DNA of 64,000 nt from Blastocatellia bacterium (lineage in GTDB: Bacteria > Acidobacteriota > Blastocatellia > UBA7656), in NCBI GenBank assembly GCA_963765495.1, contig CAVXWP010000008.1, forward strand, positions 832,001 to 896,000, in the 5' to 3' direction. Made by a program: the position numbers and the translations under genes. The notes below the pieces were generated by a model. The model did no database searches. It was not told the origin of the DNA and saw nothing but the letters and a program-made list of their open reading frames with translations. Below, one piece after another: positions 1 through 64,000 of the stretch (position 1 is its first letter; every line of letters starts with the position of its first letter).

Positions 1-1
1 G

Positions 2-109
2 GGAATCGAGGTCCTCAACGCGCTCAGGGGGCAATTTGAAGGGGCAAAGGTGCGCGAGGTCATTAGCGAATGGTTTCTGTCTTCGCGCAAATCTGAAAGT
101 GATGCGTGA
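2..109 (+). CDS. 3' end of a CDS truncated by the window start; product unknown
   Basis: Open frame GIEVLNALRGQFEGAKVREVISEWFLSSRKSESDA* ending at TGA 107-109, convergent with the next gene. Confidence 0.5.
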   Translation, partial: GIEVLNALRGQFEGAKVREVISEWFLSSRKSESDA

Positions 110-187
110 TTCGTGATGAGTAACTTCGAGGCGTATTGTTTGTAACGAGCATGCTCCATATTTCACGAATCACGCATCGCGCATCAC
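99..187. repeat. Inverted arrays of heptamer GTGAT(T/G)C / G(A/C)ATCAC
   Basis: gtgatgcgtgattcgtgatg ... tcacgaatcacgcatcgcgcatcac between convergent genes. Confidence 0.75.
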
Positions 188-223
188 CATGGCCATTCAT
201 CTCGGCTTCTTGCATGCGTCGAA

Positions 224-673
224 TTAGAACCTCTTGGCCAGAAGATTGGCGACCCTGTTAAGCAGTCGCTCATCTTCATCAGAAAAGATATTCTCACGGT
301 CGCTGTCAATATCAATCTGGCCGAATATCTCTTCTCCCCGTCTGATGAGGACGACTATCTCTGCGCGGGTCTCAAGACTGCAAGCAAGATAGTTTTCGAG
401 TTCTCTGACATCGCCTATGATCTGATTGGCGCGCTCGGCCACTGCCGTGCCGCATACCCCCGTGCCTACTGCGATGCGGGTGTGATCGGTCGGCTTGCCG
501 ATGTAGTTATGCAAAACGAGAGTATCGTCTTCGAGCAGGTAGATGCCAACCCAGTCATAGTGATCGCGCTCTTTTTTCAGGATGCTGACCGCATCTCGCA
601 AGACATCATCGCGCGAGCCGTCGCTTTCCACGACCTGCTCAATTTTGTCAACTATCTGCTCTTCTGTCGCCAT
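224..673 (-). CDS. Stand-alone GAF-domain protein, free methionine-(R)-sulfoxide reductase-like
   Basis: WVGIYL, GTGVCGTA, YLACS, EIVV, GQIDIDS motifs of the fRMsr/YebR GAF family; ATG at 673. Confidence 0.8.
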   Translation of the reverse strand: MATEEQIVDKIEQVVESDGSRDDVLRDAVSILKKERDHYDWVGIYLLEDDTLVLHNYIGKPTDHTRIAVGTGVCGTAVAERANQIIGDVRELENYLACSLETRAEIVVLIRRGEEIFGQIDIDSDRENIFSDEDERLLNRVANLLAKRF

Positions 674-857
674 CTTTTTACCTCTCAAACGAAAATTGAC
701 TCAATTCGAGGATATTGACAGGGCGAGAGTATTGCAAGGCGCGTTGACTGCAAGCCTCTCAGACGGAATAATAGAAGCTTCGGTTTGATTCGCGCGCGGG
801 AAATAGAGCGATGGACGCCAATATCAAGCTGATTCTAATGAGAGAGGAGATTTCTGT

Positions 858-1244
858 ATGTCGCAATTAACGGATAAATATGGTGATGTTTACATCCTGG
901 CTGAAAAGCTTGGATGCACGAATCTGAATGCCAGCGAGGAAAACGGTCACATGACGATCAGCGGGAACTGCCCTACAAAGTATGTGGCCAATCAGGTGTG
1001 GGACAAGGCCAAGGAGATTGACCCCGGCCTCGACGACGGCGACCTGACGCTGAATCTTTCCGCCGAGCGATCAGACATCTACGGCGAATACGAAGTCAAA
1101 TCCGGGGACACGCTTTCGGGCATAGCTCAGAAAGTCACTCAAGGTAAACTCAGTTATCAACAGATATTCGAGGCTAACCGTGATGTGCTTTCCGACCCAA
1201 ACAAGATACAACCCGGCCAGAAGCTCAAAATTCCCAACCACTGA
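858..1244 (+). CDS. LysM-domain protein with BON-like N-terminus (Kbp/YgaU-like)
   Basis: C-terminal YEVKSGDTLSGIA...IFEANRDVLSDPNKIQPGQKLKIP is a LysM; RBS gaggag. Confidence 0.85.
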   Translation: MSQLTDKYGDVYILAEKLGCTNLNASEENGHMTISGNCPTKYVANQVWDKAKEIDPGLDDGDLTLNLSAERSDIYGEYEVKSGDTLSGIAQKVTQGKLSYQQIFEANRDVLSDPNKIQPGQKLKIPNH

Positions 1245-1315
1245 TCTGCAAACCTCTGAATCACCGGGAGGGCAGTTGCGTGTCTCGCGCTGCCCTTCCC
1301 CATAAACCATCAAGG

Positions 1316-2164
1316 ATGATCGAAACAATCGCCACAGTAGAAAGCAACCTGGAGATCACCCCGGGTTATCGGCTTCTTTTATTGGGCTTTGATGAAGATA
1401 TTCATGCGCGCGCAGGTCAGTTCGCCATGCTGCGGGCGCGGGCGGGATTTGAACCGCTTCTGAGGCGGGCTCTGGCCGTTTATAGAGTTTACGGGCCTCG
1501 ACGATTGAGCTTTCTTTATCAGGTGCTTGGTCGGGGGACAGAGGCGCTGTCGCTTGCCGGACCGGATAGCAGGGTCGAGGCTCTTGCGCCGCTCGGCAAT
1601 AGCTGGCCGCTGGGAGAAGCGGGTGCATCGGTCCGGGGTGAGAGCCCCCCCTCCGGTCGCGCAATCGTGGTAGCAGGCGGTATCGGTTCGGCCTCCGTTC
1701 TCATGCTCTGTGAAGAACTGGAAAAGAGAGCGCGCGACACACAGGTCTTCTTTGGCGCGGCAAATGAGCGTGTAGCAGAAGGCTGCGGGCTTGCGGATTT
1801 TCGCGCGCTCAAACTTCCGCTTACTATTACTACTGATGACGGCAGCCTCGGCGAACGCGGATTTGTTACGGCTCCGCTCGAGCGGTACCTGCGCGAAGGC
1901 GGCGGAAAAGACGCTACTGTTTACGCCTGCGGCCCCTGGGTGATGATGAGACGCGTGGCCGAAATAGCCAAAGGATTCGGTGTGAGTTGTCTGGTATCGC
2001 TTGAGGCTCCGATGGGCTGCGGTTTTGGAGTGTGCGTGGGCTGCGTGGTTGCGGTAAAGACCGAAGGACCGCTCGGCTATGGCTCTTACAGGCGCGTCTG
2101 CATAGACGGCTCAATCTTTCCCGCTGAGAAGATCAGTTGGGAGATCAATGCGATGGCGCATTGA
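1316..2164 (+). CDS. pyrK: Dihydroorotate dehydrogenase B electron transfer subunit
   Basis: AGQFAM, LLRR, AGGIG, ACGP, MGCGFGVCVGC...RVCIDG 2Fe-2S motif; adjacent to pyrD. Confidence 0.93.
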   Translation: MIETIATVESNLEITPGYRLLLLGFDEDIHARAGQFAMLRARAGFEPLLRRALAVYRVYGPRRLSFLYQVLGRGTEALSLAGPDSRVEALAPLGNSWPLGEAGASVRGESPPSGRAIVVAGGIGSASVLMLCEELEKRARDTQVFFGAANERVAEGCGLADFRALKLPLTITTDDGSLGERGFVTAPLERYLREGGGKDATVYACGPWVMMRRVAEIAKGFGVSCLVSLEAPMGCGFGVCVGCVVAVKTEGPLGYGSYRRVCIDGSIFPAEKISWEINAMAH

Positions 2165-2179
2165 TCTGCGAATCAAAAT

Positions 2180-3106
2180 ATGACTGGTCACGACCCGCGA
2201 CTTGCGGTAGAAATAGCCGGTATTCGTTTCAACAATCCCGTCATGGGCGCGTCGGGTACGTTTGGCTATGGTCTGGAATTCGCCGATTTTATCGACCTCA
2301 ACCGGCTCGGCGGATTCTCTACCAAGGGGCTGTCGGCCCGTCCTCTGCCCGGTAATCCTCCCCCTCGCATAGTCGAAACACACGGCGGGATGCTAAACGC
2401 CATCGGCCTGCAAAACATCGGCGCTCGCGCCTTCGTTGAAGAAAAACTCCCTCTGCTCAAAGGATATGATACGCGAATAATCGCCAACGTCTTCGGCTAC
2501 TCGGATGAGGATTATCTGGAGGCTATCGCGATGCTCAACGACGGCGAAGGTATCAGCGCATACGAGTTGAACATCTCTTGCCCGAATGTCAAGGAAGGCG
2601 GCATTGTAATCGGGAACTCGCCTCTGGCTGCCGCTCGGCTCACCGAAAAAGCCCGCCGCGCATCCCTGCGGCCCCTGATAGTAAAACTCTCACCCAATGT
2701 TACAGATATTACCGAGCTTGCCCGCGCCATTGCATCGGCAGGCGCTGATTCGCTTTCGCTTATCAACACTCTGATCGGGATGTCTGTAGACGTTTTCACC
2801 CGGCGACCGAGATTGAGTTATGGGACAGGGGGTCTTTCAGGGCCTGCCGTCCGTCCGATAGCCGTCCGCATGGTTTACGAAGTCCGTAACGCGGTTGACA
2901 TACCGCTAATCGGAATCGGAGGTATTCAATCCGCGATGGATGCGCTGGAGTTTATCATCGCAGGGGCGACGGCCATACAGATAGGGACGGCAAATTATTA
3001 TGACCCACGCGTGACGATGAAGGTGATAGAAGGTCTGTCGCAATATTGCGACAAGATGAAGGTAGAGAATATAGGGACACTTTGCGGTTCGCTCGTAAGA
3101 GGGTAA
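2180..3106 (+). CDS. pyrD: Dihydroorotate dehydrogenase B (NAD+), catalytic subunit
   Basis: [44 protein letters not shown]. Confidence 0.95.
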
Positions 3107-3212
3107 GAAGGAAAGGGTCAGTTGATTCTCAGAAAAGGTATTGGGCACTTTGCGTATTTGCGGCTTTGCGCGTACTTATTTCTCGCGGAGACGCAAAGCA
3201 TGTAAAGATCAG

Positions 3213-5981
3213 TCAAAGGCGTTCCAACGAAAAATCGTCAAACCACAACCGTCCAAACGCCCTGCACAGGGCCGCCTTGCAGTCTTGCCGTATGATAGCG
3301 ATTCTCACTGCATTTGTGGTTTCACCTGTTTTGAACTCCAGAGTGTAATCTTCCCACCCGATTGTGCCCTGTGGCATCTGTGGTGACTGCCCAAGGGTTT
3401 TCTCTCCGTTCGCCGCGTCTGTTACGGTGACATAGATCGAGCCGCCTATCACTACATCCTGGCAGCGCGCTGCGAATTTCAGCCTGTATTTGGTCCCCGG
3501 CTCCACAAGCACAAGTTGCGAAACCAGAGGAATCGAAAGCGGCGAATCACCATCAAATTCAAGGCGAAGGCTGCGAGCCCCGCCGTGAGGGGCAAGCGCA
3601 TCTTGAACGGCTCGGAAGGCCCCGAGGTTTTCACCTATCTGCCAATCGAATCCAGACTTTTCAAATCTGGTTCTGCCTTCAAAACCGGCTTCGGAGATGC
3701 GGGCGATGCCTGATTGCCTCTCGCCTTGTTTTGCGCCCTGCAAGGTCTGCCAGACCTCATAAGCTTCGTTAAACCTCCTGGCAGAAAGAAGCGCGGCAAG
3801 CAGATTGCGCCGATCTTCTATGGTTTCAGTTTCAGTGAGGTTAAACAGTTCAAATGCTTCAGCGGTCTTCTCGTGTGTGAGGAAGGAACGGGCCAGCGCC
3901 AGTCGGGCTGCTTCCGTCTGAGGCTGTATCGCCCGCAGGATTGCCTGAGCATCGCCGCCGAAAATATCCCAGGCAAACCCTATGATCGGCGGAAACAGAT
4001 CGGGGTCACTTGCCGATGCAAGGCGAAGCTCTGAGAAGGCCTGATCATACTGCCCTGTGCTGAGCAGCAACATCCCGTATTCCCATCTGGGTTGTCCAAA
4101 GTAAGGCGCAAGGCGCGCGGCTTCGATAAAGGCTGTGGTTGCCTGGTCAAAATCTCCCTGTTGCATTCGAGCCAGTCCCAAACTCGACCACAATTGATAA
4201 TCGTGCGGTCGCAGGGCTACAGCCTGCCTGTATTCTTCGACCGCTTCGGTGAGCATGTCTTGATTCAAAAAAGCTATTGCGCGGGCGCGGTGTGCCAGAG
4301 GGTCTGTCGGGGCCAGGGCGACGGCTCGATTGGCGGCCTCAAGCGAGCCTTCCTCCACGGCGTGGTATGACCATCGGCGCGATTGTCCTTCACGCCAGAC
4401 GATCCAGATACAAAAAAGGCAGATAAACAATCCGACAGCCGCCGCCGCGTAGCGAACAGGACCGGGGTTCGATTCAGGTTGAAGAGCCGTGTCTGCGCCA
4501 TCTGCCGGGGATGAAACTTTTTGACCGCTGTCGCTCTGGATATTCACGGTGGCGATTACGATCAAAGCAACAAAGACAAAGCCGTTTGCAAGATTATGAA
4601 GTCCGAAATCAAAGATACTGTGAATGGCTGTACCTACGATCCCTGCCAGAGCGCCATAACAGGCCGCGCGGCGAAATGTGCTTCTGGATTGCAAGGTCTT
4701 TCGCGCTCGACTAACAAATAGAACTGCGAACCACAATCCAAGACCGATGCCTATCACCCCTCCACTTGCAAACATCTCCAGATAATCATTATGGGCTTCC
4801 TGCGGTACCACCTTTCCCGAGGCATCGAAATACTCTGTAATGGCGATCCCGAAACTTCCAAAGCCCGAACCTGCAACCGGATTGGCTTTTATCAAATTCC
4901 AGGTTGTGCGCCAGTAATCAAGGCGGCTCTTATAGTTTCGATTCTCGATTCTGTCTGAACTTACTTCACCGGGCAAAGTCTTCAGACGTTCGACCACAGG
5001 GTCGCCTCCCATCCAGATGATAGTAAGAAAGGTGGCCAGCATTAGCAGGGAAATAAGCGCAGCACGCACAAGTATCGACCGGCTGAGGCGAACAAACAAC
5101 CCGGCCAGCCCGGTCGGGCTATCCGCAACATTGCGCCGGGAATGAACAAAACTAAAGAGTAAGGTGATGAATAAGAGTTGTCCGAGAAGGCTCAGAATGC
5201 CGCCGCGCGAGTTTGACAGCACAAGGGCTAACCAGATTACCGCTCCCGAATAGATATAGATAAAAAGGCTGCGGCCTCGATTGCGCTTTTCGCCTTTCCC
5301 TGCGATCAGACCTAGCGCAAGGCCAAGCCCCATCTCCATCAGAAACGCAAAATGATTCCGGTTGATGAACTGACCATACCCCTCAGAAGGCTGAAGTGCG
5401 GGCAGCAAAAAACCCTGTGTCTTGCTGTGACCAAGCTGCCGCACTATGCCAAAAACGGCGCTTAAGAGACATACTCCCAGGACCGTCAAGATCAGCGCGC
5501 GTAATCTTAACCGATTCGTCGTGTAGCGGAACAATATCCCCAGGGCGAGAATCAAGGCAAAAAGATGAAAGGCAACCAGACGTGTTTCATACGCGTTCAA
5601 GCTCAGCGTGCGCAGGCTTTCTATTCCCTGGGTTTCAATACTTCCAAACGGGATAGTTTGAGCAAAGACGAAGACAAGAAGAAGAATAAGCGGAAGCAGC
5701 AGACGAAGGTGTTTCGCTTCCCGTCTCGCGCTGAGAAGCCATTCAATCCCTGAGAGCGCCGCAAGCGCAAAGATCGCGCATTCAAATGACGCCTTCCACC
5801 ATTCTTCGGCCGAGCCATAAGGAGCGGCGACAAGAGGCATAAGCGCGAGCATTGAGAAAAAAACTATCCGGTCCAGCAAACGCGCCGCTCGAAACGGGAG
5901 CGGCGCGTTGCCGTCTTTCTTGCCGGACGGCAATCTCCTTTCATTGCTCGCAACAGCTATGTTTACTTCCTCAATTGCCAA
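3213..5981 (-). CDS. O-antigen ligase family membrane protein fused to TPR repeats and a C-terminal carbohydrate-binding-like domain
   Basis: Many TM helices, FINRNHFA, SRGG, GSGFGSF, AHNDYLE; TPR helices in the middle; C-terminal GFE...W...WFDDFSL beta domain. Confidence 0.8.
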   Translation of the reverse strand: MAIEEVNIAVASNERRLPSGKKDGNAPLPFRAARLLDRIVFFSMLALMPLVAAPYGSAEEWWKASFECAIFALAALSGIEWLLSARREAKHLRLLLPLILLLVFVFAQTIPFGSIETQGIESLRTLSLNAYETRLVAFHLFALILALGILFRYTTNRLRLRALILTVLGVCLLSAVFGIVRQLGHSKTQGFLLPALQPSEGYGQFINRNHFAFLMEMGLGLALGLIAGKGEKRNRGRSLFIYIYSGAVIWLALVLSNSRGGILSLLGQLLFITLLFSFVHSRRNVADSPTGLAGLFVRLSRSILVRAALISLLMLATFLTIIWMGGDPVVERLKTLPGEVSSDRIENRNYKSRLDYWRTTWNLIKANPVAGSGFGSFGIAITEYFDASGKVVPQEAHNDYLEMFASGGVIGIGLGLWFAVLFVSRARKTLQSRSTFRRAACYGALAGIVGTAIHSIFDFGLHNLANGFVFVALIVIATVNIQSDSGQKVSSPADGADTALQPESNPGPVRYAAAAVGLFICLFCIWIVWREGQSRRWSYHAVEEGSLEAANRAVALAPTDPLAHRARAIAFLNQDMLTEAVEEYRQAVALRPHDYQLWSSLGLARMQQGDFDQATTAFIEAARLAPYFGQPRWEYGMLLLSTGQYDQAFSELRLASASDPDLFPPIIGFAWDIFGGDAQAILRAIQPQTEAARLALARSFLTHEKTAEAFELFNLTETETIEDRRNLLAALLSARRFNEAYEVWQTLQGAKQGERQSGIARISEAGFEGRTRFEKSGFDWQIGENLGAFRAVQDALAPHGGARSLRLEFDGDSPLSIPLVSQLVLVEPGTKYRLKFAARCQDVVIGGSIYVTVTDAANGEKTLGQSPQMPQGTIGWEDYTLEFKTGETTNAVRIAIIRQDCKAALCRAFGRLWFDDFSLERL

Positions 5982-6351
5982 GGCGCATTCTAAAATTCGG
6001 AGGTTTCTTTGATTTTTTTTGCGCGAAGTAGGTCGTTGTTAAACAAGAAAGACACAAAGAACCTCAAAGCCCTTATGGCTTCCATTAAGGTTTCTTTGTG
6101 TCCTTCATTTTCAGCCCTGCCTGTTTAACAGAGCAATCAATCGTGAGTCGCTACGAATTGCCTCCCGTCACTGACTATCTGACGCGGTCGTGTACAAATC
6201 GCAGCGCCGGATTTATCAAAAATCTGCAGGGGCCGCACCGGACAATAATCCATGAACTATGTATACTGCGCTGTCCGAAGCAAACTCTCCCAATCCGGGC
6301 ATTTAATATTCGAATCTGATTACAGATGCCTGCCCTGTCAGATTAATGATG

Positions 6352-6726
6352 CTATCTGGGAACGGTCATAGACGGATTCCCCGGAGTGCATGTGCATCTG
6401 AATGTGGCAAAGCCGCAAGTTTGACCACCACTAATAGATGTATTGCACGTACCTGAATCGCATGTCGGCGAGCAGTTAGGTGCGCATCTGTTTTGGGCAA
6501 TCGTCATCGCGTTTATCCTGGCCTGAGTGCATGCCGCAGCGGCAGTACTGGAACAGGCCACACCGTTGGCTATAAATTGGTTGGGACAGGTTACAGCTTT
6601 AGCACGCCCAGGCAATGCAAGAGTCACAGCGCTACCGGCAACTGCGCCGAACATCAATTTGAGCGCCTGCCGCCTTGGAACCTGACTCGCTACGATACGA
6701 GATATTTTATCAAACAGCTCGGCCAT
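6352..6726 (-). CDS. Tat-signal, cysteine-rich small secreted protein (10 Cys in ~80 aa mature part)
   Basis: PRRQALK twin-arginine motif, hydrophobic stretch, AKA cleavage site; RBS aggaaaggag; overlaps the upstream gene. Confidence 0.8.
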   Translation of the reverse strand: MAELFDKISRIVASQVPRRQALKLMFGAVAGSAVTLALPGRAKAVTCPNQFIANGVACSSTAAAACTQARINAMTIAQNRCAPNCSPTCDSGTCNTSISGGQTCGFATFRCTCTPGNPSMTVPR

Positions 6727-7834
6727 TAACTTTCTCCTTTCCTACAGCCAGTCCTTCTCGAGCCAGCATTAAAATTTCCGCTGCCCCGGTTGCAACATCC
6801 CTTGCCAATATACCGTCTTCATTAATCAGAAAGGCGACGGGAGTGGCGAATATACCATACTCTTTTGACAACTTCCACTTTTGTTGAACAACAACAGGAA
6901 AATCAAAATGAAATTTTTCTGCCTTCTGCCGGTTCTGCTCCAGGTCGCCGCGCCCAACCATGACGATGACCATAGAGCTATCGCGCCGTTGAGCATATAG
7001 GCGAACCAGATCGGGCGCAAGCTGATCGCACGGGCCGCAATTCGGATCAGAAAAAACCAGTAACACACGCTTCCCCTTAAACTGTTCGAGAGTGACAGTG
7101 CCACCATCCAGATCAGGCAGTTCAAACCCGGGGGCGATTGTTCCAGCCTTGAGCCCGCTTCGCTCGATACGGCTCTCTTCGAGTGGGCGAAAACCCTTCA
7201 ACCCCTTCTTGTCGGATTTGCCCGAGGCCGCTTCGCGCGCCAGGTTCAAAACCTCGTCAGACCCTATCGCCAGAGGGCGGGATATCCTCCCCTTTTCATC
7301 GAGCAGATAGGCAACCGGAGTACCCAACTCCTGAAATGAACCGAGCGACTCAGACTCATCCATAAGGAGAATTGGACATTCAAGACCGTACTCTTCGGCA
7401 AATGAGCGATTTGAGGCCGCATCCTGATAACTCACCATCAACATCTGCACTTTGCGGTCGCTCAAAGCCGGTTGTAATTGAGCCAAATCCGGCCCAATCA
7501 GATCGCAAAATCCGCAAACGGGACTCCAGTGAATCAGCAGTACCTGTTTGCCTAGAAACCCCTCGAGCGACACCATCCTTCCGTCGAGATCAGGAAACTC
7601 AAAAGGGGTAAAACTTGTTCCTATCTCCAACCCCGATCTGGCGGATGACATACCCTCTAGCTGAACATTCGCAGTAAAGATGCCGGTATTTCCCTGTCCA
7701 AGCCTTTGCTCTATCTCATCTAAACGGAGCAATATCCGCCCCTGCTGCTTGATCATCTGGTAGAAAACAACCCACAGGCTCAATAAAATAAGCCCCAATA
7801 TAGCTACGCCGATTGCTAAAAGCCCCACATCCAT
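6710..7834 (-). CDS. Membrane-anchored tandem thioredoxin-fold (TlpA/MauD-like redoxin) protein
   Basis: N-terminal TM helix; two repeats of PxFxxPDLDG..V.LE.F.GK with CGFC and CGPC, each followed by a TP cis-Pro motif. Confidence 0.85.
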   Translation of the reverse strand: MDVGLLAIGVAILGLILLSLWVVFYQMIKQQGRILLRLDEIEQRLGQGNTGIFTANVQLEGMSSARSGLEIGTSFTPFEFPDLDGRMVSLEGFLGKQVLLIHWSPVCGFCDLIGPDLAQLQPALSDRKVQMLMVSYQDAASNRSFAEEYGLECPILLMDESESLGSFQELGTPVAYLLDEKGRISRPLAIGSDEVLNLAREAASGKSDKKGLKGFRPLEESRIERSGLKAGTIAPGFELPDLDGGTVTLEQFKGKRVLLVFSDPNCGPCDQLAPDLVRLYAQRRDSSMVIVMVGRGDLEQNRQKAEKFHFDFPVVVQQKWKLSKEYGIFATPVAFLINEDGILARDVATGAAEILMLAREGLAVGKEKVNGRAV

Positions 7835-8258
7835 GCCAGATCATTTTCCCTAAATAAAGATTGTCTGCTAACCCGGATTACCGCCCATCCAAACAATTCG
7901 ACCAGTCAATCAATGATTCGCTTGCCTTTACGACCCGGCCTGAAATGACCTTGAATCATTCAACGGCCAAAAAATTAGATATTAATACTTGGAAAAATCC
8001 CGGATTTGACCCAACGACTAAATGAAACCCACTATGACGCGTCTCGGATTATACCATTCTGTATTACCATTACAACCAGTTTTTGCTCCATTGCAGGAAA
8101 TTGCTTAATCTTTTTTTCCGGCATTTTAACTCCCGTAAGCCTTCCTCATTAAAACTTCCCTCAGCACTCGCAAGAAATGTTGAAACGCTTTGTTTAAAGC
8201 ATTTACTACTCTCTCTGCAATGCAACATTAAAAAATCTGCATATTTTTATAAAAAATA

Positions 8259-8288
8259 CTTGACAGAAAAACACTCAGATTTTATCAT
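8259..8288 (+). promoter_or_regulatory. Sigma70-type promoter for hsp20 with overlapping HAIR-like inverted repeat
   Basis: TTGACA(8260)-17 nt-TATCAT(8283); CTTGACA-N7-ACTCAGA resembles CTTGAGT-N7-ACTCAAG. Confidence 0.55.
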
Positions 8289-8391
8289 AAATCATCATAC
8301 GATAATGACAGCCAGTGAGAGTGAGATTAAACCGAGGTTATTCTCAAGGCCTGGCATAGAAGAGAAATTTCTTTGATAGGAGGAAAAGATC

Positions 8392-8877
8392 ATGGCAGTA
8401 GCTGGAATACAGAGATCTCCAATGCGAGGTTATCGCAGTCTGAGAGGCATAGACCCTTTTCGGGAATTGTTCGACCTGCAACGAAACATCAATGAGTTAT
8501 TCGAGGGAAGCCTTGGAAAGACAACCGGGGAGAGCACGGCTCTAAATACCTGGACCCCGTCAGTAGACATATACGAGGATGAGAATTCATTTCTGATCAA
8601 GGTTGATCTGCCGGAGATCAACAAAGAGGATGTCAAGGTCAATCTCGATAATAACGTGCTGTCGATATCAGGCGAGCGAAGGCTGGAAAACGAAGACCGG
8701 CGCGAAGGCTATCACCGCGTTGAGCGCGTTTACGGCCAGTTCTATAGATCGTTCACTCTGCCGTCAAATGTCAATATTGAGTCGATAAACGCGGCGTTCA
8801 AGGATGGAGTGCTCCGTCTGAGGCTCCCAAAGAAAGAAGAAGCAAAACCGAAGCAGATCGAAGTCACAGTTGACTGA
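8392..8877 (+). CDS. Small heat shock protein, Hsp20/alpha-crystallin family
   Basis: WTPSVDIYE, DLP, LSISGER, ERVYGQFYRSFTLP, FKDGVLRLRLPK; RBS aggagg. Confidence 0.95.
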   Translation: MAVAGIQRSPMRGYRSLRGIDPFRELFDLQRNINELFEGSLGKTTGESTALNTWTPSVDIYEDENSFLIKVDLPEINKEDVKVNLDNNVLSISGERRLENEDRREGYHRVERVYGQFYRSFTLPSNVNIESINAAFKDGVLRLRLPKKEEAKPKQIEVTVD

Positions 8878-8926
8878 CGCGGTCTAAATCATTCAGATCG
8901 AAAAGTTTTCTCCCTCTTTGCGAATC

Positions 8927-8963
8927 AAGCCGCAGCGGACACATATGCGCTGCGGCTTTTCTT
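8927..8963 (+). terminator. Intrinsic terminator after hsp20
   Basis: aagccgcagcg-loop-cgctgcggctt followed by a T-rich tract. Confidence 0.8.
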
Positions 8964-9397
8964 TACAGGGCCTTACAATTCTCATATTGATCTGCTGCTG
9001 AGATCACAGGAAACCACCTATTGCTTTCAGGAAAAGCCTGGCGTCCTTTGAGTGCTTAGGGTACGCGGGCGGGTTTGCGAGAAACAGGTTCCAAAGCCGC
9101 TTAGCAGGCCAAGTATTTTTATCGAGTAATCAGTGATTGGCTCTGATCTCGGGAATATCAATCTGAGAATAGAATGAGACGTAAATGGCGGGCGATTTTA
9201 GTCTCTGCAATCGGGTGGTTTTCAACTTGTCAACCACATCCAACCTGTGTAAATGTAAGAGCAGACTCAGCCCGGTATTGCAGGTGTACTTATTCCCCCA
9301 CGGGCAATCGGTATTATTGATATTTGTTTGAAGATTCCGGCAGATGGGAGTATGTTCTATGCCCCCGAAAGGCAAAGATCAAAGCATAAGGAGCGAC

Positions 9398-9754
9398 ATG
9401 AAAAGTTCTGCGCAACTCGAGCGACGGCGGTTCGAGCGAGCGCCAATGACGGCGCAGGTCGAATACGAGCTTACAAACAGCAGCAGCGGCCCCTCTCGCG
9501 TTAGAAGGAACATGGCCAATATAAGCACCGGCGGACTGTTTATTTCCACAGACGAGCCTATTCGCGCAGGAACCCGCATGGTCGTGCGGTTTGAATTGCC
9601 CAACAAGCACAGGGTTATCGCCGTTTCGCGGGTCTGTTACACAAAAAAAGGGCAGGGGCTTGGCGTGGAGTTTTTGAGCCTAGATGATGAAGATCGCGAA
9701 GAGATTGAGACATATATTGCCATCCTTGCCGCAAAATCATTCTCGGGAATTTGA
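9398..9754 (+). CDS. Stand-alone PilZ-domain protein
   Basis: ERRRFER (RxxxR) and NISTGG (D/NxSxxG) motifs, GLGVEF; RBS aggag. Confidence 0.85.
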   Translation: MKSSAQLERRRFERAPMTAQVEYELTNSSSGPSRVRRNMANISTGGLFISTDEPIRAGTRMVVRFELPNKHRVIAVSRVCYTKKGQGLGVEFLSLDDEDREEIETYIAILAAKSFSGI

Positions 9755-9814
9755 CATCCAATGCATCAGATTTTTCAGGATGTGGCTCTTATTCGGTCAT
9801 CTTGAAAGATGGTC

Positions 9815-9842
9815 TTGTAAATCACATGCCCTGTGCTATAAT
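9815..9842 (+). promoter_or_regulatory. Sigma70-type promoter upstream of the SPOR gene
   Basis: TTGTAA-16 nt-TATAAT with extended -10 TG. Confidence 0.5.
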
Positions 9843-10007
9843 CGAACCGCCTAAGCTTCTGCCCCCCGTAAAAGGTGCCTTTTCAAGGACATCGATTGAA
9901 AACTCAGAAGATTGACCGGCTTGAAAAACGCTTGTGCCGTCTTCAGACCGGGCGCAGTAGCTTTCCATTGGATTTGACATTAAGTCACAGGTCAGAAGGG
10001 TACAGAC

Positions 10008-11117
10008 ATGAACACTGAGGCAAAATACCAGGTTTGCCCTTTATGCAAGACTCCTGCTTCGGTTGATAACCGCCTTGCTTCCACCCCTACCAGGTTGTGT
10101 GAAGAATGTAGGGCGCTTGTGTGCCGTATGCTCCCCGGAGCACATGTTCTGGCGGATTCGTCTACTCTCACTTTTTCGGATATCGAGCCTGCCGCAATCG
10201 GAATCACGGCCCACTCCGAAGATGTATCTGCCGATACGGACGAGCAACCACTTTTCCAGGAATACAATAATGAGGCCGAACCTGAGCCGATCTTTTACGC
10301 GAGCGAAGGGCCGCAAATAAGCCAGGATGAGACTGTCTCAAGCGATGTCTTCCGCACTCCGCCGGACGATCTTTCGCCGGTCGGGTACGGTCAGGGGGAG
10401 ACGGTCGAAAATTCTCCACTCCTCGACACTCAAACCGAGGCCGCCCGTTCCGACATGATTGTGACCGATCAAGCTCAAGGGGTTGACCCCTGGGAAGACC
10501 CGCTGCCTGCCTGGGATTATTCTCGCAATGAGTATCCGATCTTGTTAAACCCATCGTCGAAGTCAAAATCTGCCCGGGTCTGGATAGTAGGAGCGATCAT
10601 ATTGCTACTGGCTTTGATAGCCGTTGGCTATTCGCTGCTTTCCTACTCTGACAGCGGCGAAGAGACGACCCGGACGGCGGTCACACCCGATGATGCGAAA
10701 AATGCGCTGATCACTCACGCCGAAGTACAAAATACTCCTCAGCCCGAAGACACGGCTGCCGCTCATAAAGCGATGGCGACCCCGCCAGAGGGTGCTACTC
10801 AACCCGAAAACGCGAAAAATCCATCTGTAGAGACGGATCAAAAAGATATTTCTGCGAAGGGAAATTACTCTCTGCAGGCGATGTCCTCAAAGGATGAAAA
10901 AGAGGCAAACCAGCTTGCAGAGCGTTTGAAAACCGCTGGCGTTCCCGCCTACGTCACAAGCGCGGAGATCGGAACACGGGGAAGATGGTACAGGGTGCGT
11001 GTAGGTCGATTTGTCAGCCAGGAAGAAGCAAAACGGTTTGCCGCAGAGTATGAGACACGCGTAAAGTCCGGGAACGTAGGCGCCAAATTTATTATTTGTA
11101 ATTACGAGAAGCCTTAG
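10008..11117 (+). CDS. Bitopic SPOR-domain protein with N-terminal CxxC...CxxC motif (FtsN/DedD-like architecture)
   Basis: CPLC/CEEC, acidic linker, single TM, C-terminal YSLQ...A..L...L...G...WYRVRVGRF...EA SPOR signature. Confidence 0.85.
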   Translation: MNTEAKYQVCPLCKTPASVDNRLASTPTRLCEECRALVCRMLPGAHVLADSSTLTFSDIEPAAIGITAHSEDVSADTDEQPLFQEYNNEAEPEPIFYASEGPQISQDETVSSDVFRTPPDDLSPVGYGQGETVENSPLLDTQTEAARSDMIVTDQAQGVDPWEDPLPAWDYSRNEYPILLNPSSKSKSARVWIVGAIILLLALIAVGYSLLSYSDSGEETTRTAVTPDDAKNALITHAEVQNTPQPEDTAAAHKAMATPPEGATQPENAKNPSVETDQKDISAKGNYSLQAMSSKDEKEANQLAERLKTAGVPAYVTSAEIGTRGRWYRVRVGRFVSQEEAKRFAAEYETRVKSGNVGAKFIICNYEKP

Positions 11118-11143
11118 CCAGCGAGCATGAGGACTCTGAAGAG

Positions 11144-12481
11144 ATGTCCGAGTTCAAACCGCAGAACATCAGGTATGCAAAGCTCGTTGACCGGTATTCC
11201 AGATTTATAGAATCGCCGGTCCAGCGGCTGAAGTTTCTAAATAGCGCGTTGAAGGCAGAGCCGCCCTCCGGTTTGATGATGCGGATTCCACTGCTCGGGT
11301 CACTGCCTGAACGAATGAAGTTGATTGTCGAGCTATCGAGGGTTTTGCCGATAACCCAGCGAGCGCCACTCGCCTTTCGCCTGACTTCCCTGCTCTACAA
11401 AATCCGGTACGCGCTCTATGCTTTATGCGCGGTCTTTGCCATCTCAGCCTTCCTCGGACTGATTTACACGGGTTCAAGGCTTGTGAGCAGCCTTGCCAGC
11501 AGGACCGAGGCGCAGATAATACCGCCCGCAGAGTCGTCTCCCCTTGTCGGGCCGGATGGTGTGAAGGCGGTCGAGGCGATTGGGACAGAAGCGGGTATCA
11601 CTCTTGAAAAGGTCTGGCTTGCCGAATCGGGCGAGGGCTACGAGTTTTACAGCAACGGCGCTCGCGTGCTGACGGAGTTTGAAACCATCGGGCCTGAACG
11701 CAATTTCTACAGGTTCTCTTTACAGGCGCTCAATAAGGGGTCGGACGAAGCCGAAACGCTTTCAAAGCCTGTCGGGATACTCTATCACGTATCGGAAAGC
11801 GATCTGCTTCCGTTTGCCGATCATTACAACGCATCTTTGAAAACCAGATCACGCGCCCTGCTTGAATACGTGCGCGAAAACAGACTCTATAACTACCTCA
11901 TAGACAGGTTCGGAAGAACCTATCGCATCGTCGGAGACGAGTACACCGCCAACCACGCGGGCAATTCGGTCTGGAGCGACGGCGAGAGCGTTTATGTAAA
12001 CCTCAGCCCCAGCTTTATAGGAGTCTGTTTTGAAGGCCAGTCGAAAGCGGGCGAAGCACTGGGGGCCGACGGCATAAACGAAGCGCAGATATATGCGGCG
12101 CGGGTGCTGACGGCGGTCCTGCGCTCGCGGTACGCGATAGAAGATACAAACTGTGTGACTCACGGACTGGTCTCGGTAAATCCATCGAATAATTTGATGG
12201 GTTATCACACGGACTGGGTTTCGAATTTCCCATTCGAAGCTCTGGGCCTAAAAGACAAATACAAGTCTGAGCTTATAGCCATTTCTCATCTGGGGTTTGC
12301 TTACGATCAGGCATACATTCAGGCAGCAGGTGGGAAGAAATGGGAAGGATTGGATCAAGCAGATGCAAGACTTGAAGCCGCAGCGAAAGGCGAGGGCAAG
12401 ACGGTCGAACAGGAGCGTCGCGCTCAACAACAGATCTATCAACTCGTTTATAATAAAGAACGCGGGCTTGAAAGTAAGTGA
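11144..12481 (+). CDS. Membrane-anchored N-acetylmuramoyl-L-alanine amidase (Amidase_2 family)
   Basis: TM near aa 90-110; ILYH, YNYLIDRFG, ANHAG, IGVCFEG, Q..A...L, VTHG. Confidence 0.75.
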   Translation: MSEFKPQNIRYAKLVDRYSRFIESPVQRLKFLNSALKAEPPSGLMMRIPLLGSLPERMKLIVELSRVLPITQRAPLAFRLTSLLYKIRYALYALCAVFAISAFLGLIYTGSRLVSSLASRTEAQIIPPAESSPLVGPDGVKAVEAIGTEAGITLEKVWLAESGEGYEFYSNGARVLTEFETIGPERNFYRFSLQALNKGSDEAETLSKPVGILYHVSESDLLPFADHYNASLKTRSRALLEYVRENRLYNYLIDRFGRTYRIVGDEYTANHAGNSVWSDGESVYVNLSPSFIGVCFEGQSKAGEALGADGINEAQIYAARVLTAVLRSRYAIEDTNCVTHGLVSVNPSNNLMGYHTDWVSNFPFEALGLKDKYKSELIAISHLGFAYDQAYIQAAGGKKWEGLDQADARLEAAAKGEGKTVEQERRAQQQIYQLVYNKERGLESK

Positions 12482-12572
12482 TATGTGGTAAGTGATGCGT
12501 AATATAGAGGGCTTGCAGGTAGACTTTAACAGGCGGCCATCACGGATCACACATCACAAATCACGAATCACG
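12478..12572. repeat. Inverted heptamer arrays (GTGAT../..ATCAC)
   Basis: gtgatatgtg...gtgatgcgtaat ... atcacggatcacacatcacaaatcacgaatcac. Confidence 0.7.
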
Positions 12573-12579
12573 GTTTGTT

Positions 12580-13941
12580 ATGAACAAGAGGGATTTAATC
12601 AACGAGGCCGCAAGACGCACAGGACTATCGCGCCGGGCGGCTTCGCGCGGCGTACACTCAACGCTTGAGACGATCAAGAATGAGTTAAGTGCTGACAACG
12701 TCATCAATATACGCGGGCTGGGCCGCCTGTCCTTAAAACCGAAAAAGCAGGGCTTCTTGCCCGCCGCAGCAGCTGGGCTTCCCCCGAAACCGATTCCGGC
12801 AGGCAAGGCTGTTAGATTGAAGGCAACTCGACACATAGTTGCGAGCCTGAACACCGAGCCCCTCAAGCTCGAATTGAACGAGAGAAATTTTGGAGGAGAA
12901 ATGAACAAGAAAGAAGAGAAAGAAAACGCAAATGATGAGGCCGCGAAGAGTGAAGGCTCGGCCCTGGGTCTCGATGTAGGAACCAGCCGCCTGGTGCTGG
13001 CAAACGGTCAGGCAGACAAGATCAATACCCGTACCGAGCTGAACGCGTTTATCACGGTTCCCTACTCGAAGTTTACCGAAAACATACTCAAACAAAACAA
13101 GGTCACCTATCAACTCAACGGCAATCAGCGCCTGCAAATTTACGGTAACGAAGCCGAACGCTTCGCAAGCTTCTTCAACTCGGAAGTCCACCGCCCGATG
13201 CTCAACGGCACGATAAACCCCAAAGAGGAGTATTCACTCTCCGTCATGCAGGCCATCGTTCAACAACTGCTGAAGAAGAGCAAAAACGACGACAATCTGG
13301 TCTTCAGCGTGCCCGGCCCGCTGCGCGAATCGGGTTCGACCGATCTGGTCTATCACGAGGCCATGCTCAAAGATCTATTTCAGGGCATGGGCTATAATGC
13401 CAGAGCGATCAACGAAGGACTGGCCGTCGTTTTTGCCGAGCTTGAACAAGAGAATTTCAGCGGCATTGGCGTTAGCTGCGGCGGCGGCATGTGCAATGTC
13501 TGTCTGGCTTTCATGTCCATACCCGTGACGACATACTCCATAGCCAAAGCGGGCGACTACATAGATCAGAGCGTGGCATCTGTGACGGGTGAGGTGGCCA
13601 CTCGAATCCGCGTCATCAAGGAAGAGAGTCTCGATCTTTCGCGCCAGCCCAGGGACAAATACGAGGGGGCGCTGCACGTCTACTATGACAATGTGATCGT
13701 TTCGCTTGTTGAATCGCTCAGAAACTCGCTTGCAGAGACAAAGAATCTGCCTCGAATCGAGAAGGCTATTCCCATAGTTCTAAGTGGCGGAACGGCAAAG
13801 CCCAAAGGCTTTCTCGATAAGTTCCGCCAGACGCTTGAACGCGACGGATTCCCTCTCGCGATTTCAGAGGTTCGTATGGCCGAAGAGCCTTTGACCGCGA
13901 CTGCCCGTGGGTGCCTTCTCGCGGCGATGTATGACGCTTAG
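12580..13941 (+). CDS. HU/IHF-like domain fused in frame to an actin-fold ATPase (volactin-like); strong internal start at 12901
   Basis: MNKRDLI...GLS...INIRGLGRL HU pattern for aa 1-91; GLDVGT (phosphate 1), SCGGG (phosphate 2), LSGGTA (adenosine), EPLTATARG; GGAGGAG before ATG 12901. Confidence 0.8.
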   Translation: MNKRDLINEAARRTGLSRRAASRGVHSTLETIKNELSADNVINIRGLGRLSLKPKKQGFLPAAAAGLPPKPIPAGKAVRLKATRHIVASLNTEPLKLELNERNFGGEMNKKEEKENANDEAAKSEGSALGLDVGTSRLVLANGQADKINTRTELNAFITVPYSKFTENILKQNKVTYQLNGNQRLQIYGNEAERFASFFNSEVHRPMLNGTINPKEEYSLSVMQAIVQQLLKKSKNDDNLVFSVPGPLRESGSTDLVYHEAMLKDLFQGMGYNARAINEGLAVVFAELEQENFSGIGVSCGGGMCNVCLAFMSIPVTTYSIAKAGDYIDQSVASVTGEVATRIRVIKEESLDLSRQPRDKYEGALHVYYDNVIVSLVESLRNSLAETKNLPRIEKAIPIVLSGGTAKPKGFLDKFRQTLERDGFPLAISEVRMAEEPLTATARGCLLAAMYDA

Positions 13942-14082
13942 CGCCGGACTCGAAAGATAACCGACGGTCGCCAGTCTCTATAACAGGTTCTCGCAACGAA
14001 TTTGTAATCATGCTGGCGAACCCTTCCCTGGCCTCGAATCATCCTACAGGGCGAGGTCATAAAAAGTGTTCTCCTTTTGTTG

Positions 14083-14116
14083 AAAGCCTCGATTTTTCGG
14101 GGCTTTTTTATTTTTT
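14083..14116 (+). terminator. Intrinsic terminator downstream of the actin-like gene
   Basis: aaagcctcga-ttt-tcggggcttt followed by a long T tract. Confidence 0.7.
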
Positions 14117-14180
14117 GAGCCTTGTGGTGCGGAGAGCTTGCGAGTTTGGAGTTTACGATCAGAAGAGGAAGGAATTTGTT

Positions 14181-14486
14181 TTGAGCATTATAGACCGCAG
14201 ACGTTTCAGGCGAATTGCCTTGCTTAGGCCTGTCACTTACCTGAACGTCACAAACCCGGAACCGGCGAGTCGGCTACTCGATATTAGCCCGGGCGGAGCT
14301 TACATCGAATATCCCGTGGCGAACGAGGGCAGCGTAGTTGAAATGGAGTTCGCTCTGACCCCCGGACATAGAATTAAAGTAACGGCCCTGATTCGTTATG
14401 TTGTCCCCGACAAAGGTATGGGGGTCGAGTTTATAAGCATCGACGACAGAGACATGAATTTGATTGCAGAACTCGTAGGAGCCTGA
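14181..14486 (+). CDS. Stand-alone PilZ-domain protein
   Basis: DRRRFRR and DISPGG motifs, GMGVEF; TTG start after purine-rich gaggaagg. Confidence 0.82.
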   Translation: MSIIDRRRFRRIALLRPVTYLNVTNPEPASRLLDISPGGAYIEYPVANEGSVVEMEFALTPGHRIKVTALIRYVVPDKGMGVEFISIDDRDMNLIAELVGA

Positions 14487-14603
14487 CGAGACGAACTGGC
14501 CCTGTTGGCCCGGAGGGCTGCGCTTTGAATAGAAGCGCGTTAGATGATAGAATGAGAGGGCAACAACAACAAGCAAATACACTATTAACCTGGGAGTAAT
14601 GAT

Positions 14604-15329
14604 ATGAAAGTATGTCCAGAGTGTAACGAATCTTTTGCAGACGACTTCAAGTTTTGCGATCTGGATGGCGCGCGGCTGAACCGCGACGGCGTCTCTTCCA
14701 TTCGCGACCCGAATAAATTATGGTCAATGCTTGGAGTAGGATTGCTGCTTGGAGCGCTCGTCATTTCGGCTATAACCATATTCTCACTACCCAGAGCAGA
14801 AATTTCCCCGGCAACGTCATCTACGCCGCCAGCGCCGATTTCGAATCCAAACGCGAGCGCAAGCGCCGAGCCCTCTTCCACGGAACAGGCTGTCGATTCA
14901 AACACCGATTCTCAGATGCTCGCCGAAGATACGACTTTGGTCGAGCCTAAGAAAGAAAAGGTCGTACCCAATACTATAGACGAGAATGCCAACACCGCCT
15001 CGAAGTCTCCGAAAGCCGCCGCAATGGAAGAGGAAGAGAAAGAGAAGGCCCTCGACCCGAGCAATGATCCGGCCCTTGTTCCTCCCGTGCCGAAAAAACC
15101 TCAACCATCCACCGATGTGAAGACCGTGAGCGATACGCGAGATTCCGATGCGAAGTCGGGTGATCCGACAGCCGATGCCAAGAAGGACGACAGACGCGAA
15201 TCAGCCAGGATGAAGGCCGACGCAAAAGATGCGGCCAGCAAGAAAAAAGATGATGACAAGAAAGACAAGAAGAAGAAAGGCGGGTTCCTTCGCGTCTTCA
15301 AGAAAATCTTCGGCAAAGATGATAATTAA
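14604..15329 (+). CDS. Zinc-ribbon-like single-pass membrane protein with long low-complexity charged tail
   Basis: MKVCPEC...KFCDLDG, TM helix, Pro/Ser/Asp/Lys-rich region, amphipathic end GGFLRVFKKIFG. Confidence 0.75.
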   Translation: MKVCPECNESFADDFKFCDLDGARLNRDGVSSIRDPNKLWSMLGVGLLLGALVISAITIFSLPRAEISPATSSTPPAPISNPNASASAEPSSTEQAVDSNTDSQMLAEDTTLVEPKKEKVVPNTIDENANTASKSPKAAAMEEEEKEKALDPSNDPALVPPVPKKPQPSTDVKTVSDTRDSDAKSGDPTADAKKDDRRESARMKADAKDAASKKKDDDKKDKKKKGGFLRVFKKIFGKDDN

Positions 15330-15361
15330 AACAAGAACTCAGACAAAATTTCCAGACACGC

Positions 15362-15389
15362 AAAAGCCTCTCGGTGAGAGGCTTTTTTG
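15362..15389 (+). terminator. Intrinsic terminator
   Basis: aaaagcctctc-ggt-gagaggctttttt. Confidence 0.85.
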
Positions 15390-15552
15390 ATTGCCGAAAT
15401 CTGACTCCAGACCGGGAATTGCCTCTATCCTCACGCCCTGCTTCTTTGCGACTGTCATTCGGGTTTACAGATGGCTTCGGTAAAGTTATAACCATGTAGG
15501 CGAGTAAAGATTCGCCCGGTCTTTTCCCTTTTCAATTTAGAGGTAATTATTT

Positions 15553-17022
15553 ATGCAGATGCCACGCACTATCGGCGAGTTGAGAAGCAGCGAATTCAGT
15601 CCCGCGCGGCTTTCAAAACGCTCGATCAAAGACGAGATGCGCGAAAATCTCATAGCCAGACTCCGGCTGGGCGAAAAGATATTTCCCGGCATCGTCGGTT
15701 ATGACGATACGGTCACACCTCAGATTATAAACGCCCTGCTGTCGCGTCATAACTTTATCCTGCTCGGGCTTCGCGGTCAGGCCAAGAGCCGCATACTGCG
15801 CGAGCTTGTGAATCTGCTTGATGAAGCGATTCCCGTGATCGAAGGATGCGAGATAAACGATAACCCTTATGCGCCTATCTGCAAAGCGTGCCGGTTAAAG
15901 CTCGAATCCACAGGCGATGATACGCCCGTCACGTTTATCCCACGCCAGATGAGGTATGTCGAGAAGCTCGCTACCCCGGATGTGACCATCGCCGATTTGA
16001 TAGGCGATCTCGATCCTATCAAGGCGGCGCGGGGAGGACATCTGCTTTCCGATGAATTGACTATTCATTACGGGTTGCTACCGCGAGCCAATCGCGGCAT
16101 TTTCGCTATCAACGAGCTGCCTGACCTTGCCGGTAAAGTTCAGGTAGGGCTTTTCAACATCATGCAGGAAGGCGATGTTCAGATAAAAGGCTACCCCATA
16201 AGGATGCCGCTCGATCTGGTGCTTGTATTTTCGGCCAACCCGGAAGACTACACCGCTCGCGGCAAGATCATCACTCCGCTCAAGGATCGAATCGGCTCTG
16301 AGATCAGCACCCATTATCCGGCGACTGTTGAAGAAGGAATCGAGATAACTCGTCAGGAGGCGTGGCTTGGGCGCGACACCGAAAAGATAAACCTGCCCGA
16401 GTTTATAATGCGTGTTGTCGAGCAGATCGCCTTTGAAGCGCGCTCGGATCAGCGGGTGGACAAGCGGTCCGGCGTGAGTCAGAGGCTCCCAATTTCGGTG
16501 TTAGAAAACGTGGTTTCAAATGCCGAGCGAAGAAGACTCATCACCGAAGAACCCGCGATAGTGCCTCGCATCAGCGACATATATGCCGCGTTGCCCTCGA
16601 TTACGGGAAAGCTCGAACTCGAATATGAAGGCGAGCAACACGGCGCAACGGCGGTCGCCCGCGAATTGATAAAGACCGCCGTTGGAAAGACGTTTGAAGA
16701 TTATTTTGATCATATAGATTGCTCGAAGGTTATCACGTGGTTCAACGACGGCGGGACGCTCCAGGTGAGCGATCTGGACAGTTCCGACCTTTGCTTAAAA
16801 TCCTTTCGCCGCGTCGATGGATTGCTGAGCGCGGCGGCCCAATCCGGTCTTTCCGACAAATCCCAGCCTGCGCTTATGGTCTCTGTCTGCGAGATGATCC
16901 TTGAAGGTCTACACGCGCAAAAAAAGATCAGCCGCAGCGAGGAGCGCGGCTACGCGGCGGCAAGGCAGGAGACTCGCAGCCGCACATACGACAGCTTTAA
17001 TCGCTCGCGAAGAATAAATTGA
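15553..17022 (+). CDS. Mg-chelatase/MoxR-related AAA+ ATPase
   Basis: Variant Walker A GLRGQAKS, Walker B IFAINE, ANPEDYT, PLKDRIG; paired with downstream VWA gene. Confidence 0.85.
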   Translation: MQMPRTIGELRSSEFSPARLSKRSIKDEMRENLIARLRLGEKIFPGIVGYDDTVTPQIINALLSRHNFILLGLRGQAKSRILRELVNLLDEAIPVIEGCEINDNPYAPICKACRLKLESTGDDTPVTFIPRQMRYVEKLATPDVTIADLIGDLDPIKAARGGHLLSDELTIHYGLLPRANRGIFAINELPDLAGKVQVGLFNIMQEGDVQIKGYPIRMPLDLVLVFSANPEDYTARGKIITPLKDRIGSEISTHYPATVEEGIEITRQEAWLGRDTEKINLPEFIMRVVEQIAFEARSDQRVDKRSGVSQRLPISVLENVVSNAERRRLITEEPAIVPRISDIYAALPSITGKLELEYEGEQHGATAVARELIKTAVGKTFEDYFDHIDCSKVITWFNDGGTLQVSDLDSSDLCLKSFRRVDGLLSAAAQSGLSDKSQPALMVSVCEMILEGLHAQKKISRSEERGYAAARQETRSRTYDSFNRSRRIN

Positions 17023-17053
17023 ACCTATACCTGAAAAGAAAGGAAGCACCAGA

Positions 17054-17461
17054 ATGCCGATAGCCTGGCACGCACCATATGAGATGCTGAAACCCGAAAC
17101 CCGTGACATGTCACGGGCTATCCACTCGCTCATGGAAGAGCTTGAGGCGATGGATTGGTACTCTCAGCGAATGGATGTGACCGATGACGATGAATTACGC
17201 CGTCTCCTCGGTCATAACGCCAAGGAAGAGAAAGAGCACGCCGCTATGCTGCTTGAATGGATTCGACGCCGTGACCCTCAATGGGACGTGTATCTGCGAA
17301 CCTATCTATTCTCTTCGGGCGACCTGTTGACTGTAGAAGAACGAGCAACAGACGGAGGTGATTCGCCCTCACCCCAACAATCTGAGCCGCCCTCTTCAAG
17401 CCCGGTTCCCGAATCGGCGAGACACGCATTCACGGTCGGCAGTCTGCGATCAAGAAAATGA
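17054..17461 (+). CDS. Encapsulin-associated ferritin-like protein (EncFtn) with C-terminal cargo-loading peptide
   Basis: RAIHSLMEELEAMDWYSQR...HNAKEEKEHAAMLLEWIRRRDP ferroxidase pattern; Pro/Ser linker; FTVGSLR terminus. Confidence 0.9.
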   Translation: MPIAWHAPYEMLKPETRDMSRAIHSLMEELEAMDWYSQRMDVTDDDELRRLLGHNAKEEKEHAAMLLEWIRRRDPQWDVYLRTYLFSSGDLLTVEERATDGGDSPSPQQSEPPSSSPVPESARHAFTVGSLRSRK

Positions 17462-17575
17462 TGAGTGATTCGTGATTCGTGATTCGTGACTTTGAGTCAG
17501 GTCGCCTGTTGATGAAATTCGGCAAGCCTGCCGGATCACGAATCACGCATTACGCATCACTCCCGCATCACGGAT
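17458..17575. repeat. Inverted heptamer arrays (GTGATTC/GAATCAC)
   Basis: gtgattcgtgattcgtgattcgtgac ... atcacgaatcacgcattacgcatcac. Confidence 0.8.
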
Positions 17576-17598
17576 CTCGCTTCAAATAGTGAATCATC

Positions 17599-18855
17599 AT
17601 GGCTTATACGAAGTATTCAAAATGGGAAGGCATAGACTGGGAATCGTTCCGTCTCGAAGACCTGCTTGAACGGCTCGCAGATTTTCTTCTTCAGAGCGGA
17701 TATGAGGACTACTATTCTCGTTATTGGAACGACCGCGAGAATTCGCTTGAATCGCTGCGCGAACAGATTATGCGGGCGCTCCTGGAAGGGGGCCTGCTGT
17801 CGGAAGAGGAGATCGCGCAGATGAGCGATGCGGACGGGCGGTTGAATGCCAAACGTATGCAAGAGCTTGTGGATCGTTTGATCGAACGGCTCATCGAAGA
17901 AGGCTATCTCACATTGAGCGAAGAATCGCAACCTCAGAAAACAGGCCCGACCTCCGAGGGCGGGCAGGTAGGCCGTGGCGCCGAGTCAAGCATCAAGTTC
18001 GAGCTTACCGATAAAGGGCTTGATTTTCTCGGCTACAAGACTCTAAAGGAATTGATAGCCTCGCTCGGCAAATCTTCATTTGGTCGTCACGATACCAACT
18101 ATCTTTCAACCGGAATTGAAGCGAATGAGGTCTCGCGCCGGTACGAGTTTGGCGACACGCTGAACCTCGACGTGAATGCCACATTGAAATCGGCTATTCA
18201 ACGCGAGGGTCTGGGTGTCCCGCTTAATCTTGAATACTCCGATTTGATGGTACATCAGACAGAGTATCAAAGCTCCTGCGCCACCGTTCTGATGCTCGAT
18301 TGCTCGCATTCGATGATCCTCTATGGAGAAGACCGCTTTACGCCTGCAAAGCGCGTCTCGCTCGCTCTGACACATTTGATCAGGACTCAGTTTCCCGGCG
18401 ATTCACTTCGCGTAGTCCTTTTTCACGATTCAGCCGAAGAGATACCTCTTTCTACGCTTGCGCGCGCTCAGGTAGGCCCTTATCACACGAACACGCGTGA
18501 GGGACTTAGACTGGCTCGCCGCATCCTTATGTCGCAACGTAAAGACATGCGACAGATCATCATGATAACCGACGGGAAACCTTCGGCCCTCACCCTTGAA
18601 GACGGACATATCTACAAGAACTCAATGGGGCTGGACCCGCAAATCCTGCAAGAGACATTCAAAGAAGTAGCCTTGTGCCGCCGCAGCGGGATTATGATAA
18701 ATACCTTCATGCTGGCCGATGATTACTATCTGGTTGATTTTGTAAGGAAAGTCACTGAAATCTGTCGAGGCAAGGCTTATTTCACGACCACTCTCACGCT
18801 TGGCCAGTACATTTTGATGGACTACGTTCGAAGACGCACAAGAGAGATACACTGA
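17599..18855 (+). CDS. VWA-domain protein, partner of the AAA+ ATPase
   Basis: [22 protein letters not shown]. Confidence 0.88.
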
Positions 18856-18958
18856 CTCCGGTGACCTGTTTCCCTCCGCTTTATTGAATCTCAAATTGAA
18901 AATTTCTCTCGAAATCGGCTGAATACCGCCAATATTTGCAAAAATGGCCTCCTCTTGC

Positions 18959-18974
18959 TGGCACACAGATTGCG
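18959..18974 (+). promoter_or_regulatory. Sigma54 (-24/-12) promoter candidate
   Basis: TGGCAC-ACAGA-TTGC about 100 nt upstream of the receiver gene. Confidence 0.65.
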
Positions 18975-19071
18975 TTTAATATCTCATGCTTGAATGGGCG
19001 AGATGATGCAAGGAGGGGCAGAATTACAGCGTTTTGCGGGGTTCGATTCTGTCTGCAAGCGGTAGAGTACC

Positions 19072-19485
19072 ATGTTGAGGAAACTGCTCATAGTTGAAGA
19101 TAATGACGATGCCAGAGAGATGCTGGCTACGCTATTGAGCATGGAAGGTTATGATGTCATTACCGCCGAAGATGGTCGTGAGGGACTTGACCGCGCAGTT
19201 GTCGAACAACCAGACCTGATCGTTACCGACATAAATATGCCTGAGATGAACGGCGTAGAGATGATAAAGGAATTGCGCTCGCATGAGAGTTTTAACTGTG
19301 TCCCGATTGTCGTAATGACTGCCTACAGCGAGCGCGTCGCAGGAATGGCTATAGAAGCGGGCGCTGATAAAGCGATGTTCAAACCTTTTGACTTCGACAC
19401 TCTTGTCGGGGACCTGATGAATGTTTGTAATTCTTACCGGTGCAGGGATTCGAGCAGATCAAACCACGCACACTCGGTCGGGTGA
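19072..19485 (+). CDS. Single-domain response regulator (CheY-like receiver)
   Basis: LIVEDN, PDLIVTDINMPEMNG, MTA, KPF. Confidence 0.92.
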   Translation: MLRKLLIVEDNDDAREMLATLLSMEGYDVITAEDGREGLDRAVVEQPDLIVTDINMPEMNGVEMIKELRSHESFNCVPIVVMTAYSERVAGMAIEAGADKAMFKPFDFDTLVGDLMNVCNSYRCRDSSRSNHAHSVG

Positions 19486-19557
19486 CTAATCTTTAACTTT
19501 GACTCCCACCTCCTCCACCATTCAGTCAAGGAAATGTATAAGACTCGTTAAAACCAC

Positions 19558-20262
19558 CTATTTGATGTCTCGAAAATTGATATCGAGCACGGGATACTCT
19601 TTCCAATCCTTATAGTCATAATGCCACCATTCGGGCGCATATACGGCAAACCCTTCGGCTTCCATGGCATCTCGCAACACGCGCCGCAGATGTCGCGACT
19701 GGTCGCTGCCCCCGGCATATTCGATATGAGAGCGTTCAGACATCTCGTCATACTCGCTCGGCATCTGGACCGCTTTGCCGGTTTTCAGGTCGAACAGAGT
19801 CAGGTCAACAGCGCATCCGCGATTATGACGAGACCCTTGCGCCGGGTTGGCTACAAAATCCTTTTTGTCATCCGGTGTGGCATCCCAAAATATTTTGGTC
19901 ACGCTCCAGGGCCGGTAACCATCGAATATCAGTAATCCATATCCCTGTTTCCTGAGCGAGCGATTTGCGCGAGCAAGCGCCTGCGCCGCCGGACGCTGTA
20001 GAAAGGCTCGCGCCTGTTCATAGACCGGACGGCCCAGGAAATTATTAGAAGTGGCATACCTTATATCGAGGCGGATTGAGGGATCGACTTTGATCAATTC
20101 GACTAGATCGGGTTTGCGAGGCTTTCCCTTTTCTTCCGGCGGTTCCTGCGCATACATTGTGATTGAATTAGCCATAAGAAAAAAAATAATGCCAGATGCG
20201 AGGTCAGGGAAGATATTTTTCAAACCATTTCTCCCGGGATTCTCAAATACGGCCTGCATCAA
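19558..20262 (-). CDS. ddpX: D-alanyl-D-alanine dipeptidase (M15D, VanX/DdpX family); start uncertain
   Basis: [34 protein letters not shown]. Confidence 0.9.
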
Positions 20263-20711
20263 AGCACGGACAGTAGCTTTTCCAGTATCAACTGTTTTGG
20301 CGCTACGCCCACGATGCGATCAACCTCGCGACCATCTCTTATTATCAGGAGGGTGGGAATGCTGCGGACGCCGAATCGCGAGGCGGTCACAGGGCTCTCA
20401 TCAACATTCAGCTTTCCAACAATCACGCGCCCGGAAAGCTCTGTCGCCAACTGGTCAATAATGGGCGCAAGCATTCGACAGGGACCACACCACGCGGCCC
20501 ACATATCCAGAAGGACCGGGAGCGATGCGCCTGCGACCTCGGTTTCGTAGTTTGCGTCTGTTACTGTCACGGGGCCGGTTCTCATTGTAAGCGGCTGTTT
20601 ACAGCGCCCACAGACGGGCTGGACTCGTTCGTTCAATTTTTCAACCGGGACGCGATTTGTAGCGCCACAGTTCTGGCAGCGAATCAATTGCGCTTCCGTA
20701 GCCTTGCTCAT
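20259..20711 (-). CDS. trxC: Thioredoxin 2 with N-terminal zinc finger
   Basis: CQNC...CGRC plus WCGPC active site. Confidence 0.9.
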
Positions 20712-20786
20712 AATTTCTACACCTCTTACGACTCTGACCCGCTTCGTCCTGTGATATTGGGCGGGGCATTTTAGACGCGGAGGGGA

Positions 20787-21818
20787 TCATTTTCTCATCC
20801 CCTTGATCAGATCGCGCGCATCAAATTCGGATTGGGCGGCAAGCTTTTCAAACAGGCTCTTCTCTTCATCGGTCAGGATGGGCGGGTTGACTATCTTGAG
20901 CTTTACATAGAGATCACCGCGTCCGCCTTTTCGTTTGTTCAATCCCTGCCCACGGAGCCTGAGTTTCTGACCGCCTTGCGAGTTTGCGGGAACTTTCATC
21001 TCGACCGGGCCATTTAGCGTAGGCACATTCACCCTTGCGCCCAGCGCCGCTTCCCAGGGGGCTACGGGCAGATCAAGCTGTATATCATCATCACCCGCGA
21101 TTGCAAAAAGAGGGTGGGGTTCGAGCCTCACGCGCAAAAACAGATCGCCCGAGGGCGCGCCGCCGCTCCCCGGCTCCCCCTGCCCCGCAAGCCTGATAAT
21201 CGAGCCTTCACGCACACCCGGCGGGATATTAACGTCGAGTGATTTCTGGCGAGCGACCAGCCCTGCCCCGCGACAGGTCGGGCAAACTCTCCCGTCTATT
21301 ACGCCTGTCCCTCCACAGGTCGGGCATCGCTCGGTGGCCTGAAAAGCTATGTTGCGCGTGCCGCCGGAGTTTGCATCTTCGAGTGACAGCCCGATCTCGG
21401 CTTCGATATCCTGCCCGCGCATAGACATTTGCTGCCCCGCGCGAGTCGCGCCCCTGCCCCCAAAAAGCGTTTCAAAAAAATCGCTGAACCCGCCGCCGCC
21501 CCGACCGCCACCGAATATGTCGCCAAAGTCACCATAATCTACGCGTACATTCCCCCCCCAGCCAGGGGGCGGTGTGAATTCTGCGCCAGCCTTCCAATTC
21601 GCCCCAAGCTCGTCATATCGCTTGCGATTCTCCGGGTTTGAGAGCACCTCATAGGCTTCGTTTAGCTCCTTAAAATTCTCCTCCGCATTTTTGTCGCCCG
21701 GATTTACATCAGGATGATACTTGCGCGCCAGCCTGCGATAAGCCTTTTTGATTTCGGTGTCGGTCGCGGTCCGAGCCACACCGAGAATTTCATAGTAATC
21801 TTTGAATTTCACTGCCAT
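20787..21818 (-). CDS. DnaJ-class co-chaperone (CbpA/DnaJ-like, shortened zinc finger)
   Basis: J domain with HPD, G/F region, two CxxCxGxG repeats, DnaJ C-terminal domain. Confidence 0.92.
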
Positions 21819-22048
21819 ATCAATCTATCCTGACCCGCAATCCGATCATTTCCACCTTCCTCTATCCCAGCGCCCGATATGATCTGAAACCTATCATAAG
21901 TAATTTAGAGTTGGCTTGCCAGCCTCCAACTCTTCCCCCGGAACGGACCAGTTGCCGACAGCGCCATTAGAACGAAGTTTAGCCACAGATCAACACTGTA
22001 TCGCGTTGAGCTGTGGCTTGACCCGGATAGATTTTGCACCCTTCGACT

Positions 22049-22504
22049 CTAGGCTACTTTTTGAATTTCTTTTTCTGTCACATCCTCAACCGTTTCTTTG
22101 GCTACCTGCTCGGCAGTACGCGAAGCAACCTCCTTGGTCTTGTCGTCGTCGTCTTTAAGACCCACTTTCTTATATTTCTTTGCGATCTCTTCCAACTGCT
22201 CATCAGTCAAAGATTCAATGTCAATCATATCGTTGTGGGCTTCCTTGACGGCAGAAATCAGTTCATCCAGTTTCAGTTGCATCGCCTTGCCATCCCGGTT
22301 CTGGGTATTTTGTATGAGAAAGACCATCAAGAAGGTGACTATCGTTGTTCCGGTATTGATAACAAGTTGCCACGTGTCGGAATAGTGAAACAACGGGCCG
22401 GTAACGGCCCAGACTGCAATGACCAGCGCTGCGCTCAGAAAGGCCCAGGAAGTGCCCATGATTTTGGCTGTTTTGGTTGCAAACGATGTAAAAAACTTTT
22501 GCAT
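22049..22504 (-). CDS. Low-affinity iron permease family small membrane protein
   Basis: SDTWQLVINTGTTIVTFLMVFLIQNTQNRD...QLKLDELI signature; RBS ggagg. Confidence 0.9.
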   Translation of the reverse strand: MQKFFTSFATKTAKIMGTSWAFLSAALVIAVWAVTGPLFHYSDTWQLVINTGTTIVTFLMVFLIQNTQNRDGKAMQLKLDELISAVKEAHNDMIDIESLTDEQLEEIAKKYKKVGLKDDDDKTKEVASRTAEQVAKETVEDVTEKEIQKVA

Positions 22505-22613
22505 TTATCCTCCACCGCGATCCGATTTCGTCGGATTTTGATACAAATTTCTCTCCCTGCCGTCTTAACCGGATGCAGATTCTCCGGTTAGGAAGCGGAG
22601 CATGAAAACAAGG

Positions 22614-22629
22614 AGCAAGGTTGATGCCA
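22614..22629 (-). promoter_or_regulatory. Sigma54 (-24/-12) promoter candidate
   Basis: Minus strand TGGCAT-CAACC-TTGC about 110 nt upstream of the permease start. Confidence 0.55.
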
Positions 22630-22838
22630 TTTGTAATCAGGTCTGTCAATAGATCGGAGAGAGGAAATATTTCAGGATAAATCGGGCGACTGCCCCGGGT
22701 TGGTTTGCTGGAACAATTAAGAGAGAAACCTCCGCTGTAATCGGGAGCCAAAAATGAACTCAGCCATTGAAGAGGCATTCAAGGATACACAGTGGAAGAC
22801 TGACGAGAGCGGCGCTCAACTCTGATCGCAGATTTGGC

Positions 22839-22870
22839 CGTAGCCCGCCGATACTTATTTGGCGGGCTAC
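22839..22870 (-). terminator. Stem-loop after the TPR gene
   Basis: gtagcccgcc-N11-ggcgggctac perfect inverted repeat just past the stop codon; no clear U tract. Confidence 0.5.
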
Positions 22871-22883
22871 CCTTTCCGCTGCA

Positions 22884-23807
22884 CTATTCTTTTCTTCTGG
22901 TATAGGTTCCATCAAAGGCGACGGTCCAGGTCTTGCCGCCATCCGATGATTGCTCCCAGAGCTGGCGCACCTGGTCAGGCCCCTGATTGAAGAAGGTCAG
23001 GCGATTTGAGAGCTTGTTGCCGTCAGGTGCGAGTGACTCTCCCTGTAGCCGCATCTGATTGTCTTTGAAATCACCAAAGAGTTCCAACACGCTGCCGGAA
23101 TTATCGACCCAGGTTTGCTGCCACTTGCCCTTCGCCGTGTTGTAGATGTTGAAGCTCTTTCCGATGGCTCCCCCACGTCCGGTCCAGTTCTCAAAGATGA
23201 CGCAGTCTCCGAGGATGAGTTGAACGCTGCTTGTTCCTACAAGCGCACCCTGAGGGTTCTTTACATCCCATTCGCCCTTCCAGAAGTCGAACTGCCGTGA
23301 TTCGGGTTTGTAGGCGCAGGGTCTTGCGTTTCTATCGGCCTTCGTAAGAACCTCATTGAAACGCGGGTCTTCGCGCAGGTTATCGAAATCGGTGTCGGAT
23401 TTTAGCTGAGCGACCTGCCCATAGCCGCTTTGCACCAACTTATCGAGCGCCTCGAATGCCTTATCCTTGTCCTTTGTCATCGAGTACCCGCAGGCAATAT
23501 TGTATTTCGAAAGCTGGGGAGCGAATCCGACAGCATCGGCCCGCTGGAAGGCCGGGATCGCCTCTTCGAATTTGCCCATCGAATGAAGCGAATAGCCTAG
23601 CCGAAACCAGGCCATACCGTTCTTTTCATCCTTCGCCACGATGGCTTCATAGGCCCTGGCCGAGGCGGGCCAGTCCTTAGCTTGAAACAACTGGTCGGCC
23701 TGTTGCAACTCAGGCGATGCGGCCTTCATCTGCGCGTAGTTTGTTTGCGCGCCCGCCAACAGAATCAGAGCGATGAGACAGATGGTGGTTAGAGCGTGTG
23801 TTCTCAT
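22884..23807 (-). CDS. Secreted TPR protein with C-terminal beta-barrel-like domain
   Basis: Signal peptide, TPR helices incl. YNIACGYS, then QFDFWKGEW...GKSFN...WQQTWVD...WEQSSDGGKTW. Confidence 0.8.
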   Translation of the reverse strand: MRTHALTTICLIALILLAGAQTNYAQMKAASPELQQADQLFQAKDWPASARAYEAIVAKDEKNGMAWFRLGYSLHSMGKFEEAIPAFQRADAVGFAPQLSKYNIACGYSMTKDKDKAFEALDKLVQSGYGQVAQLKSDTDFDNLREDPRFNEVLTKADRNARPCAYKPESRQFDFWKGEWDVKNPQGALVGTSSVQLILGDCVIFENWTGRGGAIGKSFNIYNTAKGKWQQTWVDNSGSVLELFGDFKDNQMRLQGESLAPDGNKLSNRLTFFNQGPDQVRQLWEQSSDGGKTWTVAFDGTYTRRKE

Positions 23808-23830
23808 TTCTAGTGTTTCCTCCTACCTCT

Positions 23831-23947
23831 GCGTAATGCGTTCACGTGATGCGAGATGCGTGACTTACAGGTTACCACCTTATGATAAGGTTTTGGCTGA
23901 CTTCATAAATCACGGATCACTTCTCACGCATCACGCGAGCGCATCAC
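23831..23947. repeat. Inverted heptamer arrays (GTGATGC/GCATCAC)
   Basis: gcgtaatgcg..cgtgatgcgagatgcgtgac ... atcacggatcac..tcacgcatcacgcgagcgcatcac. Confidence 0.7.
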
Positions 23948-23959
23948 GTTACAAAATCG

Positions 23960-24036
23960 GAACTGCCGCGACGCTGAGATTACCTGTATATCAGGTTTCC
24001 GTGTTGAGCCTTGCGTTCTCAGCGCCGGGGCAGTTC
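23960..24036 (-). ncRNA. Candidate structured RNA of unknown class (leader of TPR gene or sRNA)
   Basis: Nested stems gaactgcc/ggcagttc, cggcgctgaga/tctcagcgtcg (G-U on minus strand) and acctg/caggt. Confidence 0.4.
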
Positions 24037-24204
24037 GTGCTCTTCCTTGATTTACATGGTTGCAGCAAGTTTACTACTGACAAATGTCAATGTGGTCAAG
24101 ACCTTGTAAAATCGGGTTAAATTTGTCAAAAAGATGTAAAAGACCCTAACATTCATAAAGACCTGATTTGGCAATCTGGTGTATAGTACGGCTCAAGCAA
24201 AGGA

Positions 24205-25938
24205 ATGGTAGTGGTGACGAAGATTCGAAACTTTTTAAAGCGACATATTCTATGGGCAGGGTTCGCTGCGGCGGCTGTGCCTCTGCTCATTATATTCGCA
24301 TTGCAGTACAGATCGCTTGCGGCGCTTGAGAAGAGTTTGCCCATTGCGCGCCGCGACTATATGCGAAACTATCTGGTTGATGTGGCCTCGGAGACAGAGC
24401 GGTTTTACAGGGCAAGCGCAGAGCATACCCTGAATGTGCCGCCCTCAGCTTTCAACCACTGGAACCGGGACATGCCGAACCTGTCTGAGGCCACAAAATA
24501 TTTCGATAACAACGGCTTCAAAGGCGCAAGGCGAATTTTTCTGGCATTTACCGGCCAATATCCGGGGGGCGAGTCCTATGTAGCCGTGGTGTTTTACGAC
24601 CCCTCGGGCGATCCGAAACTTCATCGCGAGATGGGATCACGTGACTGGCGCGCAGCACACGCGGCCTGCGCTTCCTGGCTGGTTCACAACCTTACAAAGA
24701 CGATACCCGAATCGCCCGGCCTGACTGTGGATGAACGCGACCCCGAAGCCAGAATAATCGTCAAACCCATCATCGATGAAACTACCCATATGGTCGCAGG
24801 CGTTGCCGGAATGATACTCGATTCGACTTATTTCAAAGCGGAGTTTCTACCCGGCGCGATAAAAGAGTCGCTGCCCGGAGCCTTTGCCGGCGATTACCAG
24901 GATGCGGTGATAGCATTGCGCGATGAAGGCAGCAATCTGATCTTTACAAACCAGAAGATCGAAAACCCGCAGGACGAGGTTTCGGCCCGGTTGCCCTTCG
25001 TCTTTACCGACTGGCGACTGGGCATGGGCATGCTCCACATGACAGAAGAGGAATGGGCGAAGCAGCTATTCGGCTTCAACCTGTCGCTCTCAATATTGAT
25101 GACGGTGCTTGTGATAGGAGGGATCGCAATGGCGCTCAAGACGGCTTCGCGCGAGATGAAGGTCTCGCAGATGAAGGCTGACTTCGTCTCGAATGTCTCT
25201 CACGAGTTGCGCACTCCACTGGCCTCGATCAGAGTGTTCGGCGAATTCCTGAGACTGGGCCGCGTCAAAGAACCTGAAAAGGTCCGCGAATACGGCGAAT
25301 ATATCGAGACCGAAAGTCGACGCCTGACACAGTTGATAAACAATATCCTCGATTTTTCCCGCATCGAATCGGGCCATAAGACCTACCAGTTCGAACGGGC
25401 CAATGTGTCGGAAGTAGTGACCGATACGCTGCGGGCATTTGAAGTGCGGCTAAACCAATCCGGGTTTGAAATAGAATACGATTGCCCCGCCCGCCCACTT
25501 TCGCCCGCTCGAATTGATCCCGACGCCATAGCTCAGGCATTCATAAACCTGCTCGATAACGCCTTTAAGTATTCGGGAACCGCAAATCGAATCGAAGTGA
25601 AACTTGGCGAAAAAGACGGCTTTATTACTGTTTCTGTGACCGACCACGGCGTAGGCGTCCCGCGTGAGGAGAGAGAAAAAATCTTTGAAAAGTTTTATCG
25701 CGTCAGTACCGGGCTTGTGCACGATGTAAAGGGAAGCGGGCTGGGGCTTGCCATTGTCAAACATATCGTAGACGCGCATCAGGGCAGGCTGACTCTTGTC
25801 AGCAAACAGGGAGCCGGTTCCACTTTTACAATTCATCTCCCGGTCGCCGATGATACAACCGCTACGCCACAAGGCTCTCAACCGGCAGGCGGACACGGTG
25901 GTTCTTTCCCTCTCAATACTGTAACAAGCGACAGGTGA
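24205..25938 (+). CDS. Membrane sensor histidine kinase (HisKA + HATPase)
   Basis: Two TMs around a periplasmic domain; [34 protein letters not shown]. Confidence 0.95.
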
Positions 25939-25940
25939 GA

Positions 25941-26044
25941 GTGATTCGTGATTCGTGATTCGTGATTTACACGGATTGCGATACATCATAAACAAGCGAT
26001 CTGACTCAAAGTCACGCATCACAAATCACACATCTCGAATCACT
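25941..26044. repeat. Inverted heptamer arrays (GTGATTC/..ATCAC)
   Basis: gtgattc x3 + gtgattt ... tcacgcatcacaaatcacacatctcgaatcac. Confidence 0.8.
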
Positions 26045-26131
26045 CTCGTGGCCGAACTTGTTAAATCAACCCCGCTGTGTTCCAATCCTTGACCATGCAC
26101 CGGACACACCTCTAAGGAGCCACGAATCAAT

Positions 26132-27367
26132 ATGAATCCCTGGCGTGGATTGGGCAGCCTGCCCAGAGAGATTTGGGTATTGTTTACCGTCACGCTCATC
26201 AATCGGGCAGGGACGATGGCGCTTCCCTTCCTCGTTCTCTACCTCACTCGCAGTCTGGGTTTTTCTCCGGGCCGCGCCGGGCTTACGCTTACAACCTACG
26301 GCATAGGCGCGCTTTTGACCGCGCCGCTTTCAGGACACCTTTCCGACCGCATCGGGGCGCTGCGGATAATGAAGTTCTCGTTATTTCTTTCCGGTATAAC
26401 CCTGTTCATATTCCCACTGGCCAAAAGCCATAGCGCGATACTCGTACTCGCCTTCTTCTGGGCCATCATCAACGAGGGATTTCGTCCCGCAAGCATGGCT
26501 ACCATCAGCGGCCTCGTAAGACCCGAGCAGCGCAAGTCGGCGTTTGCCGTCAACCGGCTCGCGGTCAATCTCGGGATGAGCATAGGCCCTGCGCTCGGAG
26601 GCGTTCTTGCAACCGTCTCATTTCCGGCCCTGTTCATATTCGATGGGACTACATCTCTTATTGCGGGCATATTTCTCGCCTTGCTGCCGTGGCGCAGTAA
26701 GGCAAAGGCGGAAGTCTCCGCCAACAGCGGTGAAACAGACAAACAAGTGCAGATCAAAAGCCGGGGAGCCTTTCGCGACCTGCGGCTGCTCTATTTTCTG
26801 GCCGGGATAATTCCGGTTCAGATGGTCTTTTTTCAGACAAACGCCTCGATGCCGCTTTTTCTGGTGGGAGAGCTACAGATGCCGGAATCTGTCTACGGCA
26901 TGTTGTTTACGATAAACACCGTTCTGATAATTCTTATAGAAGTCCCCCTGAACACGATGATGGCCGCGTGGTCTCACAGGCTGTCGATGGCGTTGGGCGC
27001 GTTGCTTTGCGGGGCGGGATTTGGGGCACTCATTTTCACCCCCTCGACTCTCGGCGTAGCCGCGACGGTCGTCGTCTGGACCTTTGGAGAGATGATCCTC
27101 TTTCCCGGCGGTTCGGCCTATGTTGCAGACATCGCTCCCGAACATAGGCAAGGAGAATATATGGGCCTTTATGTGATGACATTTGCGATTGCCTTCGCCC
27201 TGGGTCCGTGGATAGGGACCGAGGTTTACGGGCGATTCGGAGCCTCGGTCCTGTGGGCGGGCGCGTTAGCCTGTGGTATCCTGTCGGCCCTGCTACTTGG
27301 GACCGCGTCTTCTGCAAATCAGCCAAAAACTGCTCAAAGCGGCTCAGCCGGGGCGGGTGAAGCGTGA
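26132..27367 (+). CDS. MFS transporter
   Basis: About 12 TMs, motif A GHLSDRIG, NLGMSIGPALGG; RBS aaggag. Confidence 0.92.
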   Translation: MNPWRGLGSLPREIWVLFTVTLINRAGTMALPFLVLYLTRSLGFSPGRAGLTLTTYGIGALLTAPLSGHLSDRIGALRIMKFSLFLSGITLFIFPLAKSHSAILVLAFFWAIINEGFRPASMATISGLVRPEQRKSAFAVNRLAVNLGMSIGPALGGVLATVSFPALFIFDGTTSLIAGIFLALLPWRSKAKAEVSANSGETDKQVQIKSRGAFRDLRLLYFLAGIIPVQMVFFQTNASMPLFLVGELQMPESVYGMLFTINTVLIILIEVPLNTMMAAWSHRLSMALGALLCGAGFGALIFTPSTLGVAATVVVWTFGEMILFPGGSAYVADIAPEHRQGEYMGLYVMTFAIAFALGPWIGTEVYGRFGASVLWAGALACGILSALLLGTASSANQPKTAQSGSAGAGEA

Positions 27368-27442
27368 AATTTTGTGGAACTCTTTTGCTCGTCCGTGTGC
27401 ATAAGGTAATGGCTGTCTGATTCGTGCCGCTCGGTTAAATTT

Positions 27443-28072
27443 ATGATTGAAGCGCCAGGAAAATTGAACGATGAACTGTTGCTGTCACGAATGATGACCG
27501 GTGACGCGCAGGCTTTTGAGGAGCTTTACGAACGGCGGCAGGGCGCGATTTACCGATTCGCTTTGCGGATGAGCGGGTCAGAGGCGGTCGCAGAGGATGT
27601 TACGCAGGAAGTCTTCATGGCTTTGATCAACGACGGCAATCAGTATGACCCGGCGCGAGGAGCGGTCTCTGCCTATCTGTTTGGAATCGCCCGACACAAA
27701 GTCCTGCGCCGGCTGCAAAAGGACCGGGCATTCGTCTCGATGAGTGACGAAACGGCGGAGGAAGAAACCACCCGTTCGGATGAAAAAATGATTTTGAATT
27801 GCGACCCGCTTACCGAGCTTACACGAAACGAGATAATCGAATCGGTGCGTGGAGCAATCCTCTCGCTTCCGGTCCATTACCGTGAAGTCATCATCCTGTG
27901 TAATCTTGAAGAGATGAATTACAGTGAAGCCGCCGATGCGCTCGGCTGCGCCGTGGGCACGGTGCGCTCCCGACTCCACAGGGCGCGCGCGCTATTGATC
28001 GAAAAGCTGCGCCTGGCGGGGCGGATGGATTCTTCTCTCAGCAACTCGATCCCGGCGAGGTATGTTTTATGA
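27443..28072 (+). CDS. ECF RNA polymerase sigma factor
   Basis: GD.QAFEELY, AEDVTQEVF, region 4 YSEAADALGCAVGTVRSRLHRAR; GGAAC element at ~27377 upstream. Confidence 0.93.
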   Translation: MIEAPGKLNDELLLSRMMTGDAQAFEELYERRQGAIYRFALRMSGSEAVAEDVTQEVFMALINDGNQYDPARGAVSAYLFGIARHKVLRRLQKDRAFVSMSDETAEEETTRSDEKMILNCDPLTELTRNEIIESVRGAILSLPVHYREVIILCNLEEMNYSEAADALGCAVGTVRSRLHRARALLIEKLRLAGRMDSSLSNSIPARYVL

Positions 28073-28914
28073 ATTGCCAGATTTTCGAAACCGTAGTCGC
28101 GGAGCTTGCCTGCGATAATCTGATGGATGCGACATCGCGCAAGCGGGGGCTGGCACACGCGGGAAGTTGCGCGAGATGCGCGGCCCGTCTCGCCGATGAG
28201 CGGGCGCTCACCGATGCGCTCAATCTTGCGGCAAGCGCAGAAACAAGCCGTCCATCCGCCCGGGTAAAGAGCGCGCTCGTTTCTGCTTTTCACGAGATGA
28301 AAGAGGCTCGCGCCGACCTCGCCGCCTCTGCGTCTATGCCTGCAAATCCCCTGCCGCAGCGGAAACCCGCCCGGCTCTTCTGGGCAGCGGCAGTCATTCT
28401 GGCCTTGCTCGCGATCCCCGCGATCTGGAGTCTTATATCTTCCAGACACGCAAAACCAGACACGGCAAAGACCGGGGAAACAACAGCCTCGACGACTCAA
28501 GAGACAAAACAACCGGGAGTCGATCACTCAACCACTGATAAGAGTGAAAAGGTTGCGCAGGAAGATCAAAAGCCATCGAGAGACAACCGATTTGCGTCTC
28601 GGAAGCGGCGAAAACAAACCGAACCTCTGACGGCCACGACAAGACCCGCGTCAACAGAGAATCGCGATTCCCCCACGGAGTTAGTCACGGAATATATCCC
28701 TCTGACCTACGTAGCGAATTCGAAGGCGATTAAGAGCGGGCAGATAGTGCGCATAGAAGTATCTCGCTCCTCGCTGCTTGCGCTCGGGCTACCGATAAAC
28801 GTGAACCGAATGAACGAAAGGGTAAAGGCCGATGTAATAATCAGCGATGACGGGTTGGCTCGCGCAATTCGCTTAGTTTATGACACGGGGAGTCAAAAAA
28901 CCGATAACAATTAA
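28069..28914 (+). CDS. Anti-sigma factor, zinc-binding (ZAS-like) single-pass membrane protein
   Basis: ATGA overlap with sigma gene; HxxxCxxC (HAGSCARC); TM helix; C-terminal VKADV...DGLARAIRLV. Confidence 0.8.
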   Translation: MNCQIFETVVAELACDNLMDATSRKRGLAHAGSCARCAARLADERALTDALNLAASAETSRPSARVKSALVSAFHEMKEARADLAASASMPANPLPQRKPARLFWAAAVILALLAIPAIWSLISSRHAKPDTAKTGETTASTTQETKQPGVDHSTTDKSEKVAQEDQKPSRDNRFASRKRRKQTEPLTATTRPASTENRDSPTELVTEYIPLTYVANSKAIKSGQIVRIEVSRSSLLALGLPINVNRMNERVKADVIISDDGLARAIRLVYDTGSQKTDNN

Positions 28915-28970
28915 ACCGTTTCGCGGCGGAAGTATGCCGCCCGAATTTTTGGAATCTGGAGGAGTCAGCA

Positions 28971-29927
28971 ATGAGAAAAAAGAAATCTTTTGTGATAATC
29001 GCAGCTTGCCTGCTCGTGGCGCAGTTGGTCGGAGTATCGGTCTTAGCGCAGGAGCGGCAACGGGCAAAGGTGCTGCCGGATGGTGGCGTATGGATACAAA
29101 AGTCCGAGGACGCGCAGGGTAATCCAGAGCGGGAGAGGGGTATCGTAGCCTTCAAGATGCTTTCATCCGATATGCGCTTTGGCGAAAGCATAGTCAAGGG
29201 AGCGCCCTATTCGGCAAAGGCCGTTATAGAGCAAAGCCAGACCCTTGCCGACGGCACTCAGATCAACCACTCATCCAGTATCCTGTTGTACCGCGACAGT
29301 GAAGGCCGAACCCGTCGTGATGAGACATTTGGCGCAATAGGCCCGATTGGCCCCAATATGGCCCCTTCGCGTGTGATTTTTATCAACGATACGGTGACCA
29401 GCACGCACTACTTTCTTGATCCGGGTAATCAAACAGCCCGAAAGATTACCTTGCCTGATGACGGTCCGCCTCCCGGCATGGCCATGCCCCGCTTTGAAAT
29501 GAGGACCAGAATGCACGGGCCTGGGCCACAAGGACCTGGACCCTCTACCGATGCAGTACCGGATGGAGTGGGACCGGCTTCTGCGCCTGAGGAAAAGACC
29601 GAATCGCTCGGGACTCAAAATATCGAAGGCGTTGAGGCCGAAGGCACTCGCACTACGATCACGATCCCCACTGGCCAGATAGGCAATGATCGCCCGATTG
29701 AAATCGTAGACGAGCAGTGGTATAGCTCGGCGTTGCAGACCATCGTGCTCAGCAAACACAAAGACCCTCGCGTAGGCGAGCACACATATCGGCTGACGAA
29801 TATTTCTCGCGCCGAACCCGATCATTCGCTCTTCGAGGTGCCGTCCACTTACAAAGTGGAAGAGCCCGATGGGCTGATGATAAGGCAAAGAAAACAGATG
29901 AGAGATTCGAAATCTCAGGACAATTAG
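28971..29927 (+). CDS. Exported protein of ECF cluster, function unknown
   Basis: Signal peptide; VKGAPYSA...QTLADG...YRDSEGRTRR...ESLG...EGTRTT...W...DPR.G...LTNISRAEPD. Confidence 0.75.
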   Translation: MRKKKSFVIIAACLLVAQLVGVSVLAQERQRAKVLPDGGVWIQKSEDAQGNPERERGIVAFKMLSSDMRFGESIVKGAPYSAKAVIEQSQTLADGTQINHSSSILLYRDSEGRTRRDETFGAIGPIGPNMAPSRVIFINDTVTSTHYFLDPGNQTARKITLPDDGPPPGMAMPRFEMRTRMHGPGPQGPGPSTDAVPDGVGPASAPEEKTESLGTQNIEGVEAEGTRTTITIPTGQIGNDRPIEIVDEQWYSSALQTIVLSKHKDPRVGEHTYRLTNISRAEPDHSLFEVPSTYKVEEPDGLMIRQRKQMRDSKSQDN

Positions 29928-30114
29928 GGCGGATTTCGCAGGAGCCAATAAGAAAGCCAGCCACGAAATTAACACGACCAAACACGGATATTTTGTGTGA
30001 AGCGCGTGTAATTCGTGGCTGATTCTCTGTTCAAATTTTTCTCGTTAAAGGAATCAAGCTAATAAAGTTGCTTGCACACCTCCGGTAAACTGAGACAAAA
30101 TGGGCCGCACTGAA

Positions 30115-30867
30115 ATGAAGATCAGCGCGACCCTCATCACGTTCAATGAAGAGCAGGCGATCCGGGATGCACTCGAATCGCTTTTCTGGGCGGATGAAAT
30201 TATCGTAGTCGATTCGGAAAGCACAGATCGCACCGTAGAAATCGCCCGCCAGTTTACCGACCAAATCATCATACGGCCCTGGCCGGGATATGCGGCTCAG
30301 AAAACTTTTGCCGCCGCGCAGGCCAGCCACGATTGGGTCTTTAACCTCGACGCCGATGAGCGCGTTTCTGCCGATCTCGCGCGCGAGCTACAGAACATGA
30401 AACAGCAACCCGAACCTGCTGCCTCGGGGTTTGAGATGCCGCGCCGTACCTTTTATCTTGGTCGCTGGATAAGGCATTCCGGCTGGTACCCCGATTATAA
30501 GCTCAGACTCTACAACCGAAATCGTGGCAAATGGCGCGGCGAGTTTGTTCACGAATCGGTTGAAGTGGACGGCAATGTAGAGAAGTTGAACGGCGACATT
30601 CTGCACTACACCGTACGCAACGCATCTGACCATCACTTGAGGATAGACCGTTACACTACGCTCGCGGCCGAAGAGTTGCGCCAGAAAGGCAAGCGCGCGC
30701 GCGCGACATCAATCTTCATCTCACCCCTCACTACATTTATCCGCTCCTATATTTTCAAGCTTGGATTTCTTGACGGCCTTCCTGGGCTGGCAATCGCCTA
30801 TTTCGCCGCCCATTACGCATTCCTCAAGAATCTGAAACTGTGGGAGCTTTGGAAGGATGAAGGATGA
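30115..30867 (+). CDS. Glycosyltransferase family 2 (KdtX/WaaE-like)
   Basis: ITFNEE, VVDSESTDRT, LDADER, WYPDYKLRL, VHE, GFLDG. Confidence 0.9.
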   Translation: MKISATLITFNEEQAIRDALESLFWADEIIVVDSESTDRTVEIARQFTDQIIIRPWPGYAAQKTFAAAQASHDWVFNLDADERVSADLARELQNMKQQPEPAASGFEMPRRTFYLGRWIRHSGWYPDYKLRLYNRNRGKWRGEFVHESVEVDGNVEKLNGDILHYTVRNASDHHLRIDRYTTLAAEELRQKGKRARATSIFISPLTTFIRSYIFKLGFLDGLPGLAIAYFAAHYAFLKNLKLWELWKDEG

Positions 30868-30998
30868 AATAAGGGATGAGGGATGAGGGATGAGGGATGA
30901 AAAGGACTGATGGGATTAATATTGGTAGCTGGACAACCGCATTAATCGAGATATTGGCCAGATTCTTTTTCATCCCTCATCCCTCATCCCTCATCCCT
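30855..30998. repeat. Inverted arrays of heptamer GGGATGA/TCATCCC between convergent genes
   Basis: gggatga x4 ... tcatccc x4; both flanking proteins end in DEG*. Confidence 0.85.
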
Positions 30999-32080
30999 TC
31001 GTAGAGGGTTTCGATTTCGTCTATGATATGCTCGCGGCCGTAGCGGAGGTAAACATCGCGATGTGCTTGCGCGGCAAGCCGCTCTCGAAGGGGGGAGTCG
31101 GAGAGCAACCAGAGCAGTTTGTCTGCGAGCGACCCTGCGTCTCGCGGAGGGACCAGAAGCCCCGTCGCGTTCTCTTTGATGATCTGGCTGATGCCTCCGA
31201 CATTCGTAGCAAGCACAGGACGTCTGGCCGCCATCGCTTCGATTGTGACCAGTGAAAACCCCTCGTCCCAAGAAGGCACGACCACTATATCAACGGCCGC
31301 CAGCAGTTCCGGTATATGATAAATTTGCCCCAGAAAACGGACCCTGTTAGAAAGCCCGAGCGACGTGGCGAGTGACATCAGGTGGTTTGTAAAGGGCCTG
31401 CCTTCACGGTTTTCCTGCCCCGCTATTAGGAACTCCACATCGCTGCGTATTTTGGCAATTCGCCCCGCAGCGCGGATAAACTCTTCCTGCCCCTTCTCGT
31501 GAGTGATCTGACCGATACAGGCTACGACAAGACCGGCGCGCAACTGAAACATGGCGCGCGCCGCGTCGCGTTCGATAGGCTGGAATCGCTCGGGGTCGAT
31601 CCAGTTCGGAATAACCCGAACGCGTTCAGGCGGAAGCGCCAGCCGCTCGATCACGGAGGCGCGTACGCTTTCGGATACGGCTATGACGGCCCCGACATCT
31701 TCAAGCATCCAGCGATAGAGCCGATTTCGTTTGAGAGGCAGGTAATGATGCCGGGTCAAAACCAGCCTGGCATTTGGTGTCTTGCGGCAGGCGAGCGCAG
31801 CTACCAGATAATCTCTCCCCATGTGCGCGTGAACGATCTCTATGCCGTTTTCATTTACCAGATCGGTAATGGCTCTTGCCGATGGCAGGTCGAGCGAATT
31901 TCTAAGCGGCATCTCGTGCCAGGATGCAATCACGCCCGCAAGCGGCAAGCGAAGAGGGCTCCCGGGTCTGACCGCAAGATAGACGGCATGGCCCCGGCTT
32001 GAGAGTGCCTGTACGAGTCCTGCAACATGCACTTCGCCGCCGCCCATCCTGCTTGCGGAGCATACTTGAAGAATCTTCAT
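30977..32080 (-). CDS. Glycosyltransferase family 4
   Basis: MKILQV...GGGE, VHAH, IAVS, KGQEEF, PSWDEGFSLVTIEAMAA, GLLVPP. Confidence 0.92.
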   Translation of the reverse strand: MKILQVCSASRMGGGEVHVAGLVQALSSRGHAVYLAVRPGSPLRLPLAGVIASWHEMPLRNSLDLPSARAITDLVNENGIEIVHAHMGRDYLVAALACRKTPNARLVLTRHHYLPLKRNRLYRWMLEDVGAVIAVSESVRASVIERLALPPERVRVIPNWIDPERFQPIERDAARAMFQLRAGLVVACIGQITHEKGQEEFIRAAGRIAKIRSDVEFLIAGQENREGRPFTNHLMSLATSLGLSNRVRFLGQIYHIPELLAAVDIVVVPSWDEGFSLVTIEAMAARRPVLATNVGGISQIIKENATGLLVPPRDAGSLADKLLWLLSDSPLRERLAAQAHRDVYLRYGREHIIDEIETLYEGMRDEG

Positions 32081-32240
32081 AAACGAGAGACCGGATATCA
32101 GGCTAAAGCTTGACAATACCGCGCCGCGCTAATTTAATCCCAGATGAGCGGCGGTAGCAAATCAATTATGACTGGCTGCCTGCCTTTCAGGATCGCCCCC
32201 GATAGCTTTATCGAGCAAACGAGTAGCAAGAAAGGTGACG

Positions 32241-33110
32241 ATGGAATACCTCCCGGATTACTTTATTGGGATTTCGATATTTCTATTTGGGTTGTTGATT
32301 GGCAGTTTCTTAAACGTAGTGATATACCGGCTGCCCAGACGAGAATCTATAGTCTTCCCAGGCTCTCACTGTCCCAACTGCGAGGCTGAGGTCAAGCCTT
32401 ACGATAACATCCCCGTGCTGAGCTACATCATCCTGCGCGGGCGCTGCCGCAATTGCGGCGCAGGCATATCGCCCATCTATCCGGCTGTCGAACTGCTTGT
32501 CGCATTTCTCTATCTTGCGCTGTTTTTCAAGGTCAGGGGGCAGTTCCTACCGGATGAAAAATCTTTCTGGCCGATGTTGCTTGCCGATATAGTATTTGTC
32601 TCTCTGATCGTTCCACTGGTCTTTATCGATCTTCGCCACAAGCTGCTGTTGAACGCAATCACATACCCCGGCTTCTTTATTCTGCTAGCGCTTCGCGCAA
32701 TCGCGCCCGATCCGATCATCATAGACCAGACCGCAAGAATGCTCGGGCTGAGTGCGTGGCCCGCGTGGGCGGTCTCTCTTGTAGGGTCAGCCCTTGGGGC
32801 ACTGACGGGAGGCGGAAGCCTCTGGTTTGTCAGGTGGGCTTACTTTAGATTGCGCAGGGTTGAAGGGATGGGGTTGGGCGACGTAAAGATGATGCTGATG
32901 GTCGGGGTCTTCCTCGGGTGGCAACTCACCCTGCTTACGATCTTCCTGGCTTCGCTGCTCGGCTCGCTTGTTGGCATATTGCTGATAGCGGGCAAGGGCG
33001 GCAACATGAAACTGGAATTGCCGTTTGGTGTCTTTCTCGGCCCGGCGGCAATTATCGCCCTCTTTATCGGCCAGGGTTTGATTAAGTGGTACATCGGAAT
33101 GTATACATAA
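32241..33110 (+). CDS. pilD: Prepilin peptidase/N-methyltransferase
   Basis: GSFLNVVIYRLP, CPNC/CRNC, IDL, GMGLGDVK, PFG. Confidence 0.93.
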   Translation: MEYLPDYFIGISIFLFGLLIGSFLNVVIYRLPRRESIVFPGSHCPNCEAEVKPYDNIPVLSYIILRGRCRNCGAGISPIYPAVELLVAFLYLALFFKVRGQFLPDEKSFWPMLLADIVFVSLIVPLVFIDLRHKLLLNAITYPGFFILLALRAIAPDPIIIDQTARMLGLSAWPAWAVSLVGSALGALTGGGSLWFVRWAYFRLRRVEGMGLGDVKMMLMVGVFLGWQLTLLTIFLASLLGSLVGILLIAGKGGNMKLELPFGVFLGPAAIIALFIGQGLIKWYIGMYT

Positions 33111-33112
33111 TT

Positions 33113-33220
33113 GAATGATGCGCGATGCGTGATGCGTGACTTTTATGGAGATTGCCTGTTATAGACAAATTGCAAGTCTGATAAATCACGAATCACGAAT
33201 CACGAATCAGTCTCGCATCG
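33113..33220. repeat. Inverted heptamer arrays (GTGATGC/GAATCAC)
   Basis: gatgcgcgatgcgtgatgcgtgac ... atcacgaatcacgaatcacgaatc. Confidence 0.8.
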
Positions 33221-33240
33221 CAGAATAAAAGGTATAGGCT

Positions 33241-34941
33241 ATGAAAAAAAGCTGCGCTTTGTCACTCATTCTCTTGATCGTATCGATTGCGCCCGTTGCG
33301 CCGCGCGCTGACGAGCGCGAGCCGGTTCGCGCACGGCACGGCATGGTGGCATCTACGAGCGAAATAGCCTCGCGCGTCGGGATTGACATCATGAAGCGCG
33401 GCGGCAATGCCGTTGACGCGGCCGTAGCCGTAGGGCTTGCGCTCGCCGTTGTCTGGCCTTCGGCGGGGAATTTAGGCGGCGGCGGGTTTATGATGATTCG
33501 CCGTGCAGACGGGACATCGGAAGTGATCGATTACCGCGAGCGAGCCCCTCTTGCCGCAAGCCGCGATATGTATCTCGATAAAGAGGGCAACGTCATCAAA
33601 GACGCATCTACGGTTGGATACAGGGCGGTGGGCGTGCCCGGGTCGGTTGCGGGCTTTGCGCTCGCGCTCGAGCGTCACGGCAAGCTCAAATGGGCCGACG
33701 TGGTAGAGCCTGCGCTCGAGCTTGCAGCGGAAGGATTCACGGTCAACTACCACACGGCACGCAGCCTGACCGGAAGCCAAAGGCTTTTATCGAAATTCCC
33801 CGAAAGCCGGAGGATTTTCCTTCGCGACGGCAAGCCTTATGAAGAGGGCGAAAGTTTCAGACAGCCTGATCTTGCGGCTACGCTAACTAGATTGAAAGAG
33901 AACGGCCCGCGCGAATTTTACGAAGGCAAGACCGCCGAGATGATCGTCAAAGACATGAAAGAAAACGGCGGTTTGATTACGGCAAAGGACCTGGCCGAAT
34001 ACAAGCCCACGGTGCGAAAACCGCTGAGTGGAAATTATCGAGGGTACGAGATCATCACCATGCCGCCGCCCTCATCGGGCGGGGCCGCGCTGATCGAGAT
34101 GCTGAACATGCTTGAGCATTACGACCTTAAAAAGATGGGCCACAACGCATCGGCTGAACTTCACGTACTGATAGAAGCGCAGCGACGGGCTTTTGCGGAT
34201 CGGGCAGAATTTATGGGCGATGCCGATTTCGTCAAGGTTCCGCTCGAAGGGCTGGTATCAAGGAAATATGCCGCCGATCTTGTAAAGACTATCAAGAAAG
34301 ACCGGGCGACTCCGAGCAGCGAAATCAAGGCGGGCAAGCCGACCGGCTATGAGTCACCGAATACGACTCACTTCACCGTGATCGACGGGGAAGGCAACGT
34401 GGTGTCGAATACCTACACGCTGAATAACAGTTACGGGTCGGGCGCGACCGCTCGCGGCACAGGCGTACTGCTCAACAATGAGATGGATGATTTTACATCC
34501 AAGCCGGGAGTGCCAAACGCCTACGGGCTGCTTCAGAGCGAGAACAACGCCATCCAGCCGAGCAAGCGCCCGCTTTCGGCGATGACCCCCACGATAGTTT
34601 TGAAAGACGGCAAAGTGGCTTTCGCCATAGGCAGTCCCGGCGGGCCTACGATCATCAACACGGTCCTACAGGTGATTATCAACGTTATTGATTTCGATAT
34701 GAACATACAGCAGGCGATTGATGCGCCGCGATTTCATCACCAGTGGATGCCGGACGAAATCCGTTGGGAGCCCTACGGATTGAACAACGACACGCGGACG
34801 GCGATGGAAAAGATGGGTCACGTCTTTTCTGAAAGACCCGGTTACATGGGCGACGCCGAAGGCATAATGATAGAACCTGAAACCGGAATGAGATTGGGAG
34901 CTTCCGACCCCAGGCTTGGCGGCGTTCCCGTAGGCTACTGA
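33241..34941 (+). CDS. ggt: Gamma-glutamyltransferase
   Basis: Signal peptide, GGNAVDAAVA, DYRE, PPPSSGG, nucleophile TTH, LNNEMDDF, GSPGG. Confidence 0.95.
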   Translation: MKKSCALSLILLIVSIAPVAPRADEREPVRARHGMVASTSEIASRVGIDIMKRGGNAVDAAVAVGLALAVVWPSAGNLGGGGFMMIRRADGTSEVIDYRERAPLAASRDMYLDKEGNVIKDASTVGYRAVGVPGSVAGFALALERHGKLKWADVVEPALELAAEGFTVNYHTARSLTGSQRLLSKFPESRRIFLRDGKPYEEGESFRQPDLAATLTRLKENGPREFYEGKTAEMIVKDMKENGGLITAKDLAEYKPTVRKPLSGNYRGYEIITMPPPSSGGAALIEMLNMLEHYDLKKMGHNASAELHVLIEAQRRAFADRAEFMGDADFVKVPLEGLVSRKYAADLVKTIKKDRATPSSEIKAGKPTGYESPNTTHFTVIDGEGNVVSNTYTLNNSYGSGATARGTGVLLNNEMDDFTSKPGVPNAYGLLQSENNAIQPSKRPLSAMTPTIVLKDGKVAFAIGSPGGPTIINTVLQVIINVIDFDMNIQQAIDAPRFHHQWMPDEIRWEPYGLNNDTRTAMEKMGHVFSERPGYMGDAEGIMIEPETGMRLGASDPRLGGVPVGY

Positions 34942-34947
34942 TTGATC

Positions 34948-36159
34948 ATGACTATAGACGAACAGATCGCATACTTAAAAAAGGGCACGGTTGATTGCAT
35001 CCCGGAAAACGAACTGCGCAGCAAGCTCGAACGCGCGGCAAAGACGGGGAAACCGTTAAGGGTCAAGGCAGGCTTCGACCCAACCGCGCCCGACCTGCAC
35101 TTAGGCCACACGGTGTTGATCCGCAAGATGCGCCACTTTCAGCAACTCGGCCATCGGGTGATCTTTCTGATAGGCGATTTCACCGGGATGATAGGCGATC
35201 CGTCGGGCCGCTCGGCCACGCGCCCGCCGCTTACCACCGAACAGATAATCGAAAATGCCGAGACCTACAAGGAGCAAATATTCAAGTTGCTCGACCCCGA
35301 GTTGACCGAAATTCGTTTCAACAATGAGTGGATGTCAAAATTCAAGGCGGCCGATTTTATAAGACTCACTGCGGCGGCTACGGTGGCGCAATTGCTCGAA
35401 CGCGATGATTTCAAGAAGCGGTTTGAGGCGTACACACCTATCAGCGTCCACGAGTTTCTCTACTCGTTTGTTCAAGGGTACGACTCGGTGGCGCTTGAGG
35501 CCGATGTCGAGCTTGGAGGCACGGATCAGAAATTCAACCTGTTGATGGCGCGACAGGTGCAGCGCGAATACGGCGTGAGCGAGCCTCAACTGATAATGAC
35601 TACGCCGTTGCTTGAAGGGCTCGACGGCGTGCAGAAGATGTCAAAAAGCCTCGGTAATTACATAGGCATCACCGAGCCTGCGCGTGATATATTCGGCAAG
35701 GTCATGTCCATAAGCGATGATTTGATGTGGCGTTATTACGAGTTGCTGACCGATATGACACCACGCGAGGTCGAGGAATTGAAAGAGGCAACCAGCCGGG
35801 GCGAAAAACATCCGAGAGATTTGAAAGCCGCGCTCGGTCGCCGCATAGTAGCGGATTTCCACTCCGAGGCCGAAGCTCAGGAAGCGAGCGACGAATTTGA
35901 TCGGATGTTTCGCGAGCATCAGGCTCCCACAGATATTCCTGTCTTAGAGAAATCCGTCGAGGCAGTCAGGCTTGTAAAACTTCTCGCTTCGGAAAACCTC
36001 GCTTCGTCTGTTTCAGAAGCCCAGAGATTCGTCGCACAAGGCAGCGTACGCATAGACGACGAGCGCATAAGCGACGTAAAGCACGAGGTAGGCGAAAGCG
36101 CAGGCGAGATATTGATTCAAGTCGGCAAGCGGAAGTATCTCCGCGTGGTTTTCAAATGA
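34948..36159 (+). CDS. tyrS: Tyrosine--tRNA ligase
   Basis: [27 protein letters not shown]-terminal S4 domain. Confidence 0.97.
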
Positions 36160-36211
36160 AGCAGGTTTTTTCCAGGGCCATTCAGTTTTCAAATTGTAGA
36201 TAAGGAAAAAG

Positions 36212-36303
36212 GAAATAGGCCGCGGATGACGCGGATGCGACGGATTTTCGCGGATCTGACATTTTATGAGTTAATCCGCGTAGATCCGCCGCATCCGCGT
36301 CAA
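36212..36303. repeat. Partial copy of the CGCGGAT/ATCCGCG palindromic element
   Basis: gaaataggccgcggatgacgcggatgcgacggat...aatccgcgtagatccgccgcatccgcgtca, matching 39025 and 41863. Confidence 0.8.
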
Positions 36304-36358
36304 CGGCATGATAAATCACGAATCACGATTCGCGAATCACCTGTGATAAAATGCTTAT

Positions 36359-37930
36359 GTGGCAACGTTGAGCGATCAAAATCCGTATGAGTCTTTAATG
36401 CAAGAGCCAAAGTCAAAGCTGATCCAACCGGCTGCTAAAACCACAAGCCCCGGCGCACTTGTCCCGCTTGAAGGGGCTCCGGTACTCGCAGATTCTAAAT
36501 CACAAGATACGCGAATGGGTGTGAAGGGCTATCTTCGGTTGCTGCGGATAATGCTCTCTCTTATGCTTTTCGCTGCTCGCGTCTTCGTCAATTCGCGGGG
36601 CTGGCTGGGAAAGAAGAAGACGCCTCCCGCAGACCTGCGACACAGCGAAGGCGCTATTCTCAGAGGCAAGCTGCTCCGCCTGGGGCCTACGTTTATCAAG
36701 ATAGGTCAGACGCTCGCCACTCGCGCCGACATCCTCCCCGTCGAATACATTCAGGAACTTTCAAAGCTTCAGGATGAAGTGCCGCCCTTCCCTACCGTGG
36801 AGGCTCGCGCCATCGTCGTACGAGAGCTTGGCGCTCCTATCGAAGACATCTTCGCGAGCTTTGAGGACGCGCCCGTAGCGGCTGCGAGCCTCGGGCAGGT
36901 CTATCGAGCGACTCTTCAAACCGGGCAGACGGTCGCCGTTAAGGTGCAGCGACCCGACATCCGCGACCGCGTCGAATTCGACATCCTCGTGCTTCGCCGC
37001 GTGGCGAGAATTCTCGACCGCTACCCAAATTTGATTCGCGGCGTAGACTGGCAGGGCACGCTCACCGAATTCCACCAGACCATAAACGAGGAGATGGATT
37101 ATCATCAGGAGATCAGCAACGCCGAGATGTTCAGAAAGAACTTCGCGGAGTGGAAACAGGTCTACGTGCCGACGATCTATCAGGTATTCTCGACCCGTCA
37201 GTTGATCGTGATGGAGTTTATCGAGGGGTTGAAGGTTACGGACACGGACGGGCTGAGAGCCGTGGGGCGCGACCCCCACGAAGTAGTAAAACTGCTTGCG
37301 CGAACATACCTCAAGCAACTGCTCGAAGACGGTTTCTTTCACGCCGATCCTCATCCGGGGAATCTGCGCGTGATGAGCGACGGGCGGCTGGCTTTCTTCG
37401 ATTTCGGCATGGTAGGCCGCCTGCCTATCGAGCTTCAATCAAATCTGATAAACGCCTTCTTCCACATCGTCGAGCGGGATGTTCACGGGCTTGTAGAAGA
37501 CATGGTGCGGCTTGGCTTTATAGAGTTATCGCCCGAAGAAGAGGACAGATTCAAACCGATTATCGAGAAGCTGTTCGACAGATATTTGAGCCGGAAGCTT
37601 GGTGACGTGCAGTTCAAGGAATTGATCTTTGATCTGGCGCATGTGATTTACGAGTTCCCTTTTCGAATACCGGCGAGTTTCACCTACATCGTGCGGGCCA
37701 TCATGACGCTTGAAGGCATAGGCACGATGGTTGACCCGAATTTCAATTTCTTTGAGGTGGCGCGTCCTTACGCAAAAGGGTTCATGTTCAAACGCGAGGG
37801 GCGGTACCTGCGAACGCTGCTGGTCAATCAACTGGTTCGCGGCGAGTCGGGCAACATCGACTGGGGTAAAATGTGGAAGCTGGCAAAGATGGCTTTCAAA
37901 TACTACGTGCGCGGCGAAAACAAGCTCTAA
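36359..37930 (+). CDS. ABC1/UbiB family atypical kinase
   Basis: LGPTFIKIGQ, AAASLGQVY, VAVKVQRP, FHADPHPGN, DFGM. Confidence 0.93.
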   Translation: MATLSDQNPYESLMQEPKSKLIQPAAKTTSPGALVPLEGAPVLADSKSQDTRMGVKGYLRLLRIMLSLMLFAARVFVNSRGWLGKKKTPPADLRHSEGAILRGKLLRLGPTFIKIGQTLATRADILPVEYIQELSKLQDEVPPFPTVEARAIVVRELGAPIEDIFASFEDAPVAAASLGQVYRATLQTGQTVAVKVQRPDIRDRVEFDILVLRRVARILDRYPNLIRGVDWQGTLTEFHQTINEEMDYHQEISNAEMFRKNFAEWKQVYVPTIYQVFSTRQLIVMEFIEGLKVTDTDGLRAVGRDPHEVVKLLARTYLKQLLEDGFFHADPHPGNLRVMSDGRLAFFDFGMVGRLPIELQSNLINAFFHIVERDVHGLVEDMVRLGFIELSPEEEDRFKPIIEKLFDRYLSRKLGDVQFKELIFDLAHVIYEFPFRIPASFTYIVRAIMTLEGIGTMVDPNFNFFEVARPYAKGFMFKREGRYLRTLLVNQLVRGESGNIDWGKMWKLAKMAFKYYVRGENKL

Positions 37931-37936
37931 TTTTAT

Positions 37937-38003
37937 CAGACAGGATTTACAAGATTTTTGAAGTAAGAGCGCAAAATCCTGTTGATCCTGTAAATCCTGT
38001 CTA
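37937..38003. repeat. Inverted 9-mer arrays (ACAGGATTT/AAATCCTGT)
   Basis: agacaggatttacaagattt ... aaaatcctgttgatcctgtaaatcctgtct between convergent genes. Confidence 0.75.
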
Positions 38004-38014
38004 AATCTCGCGTC

Positions 38015-38845
38015 CTATTCCTCTATATCGAAGGAGATTGATTTCGCGACCGAGGTCGATTCGTTCATATTGAGATCGACTCGGTAAGTACCTACCGGGA
38101 ACCCATTGGTTGGCTTTGTGATCGTGAAATCGATGTAGTTCTGCTCTCCCTCCAGGGTGACCGAAGTCTTTGCAATTTCGTAATTCGGTTCAACCCCCTC
38201 GGCCTTTTCGGCTATCCAGTGCGCGGTCACCTTAGTGCCGGGTGCAGGCCCTGTAAAGCGGACGCGGCAATAAATCTTTGCCGTGTCTGTGCCAACAGAT
38301 TCGACAGCGTCTCCGCCCTCTTCCGTCGCAATTCTGACATCCGAAATCGTGGCGCTTGAGCTTCCCGTCGGGCTGGCGCTTGAAGGCGCACCGGCTCCGC
38401 TTCCGCCCGTGACGGTAAAGGTCAGAGTTTTATCGGGGGCCTTTTCTTTATCCGCCGTGGGGTTGAGGAATATGTCTACTTTGTAATCGCCTGGAGGGAG
38501 GCCGCCCGTTGGTGTCAATGTGAAATCAACGATGTTTTTCCCTTGTGTCTTGATTTCAGTTTCGTCAATGTGATGATTTGGCTCAAATCCCTGGACCTTC
38601 ACCGCGGTCCATTTCGCTTTGACCCGCGTGTCATCCGGCGCATTGCCGATCTCTATGACCGCGTGTATAACGGGGTCGGTAGACTCGAATGTAGTCGTGG
38701 GGTTGACGGCTTCCTTATTGTCATTTACGGTCTTCGACATCTTCGCATCGGTTATATGCGCCGTAGAAAAATTGAAATTACAGGCACCGGCTATCAAGAA
38801 AAGAACCAAGATTGCCAGTGCTGATACTGATTGCTTTCCGCTCAT
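38015..38845 (-). CDS. Lipoprotein with two repeated beta-rich domains
   Basis: Lipobox-like AGAC; repeat pattern T.V.A.W.A.K..G.EPN..I..T.....DFT.T....G.P.G.Y.VD seen twice, Gly/Ser linker. Confidence 0.75.
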   Translation of the reverse strand: MSGKQSVSALAILVLFLIAGACNFNFSTAHITDAKMSKTVNDNKEAVNPTTTFESTDPVIHAVIEIGNAPDDTRVKAKWTAVKVQGFEPNHHIDETEIKTQGKNIVDFTLTPTGGLPPGDYKVDIFLNPTADKEKAPDKTLTFTVTGGSGAGAPSSASPTGSSSATISDVRIATEEGGDAVESVGTDTAKIYCRVRFTGPAPGTKVTAHWIAEKAEGVEPNYEIAKTSVTLEGEQNYIDFTITKPTNGFPVGTYRVDLNMNESTSVAKSISFDIEE

Positions 38846-38977
38846 CCGTTTTTCTCCTTTTTGATCTTCGCACACAGTTATGCTGCAAACCATATTGGGC
38901 AAGATCGTATGGGTCATCCGTGGCGTAGCATCCTAGCAAAAGCGCGTCCAGGTCCACAAGACAGGATTAACTAAATC

Positions 38978-39185
38978 GAAATGCACAAGCCTGGTACAAA
39001 CGAAACTCCAAAGTAGTGTAATTAGAAATAGGCCGCGGATGACGCGGATCGGGCGGATCTACGCGGATCTGACCCTGTATGACCCAATCCGCGAAAATCC
39101 GCCCGATCCGCGTCATCCGCGGCCTATTCCGATCTGCCTTTCATTCAAACTCATTTGTACCAATCTCTTGCGGAGTGATTTAGAT
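38978..39185. repeat. ~200 bp palindromic dispersed element, copy 1 (MITE/REP-like)
   Basis: Colinear with 41815-42025; tggtacaaa...tttgtacca inverted ends around a long internal hairpin. Confidence 0.8.
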
Positions 39186-39250
39186 TCGATAGGATCAGAC
39201 AAGATTCTTTTTAAATCCTGTCTAATCCATCCAAATCCTGTCAATCCTGT

Positions 39251-41692
39251 CTACTCGTATCGGAGCGCGGTCATCGGGTCCACTTTCGCCGCGCGGCGCG
39301 CAGGAATGAGCGTCGCTATGAAGGCTACGAGTGAAAGCAGGAGAGGAGTAGCGAGGAAGGTTATCAAATCGGTTGCGCTTACACCATAGAGCAGGCTCGA
39401 CAGGAAGCGCGTCAGACCGAAAGCGGCAAGAAGGCCGATTGCCACTCCGATCAAGGCAAGCATCATGCCTTGCCTTACCACGAGTTTTAGCACATCCGAA
39501 GTTCGAGCGCCCAGCGCCATGCGAATTCCTATTTCATGAGTTCGCTGCGATACCGAATAAGTGATGACTCCGTATAGACCTACCGAAGCCAGCACAAGGG
39601 CGAGCATCCCCAGTATGCCTAGCAGTGTGGCTGCGATGCGTTGAGGGAAGACTGAGATGGCGAGATGATCGGTCATGGATTTTATCTCGTAGAGGGGCAG
39701 GTCGGGGTCCATCGCTCGCACTTCCTGGCGCACGGCGGGGAGCATCTCTTCGGGTGGCCCCGATGTGCGAATCTGAAGGACAACCTCCGAGCGATAGCTT
39801 TGCGCGATTGGCATATACATAAAAGGCTTCGGGTCTTCTCCGAGGAACTGGTACTTGCCGTCTCGGGCCACGCCAACGACTTCCAGTTTTGTATCGCCTA
39901 TTCTTATCTGCGAGCCAAGCGGGTCACGGTCTCCCCAGTACCGTCTGGCCATTGTCTGATTGATGACCGCCACCCTGTTCGAATCCTTATTATCTTGCGC
40001 GGTAAACTCTCGACCCTCGGTAAGCGGGATGCCCATCGTGGCAAAATAATTCAAGCCGACATTGTTGGTAAAGATGTTTATCTCTTCGCCGGGTCGGGGT
40101 TGGTATCCGTCTATTTGCGCGTGTGAAGAGCTTGACCCGCCAAAGCCGAGCGGGACGCGATGGGCCACTGTAGCCGATTCCACGCCGGGCATAGCCTTAA
40201 TTCTTTCTACCATCTGGTCGTGAAACAGCGTACCTCGCTCAGGCGTGTACCCGTTTGGGAAGAGGTCATAGCTAACAAGCAGCATGTTGTTTGGATTAAA
40301 ACCGGGGTCGAGAGTCTGGCCGTTTTTCAGGCTCTTTAGGAACAGCCCCGCGCAAATCAACAGCAGAAGTGAAAGGGCTACTTGAAAGACCACCAGCAGA
40401 TTGCGGAGCCGCGATCTTGCCTGCCCGCCCCCGCTTCGCCCGCCCGCGTCCTTGAGCGTGTTGATCAAATTCGGGTTGGATGTCTGAAGCGCCGGGGCGA
40501 GTCCGAAGATCAACCCTGTCAGGACTGAGACGACAAGTGTAAAGATAAGGATGCGACCGTCAAGGTCGGTCGCAAGCTTTACGGGGATATCGGTTGTAGG
40601 AGCAAAGGCCAGCAAGAGGCCCGCTCCCCAATAAGCTACAAGTAATCCGCCAAGCCCGCCTACAAGAGCGAGTAAGACACTTTCGGTCATCAACTGACGT
40701 ATAAGCCGCAACCGACTGGCTCCAAGCGCCAGCCGAATGGCGATTTCCTTTCTGCGGCCCACGGCTTTCGACAGCAATAAATTGGCCACGTTGGCGCAGG
40801 CAATCAGAAGTACCAGCCCGACTACGGCGGTCATCACGAGCAGAACGGGTTTGAGAAGGAACCCTGCTCCCCACGGAGAGTTCCACAATGGATATAGCGC
40901 GGCGGTCATTCCTTCGTTCGAGCGAGGGTATTCCTGAGCAAGCTGACCGGCCACCGTGTTTATGCTCGACTCTGCCTGTGAGATAGTCACGCCGGGCTTT
41001 AATCGAGCCAGCGACTGCAACCAGCGATTCCCTCTCTGTTCAAGCAATTTGTCGCCCGGAACCACCTGTTGCTGCATCATCATCGGAACCCAGATATCGA
41101 GACCGAGACCTACAACCGTTCCTCCGAAATTTTCAGGAGCGATGCCGACGATAGTGAAGGGGTGGCCGTTTATCGTCACTGTTCGGTTCAGAAGGCCGGG
41201 ATCGGAATTGAACCGGCGTTGCCACAATCCGTGGCTGATCACGGCCACGGCATGGCTGCCGGGATCGCGATCTTCTTCGGGCAAAAAGGTCCGACCGGGC
41301 GAGGCCGCGACTCCCAGCACGTCAAAGTAATTGCCCGACACAATCGCGCCATAAACGCGCTCGGCCCGTCCGCCGTCGCTCAGGCTCATGGCCTGCATGT
41401 CGAATGTGGTGACGCCTGAGAAAACTTCGTTATGGTCTCTGAAATCGACGAAGTCGGGGTAAGAACAACTGATGGGTGACCCGGAAGGCGACTTCGTAGC
41501 GAGTACGACCAGGCTGTCCGGGTCAGACACTCCCGGCAACGGGCGCAATAAAACGGCCTGTACCCAACTGAATATCGTAGTATTTGCCCCAATTCCAAGG
41601 GCAAGAGAAAGGACCGCGATGCCCGTCAGACCGGGATTTTTTAAGAGAGTGCGAAAGCCAAAACGGATGTCTTGAAGCAGGGTGTCAAACAT
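39251..41692 (-). CDS. Duplicated orphan ABC permease (ADOP; 2x MacB-PCD/FtsX), copy 1
   Basis: LALGIGANT.IFS, LLIACANVANLLL, R.ALGA, DPM.ALRYE. Confidence 0.93.
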   Translation of the reverse strand: MFDTLLQDIRFGFRTLLKNPGLTGIAVLSLALGIGANTTIFSWVQAVLLRPLPGVSDPDSLVVLATKSPSGSPISCSYPDFVDFRDHNEVFSGVTTFDMQAMSLSDGGRAERVYGAIVSGNYFDVLGVAASPGRTFLPEEDRDPGSHAVAVISHGLWQRRFNSDPGLLNRTVTINGHPFTIVGIAPENFGGTVVGLGLDIWVPMMMQQQVVPGDKLLEQRGNRWLQSLARLKPGVTISQAESSINTVAGQLAQEYPRSNEGMTAALYPLWNSPWGAGFLLKPVLLVMTAVVGLVLLIACANVANLLLSKAVGRRKEIAIRLALGASRLRLIRQLMTESVLLALVGGLGGLLVAYWGAGLLLAFAPTTDIPVKLATDLDGRILIFTLVVSVLTGLIFGLAPALQTSNPNLINTLKDAGGRSGGGQARSRLRNLLVVFQVALSLLLLICAGLFLKSLKNGQTLDPGFNPNNMLLVSYDLFPNGYTPERGTLFHDQMVERIKAMPGVESATVAHRVPLGFGGSSSSHAQIDGYQPRPGEEINIFTNNVGLNYFATMGIPLTEGREFTAQDNKDSNRVAVINQTMARRYWGDRDPLGSQIRIGDTKLEVVGVARDGKYQFLGEDPKPFMYMPIAQSYRSEVVLQIRTSGPPEEMLPAVRQEVRAMDPDLPLYEIKSMTDHLAISVFPQRIAATLLGILGMLALVLASVGLYGVITYSVSQRTHEIGIRMALGARTSDVLKLVVRQGMMLALIGVAIGLLAAFGLTRFLSSLLYGVSATDLITFLATPLLLSLVAFIATLIPARRAAKVDPMTALRYE

Positions 41693-41814
41693 GCAGCCCC
41701 CAGATGTCTAAAAGATTGTAGGTTCACTGCTGCATTACTAATCGGGAGGGGATTTGGTTCGATTATTTTTTCCTGACCTCCAAACCTCAAGTGTCAAATA
41801 TCAAATCCAGAATC

Positions 41815-42025
41815 GAGATGCACAAGCCTGGTACAGACGAAACTCCAAAGTGGAGTGATGTAGAAATAGGCCACGGATGAACGCGGTTGCGACGGATTTT
41901 CACGGATCTGATTTTATATGAGCTAATCCGCGTAGATCCGCCGCATCCGCGTTCATCCGTGGTCCATTCCAATCTGACCTTCATTCAAATTCATTTGTAC
42001 CAAACTTTTGCGGAGTGTTTTAGAT
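41815..42025. repeat. ~200 bp palindromic dispersed element, copy 2
   Basis: atgcacaagcctggtaca...gaaataggcc...atttgtacca...ttgcggagtg..ttagat shared with copy 1. Confidence 0.8.
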
Positions 42026-44487
42026 CATTCGTATCTGAGAGCTTCCATCGGGTCTACCCTCGTAGCCCGTCGCGCAGGCACGAAACAGGCTGCAAGCGCC
42101 ACTCCCGCCAATATCATCGGCACCATCACAAACGTCATCGGGTCTGTCGCGCTCACCCCAAACAGCAGGCTGCTCATCACTCGCGTCAACGCATAGGAGG
42201 CGGCTAGCCCTGACAGTATGCCGGTAAGTATCAGCGCCATCCCCTGCCCCACTACCAGTCGCAGGATGTCTCCGGTCTTCGCTCCCAGTGCCATCCTTAT
42301 TCCGATCTCGTGCGTGCGTTGAGCCACCGTAAATGATACGAGTCCGTAGATCCCAACAATCGCCAGTATCAGCGCGACCGCGCCGAATGTGCCCATTAGA
42401 ATCATGTTGAATCGCGGCTGCGCGATAGCGCCTGCCAGTACCTGTTCCAGCGTTGTTATCTCTGAGATGGGCTGGGTTGCATCTATCGCGCTTATTTCAT
42501 CTCGAATCGCCGGGATGAGGGATGAAGGATCACCTGTAGTTCGTATCAGCGCCGTCATATCGGCCAGAGGAACCTGCCGCGCAGGCAAATAATATGCAGG
42601 CTCGATCTCGGCATCCAGACCCATAAACTTCGAGTCTCGCACGATGCCTACTATCTCGAATGAAGTAGGGACAGCCTTTCCCCAGAGGTTTGATGGAGTT
42701 GTGATCTGTACTCGCTTGCCAAGCGGGTCTTCGTCTGAAAAGTAGCGGCGAGCCAGGGCGTCGTTTATGATGATCACACCGGGGCGGTCGGTGTCATCCT
42801 GCTCGGTGAAGAGGCGGCCTCTTTCCAGTTCCATCCCAACCGTGCGGAAATAACCGGCGCTTACGGGGCGGAATCTGCCGGAGGGATGTTCACCCGGCTC
42901 AGGTTCGGGGCGCCCTTCGATTGAAAAACTGTCTATCCAGGTTGATTTCAACGGGTGGTCATAGGCCACGGCAGTGGATTCGACTCCCGGGATGCGGTTA
43001 ACTCGTTCGAGGAATTCCGCATAGAAATCTCGAATCTGATACCAGTCGGCATACTTTGATTGAGGCAGGGTGAGATCAAACAGCAGGACCCCCTGCGCAT
43101 TAAAGCCGGGGTTCACACGATTTAATTGCCAGAAACTCCTGATCAATAAACCGGCAGCCGTCACAAGAATGACCGCAAGGCTCACTTGAGCCACAACAAG
43201 AAGGCGACGAAACATCTGGCGGCTCGTCCCCGGTTGCAGGCTCCGCCCCCCCTCCTTGAGCGTCTCTACGAGATCGGGTCTGGAAGTTTGCAGGGCCGGC
43301 ATCAATCCGAATACGAGACTGGAAAGGAGGGAGATAAGCAGGGTGAAGCCAAGCACGTTCGAATCAACCCTGACCTGATCGAGCCGGGGGATTTCCTGTG
43401 GGATGATCTTCAGCAAGAGGTCAATGCCAAATAGCGCGAGCCAGATGCCCGCAGCGCCCCCGACAAGCGCAAGTAACAGACCTTCCACAAAAAACTGGCG
43501 CACCAGCCGCAGTCTGCTCGCGCCAAGCGCCGCGCGAATCGCCACCTCTTTCTGGCGTCCCGTCATCCGCGCAAGCAGGAGACTCGCTATGTTGGCGCAG
43601 GCAATCAGCAACACTAACCCGACCGTGCCAAGCAGGATTAGCAGCGCCGGTCTCACGCTTCCAACCACCTCATCGACAAGCGGGCTGACCAGTATGCCTT
43701 CATTCCTGTCTTCCGGGTATTGCTGTTCAAGGCGGGCGGCGATCACATCCATTTCCGATTGCGCATCTTTAATAGTAACGCCCTGTTTGAGGCGACCAAT
43801 GACCCCGAGTACGTGCGAATTGCGATTTGCGGCACGTTGTTCATTTAGCGTGAAAGGGATCAGATAATCCTGATGACTCGGCTGGAAAATTATCTGCGTG
43901 GATGTCATTGGCCACGTGGGATAAATACCTGCGGGCATCACTCCAACAACGGTGTAGCTGGTCCCATCCAACGTGATCGCCTTGCCGATAATATCGGGAT
44001 CGGCTCCGAACCTTCGCACCCACAAACCGTGCCCAAGAATGATCACGCTGTTTCTGCCCGGCTGCCCCTCTTCGGCTGAGAATGCGCGACCCAGAATCGG
44101 TGAGAGTCCCAGCGTAGCAAAATAGTTTGTGCTGACCCGCGCGCCCAAAAGCATTTCGGGTTCACCACTGCCGGTCAGGTTCATGCCGGACGCGCCGAAA
44201 GTTGCTATGTTTTCAAAAAGGGTGCCCTGCCTTTGCCAGTCAAGATAATTCGCGGGCGTTACGCGCGATCTGTCCCCTCCCCGGTCGATCCTGGTTTCCC
44301 AGAGCGCAACAACCCGGTCAGGCTCCTTATATCCCAGAGGCTTGAGCAAGACCGCGTTGACTACGCTGAAGATCGCCGTGTTTATCCCGATCCCCAATGC
44401 CAGCGTCATTATTACCACGGCGGTGAATCCGGGATTTTTGACCAGCAACCGCATTCCGTACTTCACGTCCTGCCACAGATTGTCCAT
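42025..44487 (-). CDS. Duplicated orphan ABC permease (ADOP), copy 2
   Basis: Same motifs as copy 1; ATG 44487 with RBS aggag. Confidence 0.93.
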   Translation of the reverse strand: MDNLWQDVKYGMRLLVKNPGFTAVVIMTLALGIGINTAIFSVVNAVLLKPLGYKEPDRVVALWETRIDRGGDRSRVTPANYLDWQRQGTLFENIATFGASGMNLTGSGEPEMLLGARVSTNYFATLGLSPILGRAFSAEEGQPGRNSVIILGHGLWVRRFGADPDIIGKAITLDGTSYTVVGVMPAGIYPTWPMTSTQIIFQPSHQDYLIPFTLNEQRAANRNSHVLGVIGRLKQGVTIKDAQSEMDVIAARLEQQYPEDRNEGILVSPLVDEVVGSVRPALLILLGTVGLVLLIACANIASLLLARMTGRQKEVAIRAALGASRLRLVRQFFVEGLLLALVGGAAGIWLALFGIDLLLKIIPQEIPRLDQVRVDSNVLGFTLLISLLSSLVFGLMPALQTSRPDLVETLKEGGRSLQPGTSRQMFRRLLVVAQVSLAVILVTAAGLLIRSFWQLNRVNPGFNAQGVLLFDLTLPQSKYADWYQIRDFYAEFLERVNRIPGVESTAVAYDHPLKSTWIDSFSIEGRPEPEPGEHPSGRFRPVSAGYFRTVGMELERGRLFTEQDDTDRPGVIIINDALARRYFSDEDPLGKRVQITTPSNLWGKAVPTSFEIVGIVRDSKFMGLDAEIEPAYYLPARQVPLADMTALIRTTGDPSSLIPAIRDEISAIDATQPISEITTLEQVLAGAIAQPRFNMILMGTFGAVALILAIVGIYGLVSFTVAQRTHEIGIRMALGAKTGDILRLVVGQGMALILTGILSGLAASYALTRVMSSLLFGVSATDPMTFVMVPMILAGVALAACFVPARRATRVDPMEALRYE

Positions 44488-44541
44488 TTGATCTCCTAAT
44501 CTCAGCGAGCGCATCTCAAATCTCGAATCTCAAATCCGAGA

Positions 44542-46959
44542 TCATTCGTATCTGAGAGCTTCCATCGGGTCTATCCTCGTAGCGCGTCGCGCAGGCACGA
44601 AACAGGCTGCAAGCGCCACTCCCGTCAATATCATCGGCACCATCACAAACGTCATCGGGTCTGTCGCGCTCACCCCAAACAGCAGGCTGCTCATCACTCG
44701 CGTCAACGCATAGGAGGCGGCTAGCCCTGACAGTATGCCGGTAAGTATCAGCGCCATCCCCTGCCCCACTACCAGTCGCAGGATGTCTCCGGTCTTCGCT
44801 CCCAGTGCCATCCTTACTCCGATCTCGTGTGTGCGCTGCCTGACCGAATAAGAAATCACGCCGTATATTCCTATGCTTGCCAGAATCAGAGCTATCGCGG
44901 AAAACATGGCAACGAGCAGCATGTTGAAACGCCGATCCGAGACCGATTCTGAAATCAGGTCGGTCATCGGGGCCACGTTGTAAATGGTCAACTCTTTCTC
45001 AAGCCCAAGCATTTGTTGGCGAACATTGCTTACCAGGGCCGAAGGGTCCCCGGTTGTGCGAATCGCTATGAAAGGGCTGACCGGCGGCCCCTGTTTGAAA
45101 TACATGTAGACTTCGGGGCGAGCCGCGACATCAAGCCCGAAATGATTGACATCGCCTACGACACCGACGATTGTCCACCACGGAGCATTCGGGTCGCCAA
45201 AAAACCTGATTCTTTTCCCGAGCGGGTCTTCACCCGGCCAGAACCTGCGCGCCGCCGATTCGGTGACAAGCCCGACCCTTGGCGAATCAGGCAAGTCTCG
45301 TTCTTCAAAGACGCGACCCTCCTTCAAGGGGATGCCCATCGCCTGAAAGTAATCCTTGCTTACACGGCGGAATTCGACTTCGGGACGCTCGCCTTCCGGG
45401 ACGGGCTGGCCCTCGATTTCGAGTGTGGTCGTGACCCCATCCATATTGCCTAATGGAAGCCGCGTGGTCCCGCCCACGGCCTGTACTCCAGGCAGAGAGG
45501 CTATGCGTTCAAACAATTGATCGTAGAAGGCCGCTCTCCGTGCCGATTGTCTGTACTGTTCCTGTTCCGGCAGCATGATTTGCATCGTCAGGAGATTTTC
45601 CTGATTGAACCCCGGATTTACCTGCAACAGGCGAGAGAAGCTGCGTATCATAAGACCCGCGCCTATCAACAACACGAGCGCAAGGGCTACTTCAGACACC
45701 ACGAGCAGGCTTCGCAGCCGGCCTCTGCCGCTCGCAAAACTCGTCCTCCCTCCTTCCTTGAGCGATTCGGTCAGGCTTGACTTTGAAAATTGCATCGCGG
45801 GGGCGAGGCCGAAAATGATTCCGGTCAATAGCGATATTATGAGCGTGAAGCCAAGCACCTGAGAGTCAATAACAATCTCATCGAGGCGAGGCAAATTCTT
45901 CGGGCTCAGCGCGCGAAGAAGGCTCACGCCCCATAGCGAAAGCAGCAAACCGGCCGCGCCGCCTACAAGAGAGAGGGTAACGCTTTCGGTCAAAAACTGC
46001 CGAATGAGTCGCAGGCGGGAAGCGCCAAGCGCGGTTCGGACCGCGATCTCTTTCTCCCGCGCTGCCGCTCGCGCTACCAGAAGGTTGGCCAGATTGGCGC
46101 AGGCAATCAGGAGCACGAAACCGACTACGCCAAACAGGACGAGCAGCGCGGGTCGAACCTTCCCTGTGATCTCTTTGTGAAGAGAGACGACATTGCCGCC
46201 AAGCCCCGTGTTTATCTCGGGGTATTGTTGCTCTAGCTGTCGAGTGATTGTAGCAACCTCCGTTCCGGCCTGATCAAAACTTGCGCCCGGAGCGAGATGT
46301 CCCACAACGGTCAGAAAGCGTACGGCTCGCCCTCGCGGAATAACCGGGTTAAGCTGCAACGGGAGCCAGAGGTCTACGTCTTCAAGGAAGTGAAACCCGC
46401 CGGGCATTACCCCGATGATAGTTGTCTTTCTGCTGTCGAGCGTTATCGTTTTGCCGCAAACATTCGGGTCTGCGCCAAAATGTCTAAGCCACAAACTATG
46501 GCTGATCAATGCGAGGTCTTCCTTGCCGGGTTTGTCTTCGGATTCTTGAAAAGCGCGGCCTAGAATCGGCCTTACGCCGAGCAGATCAAAGAAAGAGGCC
46601 GAGACCCAGAACCCTGTCACGTGTTCGGGCTCACCGTCGCCTGTGAGCCCGAAATTCCAGACCGGCGTAATCGCAGTCATCTCATCGAAACTCTGGCTCT
46701 GGTTACGGATATCTTCATAATTCGGGAAGGAAATGGGGTCGAGTTTCCCGCCTTCCTTGAAGTTTTCGTTCCGAACAATCGCAAGCCTCGACGGGTCTTT
46801 GAACGGGAGAGGCTTGAGCAGCACGCCATTTACTACGCTGAAGATCGCGGAGTTCGCGCCTATGCCAAGAGCAAGAGTCAGCACAGCGACAGAGGTGAAG
46901 CCGGGGTTCTTAACCATCATTCGGAACGCGTATCGGATGTCCTGCCAGAAATTTTGCAT
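44542..46959 (-). CDS. Duplicated orphan ABC permease (ADOP), copy 3
   Basis: Same motifs; ATG 46959 with RBS ggagg. Confidence 0.93.
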   Translation of the reverse strand: MQNFWQDIRYAFRMMVKNPGFTSVAVLTLALGIGANSAIFSVVNGVLLKPLPFKDPSRLAIVRNENFKEGGKLDPISFPNYEDIRNQSQSFDEMTAITPVWNFGLTGDGEPEHVTGFWVSASFFDLLGVRPILGRAFQESEDKPGKEDLALISHSLWLRHFGADPNVCGKTITLDSRKTTIIGVMPGGFHFLEDVDLWLPLQLNPVIPRGRAVRFLTVVGHLAPGASFDQAGTEVATITRQLEQQYPEINTGLGGNVVSLHKEITGKVRPALLVLFGVVGFVLLIACANLANLLVARAAAREKEIAVRTALGASRLRLIRQFLTESVTLSLVGGAAGLLLSLWGVSLLRALSPKNLPRLDEIVIDSQVLGFTLIISLLTGIIFGLAPAMQFSKSSLTESLKEGGRTSFASGRGRLRSLLVVSEVALALVLLIGAGLMIRSFSRLLQVNPGFNQENLLTMQIMLPEQEQYRQSARRAAFYDQLFERIASLPGVQAVGGTTRLPLGNMDGVTTTLEIEGQPVPEGERPEVEFRRVSKDYFQAMGIPLKEGRVFEERDLPDSPRVGLVTESAARRFWPGEDPLGKRIRFFGDPNAPWWTIVGVVGDVNHFGLDVAARPEVYMYFKQGPPVSPFIAIRTTGDPSALVSNVRQQMLGLEKELTIYNVAPMTDLISESVSDRRFNMLLVAMFSAIALILASIGIYGVISYSVRQRTHEIGVRMALGAKTGDILRLVVGQGMALILTGILSGLAASYALTRVMSSLLFGVSATDPMTFVMVPMILTGVALAACFVPARRATRIDPMEALRYE

Positions 46960-46997
46960 ATTTCCTCCCGCCTCTATCTCAAATCTCATATCCGAGT

Positions 46998-49430
46998 TTA
47001 TTCATATCTGAGAGCAACCATCGGGTCCACTTTCGTAGCGCGGCGGGCAGGAACATAACAGGCTACAAGGGCCACGACGATAAGCAATAAAGAGACCGCA
47101 ATAAAGGTGACAGGATCGGTTGCGCTCACGCCGTAAAGCAGTACCGACAACACCCGCATCAAGGCAAGCGCCCCGGCAATTCCGCAAACGATTCCGGCCC
47201 CGGCAAAGCTCATGCCCTTGCCCAGTACGTTTCTTAGTATCGCGCCCTCGCCTGCGCCAAGCGCCATGCGGATGCCTATTTCGTGGGTCCGCTCAGTGAC
47301 CGAGTAAGAGATAACACCGTATATTCCTACGAGGGCGAGCACCAGTCCCACAGCGGCAAAAATGACCAGAAGCAGCGTGTTGAATCGCTGTTGCGCGATT
47401 GAATTTGCGATCAACTCTTCGATTGGCGAAATTCTGTAGACCGGCTGATCGGGGTCTACGGCTGCGACTTCCCCGCGAATTGCGGAGGCCAGGCTCATCG
47501 GGTCGCCCGAAGCCCTTACAACAAAGTTTCCCCACCCCCAGGTTTGTTGACGATGTGGGACATACATCTCCGGCAACAGGTCGCGCGAAAGTCCAGAATG
47601 GCGCACATCGCCGACTATGCCTACGATCTCCCAGATAGCAGGCTCGTTATCGTCTACATTTACGCCCACGTTAGAGATTCGCTGGCCGATAGGGTTTTCA
47701 TCCGGCCAGTAGCGACGGGCAAGCGTTTCATTGAGGATGACAGCGCCGATTCCGCCTTTTCTGTCCGCATCGGTGAACTCGCGGCCCTTCAATAAAGGAA
47801 TACGCATTGTTTTGAAGTAACCCGGTGTCACACCGCGAAGACCGGCTTCGGGTTCCTGTCCGGGCAATGAAGGCCGTCCCTCAATCGTAAAACCCGTGTA
47901 AACATTATTTCCGCTAAAAGGTGCGGGCGTCACAAGGTCGGCAGATTTTACGCCGGGGAGAGCCCTTATACGATCGAGCACCTGTTGAAAGAACTCTATC
48001 CGCTGCTGGTCTTCCGGGAACTTCGTGCGCGAGGTCGAGATTCGCGCCATCAACACGTTCTCAGGATCGAAGCCGGGATTGACCTGTCTGAGCGTGAAGA
48101 AACTCTTTATCAATAATCCCGCGCCGATCAAGAGCATGAAGGCCAGAGCCACCTCAGAAACTACAAGCAAGCCGCGAAGGCGATGGCGTCCGGGACCGGC
48201 GGTGCTGCTGCGGCTTCCATCCTTGAGCGATTCATTCATATCGGGGTGCGATGCCTTAAGCGCAGGCATCAGACCAAAGATGATGCCCGTCAAAATCGAG
48301 GCCGTAAACGTAAAGGCGAGGACGCGAATATCAATCCCGACCGCGTTTATTTGCGGCAGATTTGCCGGCGCGAAAGAGATCAGGAAATCTTTCCCCCACG
48401 CGCCGATAAGCAATCCGAGCGCGCCGCCCGCAAGTCCAAGTATCAGGCTTTCCGTGAGCAGTTGCCGCACTATGCGCCATCGGCTCGCGCCCAGTGCCGT
48501 GCGGATGGCGATCTCTTTTTGACGTGACGAGGCTCTTGCAAGCAGCAGGTTCGCCACGTTCGAACAGGCGATCAGCAACACGAAGGCCACAGCGCCAAAC
48601 AAGACCCACAGCGCGGGACGGACATCAGCGACAAGATCATCGTGTAATCCGACAAGCTCAATGCCGATGTCGGTATTTGTCTGGGGGTAGAGTTTTTCGA
48701 GGCTTGCGGCAAGATTGCGCATATCGGCCTGCGCCTGCTCGATTGTAACGCCGGGTTTCAAACGGGCTACTACCCGATTTGTCTTGGCTCCCCTCTCTTG
48801 CAGGTTGCCCCCTTCGAAGGCAATGGTTGTGAACACCTTCGCGTCGTCAACAGAGACCGGAAATTTAAATTCTGCGGGCAGGACGCCAATGATCGTGTAG
48901 GGCTCATCGCTAAGCATGAGGGTACGGCCAGGTACGGTTGTGTCCCCGGCAAACAATCGCTGCCATAGACCATAGCTCAAGACAACCAGCCGTTCTGAGC
49001 CGGGTTTGTCTTCGCCCGGAAGAAAGGTGCGGCCGAGTATCGGGCTTACCCGGAGAAGATCGAAAAAATTTGCCGATACGCTCCCGCTGTCGATCCGTTC
49101 GGCCTCTTTGAATCCTGTGAGAGTAAAACCGGTTGACCTGAAGGCCGCGACATCGTCAAAGACCTGGTTCTGCGCTCTCCAGTCTTCGTAATTCGGGAAA
49201 GAAGTCATGAAGCCGCCCTTGCCGATCTTTGTATCGAACTCAGAAGCGAGCACGAGACGATCGGCTTCAGCAAGCGGGAGAGGGCGCAGCAGGATCGCGT
49301 TTATCACGCTGAAGATTGCCGTGTTGGCCCCAATGCCTAAAGCCAGAGCGAGTACGGCGATCCCGGTGAATCCCGGTTTTTTCAGCAGAGTGCGAACAGC
49401 GTAGCGAATGTCTTGAATCAAACTCTCCAT
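46998..49430 (-). CDS. Duplicated orphan ABC permease (ADOP), copy 4
   Basis: Same motifs; MESLIQDIRYA start at 49430. Confidence 0.93.
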   Translation of the reverse strand: MESLIQDIRYAVRTLLKKPGFTGIAVLALALGIGANTAIFSVINAILLRPLPLAEADRLVLASEFDTKIGKGGFMTSFPNYEDWRAQNQVFDDVAAFRSTGFTLTGFKEAERIDSGSVSANFFDLLRVSPILGRTFLPGEDKPGSERLVVLSYGLWQRLFAGDTTVPGRTLMLSDEPYTIIGVLPAEFKFPVSVDDAKVFTTIAFEGGNLQERGAKTNRVVARLKPGVTIEQAQADMRNLAASLEKLYPQTNTDIGIELVGLHDDLVADVRPALWVLFGAVAFVLLIACSNVANLLLARASSRQKEIAIRTALGASRWRIVRQLLTESLILGLAGGALGLLIGAWGKDFLISFAPANLPQINAVGIDIRVLAFTFTASILTGIIFGLMPALKASHPDMNESLKDGSRSSTAGPGRHRLRGLLVVSEVALAFMLLIGAGLLIKSFFTLRQVNPGFDPENVLMARISTSRTKFPEDQQRIEFFQQVLDRIRALPGVKSADLVTPAPFSGNNVYTGFTIEGRPSLPGQEPEAGLRGVTPGYFKTMRIPLLKGREFTDADRKGGIGAVILNETLARRYWPDENPIGQRISNVGVNVDDNEPAIWEIVGIVGDVRHSGLSRDLLPEMYVPHRQQTWGWGNFVVRASGDPMSLASAIRGEVAAVDPDQPVYRISPIEELIANSIAQQRFNTLLLVIFAAVGLVLALVGIYGVISYSVTERTHEIGIRMALGAGEGAILRNVLGKGMSFAGAGIVCGIAGALALMRVLSVLLYGVSATDPVTFIAVSLLLIVVALVACYVPARRATKVDPMVALRYE

Positions 49431-49696
49431 AGCCTTTTTCCCCTTAAATCTGTCAATGATGACTTCAATGATTGATTGACAGTGTTTCGATAATTGATCG
49501 CGAACGAAGGCGCTTTTCCCTGTGAAGGCTAAACCAAGCGGCGTGCCATAGGTGTTGACTACTCTTAAGTGAATCAATAGCTCAAGTTGGCGGGGTTTAA
49601 TAAATCACGGGCGAGCATAACGGTGTTCGTTTCCTGGAAAGCCATTCCCAAAAACGGGCACGAATCAGTTTTCCCAATATCTTCAAAGGGGCGAAT

Positions 49697-49800
49697 AGAA
49701 ATAGGCCGGGACGGTCGCGGATGCGGCGGATCGACGCGGATCAGACCATATTTGAGCTAATCCGCGCTAATCCGTCACATCCGTCGAATCCGCGACCTAA
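49697..49800. repeat. Diverged copy of the CGCGGAT/ATCCGCG palindromic element
   Basis: agaaataggcc...cgcggatgcggcggatcgacgcggatcaga...tgagctaatccgcgctaatccg. Confidence 0.75.
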
Positions 49801-49813
49801 TCTCCACGATGCA

Positions 49814-51482
49814 TTAATTGTCGGTCAGTTCAGGCGGCAACTGCTTGTCTACGCGAGGGCGGGCCGAGGCGTTGGCCAGTTCCCAGGCGGTGGCAAAGAT
49901 TGTGCGCGCAACTTTCTGCATATAGTTGTAGTCAATCTTTTCGACCGAATCCGAGGGCTGATGATAGTCCTCGTGATCTCCGTCCATGTAAAAGATTATT
50001 GGGATGCCTTTTCGCGCATAGTTGAAATGATCGCTCCTGAAGAAGAAGTGATTCGGGTCATTCGGGGCATCATATCTGTAATTGAACCCCAGATTGAGAT
50101 ATGACTTGTTGACTCGCTCGCTCAATTCTCCGAGGTCCGTGCTCATCTTTTTTGACCCGATCAGATAAACTTCATTCGGTCCCGGCAAATCCTTGTTCGC
50201 GGGATTATTGTCGCCTTCCATCTTTCTTCGACCGATCATGTCAATGTTTAGTTGAGTCACGATCTGGTTTAGGGGGATTGTCGGATATTCGGTGAAGTAT
50301 TGCGATCCCCACAGTCCCTTCTCTTCCCCCGCGTGCCAGATGAAAAGTATCGAGCGCTTTGGGCGCGGGCCGTGAGCGAATGCCTCTGCCATCGCAAGGA
50401 CGGATACCGTTCCCGAACCATCATCATCGGCTCCGTTGTATATCGCGTCTCCATTGACGGGCGGTCCGATCCCTACGTGATCGTAGTGCGCGCCTATGGC
50501 TACGTATTCGCTCTTGAGCGCAGGATCACTGCCTTCAAGAACCGCCAGCACATTTTGAGTGTCTACCTGTTCGGATTTGACCGCGACAGTAAAGCTCAAT
50601 CTCTTGTTTGGATTCAATTGAAACGGGGGCAGAAGATCATCAGCCGCCATGTGGTTGAAGACATCAGAAGCCCTTTGCTTCTCACCTTGAAAGAGTGCGG
50701 CCAGCATTTTTGGCGAAACGATTATCGAAGGAATAGTGGGCTGGGAATCGGTCTCAAATTTCTCGACCGACACCACGCCGTGTTCTATGCCCAACTTACG
50801 GGTCTGATTCCAGTTTGCGAGCAATTGAAAATCGGCGAGAATGATAGTTCCAACCGCGCCATGCTTCTGGGCATTCCTGCGAGGCGTTTCCCAGTCTTCG
50901 CCCTGTTTGCCCGTCAGGTCTTGAAATGTAACGCCTTTTGGGAACCCGTTACCGGCAATAATAACGATTTTGCCTTTCACATCTAAACCTTCAAAGGCAT
51001 CCATTTTCTTCGACTTTATAAACCATCCGTGCCCGGCGTAAACGAGCGGCCCGCTGGCCGTCCCCGCGCCTGCCGCGCCAAAGGCTATCGAAGCCAGAAA
51101 GTCTTCGCCAAACGCAAAGCTCTGGTCTCCCATCTCGGGCATGAGTTCCGACGGGATCAACCGAGGCGCGCCGCAACGCGATTTTCTGAAAGTAAGTACC
51201 GTTGTCTCCGGCGGGCTTGAGCCCCCAGCGGGCAAGGTTTAAGGCGATAAACTTGGCCGCCGTATCAAGCCCCCGCGAGGGGGTGTCGCGCCCTTCCATC
51301 TCGTCGGATGCGATGAAGTAGAGATAGTCCCTTAACTGATCCGAAGTGATGGCATCCACGTTTCCAAACCGAGACTCGGACCGGGCAACGCCGCCTTTCT
51401 TGCTGCCGGGATGCGCAAACGTTCCAGCCTGTGGCACAAGCATGCCTAAGGCCAGAACAAGTACAAAAAAGATCTTTTTCAT
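49814..51482 (-). pseudogene. Secreted M28 metallopeptidase with PA domain, interrupted by a 1-nt frameshift near 51137-51139 (real lesion or sequencing error)
   Basis: 5' ORF has signal peptide and ASDEMEGRDT; 3' ORF has AHYDH, NGADDDGSG, GEEKGLWGS, NIDMIG, RSDH, DYH; removing one G joins them. Confidence 0.8.
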
Positions 51483-51537
51483 TTCTCCTCCATTCAGAAT
51501 TGCTTCTCAAATAATATTGCCGCTGTGGGGTTAGCTT

Positions 51538-52734
51538 TCAGGCAGCCTTTTTCTCAGATTTGCTGCCGATGACAATACGCGCAAAATCTGCGATGTATGC
51601 GCGCAAACCTTTCTTTAACCTGCGGCTCGCGTCGGTGTTGACCTGTATTGCTATCGAAACTCCGTACTCGGGGAAATACTCCATCTCTGAAAGGTAGCCG
51701 GGGAACCAGCCTCCGTGACCGTAGCTCGTACCCCACTCGCTTCGTCTGACCTGAACGCCGAGTCCGTACCTGTCGCCTGGTCCTGTCTTAGCCTCGACCG
51801 ACGTGACCAGTTGCCCCAGATAATACTTATTGAAGAGTTTGCCTTCATAGAGAGCCTTTGACCACCTCGCAAGGTCTTCGGCCGTTGAAGCGAAACCGCC
51901 CCCGGTCCATTCCATCTGGGGGTTGATTATGAACTTGCCGTCAATAATCGTCCGGCCTTCAAAGCCAAACGGGCTGTTTGGCATGGAATAACCGGGTATC
52001 AGCCCGGGTATCACCCGACTATCCGACGGCACGGTATGGTCAAGTTTTAGCGGCTTTAATATTCGCCTTGTAACTTCCGCGTAAAGCCTCTTTTTTGTGA
52101 CCTTCTCAAAGATCACGCCTACCAGTATGTAATTGGTATCGGCATAGGACCACCCCTGCCCGGCGGGAAACAAAGGTTTTGCATCGAGTATAAAGGCGAT
52201 GAGATCTTCGGGCTTCCATATCTTGTCGGGGTTGTCTTTCAGAGCCTTGTCGAAAGGTTTTGAGAGAACGTGTTCCGGGATGCCGCTCGTGTGATTCATC
52301 AACATTCGCAAGGTGATGTCTCTGGCATTGGGCAGGCGGTCGAACCAGGGCTCGTCTCCAAGCCATCGCTCTATCCTGTCATCGAGTTTGATTCGGCCTT
52401 CCCCGGCAAGTTGCAATACGACCGCTGAGACATAAGTCTTTCCTATGCTTCCGGCAAGCAACTTGTCGGTGGGCTTTAGCGGAATCTTGTTTTCGACATC
52501 GGCAAGCCCCGTCGATACTGAAAAGTGCCGTCCGTCCTTCAAGACTATCCCGACGGTCGCGCCCGGAAACTCGGCTCCGGCATGAAGTTCATCCAGCTTT
52601 TCCTGAACACTCCGGCGAAGTTGATCGAGCTTTTCGTCTCTGGGACGTGCGGGCCGTGCGACTGCTGAAGACAATAATAGAGCTATCGTCAGACCGGCAA
52701 GCCACGCTCGTTTGCCGGATAACAAGCTACGCAT
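51538..52734 (-). CDS. Serine hydrolase, beta-lactamase class C / D-Ala-D-Ala carboxypeptidase family
   Basis: Signal peptide; SIGK (SxxK), LMNHTSG, YADTNY, HGG. Confidence 0.9.
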   Translation of the reverse strand: MRSLLSGKRAWLAGLTIALLLSSAVARPARPRDEKLDQLRRSVQEKLDELHAGAEFPGATVGIVLKDGRHFSVSTGLADVENKIPLKPTDKLLAGSIGKTYVSAVVLQLAGEGRIKLDDRIERWLGDEPWFDRLPNARDITLRMLMNHTSGIPEHVLSKPFDKALKDNPDKIWKPEDLIAFILDAKPLFPAGQGWSYADTNYILVGVIFEKVTKKRLYAEVTRRILKPLKLDHTVPSDSRVIPGLIPGYSMPNSPFGFEGRTIIDGKFIINPQMEWTGGGFASTAEDLARWSKALYEGKLFNKYYLGQLVTSVEAKTGPGDRYGLGVQVRRSEWGTSYGHGGWFPGYLSEMEYFPEYGVSIAIQVNTDASRRLKKGLRAYIADFARIVIGSKSEKKAA

Positions 52735-53031
52735 TTTCAATTTCTGATCTCCTCTCGATTGTTTCTTAAAGCTTTCTGTTGCATTCAAGTCGAAGAGCGT
52801 CTGCGGGCTCTTCCATCCGCGCGAAAACATCGGCTTTTCAGCATCTAACGTAAAGTCGCTGTGGTTTTCCGCAACTCTTTTTGCAAAAACTTGTAAAAAG
52901 CGTAAAAAAGTTGTCTCCCTCCATCCGTTGTGTTGCGGGATTTCGGTTCCTCATCGTGTTTGAACTCGTCCTACCCTCTTGCCGTTCGCGCTTCACCGAA
53001 ATTTATCTCTAATACTATTGACGCCAAATTG

Positions 53032-53061
53032 TTGACGAGGATTCCTGCAAGGGGCTAGAAT
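53032..53061 (+). promoter_or_regulatory. Sigma70-type promoter for tRNA-Leu
   Basis: TTGACG-18 nt-TAGAAT. Confidence 0.55.
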
Positions 53062-53109
53062 GATTCACCTCAGAGGCGCAATTGAAAGCCCGTTGAAATC
53101 GGTTCTCCG

Positions 53110-53197
53110 GGGGATGTGGCGGAACAGGCAGACGCGAAGGTCTCAAAAACCTTTGGGATAATCTCCCGTGTGGGTTCGATTCCCACCATCCCCACCA
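53110..53197 (+). tRNA. tRNA-Leu(CAA)
   Basis: Acceptor ggggatg/catcccc, anticodon arm aaggt-ctCAAaa-acctt, long variable arm, GTTCGA, encoded CCA. Confidence 0.96.
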
Positions 53198-53233
53198 GCT
53201 TTTTTGCTTTACAAATCCTGCCCGCGGCCTCTT

Positions 53234-54118
53234 ATGAAGAAGCAAGAAATAGATTTCAGTTCGATTCCAGCCCCGGCCATCTCAGAGATCACCTTAAAGA
53301 TTTGCCTCAAGTGCGCGTTCGATTTTTTCACAAAACAACTGGGGTTTACGCCTCACACGGCCTACTCGGAGTTGAAAAAACACACACCCGAAGAAGCCGA
53401 TTTTACGGGTGCGGCAACTATCCGGCCTCACTTTTTCGATAAAGAGAAACTCGCTCGCTGCCCGTACTGCAACGGGGCAAAAAACTGGTTTGCCGGGTTT
53501 CACGCCACGCGAATAGATGCCAATCCCTCATTCGAAAAGCAGAGAAAAAGGCTCTGGACCGCGCTAAGGAAAGAACCCGACCGTGTCGCGCTCTGGAAGA
53601 GCGAACGGACTCAGATGGAAATATTTTCCGACTGGCTCGACCGACTCAAACGCAGGATCGATTTCGCCGACGATAGATGGCTCATCACGGTTGCACTCGA
53701 TTACGTAAAACGGTATGCGCCTTCAGGCGAAGGCTATGAAATAACGGACGATCAGGTGCAACGCGTACAGCTATCCAGACAACTCGACGGCCTCTGGAAA
53801 TATGAAAATCAATGGCTTTATGTCACTCCCTCGATCTATGGCGATGCATTGATCGTGCAGCATTTGCTCTCGCGCTCACAGCAGGCGGGCGGGCGCACCT
53901 TCGAAGGGCGTCTGACGCTTCAGGAGTTGATAAATCGGCTCAGACGCGTCGGATATTTTCAGGTCAGAGAGGTTGAACCGGGAAGCGCATTCGAAATATT
54001 GGAGCAAACTATAGCCTCGATAGTTGCTTCAGGCCCAAACGCCGTGTACTATGCCGTAGATCGTAGCGATTACCTGAAAAAACTCAAATCAGTTTACGAA
54101 AAGAAGCGTGGACGATAA
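53234..54118 (+). CDS. Hypothetical protein with two CxxC motifs
   Basis: Long ORF; CLKC and CPYC; stop overlaps next start (TAATG). Confidence 0.7.
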   Translation: MKKQEIDFSSIPAPAISEITLKICLKCAFDFFTKQLGFTPHTAYSELKKHTPEEADFTGAATIRPHFFDKEKLARCPYCNGAKNWFAGFHATRIDANPSFEKQRKRLWTALRKEPDRVALWKSERTQMEIFSDWLDRLKRRIDFADDRWLITVALDYVKRYAPSGEGYEITDDQVQRVQLSRQLDGLWKYENQWLYVTPSIYGDALIVQHLLSRSQQAGGRTFEGRLTLQELINRLRRVGYFQVREVEPGSAFEILEQTIASIVASGPNAVYYAVDRSDYLKKLKSVYEKKRGR

Positions 54119-54528
54119 TGAAGATCAAGTTTTTTTGCGCAACTATTCTGTTTTTTATGCCGCTCGTCGGACTCACTCAAGCACAGGATGCGACCCCGCC
54201 CGGTTTCACCATCTCGCTAAAGAACGGTAGCATGGTGCGAGGCCGCACGCTCACGCGTGATGAAGCGAGCGGGGCCTTGCGTCTGACTATGACGGAGACG
54301 GGAACGGGTGGACCAAAGAGCTACGCAATCATCGCCATGGACGACGCCGACAGCATTCGCGCCTCGACGACAGACGCGGATTCGATACTTGTAAAACTCT
54401 TTGGCGGAAGCGAGTTGCGATGCAAAGAGTTTGGCCTGAACGGCGATACGGTAACGGTCAAGCTTGGCACGGCGAGCCGCATAGATGTTCGATGGGACCA
54501 GATTCAATCAATCAGCTTCGCGCCCTAA
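54118..54528 (+). CDS. Small exported hypothetical protein
   Basis: Signal peptide ending AQA; two short beta-rich repeats (I.LKNGS / VKLFGGS ... I.SI). Confidence 0.7.
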   Translation: MKIKFFCATILFFMPLVGLTQAQDATPPGFTISLKNGSMVRGRTLTRDEASGALRLTMTETGTGGPKSYAIIAMDDADSIRASTTDADSILVKLFGGSELRCKEFGLNGDTVTVKLGTASRIDVRWDQIQSISFAP

Positions 54529-56103
54529 AAGACCCGAGACCACCGATCTCAGGCTATCCCAAGCAAGACGGACGTGTGCAGGCGTGGTCTTGATATTTCC
54601 AATCGCCAGCCGCAATGTGTATTTCCCGTTCAGTTTGGTGTGTGAAAGAAATACCTTGCCCTCTCGATTGACCTCTTCCATCAATCGTTCATTCAACCAG
54701 TCGAGACGAGTTTCGATCTCATCTTCGGATGCGCCGTTCAGGTCGTAGGGCCTGGCCCGGAAACAGACGAGGCTGAACGGCGTCGGAGCCATCCGCTCAA
54801 AATCCGGGCTCGCGTCTACCCACCCGGCAAATTCGCGGGCCATCTCTATGTGATTGCGGATGCGCTCGGCAATTCCATCCACGCCAAAATAGCGCAGCAC
54901 AAACCAGAGCTTTATGGCGCGAAAGCGGCGACCGAGTTGCGGTCCATAATCCATATAATTCTTCACTTCGCTTGAGTCATTCGAGCGCAAATACTCGGGG
55001 ATCAGACTGAAAGCCTGACCGAGCACATCCATTCTGCGGCAAAAGAGCGCGCTGATGTCTATGGGAACAAAGAGCCATTTATGCGGGTTCATAACCAGCG
55101 AGTCGGCTCGCTCGCACCCGGCAAGCACCCATTTCATCTCGGGCAGTATCGCCGCCGGTCCGCCATAGGCGGCATCTACGTGGAGCCATAAACCTTCAAG
55201 CTCGCAAATTTCGGCTATCTGAGGCACGGGGTCTATACTGGTAGTCGAAGTGGTGCCCACGGTAGCGACCACGCAGAAGGGCCGCCATCCGGCCTCTCTG
55301 TCCTCTTGAATCGCGCGAGCGAGCGCAGCCGGGTCCATACGAAACTCGGAATCAGTAGCGATCTGCCTGACGCCTTCCTGTCCTATGCCAAGCGTGATCG
55401 CGGCTTTTTCCACAGAAGAATGGGCGTGTTCGGATGTATAAAGCCGCAGCCGTTGAAAGATCGGCTCAATGTCCGGGTCTTCGTTCTCGTCTTTATCTTC
55501 GGCATCGGCCCCCAGGAACGGGTAACCCGGAAAAGATTCGACATCTGCTTCAACCGGCGGCTGACTGATGGAGCCCAGCCCCTGCTCGCGCACCCGAAGC
55601 CCCGGCACGGCCTCGCGGGCCGCCGCGATGGCGCAAAGCGTAGAAATCGAAGCCGTGTCATAAATCACTCCCGAAAAATCCTCGGATAAACCTATCATCT
55701 GCCGCAGCCAGTTTAGCGTGACTTCTTCGAGTTCGGTCGCTGCCGGGGAGGTGCGCCACATCATGGCGTTTACGTTGAATGCGGCCGAGAACATCTCTCC
55801 CAGTATCCCCGGAGCCGATCCGCTTACGGCGAAATAGGCGAAAAACCCCGGATGATTCCAGTGAGTTACACCGGGCGGAATCAGGCGGTCAAAGTCGGCA
55901 AGGATTTTCTCCATACTTTCGCCCGATGAGGGCGCGCTTTCGGGAAGGGCTCGCTTGAGCGCCCCCGGCTCGACCTGTGAAAGCACCGGGTAGCGGTCCG
56001 TATGCGAAAGATAATCGGCTATCCAATCAACGACTTTGTGGCCAAAGTGACGAAACTCTTCCGAATCCATGTCACCCGGTGAGGCGGGTTTGTTTTCATT
56101 CAT
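54508..56103 (-). CDS. PLP-dependent group II (aromatic-L-amino-acid-like) decarboxylase
   Basis: GVTHWNHPGFFAYF, SPAATELE, HSSVEKA, LHVDAAYGG, NPHKW, GRRFRA.KLWF. Confidence 0.93.
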   Translation of the reverse strand: MNENKPASPGDMDSEEFRHFGHKVVDWIADYLSHTDRYPVLSQVEPGALKRALPESAPSSGESMEKILADFDRLIPPGVTHWNHPGFFAYFAVSGSAPGILGEMFSAAFNVNAMMWRTSPAATELEEVTLNWLRQMIGLSEDFSGVIYDTASISTLCAIAAAREAVPGLRVREQGLGSISQPPVEADVESFPGYPFLGADAEDKDENEDPDIEPIFQRLRLYTSEHAHSSVEKAAITLGIGQEGVRQIATDSEFRMDPAALARAIQEDREAGWRPFCVVATVGTTSTTSIDPVPQIAEICELEGLWLHVDAAYGGPAAILPEMKWVLAGCERADSLVMNPHKWLFVPIDISALFCRRMDVLGQAFSLIPEYLRSNDSSEVKNYMDYGPQLGRRFRAIKLWFVLRYFGVDGIAERIRNHIEMAREFAGWVDASPDFERMAPTPFSLVCFRARPYDLNGASEDEIETRLDWLNERLMEEVNREGKVFLSHTKLNGKYTLRLAIGNIKTTPAHVRLAWDSLRSVVSGLLGREAD

Positions 56104-56160
56104 GCGAATGGTCCTTTAGCAGGAAAACTGGGGCTGACAAATCAAACCAGAGAAGGGGAA

Positions 56161-56260
56161 GTGATACGTGATACGCTCGATGATTCGTGATTCGTGACCT
56201 TCAGGCAGATAATTGTAAACCGCAGGCTACCTGCCATCACGCATCACGCGTCACGCATCA
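56161..56260. repeat. Inverted heptamer arrays (GTGATAC/GTGATTC vs GCATCAC)
   Basis: gtgatacgtgatac...gattcgtgattcgtga ... catcacgcatcacgcgtcacgcatc; overlaps mqnC stop. Confidence 0.75.
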
Positions 56261-57353
56261 TCACATCCTGTCTCACTCTCACATAATCAGCCTTGCGCTT
56301 GCAGGGCGTAAAACCTTCAGAGATTATCGTTTCTCGGAGCATGGTCTCGGTGGCCTTATGATTTGCCCCCGCCGGAGAGATTACATTCTCTTCGATCATC
56401 GTGCTTCCGATGTCGTTGGCCCCAAAATGCAAACCGAGACGGCCTATATCAAGCCCCTGCGTAAGCCATGAAACCTGCACATTCGGGATGTTATCCAGAT
56501 AGAGCCTGCCGATTGCAAGCCATCTCAAGTATTCGCGCCCCTCAATACGATCTGGAAACACCTTGCCGATTGGCACATTATCGGGCTGAAGAGTCCAGGG
56601 AATAAAGGAGACAAAACCCGGGTTGCGGTCCTGAAGTTCGCGCAACTTTTCAAGGTGCATAAGGCGCTGATCGCGCGTCTCGCCCATCCCGAACATCATT
56701 GTCGCCGTCGTAGGTATTCCCATCGAATGGGCTACGTCCATAACGTTTAGCCATTCCGCGCTATCGCAGTGCGTTCTGCGCTTGCGGCGAATCTCATCTA
56801 CGAGTATCTCTCCGCCGCCGCCCGGGATCGAATCTAGTCCCGCCTCTCGCAGCGCGGCGAGCACACCTTCGACGCCAAGCCCCGTAATCTTTGCGAAATG
56901 ATCTATTTCAGGCGGAGAGAAACAATGCAGGTGAATGTTGTAACGCGACTTCAACTCGCGCAGCAAACCCGTGTAGTATTCGAGCGGCAAATCCGGGTGC
57001 AATCCGCCCTGCATCAAAACGCCGCTTCCACCCAGTTCGATCATCTCTTCGACCTTGCGGTAGATCGTCTCGTATTCGTGCACATAACCTTCGGGTGACC
57101 CGGGCTTTCGATAGAAGGCGCAAAAGGCGCAAACCGAGACGCAGACGTTCGAATAATTCACATTGCGGTCAACCACATAAGTAACCACATCGTCCGGGTG
57201 CAGCCGCTTTCGCAACTGGTCTGCCAGCCGACCGAGTTCATCGGTGGGCGCGGAGTCTTCAACCGCTTTCCACTCTTCAAAAGAGAGCCGCTCGCCCTCT
57301 TCGATTCGACTCAGCAATCCGTCCACATCTACTCTCTCGATTGTCTTTTCCAT
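56244..57353 (-). CDS. mqnC: Cyclic dehypoxanthine futalosine synthase (radical SAM)
   Basis: [62 protein letters not shown]. Confidence 0.88.
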
Positions 57354-57621
57354 AAAGAAGCCTCGCCTGAGGATTATAACTAAATCCGGCGGAGGCGCAA
57401 AATTCCCGCAGTGAGAGTCGAGATTTACGACCGCGCTTCGACCGCCGCTATAAAGGCGCGCCAAATTCAAAGCCGAGCCTCGCTTACTGTCAAAGAACGT
57501 GGGCTGGACTTGGCACCCCGCGTATGATAAAGATTTCTATCGACATTGAGACCACGTTTTGCTCATCAGCCGGGCAACTTTTGGTTTTCGCCGATATTCG
57601 AATCTGTTACCAGAAGGCATA

Positions 57622-58539
57622 ATGGATTTATACAGAAGCGTTCAAAATCTATCCCTGATAATACAGCCCGGCGACAGTTTCTTTCCTCTCGTTGATGCGA
57701 TAGACAGCGCGACCCGCTCCATCAACATGACTATCTTTCGGATGGACGATCCCATAGTGCGCGATGCTTTGAGCTTTGCCGTATCGCGCAGAGTAAAGGT
57801 GCGCGCCCTGATAGCTCCCACATCGAAAGGGTGGACAAAACGCAATAAAAAACTTACCGATGAACTCAGCGCCCTCGGCATCGAGGTCAGGATTCCAAAA
57901 TCGCGTAAGGAAAAGCTCAGCCGTTATCATTACAAAATGATGATGATCGACAATCATCAATCGCTGATACTGACTTTCAATCCTACGAAAAAGAATCTTC
58001 ATTATGCCCGCGACTTTGGCCTCTTAATAAAAGACCAGGTGATAACGACCGAGTTAAACCGTCTCTTTGAGGCCGATTGGTCAGGAAAACCGTTTAAGCC
58101 TGCGGACCTTCCTCTTATCATAAGCCCTTATAACAGCCGGAAAAAATTACTCGCGCTTCTGAAGTCGGCCGAGCGCAGCATACGCATTATGGATGCAAAG
58201 CTACAGGATCAGGAGGTGATGGGCATGTTGCTGCGCAAGGCGGCCCTCGGGTGCGATGTCAAGATCATCAGCCGGGATTCGTACTTTGACGAGGTGGTCC
58301 CGAATTTCTATGTGAGACAGTTATCGCGTTACAAATTACATGCCAAGTGCATAGTCGTTGACGGGGTGCGTTTTTCCATAGGCAGTCAAAACCTGCGCAA
58401 AACGAGTCTGGACAGGCGCCGCGAGGTTGGCATAGTAGTCGAGGACCCGGCGGTCGCCCGCAAAATAGAGCGCGTATTTGACGAAGATTGGATACATGCT
58501 ACAGACCTGAACGCGATTCTTGAAACCAGGGTCGGGTGA
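57622..58539 (+). CDS. Phospholipase D superfamily protein (two HKD motifs)
   Basis: HYKMMMID and HAKCIVVD...GSQN. Confidence 0.88.
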   Translation: MDLYRSVQNLSLIIQPGDSFFPLVDAIDSATRSINMTIFRMDDPIVRDALSFAVSRRVKVRALIAPTSKGWTKRNKKLTDELSALGIEVRIPKSRKEKLSRYHYKMMMIDNHQSLILTFNPTKKNLHYARDFGLLIKDQVITTELNRLFEADWSGKPFKPADLPLIISPYNSRKKLLALLKSAERSIRIMDAKLQDQEVMGMLLRKAALGCDVKIISRDSYFDEVVPNFYVRQLSRYKLHAKCIVVDGVRFSIGSQNLRKTSLDRRREVGIVVEDPAVARKIERVFDEDWIHATDLNAILETRVG

Positions 58540-58565
58540 TACGGCCTCCTTTGTGGAGAGAGGGT

Positions 58566-58709
58566 TTGAATTGTCGCAGGTGCCGCATAAAGATGGTCGT
58601 GATGAAACGCAGCTATCACAAGCAGCGCAAATGGGTCTGTCCCAAATGTGGCCGAACGCGTATGCAGACACAGAAGCCGCGTCCGCCCAAAGCCAGGAAA
58701 GGTGATTGA
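58566..58709 (+). CDS. 47-aa basic zinc-ribbon small protein (not in ORF track)
   Basis: TTG start after ggagagagg; MNCRRCRIKM...KWVCPKCGRTRMQ...KARKGD*; ends 2 nt before next ATG. Confidence 0.65.
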   Translation: MNCRRCRIKMVVMKRSYHKQRKWVCPKCGRTRMQTQKPRPPKARKGD

Positions 58710-58711
58710 AT

Positions 58712-59005
58712 ATGAACCAGCGGAGAATAACAGAATATCGAAAAGGAGATGAAATAAGTTACGGGATGCCATCCGGCATGCTATACGGCACGGTAGTCAG
58801 GGTTCTTGGAGAAGGCGACACCTCGGCGGTCGAAGTCGAGTTCGAAGACGGTCGCAAAGAGATAAAGAAAGTTCGGGACCGCGCCCTGAGTCTACTCAGA
58901 CGCGCCAGCGGCAAGAGCGAGGAAGAGGAACGCCATTCCGACCGCGACCGCTTGCGCGATTATGACATAGAGCGAATCCGCCGCAGCGACCAGCGCAGAC
59001 GTTGA
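58712..59005 (+). CDS. Small SH3/KOW-like beta-barrel hypothetical protein
   Basis: YRKGDEI...GTVVRV....VEVEFEDG.KEI pattern, charged tail. Confidence 0.65.
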   Translation: MNQRRITEYRKGDEISYGMPSGMLYGTVVRVLGEGDTSAVEVEFEDGRKEIKKVRDRALSLLRRASGKSEEEERHSDRDRLRDYDIERIRRSDQRRR

Positions 59006-59026
59006 CAGGGTTTACAGGATTTCATT

Positions 59027-59545
59027 TCAAAAGAACCTGGCTAACAAATGAGACAACGGGCTGTTGTGAAAGCTCGCAGGGTTGTATAAGACTAGATAAA
59101 AGATTCGTGCCAATCCGAAAATCGCAAATGCAATCGCAAACAGGCGAACGGCCCGGACCCTTGTTACCACCCGTTCAAATGCAAGCGCAGGCCCCCACCA
59201 TTTAAGAACCACGCAAAGCGAACTCAGATATAAAAGCAAAGAGAATGCAAACAGCGGCGGCCCAATCAAATTGTAGGCGAAGGCCGCGCCAAGTTCCCCC
59301 TTCCCTATCGCGCAAAACGAATGCGTAAGACCGCAACCCGGACACGGAAGGCCCGTGAAATTCTTGAAACCGCAAAGAGTGAAATATTCGCCGTCAGCCG
59401 GTCGATAGATCAGGCTGATGATGTAGACAAGGCTGAGACCAACAAGCAAGACTATCGCAACTCGCCTTTTCTGACCCCAGATGGAGACATCAACCTGCCC
59501 TTCCGGGGCTAAATTCTGCTGATTTGTCCGGGCCGATGTGCTCAT
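59027..59545 (-). CDS. DUF2752-like membrane protein
   Basis: C.FKNFTGLPCPGCGLT.SF...AF.YN with three TMs. Confidence 0.82.
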   Translation of the reverse strand: MSTSARTNQQNLAPEGQVDVSIWGQKRRVAIVLLVGLSLVYIISLIYRPADGEYFTLCGFKNFTGLPCPGCGLTHSFCAIGKGELGAAFAYNLIGPPLFAFSLLLYLSSLCVVLKWWGPALAFERVVTRVRAVRLFAIAFAIFGLARIFYLVLYNPASFHNSPLSHLLARFF

Positions 59546-60381
59546 AACAATCTTCTGGCCAGCGCCTGACTGATCCCCCGATAAGCTCCTCCGGCAAAGC
59601 TGTCTATCAACTTTGCAAACTGCTCGGGATACTCCAACATAGGCAGGAAGCCCGAACCCGTTACAGTCGCAAGCTTCCCCGCCTGCATGCGTGAAAATAT
59701 CTGGCGGGCAAGAACTGATCCGACTCTGTCTTTCTCTCCCGCCACTACCAGCATAGGAGAGTCGCTCTGCTCTATCAACTCTTCAAGCCGGGCGAAGGTA
59801 GCCGGGTCAGCCATAGAGAGCGCGGTTTCATAGGCCGCGCGCGGGCTGAGGTCTGCGAAATCATTAAACAGCCTGTCGCGCTCCGGTTGCGGTGCGCGGC
59901 GAAACCTCCAGCCAATTACGGTGCGGATAAAGGGAAATGCCGCGAGTTCGCGCAATGCAAGCGAGGCAGGCGTAAAAAGAGCCAGTTTTTTCACCTCTTT
60001 TTCGGAGATACCCGAACGCGGGCTGACCAGTACAAGGGCGCGCATATCCTGCGGATGAAGGCTAGCCAGAGCGGCTGTGACAAGTCCTCCTAACTCGTGT
60101 CCGATCAACACCGAATCGAAAAAATCGGCGTGAGTCAGTATGGAGTGCAAATCTTCGGCGTGGTCTTCGATGTCAAACCTCGCGTGGACGGATGCGGGTT
60201 GCGAGCGCCCGACGCCACGCGGATCGAAGATCAGACACCTGTATTTGCGCTCAAGCAATCGGACCACCGGTCGCCAGCATTCGCAACTCATTGCCCAGCC
60301 GCTTGAAAAAACAATAGGCGGTCCCGCGCCTGTGACCTCGTAATAAAGCGGCCCGTCTTTTGTTTTCAGAATTATCGACAT
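59542..60381 (-). CDS. Alpha/beta-hydrolase fold protein with altered catalytic residues
   Basis: G.GPPIVF..GW, DPRGVGRS, GHELGG, GEKD, GFLPMLE.PE.F. Confidence 0.82.
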   Translation of the reverse strand: MSIILKTKDGPLYYEVTGAGPPIVFSSGWAMSCECWRPVVRLLERKYRCLIFDPRGVGRSQPASVHARFDIEDHAEDLHSILTHADFFDSVLIGHELGGLVTAALASLHPQDMRALVLVSPRSGISEKEVKKLALFTPASLALRELAAFPFIRTVIGWRFRRAPQPERDRLFNDFADLSPRAAYETALSMADPATFARLEELIEQSDSPMLVVAGEKDRVGSVLARQIFSRMQAGKLATVTGSGFLPMLEYPEQFAKLIDSFAGGAYRGISQALARRLL

Positions 60382-60481
60382 AAATTTCTTTATCGCACCG
60401 ATTACCTTAATCTGCAATCCGAAGCCGGTCAAGAACGACCGCTCGCCGCGCTCAAGTAGTATCTGTTCAGAAACGGGATAA

Positions 60482-60554
60482 TAGCCACAGAGACACAAAG
60501 ACACAGAGATTTCTTTTATATTCTTCTCTCTGTGGTTCTGTGGCTCTGTGGCTA
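60482..60554. repeat. Inverted 8-mer arrays (CACAGAGA/TCTGTGG)
   Basis: tagccacagagacacaaagacacagaga ... tctctgtggttctgtggctctgtggcta. Confidence 0.75.
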
Positions 60555-60642
60555 ATCTGAACTTCTCACCCCAGGAGAATTCTTGACACGCAGAGAGGCG
60601 ACGGGTAAGATTCGCATTTCGCCTGTGAGGCGGAAAGCTGTC

Positions 60643-61106
60643 ATGCAGTCAGCCGATGAAGATTTCATGCGCGAGGCCCTGGCGGAAGCCGAGACCGCGT
60701 TGCTGGAAGGTGAGGTCCCGGTAGGAGCGGTCATCACCCTCGAAGGCCGAATCATAGGCCGGGGTCATAACCGGGTTATAGGCAGAAATGACCCGACCGC
60801 TCACGCCGAAGTGATGGCGCTCAGAGATGCAGCGAGGCAGATCGGCAATTATCGGTTGACCGACGCTACGCTGTACTCGACTATCGAACCTTGCGCGATG
60901 TGCGCCGGAGCGATAGTCCACGCGCGAATTGCGCGGCTGGTATACGGGGCCCCGGACCCCAAGGCGGGAGCCGTAGAGACACATTTCGGCATCTGCACTG
61001 CGGATTTTTTGAACCATCGGGTGGGGGTAAAAGGGCGTGTCCTTGAGGACGAAAGCCGCTCGATGATACAATCTTTTTTTCGCCGGAAGCGGAAGGGCGA
61101 CATTGC

Positions 61107-61128
<22 letters not shown>
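60643..61128 (+). CDS. tadA: tRNA adenosine(34) deaminase
   Basis: [40 protein letters not shown]. Confidence 0.93.
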
Positions 61129-61196
<68 letters not shown>

Positions 61197-61200
61197 CCTG

Positions 61201-61283
61201 GATTTTAGATTTTAGATTTTAGATTTTGGATTCTTTGGGAAACTCGCTTTGAAATCCAAAATCTAAAATCCAAAATCTAAAAT
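61201..61283. repeat. Inverted heptamer arrays GATTTTA/TAAAATC in the tRNA spacer
   Basis: gatttta x3 gattttggatt ... aatccaaaatctaaaatccaaaatctaaaat. Confidence 0.85.
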
Positions 61284-61285
61284 AG

Positions 61286-61375
<90 letters not shown>

Positions 61376-61389
61376 CCACGCTTTGCTTG

Positions 61390-61486
61390 ATCTCAGATTT
61401 GACATCTGAAATCTGAGAGATGGATTTCGAGATATTTGAAGAGTTTTGATTTGCCGGATCTCAAATGTCAGATGTCAAATCTGAGG
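61390..61486. repeat. Palindromic heptamer-derived spacer between tRNA-Ser and ffs
   Basis: ctcagatttgacatctgaaatctgaga ... tctcaaatgtcagatgtcaaatctgag. Confidence 0.75.
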
Positions 61487-61495
61487 TCCGTTTGA

Positions 61496-61597
61496 CAGGC
61501 TCCGGTCGTTGCGCAATTGCGCGGCTGCAAACCCCGCCAGGCCGGGAACGGAGCAACGGTAGCGGTACGCGGATGTGCGTGGCTTCACCGGAGCCTG
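61496..61597 (+). ncRNA. ffs: Signal recognition particle RNA (small 4.5S type)
   Basis: Helix 8 CCGCCAGG-CCG-GGAA-CGG-AGCAACGG closed by caggctccggt/accggagcctg; located before dnaX. Confidence 0.92.
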
Positions 61598-61749
61598 ACC
61601 AGTCTTTCACCTTTGCAATGTCCACTTGCGACCTTCAAGCGGTAGTTCCTTTCATCTTGCAACTCGTGTGGCTACGGCTTAGACTGAATTGGAACGCGCC
61701 GCTCCGTGTCAGGGCGGCCCTTTAGTTTAATCCCGGAAACGGCTAGTCA

Positions 61750-63660
61750 ATGTCTGATTCACAGGTCATAGCAAGAAAATTCAGGCCGAAGACCTTCGAT
61801 CAGGTGATCGGGCAAGAGGCCATTACGCGCACCCTGAGCAATGCGCTCACCTCCGGGCGCATCCACCACGCATACCTCTTTACCGGCGCTCGCGGAGTCG
61901 GAAAGACAACAACCGCGCGCATCCTGGCGAAGGCGCTAAATTGTGTAAAGGGAATCACTATCGACCCGTGCGGAGAGTGCGCCTCATGCCTTGAGATCGC
62001 CGGGTCCAGGTCCATAGATGTGCTCGAAATTGATGCCGCATCGAATACGGGTGTAGATAACGTCCGCGAAGTTATTATCAATTCCATCCAGATCGCTCCG
62101 GCGCGCGACCGTTACAAGATTTTTATTATTGACGAGGTCCATCAATTATCAACGCCCGCCTTCAACGCGCTGCTAAAGACGCTCGAAGAGCCGCCTCCAA
62201 ATGTGGCCTTTATCATGGCTACGACCGAACTGCACAAGGTACCGGAAACGATACTGTCGCGCTGTCAGGTATTTGAATTCCGTACGATTACGATAAAGAA
62301 GTTATTCGACCAGCTTCGACACATTGCCGATAACCTCGGAGTAAAGATAAGCGACGCGGCATTGCTCGCAATCGCGCGAGCGGGCGAAGGCTCTATGCGC
62401 GATGCCGAATCTGCGCTGGATCAGGTTATAAGTTTTGCCGGACTGGTTGTGAGCGACGATGACGTATCGGCGGCGCTCGGTCTTGTCGATATAGAGACAT
62501 TAAATACGACCCTTCGCGCAATCGGCGAGCAGGACGCTTTGAGCGTCCTCAGAATCGTTGATGAAGTAGTCTCGCGCGGCTACGACTTGAGGAACTTCTG
62601 CCGCGAGATGATGACTCATATAAGGGCGCTGCTTGTCACAAAGATAGTTGGATTCGAACCCGAGCTGCTCCAACTGCCGCCGGGTGAAGGAGAGCAGATA
62701 GTCCGTCTCGCCGAGATGTTTTCCGAACAGGACCTCTTGCGTTTTTTTTCGATACTTACCCGAACCGAACAGGACATCAGGGTCTCTTCACAGCCGCGTC
62801 TTCAATTGGAAGTGGGGTTGATAAAGCTCGTTCATGCGGGCCGCCTGCATCTGCTGGAAGAGGCCCTCAATCAGATTCAGGAGCTAGGCTCTCGTCTTGG
62901 CGCTGGAGGGCAGATATCGGCGCGCGAGGTTCGTTCATCAGGGTACGCTCCGGCGCGGGAAAGCGCGAAGAGTTCCCCTCCACTTGCCCGCCCGGCTACG
63001 GGGCAGACCCCTACACCCGCAGACAAGATAAGCCTGCCGCCTTCGCGCCCTTCATCGAGCGCGGGTAAGCAAACCTCTGCAAGCGAGGCTCGACCGGCAG
63101 AAAGCTTGCCAACAGCGAGTCCGCGGAGGCGGGAACCACCTGCTCAAATGGAAGGGGCGCAACCGCCAAAGCCCGAGCCGCCTTCCGCGCCCCCGGGCTT
63201 TGATGAGCCGCCCGACATGTTTGAAGTCTCGTCACGCGAGGTTGATGAGTCAATGAAGGGTGAACCCGCTTCGGTTGCGAGCGGAGATGAGGTTGAGAGA
63301 ATTAAGAATGCCATTGAGGCCCGAGGGAAGATGATGTTGTTTTCGATCCTCAATCAAGTCGAAAGCATGAAAGTGGATGGGGATATTCTTAGGATAGTAT
63401 TTCCGGCGGTGGGGATTTTGTTTAAGAATAAGATTCAGTCCCGCGAGAATCAGAAATTTATAGAGGAGGTCAGCCGGGAAGTCCTCGGCCGTCCTCTGTC
63501 ATTATCGGTGACAATCAGCGGACAGGCCTCTGCCGGGGAATCAGCGAAGAAGACCAGCAAGACGACAGCCAACAGAAAACACGTCGAGGATGATCCTAAA
63601 ATTCGCGCCCTGGCTGATAAATTCCACGGCAGTATCGAGGTAGTAAAACCGGAAGGTTAA
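61750..63660 (+). CDS. dnaX: DNA polymerase III subunit gamma/tau
   Basis: [15 protein letters not shown], Zn cysteines, EIDAAS, IDEVH, SRC, GSMRDA; Pro-rich linker. Confidence 0.97.
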
Positions 63661-63757
63661 AACTCTACCCGCGATACTGTTTGCTTATTCGATTGTTACC
63701 GCGAGGAATTTGATAGAATACTTCAGCCAGGAACAGACACAGGAGGGTGAATCAGAT

Positions 63758-64000
63758 ATGAAATTGCCAGGTGGATTCGACATCAACCAGATGATGAAGC
63801 AGGCACAGGAAATGCAGGAAGAGATGCAACGCGAAATGCAGCAATTGCGCGTAGACGCCACCGCAGGTGGCGGCATAATCCACGTTAAGATGAACGGGGC
63901 CAAAGAACTCGTCGAGATCGTAATAGACCCGGAGGCCGTCAAGAATGGCGATGTCGAGATGTTACAAGACCTGATCGTCGCCGCCGTAAACGAAGCGGGG
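63758..64000 (+). CDS. ybaB: YbaB/EbfC nucleoid-associated protein (truncated by window end)
   Basis: MMKQAQEMQ...ATAGGG...NG...IDPE...[16 protein letters not shown]; follows dnaX; RBS aggagg. Confidence 0.93.

Follow-up and report, generated by a model that had tools for sequence, protein, structure and literature searches.

A volactin-family actin gene and a neighbouring bitopic Amidase_2 gene in a Blastocatellia genome

The genes and signals of the locus

The locus lies on contig C8 of a 7.3 Mb Blastocatellia genome, within a stretch of 64,000 nucleotides (the whole of the DNA analysed, hereafter referred to as the window). The ORF listing of the window confirmed six ORFs, all on the + strand (Table 1). 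The first-pass annotation had described these genes as co-oriented, with gaps of 26 and 98 nt, and the ORF coordinates bear this out for the SPOR gene and the amidase (11117 to 11144) and for the amidase and the actin (12481 to 12580), respectively.

Table 1. Genes and sequence signals of the locus, in window coordinates
Feature	Position	Strand	Basis
PilZ1	9398..9754 (long ORF from 9344)	+	Pfam PilZ 5.7e-17; from ATG 9398 3.7e-17, 118 aa
Promoter-like site	9815..9842	+	TTGTAA-16-TATAAT, sigma-70-like, 10/12, with TG; upstream of SPOR gene; pattern match
SPOR protein	10008..11117	+	Pfam SPOR 3.4e-15, aa 283-347
Amidase	11144..12481	+	Pfam Amidase_2 3.7e-12
HU-fused actin	12580..13941	+	Pfam Volactin PF25216 2.7e-76, aa 129-449; Bac_DNA_binding/HU 3.8e-9, aa 1-58
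Terminator-like hairpin	14082..14107	+	11-bp stem, 5 GC pairs, then T run TTATTTTTTG; pattern match
PilZ2	14181..14486 (revised start; long ORF from 14010)	+	Pfam PilZ 4.8e-13 long, 1.3e-13 short
Zinc-ribbon membrane protein	14604..15329	+	no Pfam family; TM about aa 42-60

The promoter and the terminator, annotated at 9815 and 14083, were recovered as pattern matches, and the numbers of such sites in the region showed no excess over shuffled sequences (7 promoter-like sites versus 4.7 +/- 2.6, and 9 terminator-like sites versus 8.7 +/- 3.1). The hairpin lies 140 nt 3' of the actin stop codon and falls within the long PilZ2 ORF (14010-14486). The PilZ2 gene is present as annotated, with its start moved from 14010 to, most likely, the TTG at 14181, which is preceded by the putative RBS GAGGAAGGA and lies 3' of the hairpin; the resulting protein of 101 aa retains its PilZ match. 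For PilZ1, the ATG at 9398, with an AAGGAG RBS before it, agrees with the start first proposed. Each of the three membrane proteins (SPOR, amidase and zinc-ribbon) has a single hydrophobic segment, preceded by a flank that is richer in K/R than the one following it.

No mre or fts gene was found between 6710 and 18855 (the Pfam scan covered the ORFs of 8392-18855), as had been claimed for mreC/mreD and fts, and mreC, mreD and rodZ were all absent from the vicinity of the actin gene. The flanking ORFs in the scanned interval matched Hsp20, EncFtn-like and VWA_2, with a weak match to Sigma54_activat (AAA-type) below the cut-off. The ORF at 6710-7834 was labelled thioredoxin-like from CxxC motifs in its translation.

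The annotation had also proposed a non-MreB actin. The actin gene product scored 257.6 bits against Pfam PF25216 (cut-off 35), a family of which it is the sole member in the genome, and its sequence places it in the little-studied volactin family, outside MreB. Identity with MreB was rejected (Pfam MreB_Mbl, 25.2 bits versus a cut-off of 27; NCBIfam MreB, 21.1 versus 293), two true MreB genes being located on contigs C2 and C16; identity with MamK was likewise rejected (NCBIfam MamK, 39.9 bits versus a cut-off of 400), and no magnetosome genes were found. An HU/IHF-like domain (aa 1 to about 78) is followed by a low-complexity linker and the Volactin core (aa 129-449). PDB HU chains align with aa 1-78, and the HU domain weakly matches HU-CCDC81_bac_2 (0.0006; 20.1 bits versus a cut-off of 35). 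The nearest structures to the model of the actin core in Foldseek were those of MreB (E 1.7e-14), with MamK (5ljw, 5ljv) and BeeR also near. The nucleotide-binding motifs are kept, D132, G134, G301-G303 and G403-G404 being invariant in the alignment. Haloarchaeal megaplasmid homologues share about 34% identity with the core along 98% of its length. The only matches in mobile records were two very large uncultured-phage records (33% identity) and five haloarchaeal plasmids (about 34%), none of which encodes a close relative.

The amidase is bitopic, with a cytoplasmic helical N-terminus (aa 1-88), a transmembrane segment at about aa 90-108, a periplasmic Amidase_2 domain and a helical C-terminal part. 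Its structure model (m98b1ddd11f53) matches AmpD, AmpDh2, AmiD, PGRPs and T7 lysozyme, and NCBI names its relatives "peptidoglycan recognition family protein". The fold is kept, as are the residues expected to bind zinc or act in catalysis: H215, E297, H340, H355 and D357 are invariant in the alignment of partners, the first three in 16/16 aligned partners. The third zinc ligand is at a non-canonical spacing after H340, and hydrolytic activity is therefore not assured. The N-terminus and the residues directly before the transmembrane segment are also conserved (P25, L29, Y85 and R88 are invariant), and a profile of this N-terminus retrieved partner amidases only, including weak matches in the most divergent partners.

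The SPOR protein is also bitopic: a cytoplasmic zinc ribbon (CPLC-x19-CEEC) is followed by an acidic linker, a transmembrane segment at about aa 193-211 and the periplasmic SPOR domain. The zinc-ribbon motif is kept in 54 of the 58 complete SPOR frames adjoining the module, and the protein scored well below the cut-off of the FtsN equivalog (23.2 bits versus 107.65). Both PilZ proteins are stand-alone and have the expected motifs in their translations, as the annotation had stated (RRFER and NISTGG in PilZ1, RRRFR and DISPGG in PilZ2). The zinc-ribbon membrane protein has an N-terminal, zinc-ribbon-like CPEC...FCDLDG motif and an extended low-complexity stretch enriched in Pro, Ser, Ala and Lys.

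Conservation of the locus across genomes

The actin and amidase genes are neighbours in 36 of 37 genome loci; the counts given here overstate the number of independent events, because many of the loci are from close relatives. The only miss (L033) is a contig of 2210 nt ending just past the actin. The only clusters common to Blastocatellia and the distant loci are the actin and the amidase. Among 401 sampled Acidobacteriota genomes, 14 had the actin and 11 the amidase family, and all 11 amidase-positive genomes were actin-positive, with the pair adjacent in 11/11. A reverse search from the amidase found the actin at 62 of 80 metagenome loci, or 62 of the 64 that were assessable, as 16 of the 18 loci without actin had less than 400 nt of downstream sequence; the real misses were L116 and L157. 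Relative to the actin, the amidase gene is upstream in Blastocatellia but downstream in both Desulfobacterales and Vicinamibacteria; in L057 and L159 the two are divergent. In a quick IQ-TREE search, the amidase-linked actins formed a single clade (SH-aLRT 95; 49 rows plus L033). The actin and amidase genes are thus co-inherited in both Acidobacteriota and Desulfobacterota, although their order changes, the amidase family is restricted to genomes with the actin, and the heart of the locus is firmly identified as a conserved two-gene module of this actin clade and a bitopic Amidase_2 protein. In the literature searched, we found no paper describing an actin–amidase module.

The actin family as a whole is not tied to amidases, because no amidase adjoins the actin in three of the Acidobacteriota genomes that have it, nor in 9 of the 11 such genomes of the Desulfobacterota sample. 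Sister actins adjoin class A PBPs instead (L056, L074 and L077), a second, independent tie of the actin family to peptidoglycan enzymes.

The remaining genes have narrower distributions. The SPOR gene is added to the module in Blastocatellia and in related metagenome loci, and the SPOR-amidase-actin order recurs in L078, L079 and many metagenome loci without HU. The HU fusion is confined to a narrow subgroup of loci, and the amidase-linked actins without it have short, mostly acidic or mixed N-termini. PilZ1 is a lineage-specific accessory gene, kept in 20 of the 21 assessable genome loci of HU-actins but missing at the SPOR-positive loci L078 and L079 and in every lineage outside the HU subgroup. 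No PilZ gene of any kind was found near the module in L078, L079, Vicinamibacteria, Desulfobacterales or the HU-less metagenome loci, except in L032, where a single weak match lies on the opposite strand at a distance of about 4.4 kb. Given this restriction to a sub-lineage, control by c-di-GMP is a lineage-specific possibility rather than a property of the system. PilZ2 (orthologues in 6/25 related loci) and the zinc-ribbon membrane protein (homologues 3' of the actin in 14/25) are variable accessory genes. The upstream neighbour in the window, hsp20, was found in 0/25 related loci; synteny extends to the AAA/EncFtn/VWA genes downstream in 11/25, and is therefore weak evidence at such phylogenetic depth. 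Recurring neighbours of the actin, on which the first-pass annotation had staked its grouping, were found to be the amidase in two phyla and the SPOR gene in Blastocatellia and related metagenomes, with PilZ1 recurring in the HU subgroup only. The observation underlying its interpretation was confirmed. The interpretation itself was partly supported: the recurring neighbours favour its central part, but a single six-gene unit is not upheld, given these distributions and the position of PilZ2 behind the hairpin.

Comparison with known systems

In the divisome of E. coli, the actin-fold protein FtsA lies at the inner membrane face, and FtsN is a bitopic SPOR protein with a short cytoplasmic N-terminus. 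The window SPOR protein has an FtsN-like layout (cytoplasmic N-terminus, transmembrane segment, linker and SPOR) but falls far under the FtsN cut-off, the window actin is not FtsA, and the amidase is a membrane-anchored Amidase_2 protein rather than a soluble Amidase_3 activated by EnvC/NlpD, as in AmiA/B/C. The MreB–RodZ elongasome resembles the window locus in the structures nearest to the actin-core model and in the concept of a bitopic partner that connects actin in the cytoplasm with wall enzymes in the periplasm, but the window partner is a hydrolase rather than a synthase. The likeness to MamK is limited to the fold and a weak family match.

Volactin (VolA) of Haloferax volcanii belongs to the same Pfam family and, like the window actin, is additional to the main shape system. 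VolA has been linked to the rod-to-disk transition in cell shape, its filaments are dynamic, and no partner protein is named for it in main-text passages of the report concerned (PMC10869688). The window actin differs in being bacterial, HU-fused in its lineage and coupled to a peptidoglycan amidase, whereas haloarchaea have no murein. The bactofilin BacA and the bitopic M23 endopeptidase LmdC form a module in Hyphomonas neptunium and Rhodospirillum rubrum, in which, as at the window locus, a cytoskeletal polymer gene clusters across taxa with the gene of a membrane-anchored peptidoglycan hydrolase; a cytoplasmic motif of LmdC is conserved and needed for recruitment, and BacA–LmdC changes wall growth locally (passages of PMC10945521). 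The window polymer is, however, an ATP-dependent actin and not a bactofilin, its hydrolase is an Amidase_2 protein that would cut the MurNAc–stem peptide bond and not an M23 endopeptidase, and binding, reported for BacA and LmdC in the same source, is inferred for the window pair.

Bbp ("big bacteria protein"), an actin of large bacteria, cable bacteria among them, forms a clade between MamK and MreB and occurs in Desulfobacterota in addition to MreB (passages of PMC10580974). The Desulfobacterota sister clade of the window actin may be the Bbp family; in contrast to the window actin, Bbp is reported in those passages to neighbour a hypothetical protein and a Kelch-like protein, not an amidase. 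The HU-TM-SPOR/LysM proteins of the HU-CCDC81 clade in Bacteroidetes similarly combine an intracellular HU with a wall-side SPOR, and have been interpreted as anchoring intracellular HU to peptidoglycan (passages of PMC5499826); at the window locus, HU and SPOR are on separate proteins of the cluster, with an actin and an amidase in between. In the main text of that paper, "actin" matches only the word actinobacteria.

A possible role in wall cutting

We favour, with somewhat better than even confidence, a mechanism in which the actin guides wall cutting by the bitopic amidase, with a SPOR partner in Blastocatellia and the other genes as later additions. The actin would polymerise at the inner membrane face and bind a conserved cytoplasmic motif of the amidase (KLVDRYSRFIESPVQRLKFLNSAL in the window sequence), thereby setting where, or whether, stem peptides are removed from glycan strands. 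SPOR domains bind denuded glycans, which amidases create. In Blastocatellia, the SPOR protein, encoded immediately upstream, would bind the denuded glycans left by the amidase and hold or reinforce the complex at the cut site in an FtsN-like manner. The HU domain, as a possible nucleoid tether, and the upstream PilZ protein, as a possible c-di-GMP input, would be later additions of a sub-lineage, as would PilZ2 and the zinc-ribbon membrane protein. As the genome also contains two MreB, three Amidase_3 and three other SPOR genes, the module would be an extra, specialised wall-remodelling device rather than the main elongation or division machinery. Archaeal volactin filaments are reported to contact the membrane by their tips only and to have ParM-like dynamics (passages of PMC10869688), unlike a membrane-hugging guide of the MreB type, and this counts against the mechanism.

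The same tip contact, with filaments bridging the cytoplasm, is consistent with an alternative that we consider unlikely but deserving of weight, in which the Amidase_2-like domain would be a non-catalytic peptidoglycan-binding foot fixing the ends of actin filaments to the wall, the filament positioning or partitioning nucleoid or cargo within the cell and HU gripping DNA in Blastocatellia. Salactin is reported to aid DNA partitioning (passages of PMC10869688), the Bacteroidetes HU-TM-SPOR/LysM proteins are proposed to be wall-anchored with an intracellular HU (passages of PMC5499826), the same parts being divided among several proteins in the window, and the fused HU domain, the unusual zinc-ligand spacing and the name of the amidase relatives all fit such a foot. 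The HU domain is nevertheless present in one subgroup only, and the N-termini found elsewhere imply that DNA binding cannot be the common function. Non-catalytic PGRPs usually lack catalytic-type residues, whereas H215, E297 and H340 are invariant here, and the substrate of SPOR requires an active amidase nearby. We also find it improbable that the periplasmic PGRP-like domain senses muropeptides or wall state while the cytoplasmic N-terminus nucleates or caps the actin filament, such that wall damage or growth state would control the cytoplasmic scaffold: a bitopic protein with a conserved domain on either side of the membrane suits this arrangement, as does the PGRP fold, which serves as a receptor in animals, but the protein lacks a signalling domain, its catalytic-type residues are conserved and the SPOR pairing is more simply explained by amidase activity.

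The reading of all six genes as one c-di-GMP-responsive morphogenesis, budding or division system, with the two PilZ proteins switching the actin, amidase and SPOR machinery, appears quite unlikely to us. The RxxxR and D/NxSxxG motifs are kept in both proteins, which score best of the 15 PilZ matches in the genome and are both encoded less than 6 kb from the actin, and PilZ1 stays with the block where hsp20 does not. Against this stand the modules without a nearby PilZ gene (L032 being a weak exception), the patchy occurrence of PilZ2 and the zinc-ribbon membrane protein, the terminator-like hairpin before PilZ2, and the synteny shared by the AAA/EncFtn/VWA genes. The absence of any functional link, with the pair reflecting inherited synteny or a mobile element, such as a phage endolysin beside a segregation actin, is already disfavoured by the evidence, and we judge it highly improbable: many of the loci are from closely related Blastocatellia, Amidase_2 is a common endolysin fold and the two phage records encode actin homologues, but the pair is kept in two phyla and three gene arrangements while all other neighbours change, the presence of the amidase tracks that of the actin in the 401 genomes, the actin gene is single-copy in a stable chromosomal context, and neither the phage nor the plasmid matches are close relatives. 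Actin-guided cutting by the amidase is the reading that we favour, and the linkage of the pair in two phyla suggests a candidate route by which an internal filament may steer the cutting of the wall.

Gene content of the cluster and identity of its actin

The six co-oriented ORFs proposed in the first-pass annotation are all present on the + strand (see the table), and the domains attributed to them are recovered by Pfam, namely PilZ, SPOR, Amidase_2, HU joined to an actin fold, and PilZ again, the last protein having no family assignment. The intervals between the SPOR and amidase genes (26 nt) and between the amidase and actin genes (98 nt) were correctly described. A pattern scan found a promoter-like site and a terminator-like hairpin where they had been placed, the numbers of such sites in the region being no higher than in shuffled sequence. 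The ATG proposed for PilZ1 fits as its start. For PilZ2, the real start was taken to be a TTG, because the hairpin lies inside the longer ORF, GAGGAAGGA precedes the TTG, and the shorter product retains the full PilZ domain.

Coordinates of the genes and sites considered in the analysis (window, or contig or locus named)
Feature	Location	Strand	Remarks
Thioredoxin-like protein	window 6710-7834	-	374 aa; N-terminal hydrophobic segment and two thioredoxin-like halves (WSPVCGFC, DPNCGPC), by reading of the translation
PilZ1	window 9398-9754	+	ATG start preceded by AAGGAG
Promoter-like site	window 9815-9842		pattern scan
SPOR protein	window 10008-11117	+	
Amidase	window 11144-12481	+	
HU-actin	window 12580-13941	+	
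Over-extension of PilZ2	window 14010-14180		57 codons that a longest-ORF annotation would add, through the terminator-like hairpin
Terminator-like hairpin	window 14082-14107		pattern scan
PilZ2	window 14181-14486	+	TTG start behind GAGGAAGGA; 101 aa
Zinc-ribbon membrane protein	window 14604-15329	+	
Genes 3' of the module	window 15553-18855		AAA-type ATPase-like (weak, sub-cut-off Sigma54_activat), EncFtn-like (1.6e-36) and VWA
PilZ match pairs	C10:161077-162097; C11:333-1353		contigs of the window's genome; identical scores on both
Tandem actin paralogues before amidase	L027:6865-8927; L032:6467-8927		Vicinamibacteria and Marinacidobacterales loci
Sister actin followed by class A PBP	L056:5771-9409; L074:1863-5409; L077:6805-10188		Transgly and Transpeptidase domains
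Sister actin beside HrpA-type helicase	L071, L072, L073, L075; actin at ~7-8.3 kb		Desulfobacterota; DUF3418 domain in the helicase; divergent in L072, L073 and L075

The two PilZ proteins scored 63.0 and 51.6 bits against PF07238 (cut-off 22.5), and their translations contain the expected RxxxR and D/NxSxxG motifs, as RRFER and NISTGG in PilZ1 and as RRRFR and DISPGG in PilZ2. Their genes are the two best-scoring of the 15 PilZ matches in the genome. The pairs of PilZ matches on contigs C10 and C11 look like a contig-end repeat or an assembly duplication. The SPOR domain was identified with 56.6 bits (cut-off 21) in a protein that is not an FtsN equivalog (TIGR02223, 23.2 bits against a cut-off of 107.65) and in which the CPLC...CEEC motif can be read from the translation. 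All three membrane proteins (SPOR, amidase and zinc-ribbon) contain a single hydrophobic segment whose N-terminal flank is the richer in K/R, which fits cytoplasmic N-termini.

The actin matched the Volactin family (PF25216) over positions 3-321 of the 321 in the profile, with 257.6 bits (cut-off 35) and an E-value of 2.7e-76; the genome search agreed, and identified the gene as the only PF25216 member in the genome. The proposal of a non-MreB actin is borne out, as the MreB models fail (Pfam MreB_Mbl, 25.2 bits against a cut-off of 27; PRK13927, 21.1 against 293; TIGR00904, 16.6 against 365.75) and two true MreB genes, scoring 495.9 and 356.3 bits, are found on contigs C2 and C16. None of the mre genes lies within positions 6710-18855 of the window, in agreement with the reported lack of mreC and mreD nearby. 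MamK was likewise rejected (NF040964, 39.9 bits against a cut-off of 400). The phosphate-binding and adenosine motifs (D132, G134, T135, G301-G303 and G403-G404) are invariant in 15 actin sequences, and the model of the core (pLDDT mostly 75-94) has MreB, MamK and BeeR as its nearest structures. The HU domain was detected at residues 1-58 (PF00216, 37.1 bits, cut-off 22.4), and HU chains from the PDB align to residues 1-78 (chain residues 1-82 of 90, E-value 1.1e-4). A proline aligns at the position of the HU arm proline, but the arm region is Ala/Pro-rich and pLDDT is below 50 at residues 36-125.

The core is ~34% identical to its haloarchaeal homologues. A phage or plasmid origin was rejected: the plasmid collection yielded five matches to the core, all on haloarchaeal megaplasmids (~34% identity), and the phage collection only two, in the uncultured phages LR756511.1 and LR745208.1 (595 and 485 kb), 33% identical over 98% of the core. 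A search of the bacterial branch returned 1897 proteins at E ≤ 1e-20, the named top matches among which are all annotated as “hypothetical protein”, except for P0207, an “actin-related protein”.

Linkage of one actin clade to the amidase

Searching one genome per species yielded 37 actin loci. An amidase homologue adjoins the actin in 36, the exception lying on a 2.2-kb contig whose sequence stops at the actin. The actin is fused to HU in 25 of these loci (hereafter referred to as HU-type); the other 12, from Desulfobacterales, Vicinamibacteria, Marinacidobacterales and one unclassified bacterium from the phylum of the Desulfobacteraceae genome, encode the core only and have the amidase downstream instead of upstream. 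Clustering of all ORFs identified the actin and the amidase as the only genes common to the two sets. In an even sample of 401 Acidobacteriota genomes, 14 carried the actin and 11 the amidase family, all 11 being among the 14; the two genes were neighbours in each of these 11 genomes, divergently oriented and 1.5 kb apart in one of them. The reverse search, from the amidase in metagenome contigs, found the actin at 62 of 80 loci, and 16 of the remaining 18 have less than 400 nt of sequence after the amidase, leaving two loci (L116 and L157) from which the actin is truly missing. Recurrence of the actin with the amidase in relatives, a point raised by the first-pass annotation, was thus observed in 36/37 genome loci and 62/64 assessable metagenome loci. 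A quick maximum-likelihood tree, for which the genome's own MreBs served as the root, placed the amidase-linked actins (49 rows and the short contig) in a single clade (SH-aLRT 95). The genetic coupling of one actin clade to a bitopic Amidase_2 protein with a conserved cytoplasmic part is strict, and it tolerates rearrangement.

Several loci have features of their own. Two tandem actin paralogues, one of which has a basic N-terminal tail, precede the amidase in Vicinamibacteria and Marinacidobacterales. A contig entitled “uncultured Clostridia bacterium” (CAZJQQ010000008.1) contains the whole PilZ-SPOR-amidase-actin block with an actin core identical to that of a genome from the window's own family, and its label is probably wrong. 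Another locus title names a MAG of Desulforapulum autotrophicum, a culturable species, which makes this locus a possible experimental entry point.

Sister actins, which form a separate clade in the tree, have other neighbours. Three of the 14 actin-positive Acidobacteriota genomes have no amidase, and in a sample of 401 genomes from the phylum of the Desulfobacteraceae genome, 11 contained the actin, with the amidase beside it in only two. Seven of the nine amidase-less loci were re-examined with wider flanks: two had a class A PBP, four an HrpA-type helicase and one nothing notable. The PBP gene directly follows the actin in an Acidobacteriota exception (L056) and is separated from it by an ORF of 130 or 147 aa in L074 and L077, respectively. 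The adjacency to the helicase may be plain synteny among relatives. With the actin occurring also where no amidase adjoins it, amidases are not an obligatory companion of the entire actin family. Judging from gene order, the sister actin and the class A PBP may constitute a second actin-to-peptidoglycan-enzyme pairing. The presence of two actin branches beside different peptidoglycan enzymes strengthens the link to the cell wall, and shows that the partner is exchangeable. A shared adaptor domain was considered and rejected, as the profile of the amidase N-terminal domain found none at the PBP-linked or other sister loci.

The amidase partner and the lineage-specific genes

The amidase was assigned to Amidase_2 (PF01510) with 47.2 bits (cut-off 26). 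Its model (mean pLDDT 67) retrieved AmpD (2.5e-5), AmpDh2, AmiD, PGRPs and T7 lysozyme with Foldseek, and the A1 profile matched AmiD at 4e-6. The alignment of 16 partners revealed a conserved N-terminal region of ~88 residues, with P25, L29, Y85 and R88 invariant, followed by a TM segment, a variable linker and a well-conserved periplasmic part. A profile of the N-terminal region matched only partner amidases, the most divergent of which gave weak matches at their N-termini, and a search of the protein atlas with this region gave no usable match. The predicted complex of the actin core (residues 120-453) with residues 1-90 of the amidase scored 0.77, and one unrelated control scored 0.81, so that the prediction is neutral as to binding. 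Sequence searches yielded at least 550 relatives.

A wall-cutting role has one main rival, in which the amidase-like domain passively anchors to the wall a filament that does its work inside the cell. The family's zinc ligands (two His and a Cys or Asp) and its catalytic Glu bear on this question. H215, E297 and H340 are invariant in all 16 partners; the conserved His and Glu of AmiD line up with H340 and E297, respectively, and H215 maps to the first family motif through a more canonical homologue (that of L157). The third zinc ligand lies off the usual spacing, its candidates being the invariant D357 or else H355. Because of this displaced ligand, amidase activity, as read from the alignment, is plausible but not assured. 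The module is an additional system, since three genes for Amidase_3 proteins and three further SPOR genes are present elsewhere in the genome.

The genes surrounding the pair appear to be additions made in particular lineages. The SPOR gene precedes the amidase in 22/23 assessable HU-type loci, in two genomes of the same class without HU or PilZ and in many HU-less metagenome loci, and its cytoplasmic CxxC...CxxC is conserved in 54 of 58 complete frames despite a diverging linker. Among the HU-type genome loci, 20 of the 21 that could be assessed carry PilZ1, as do, by a reading of the locus survey, 21/24 comparable metagenome loci; it occurs nowhere else. On the upstream side the conserved block ends with PilZ1, because hsp20, its neighbour there in the window, is present in none of the 25 loci. 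PilZ2 orthologues (6/25) and the zinc-ribbon membrane protein (14/25) are less frequent. The AAA, EncFtn and VWA genes downstream are likewise syntenic in 11 of the 25 related loci, so synteny at such depth is weak evidence of shared function. Actins without HU have short N-terminal extensions, in most cases acidic or mixed, which led us to reject a DNA-binding N-terminus common to all amidase-linked actins; among them, basic tails are confined to Desulfobacterales and a single paralogue from Vicinamibacteria. The single morphogenesis system of the first-pass annotation is upheld in its actin-amidase-SPOR link, but a six-gene unit responsive to c-di-GMP is not demonstrated, given the rarity of PilZ2 and the restriction of PilZ1 to HU-type loci.

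A possible coupling of filament and cell wall

The nearest worked-out analogue is BacA-LmdC, a bactofilin with an M23 peptidase (PMC10945521). As in that type of system, the polymer and hydrolase genes are clustered across distant taxa (36/37, 62/64 assessable and, among 401 genomes, 11/11), and the hydrolase has a conserved cytoplasmic motif, here P25, L29, Y85 and R88. The main text of the volactin paper treats the archaeal protein only (PMC10869688). Bbp, an actin clade of Desulfobacterota and Gammaproteobacteria whose neighbours differ from those of the amidase module (PMC10580974), may belong to the same Pfam family as the module actin. We found no published description of an actin-amidase module in the literature searched, and nothing useful on Blastocatella and budding. 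The idea that members of the class Blastocatellia bud carries no weight in this analysis.

In the mechanism that we favour over a passive anchor, the filament would bind the conserved cytoplasmic part of the amidase and thereby position or gate cleavage of the wall, and the SPOR protein would then bind the denuded glycan product; in one lineage, HU would add a link to the nucleoid and PilZ a link to c-di-GMP. A broader reading, which we offer tentatively and consider rather doubtful, is that of a third bacterial actin machine for wall remodelling, alongside the MreB elongasome and the FtsA divisome. A volactin-type filament would directly hold the cytoplasmic tail of a membrane-anchored peptidoglycan amidase, or that of a class A PBP in the sister clades, patterning the cutting of the wall, and in Blastocatellia the HU domain of this filament would grip the nucleoid while the SPOR protein reads the cut wall. 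Should this reading be true, a single device would tie together the position of the chromosome, the splitting of the wall and the c-di-GMP state.

The module is a fresh variation on a familiar theme, the coupling of a cytoskeleton to enzymes of the wall, and is directly testable, being compact with clear parts. Few couplings of this kind have been worked out (MreB and the elongasome, FtsA/FtsZ and the divisome, bactofilin and LmdC), and one between an actin and an amidase would be new, in a family whose sole studied member is archaeal. Its carriers are abundant yet poorly understood soil Acidobacteria, together with sulfate reducers.
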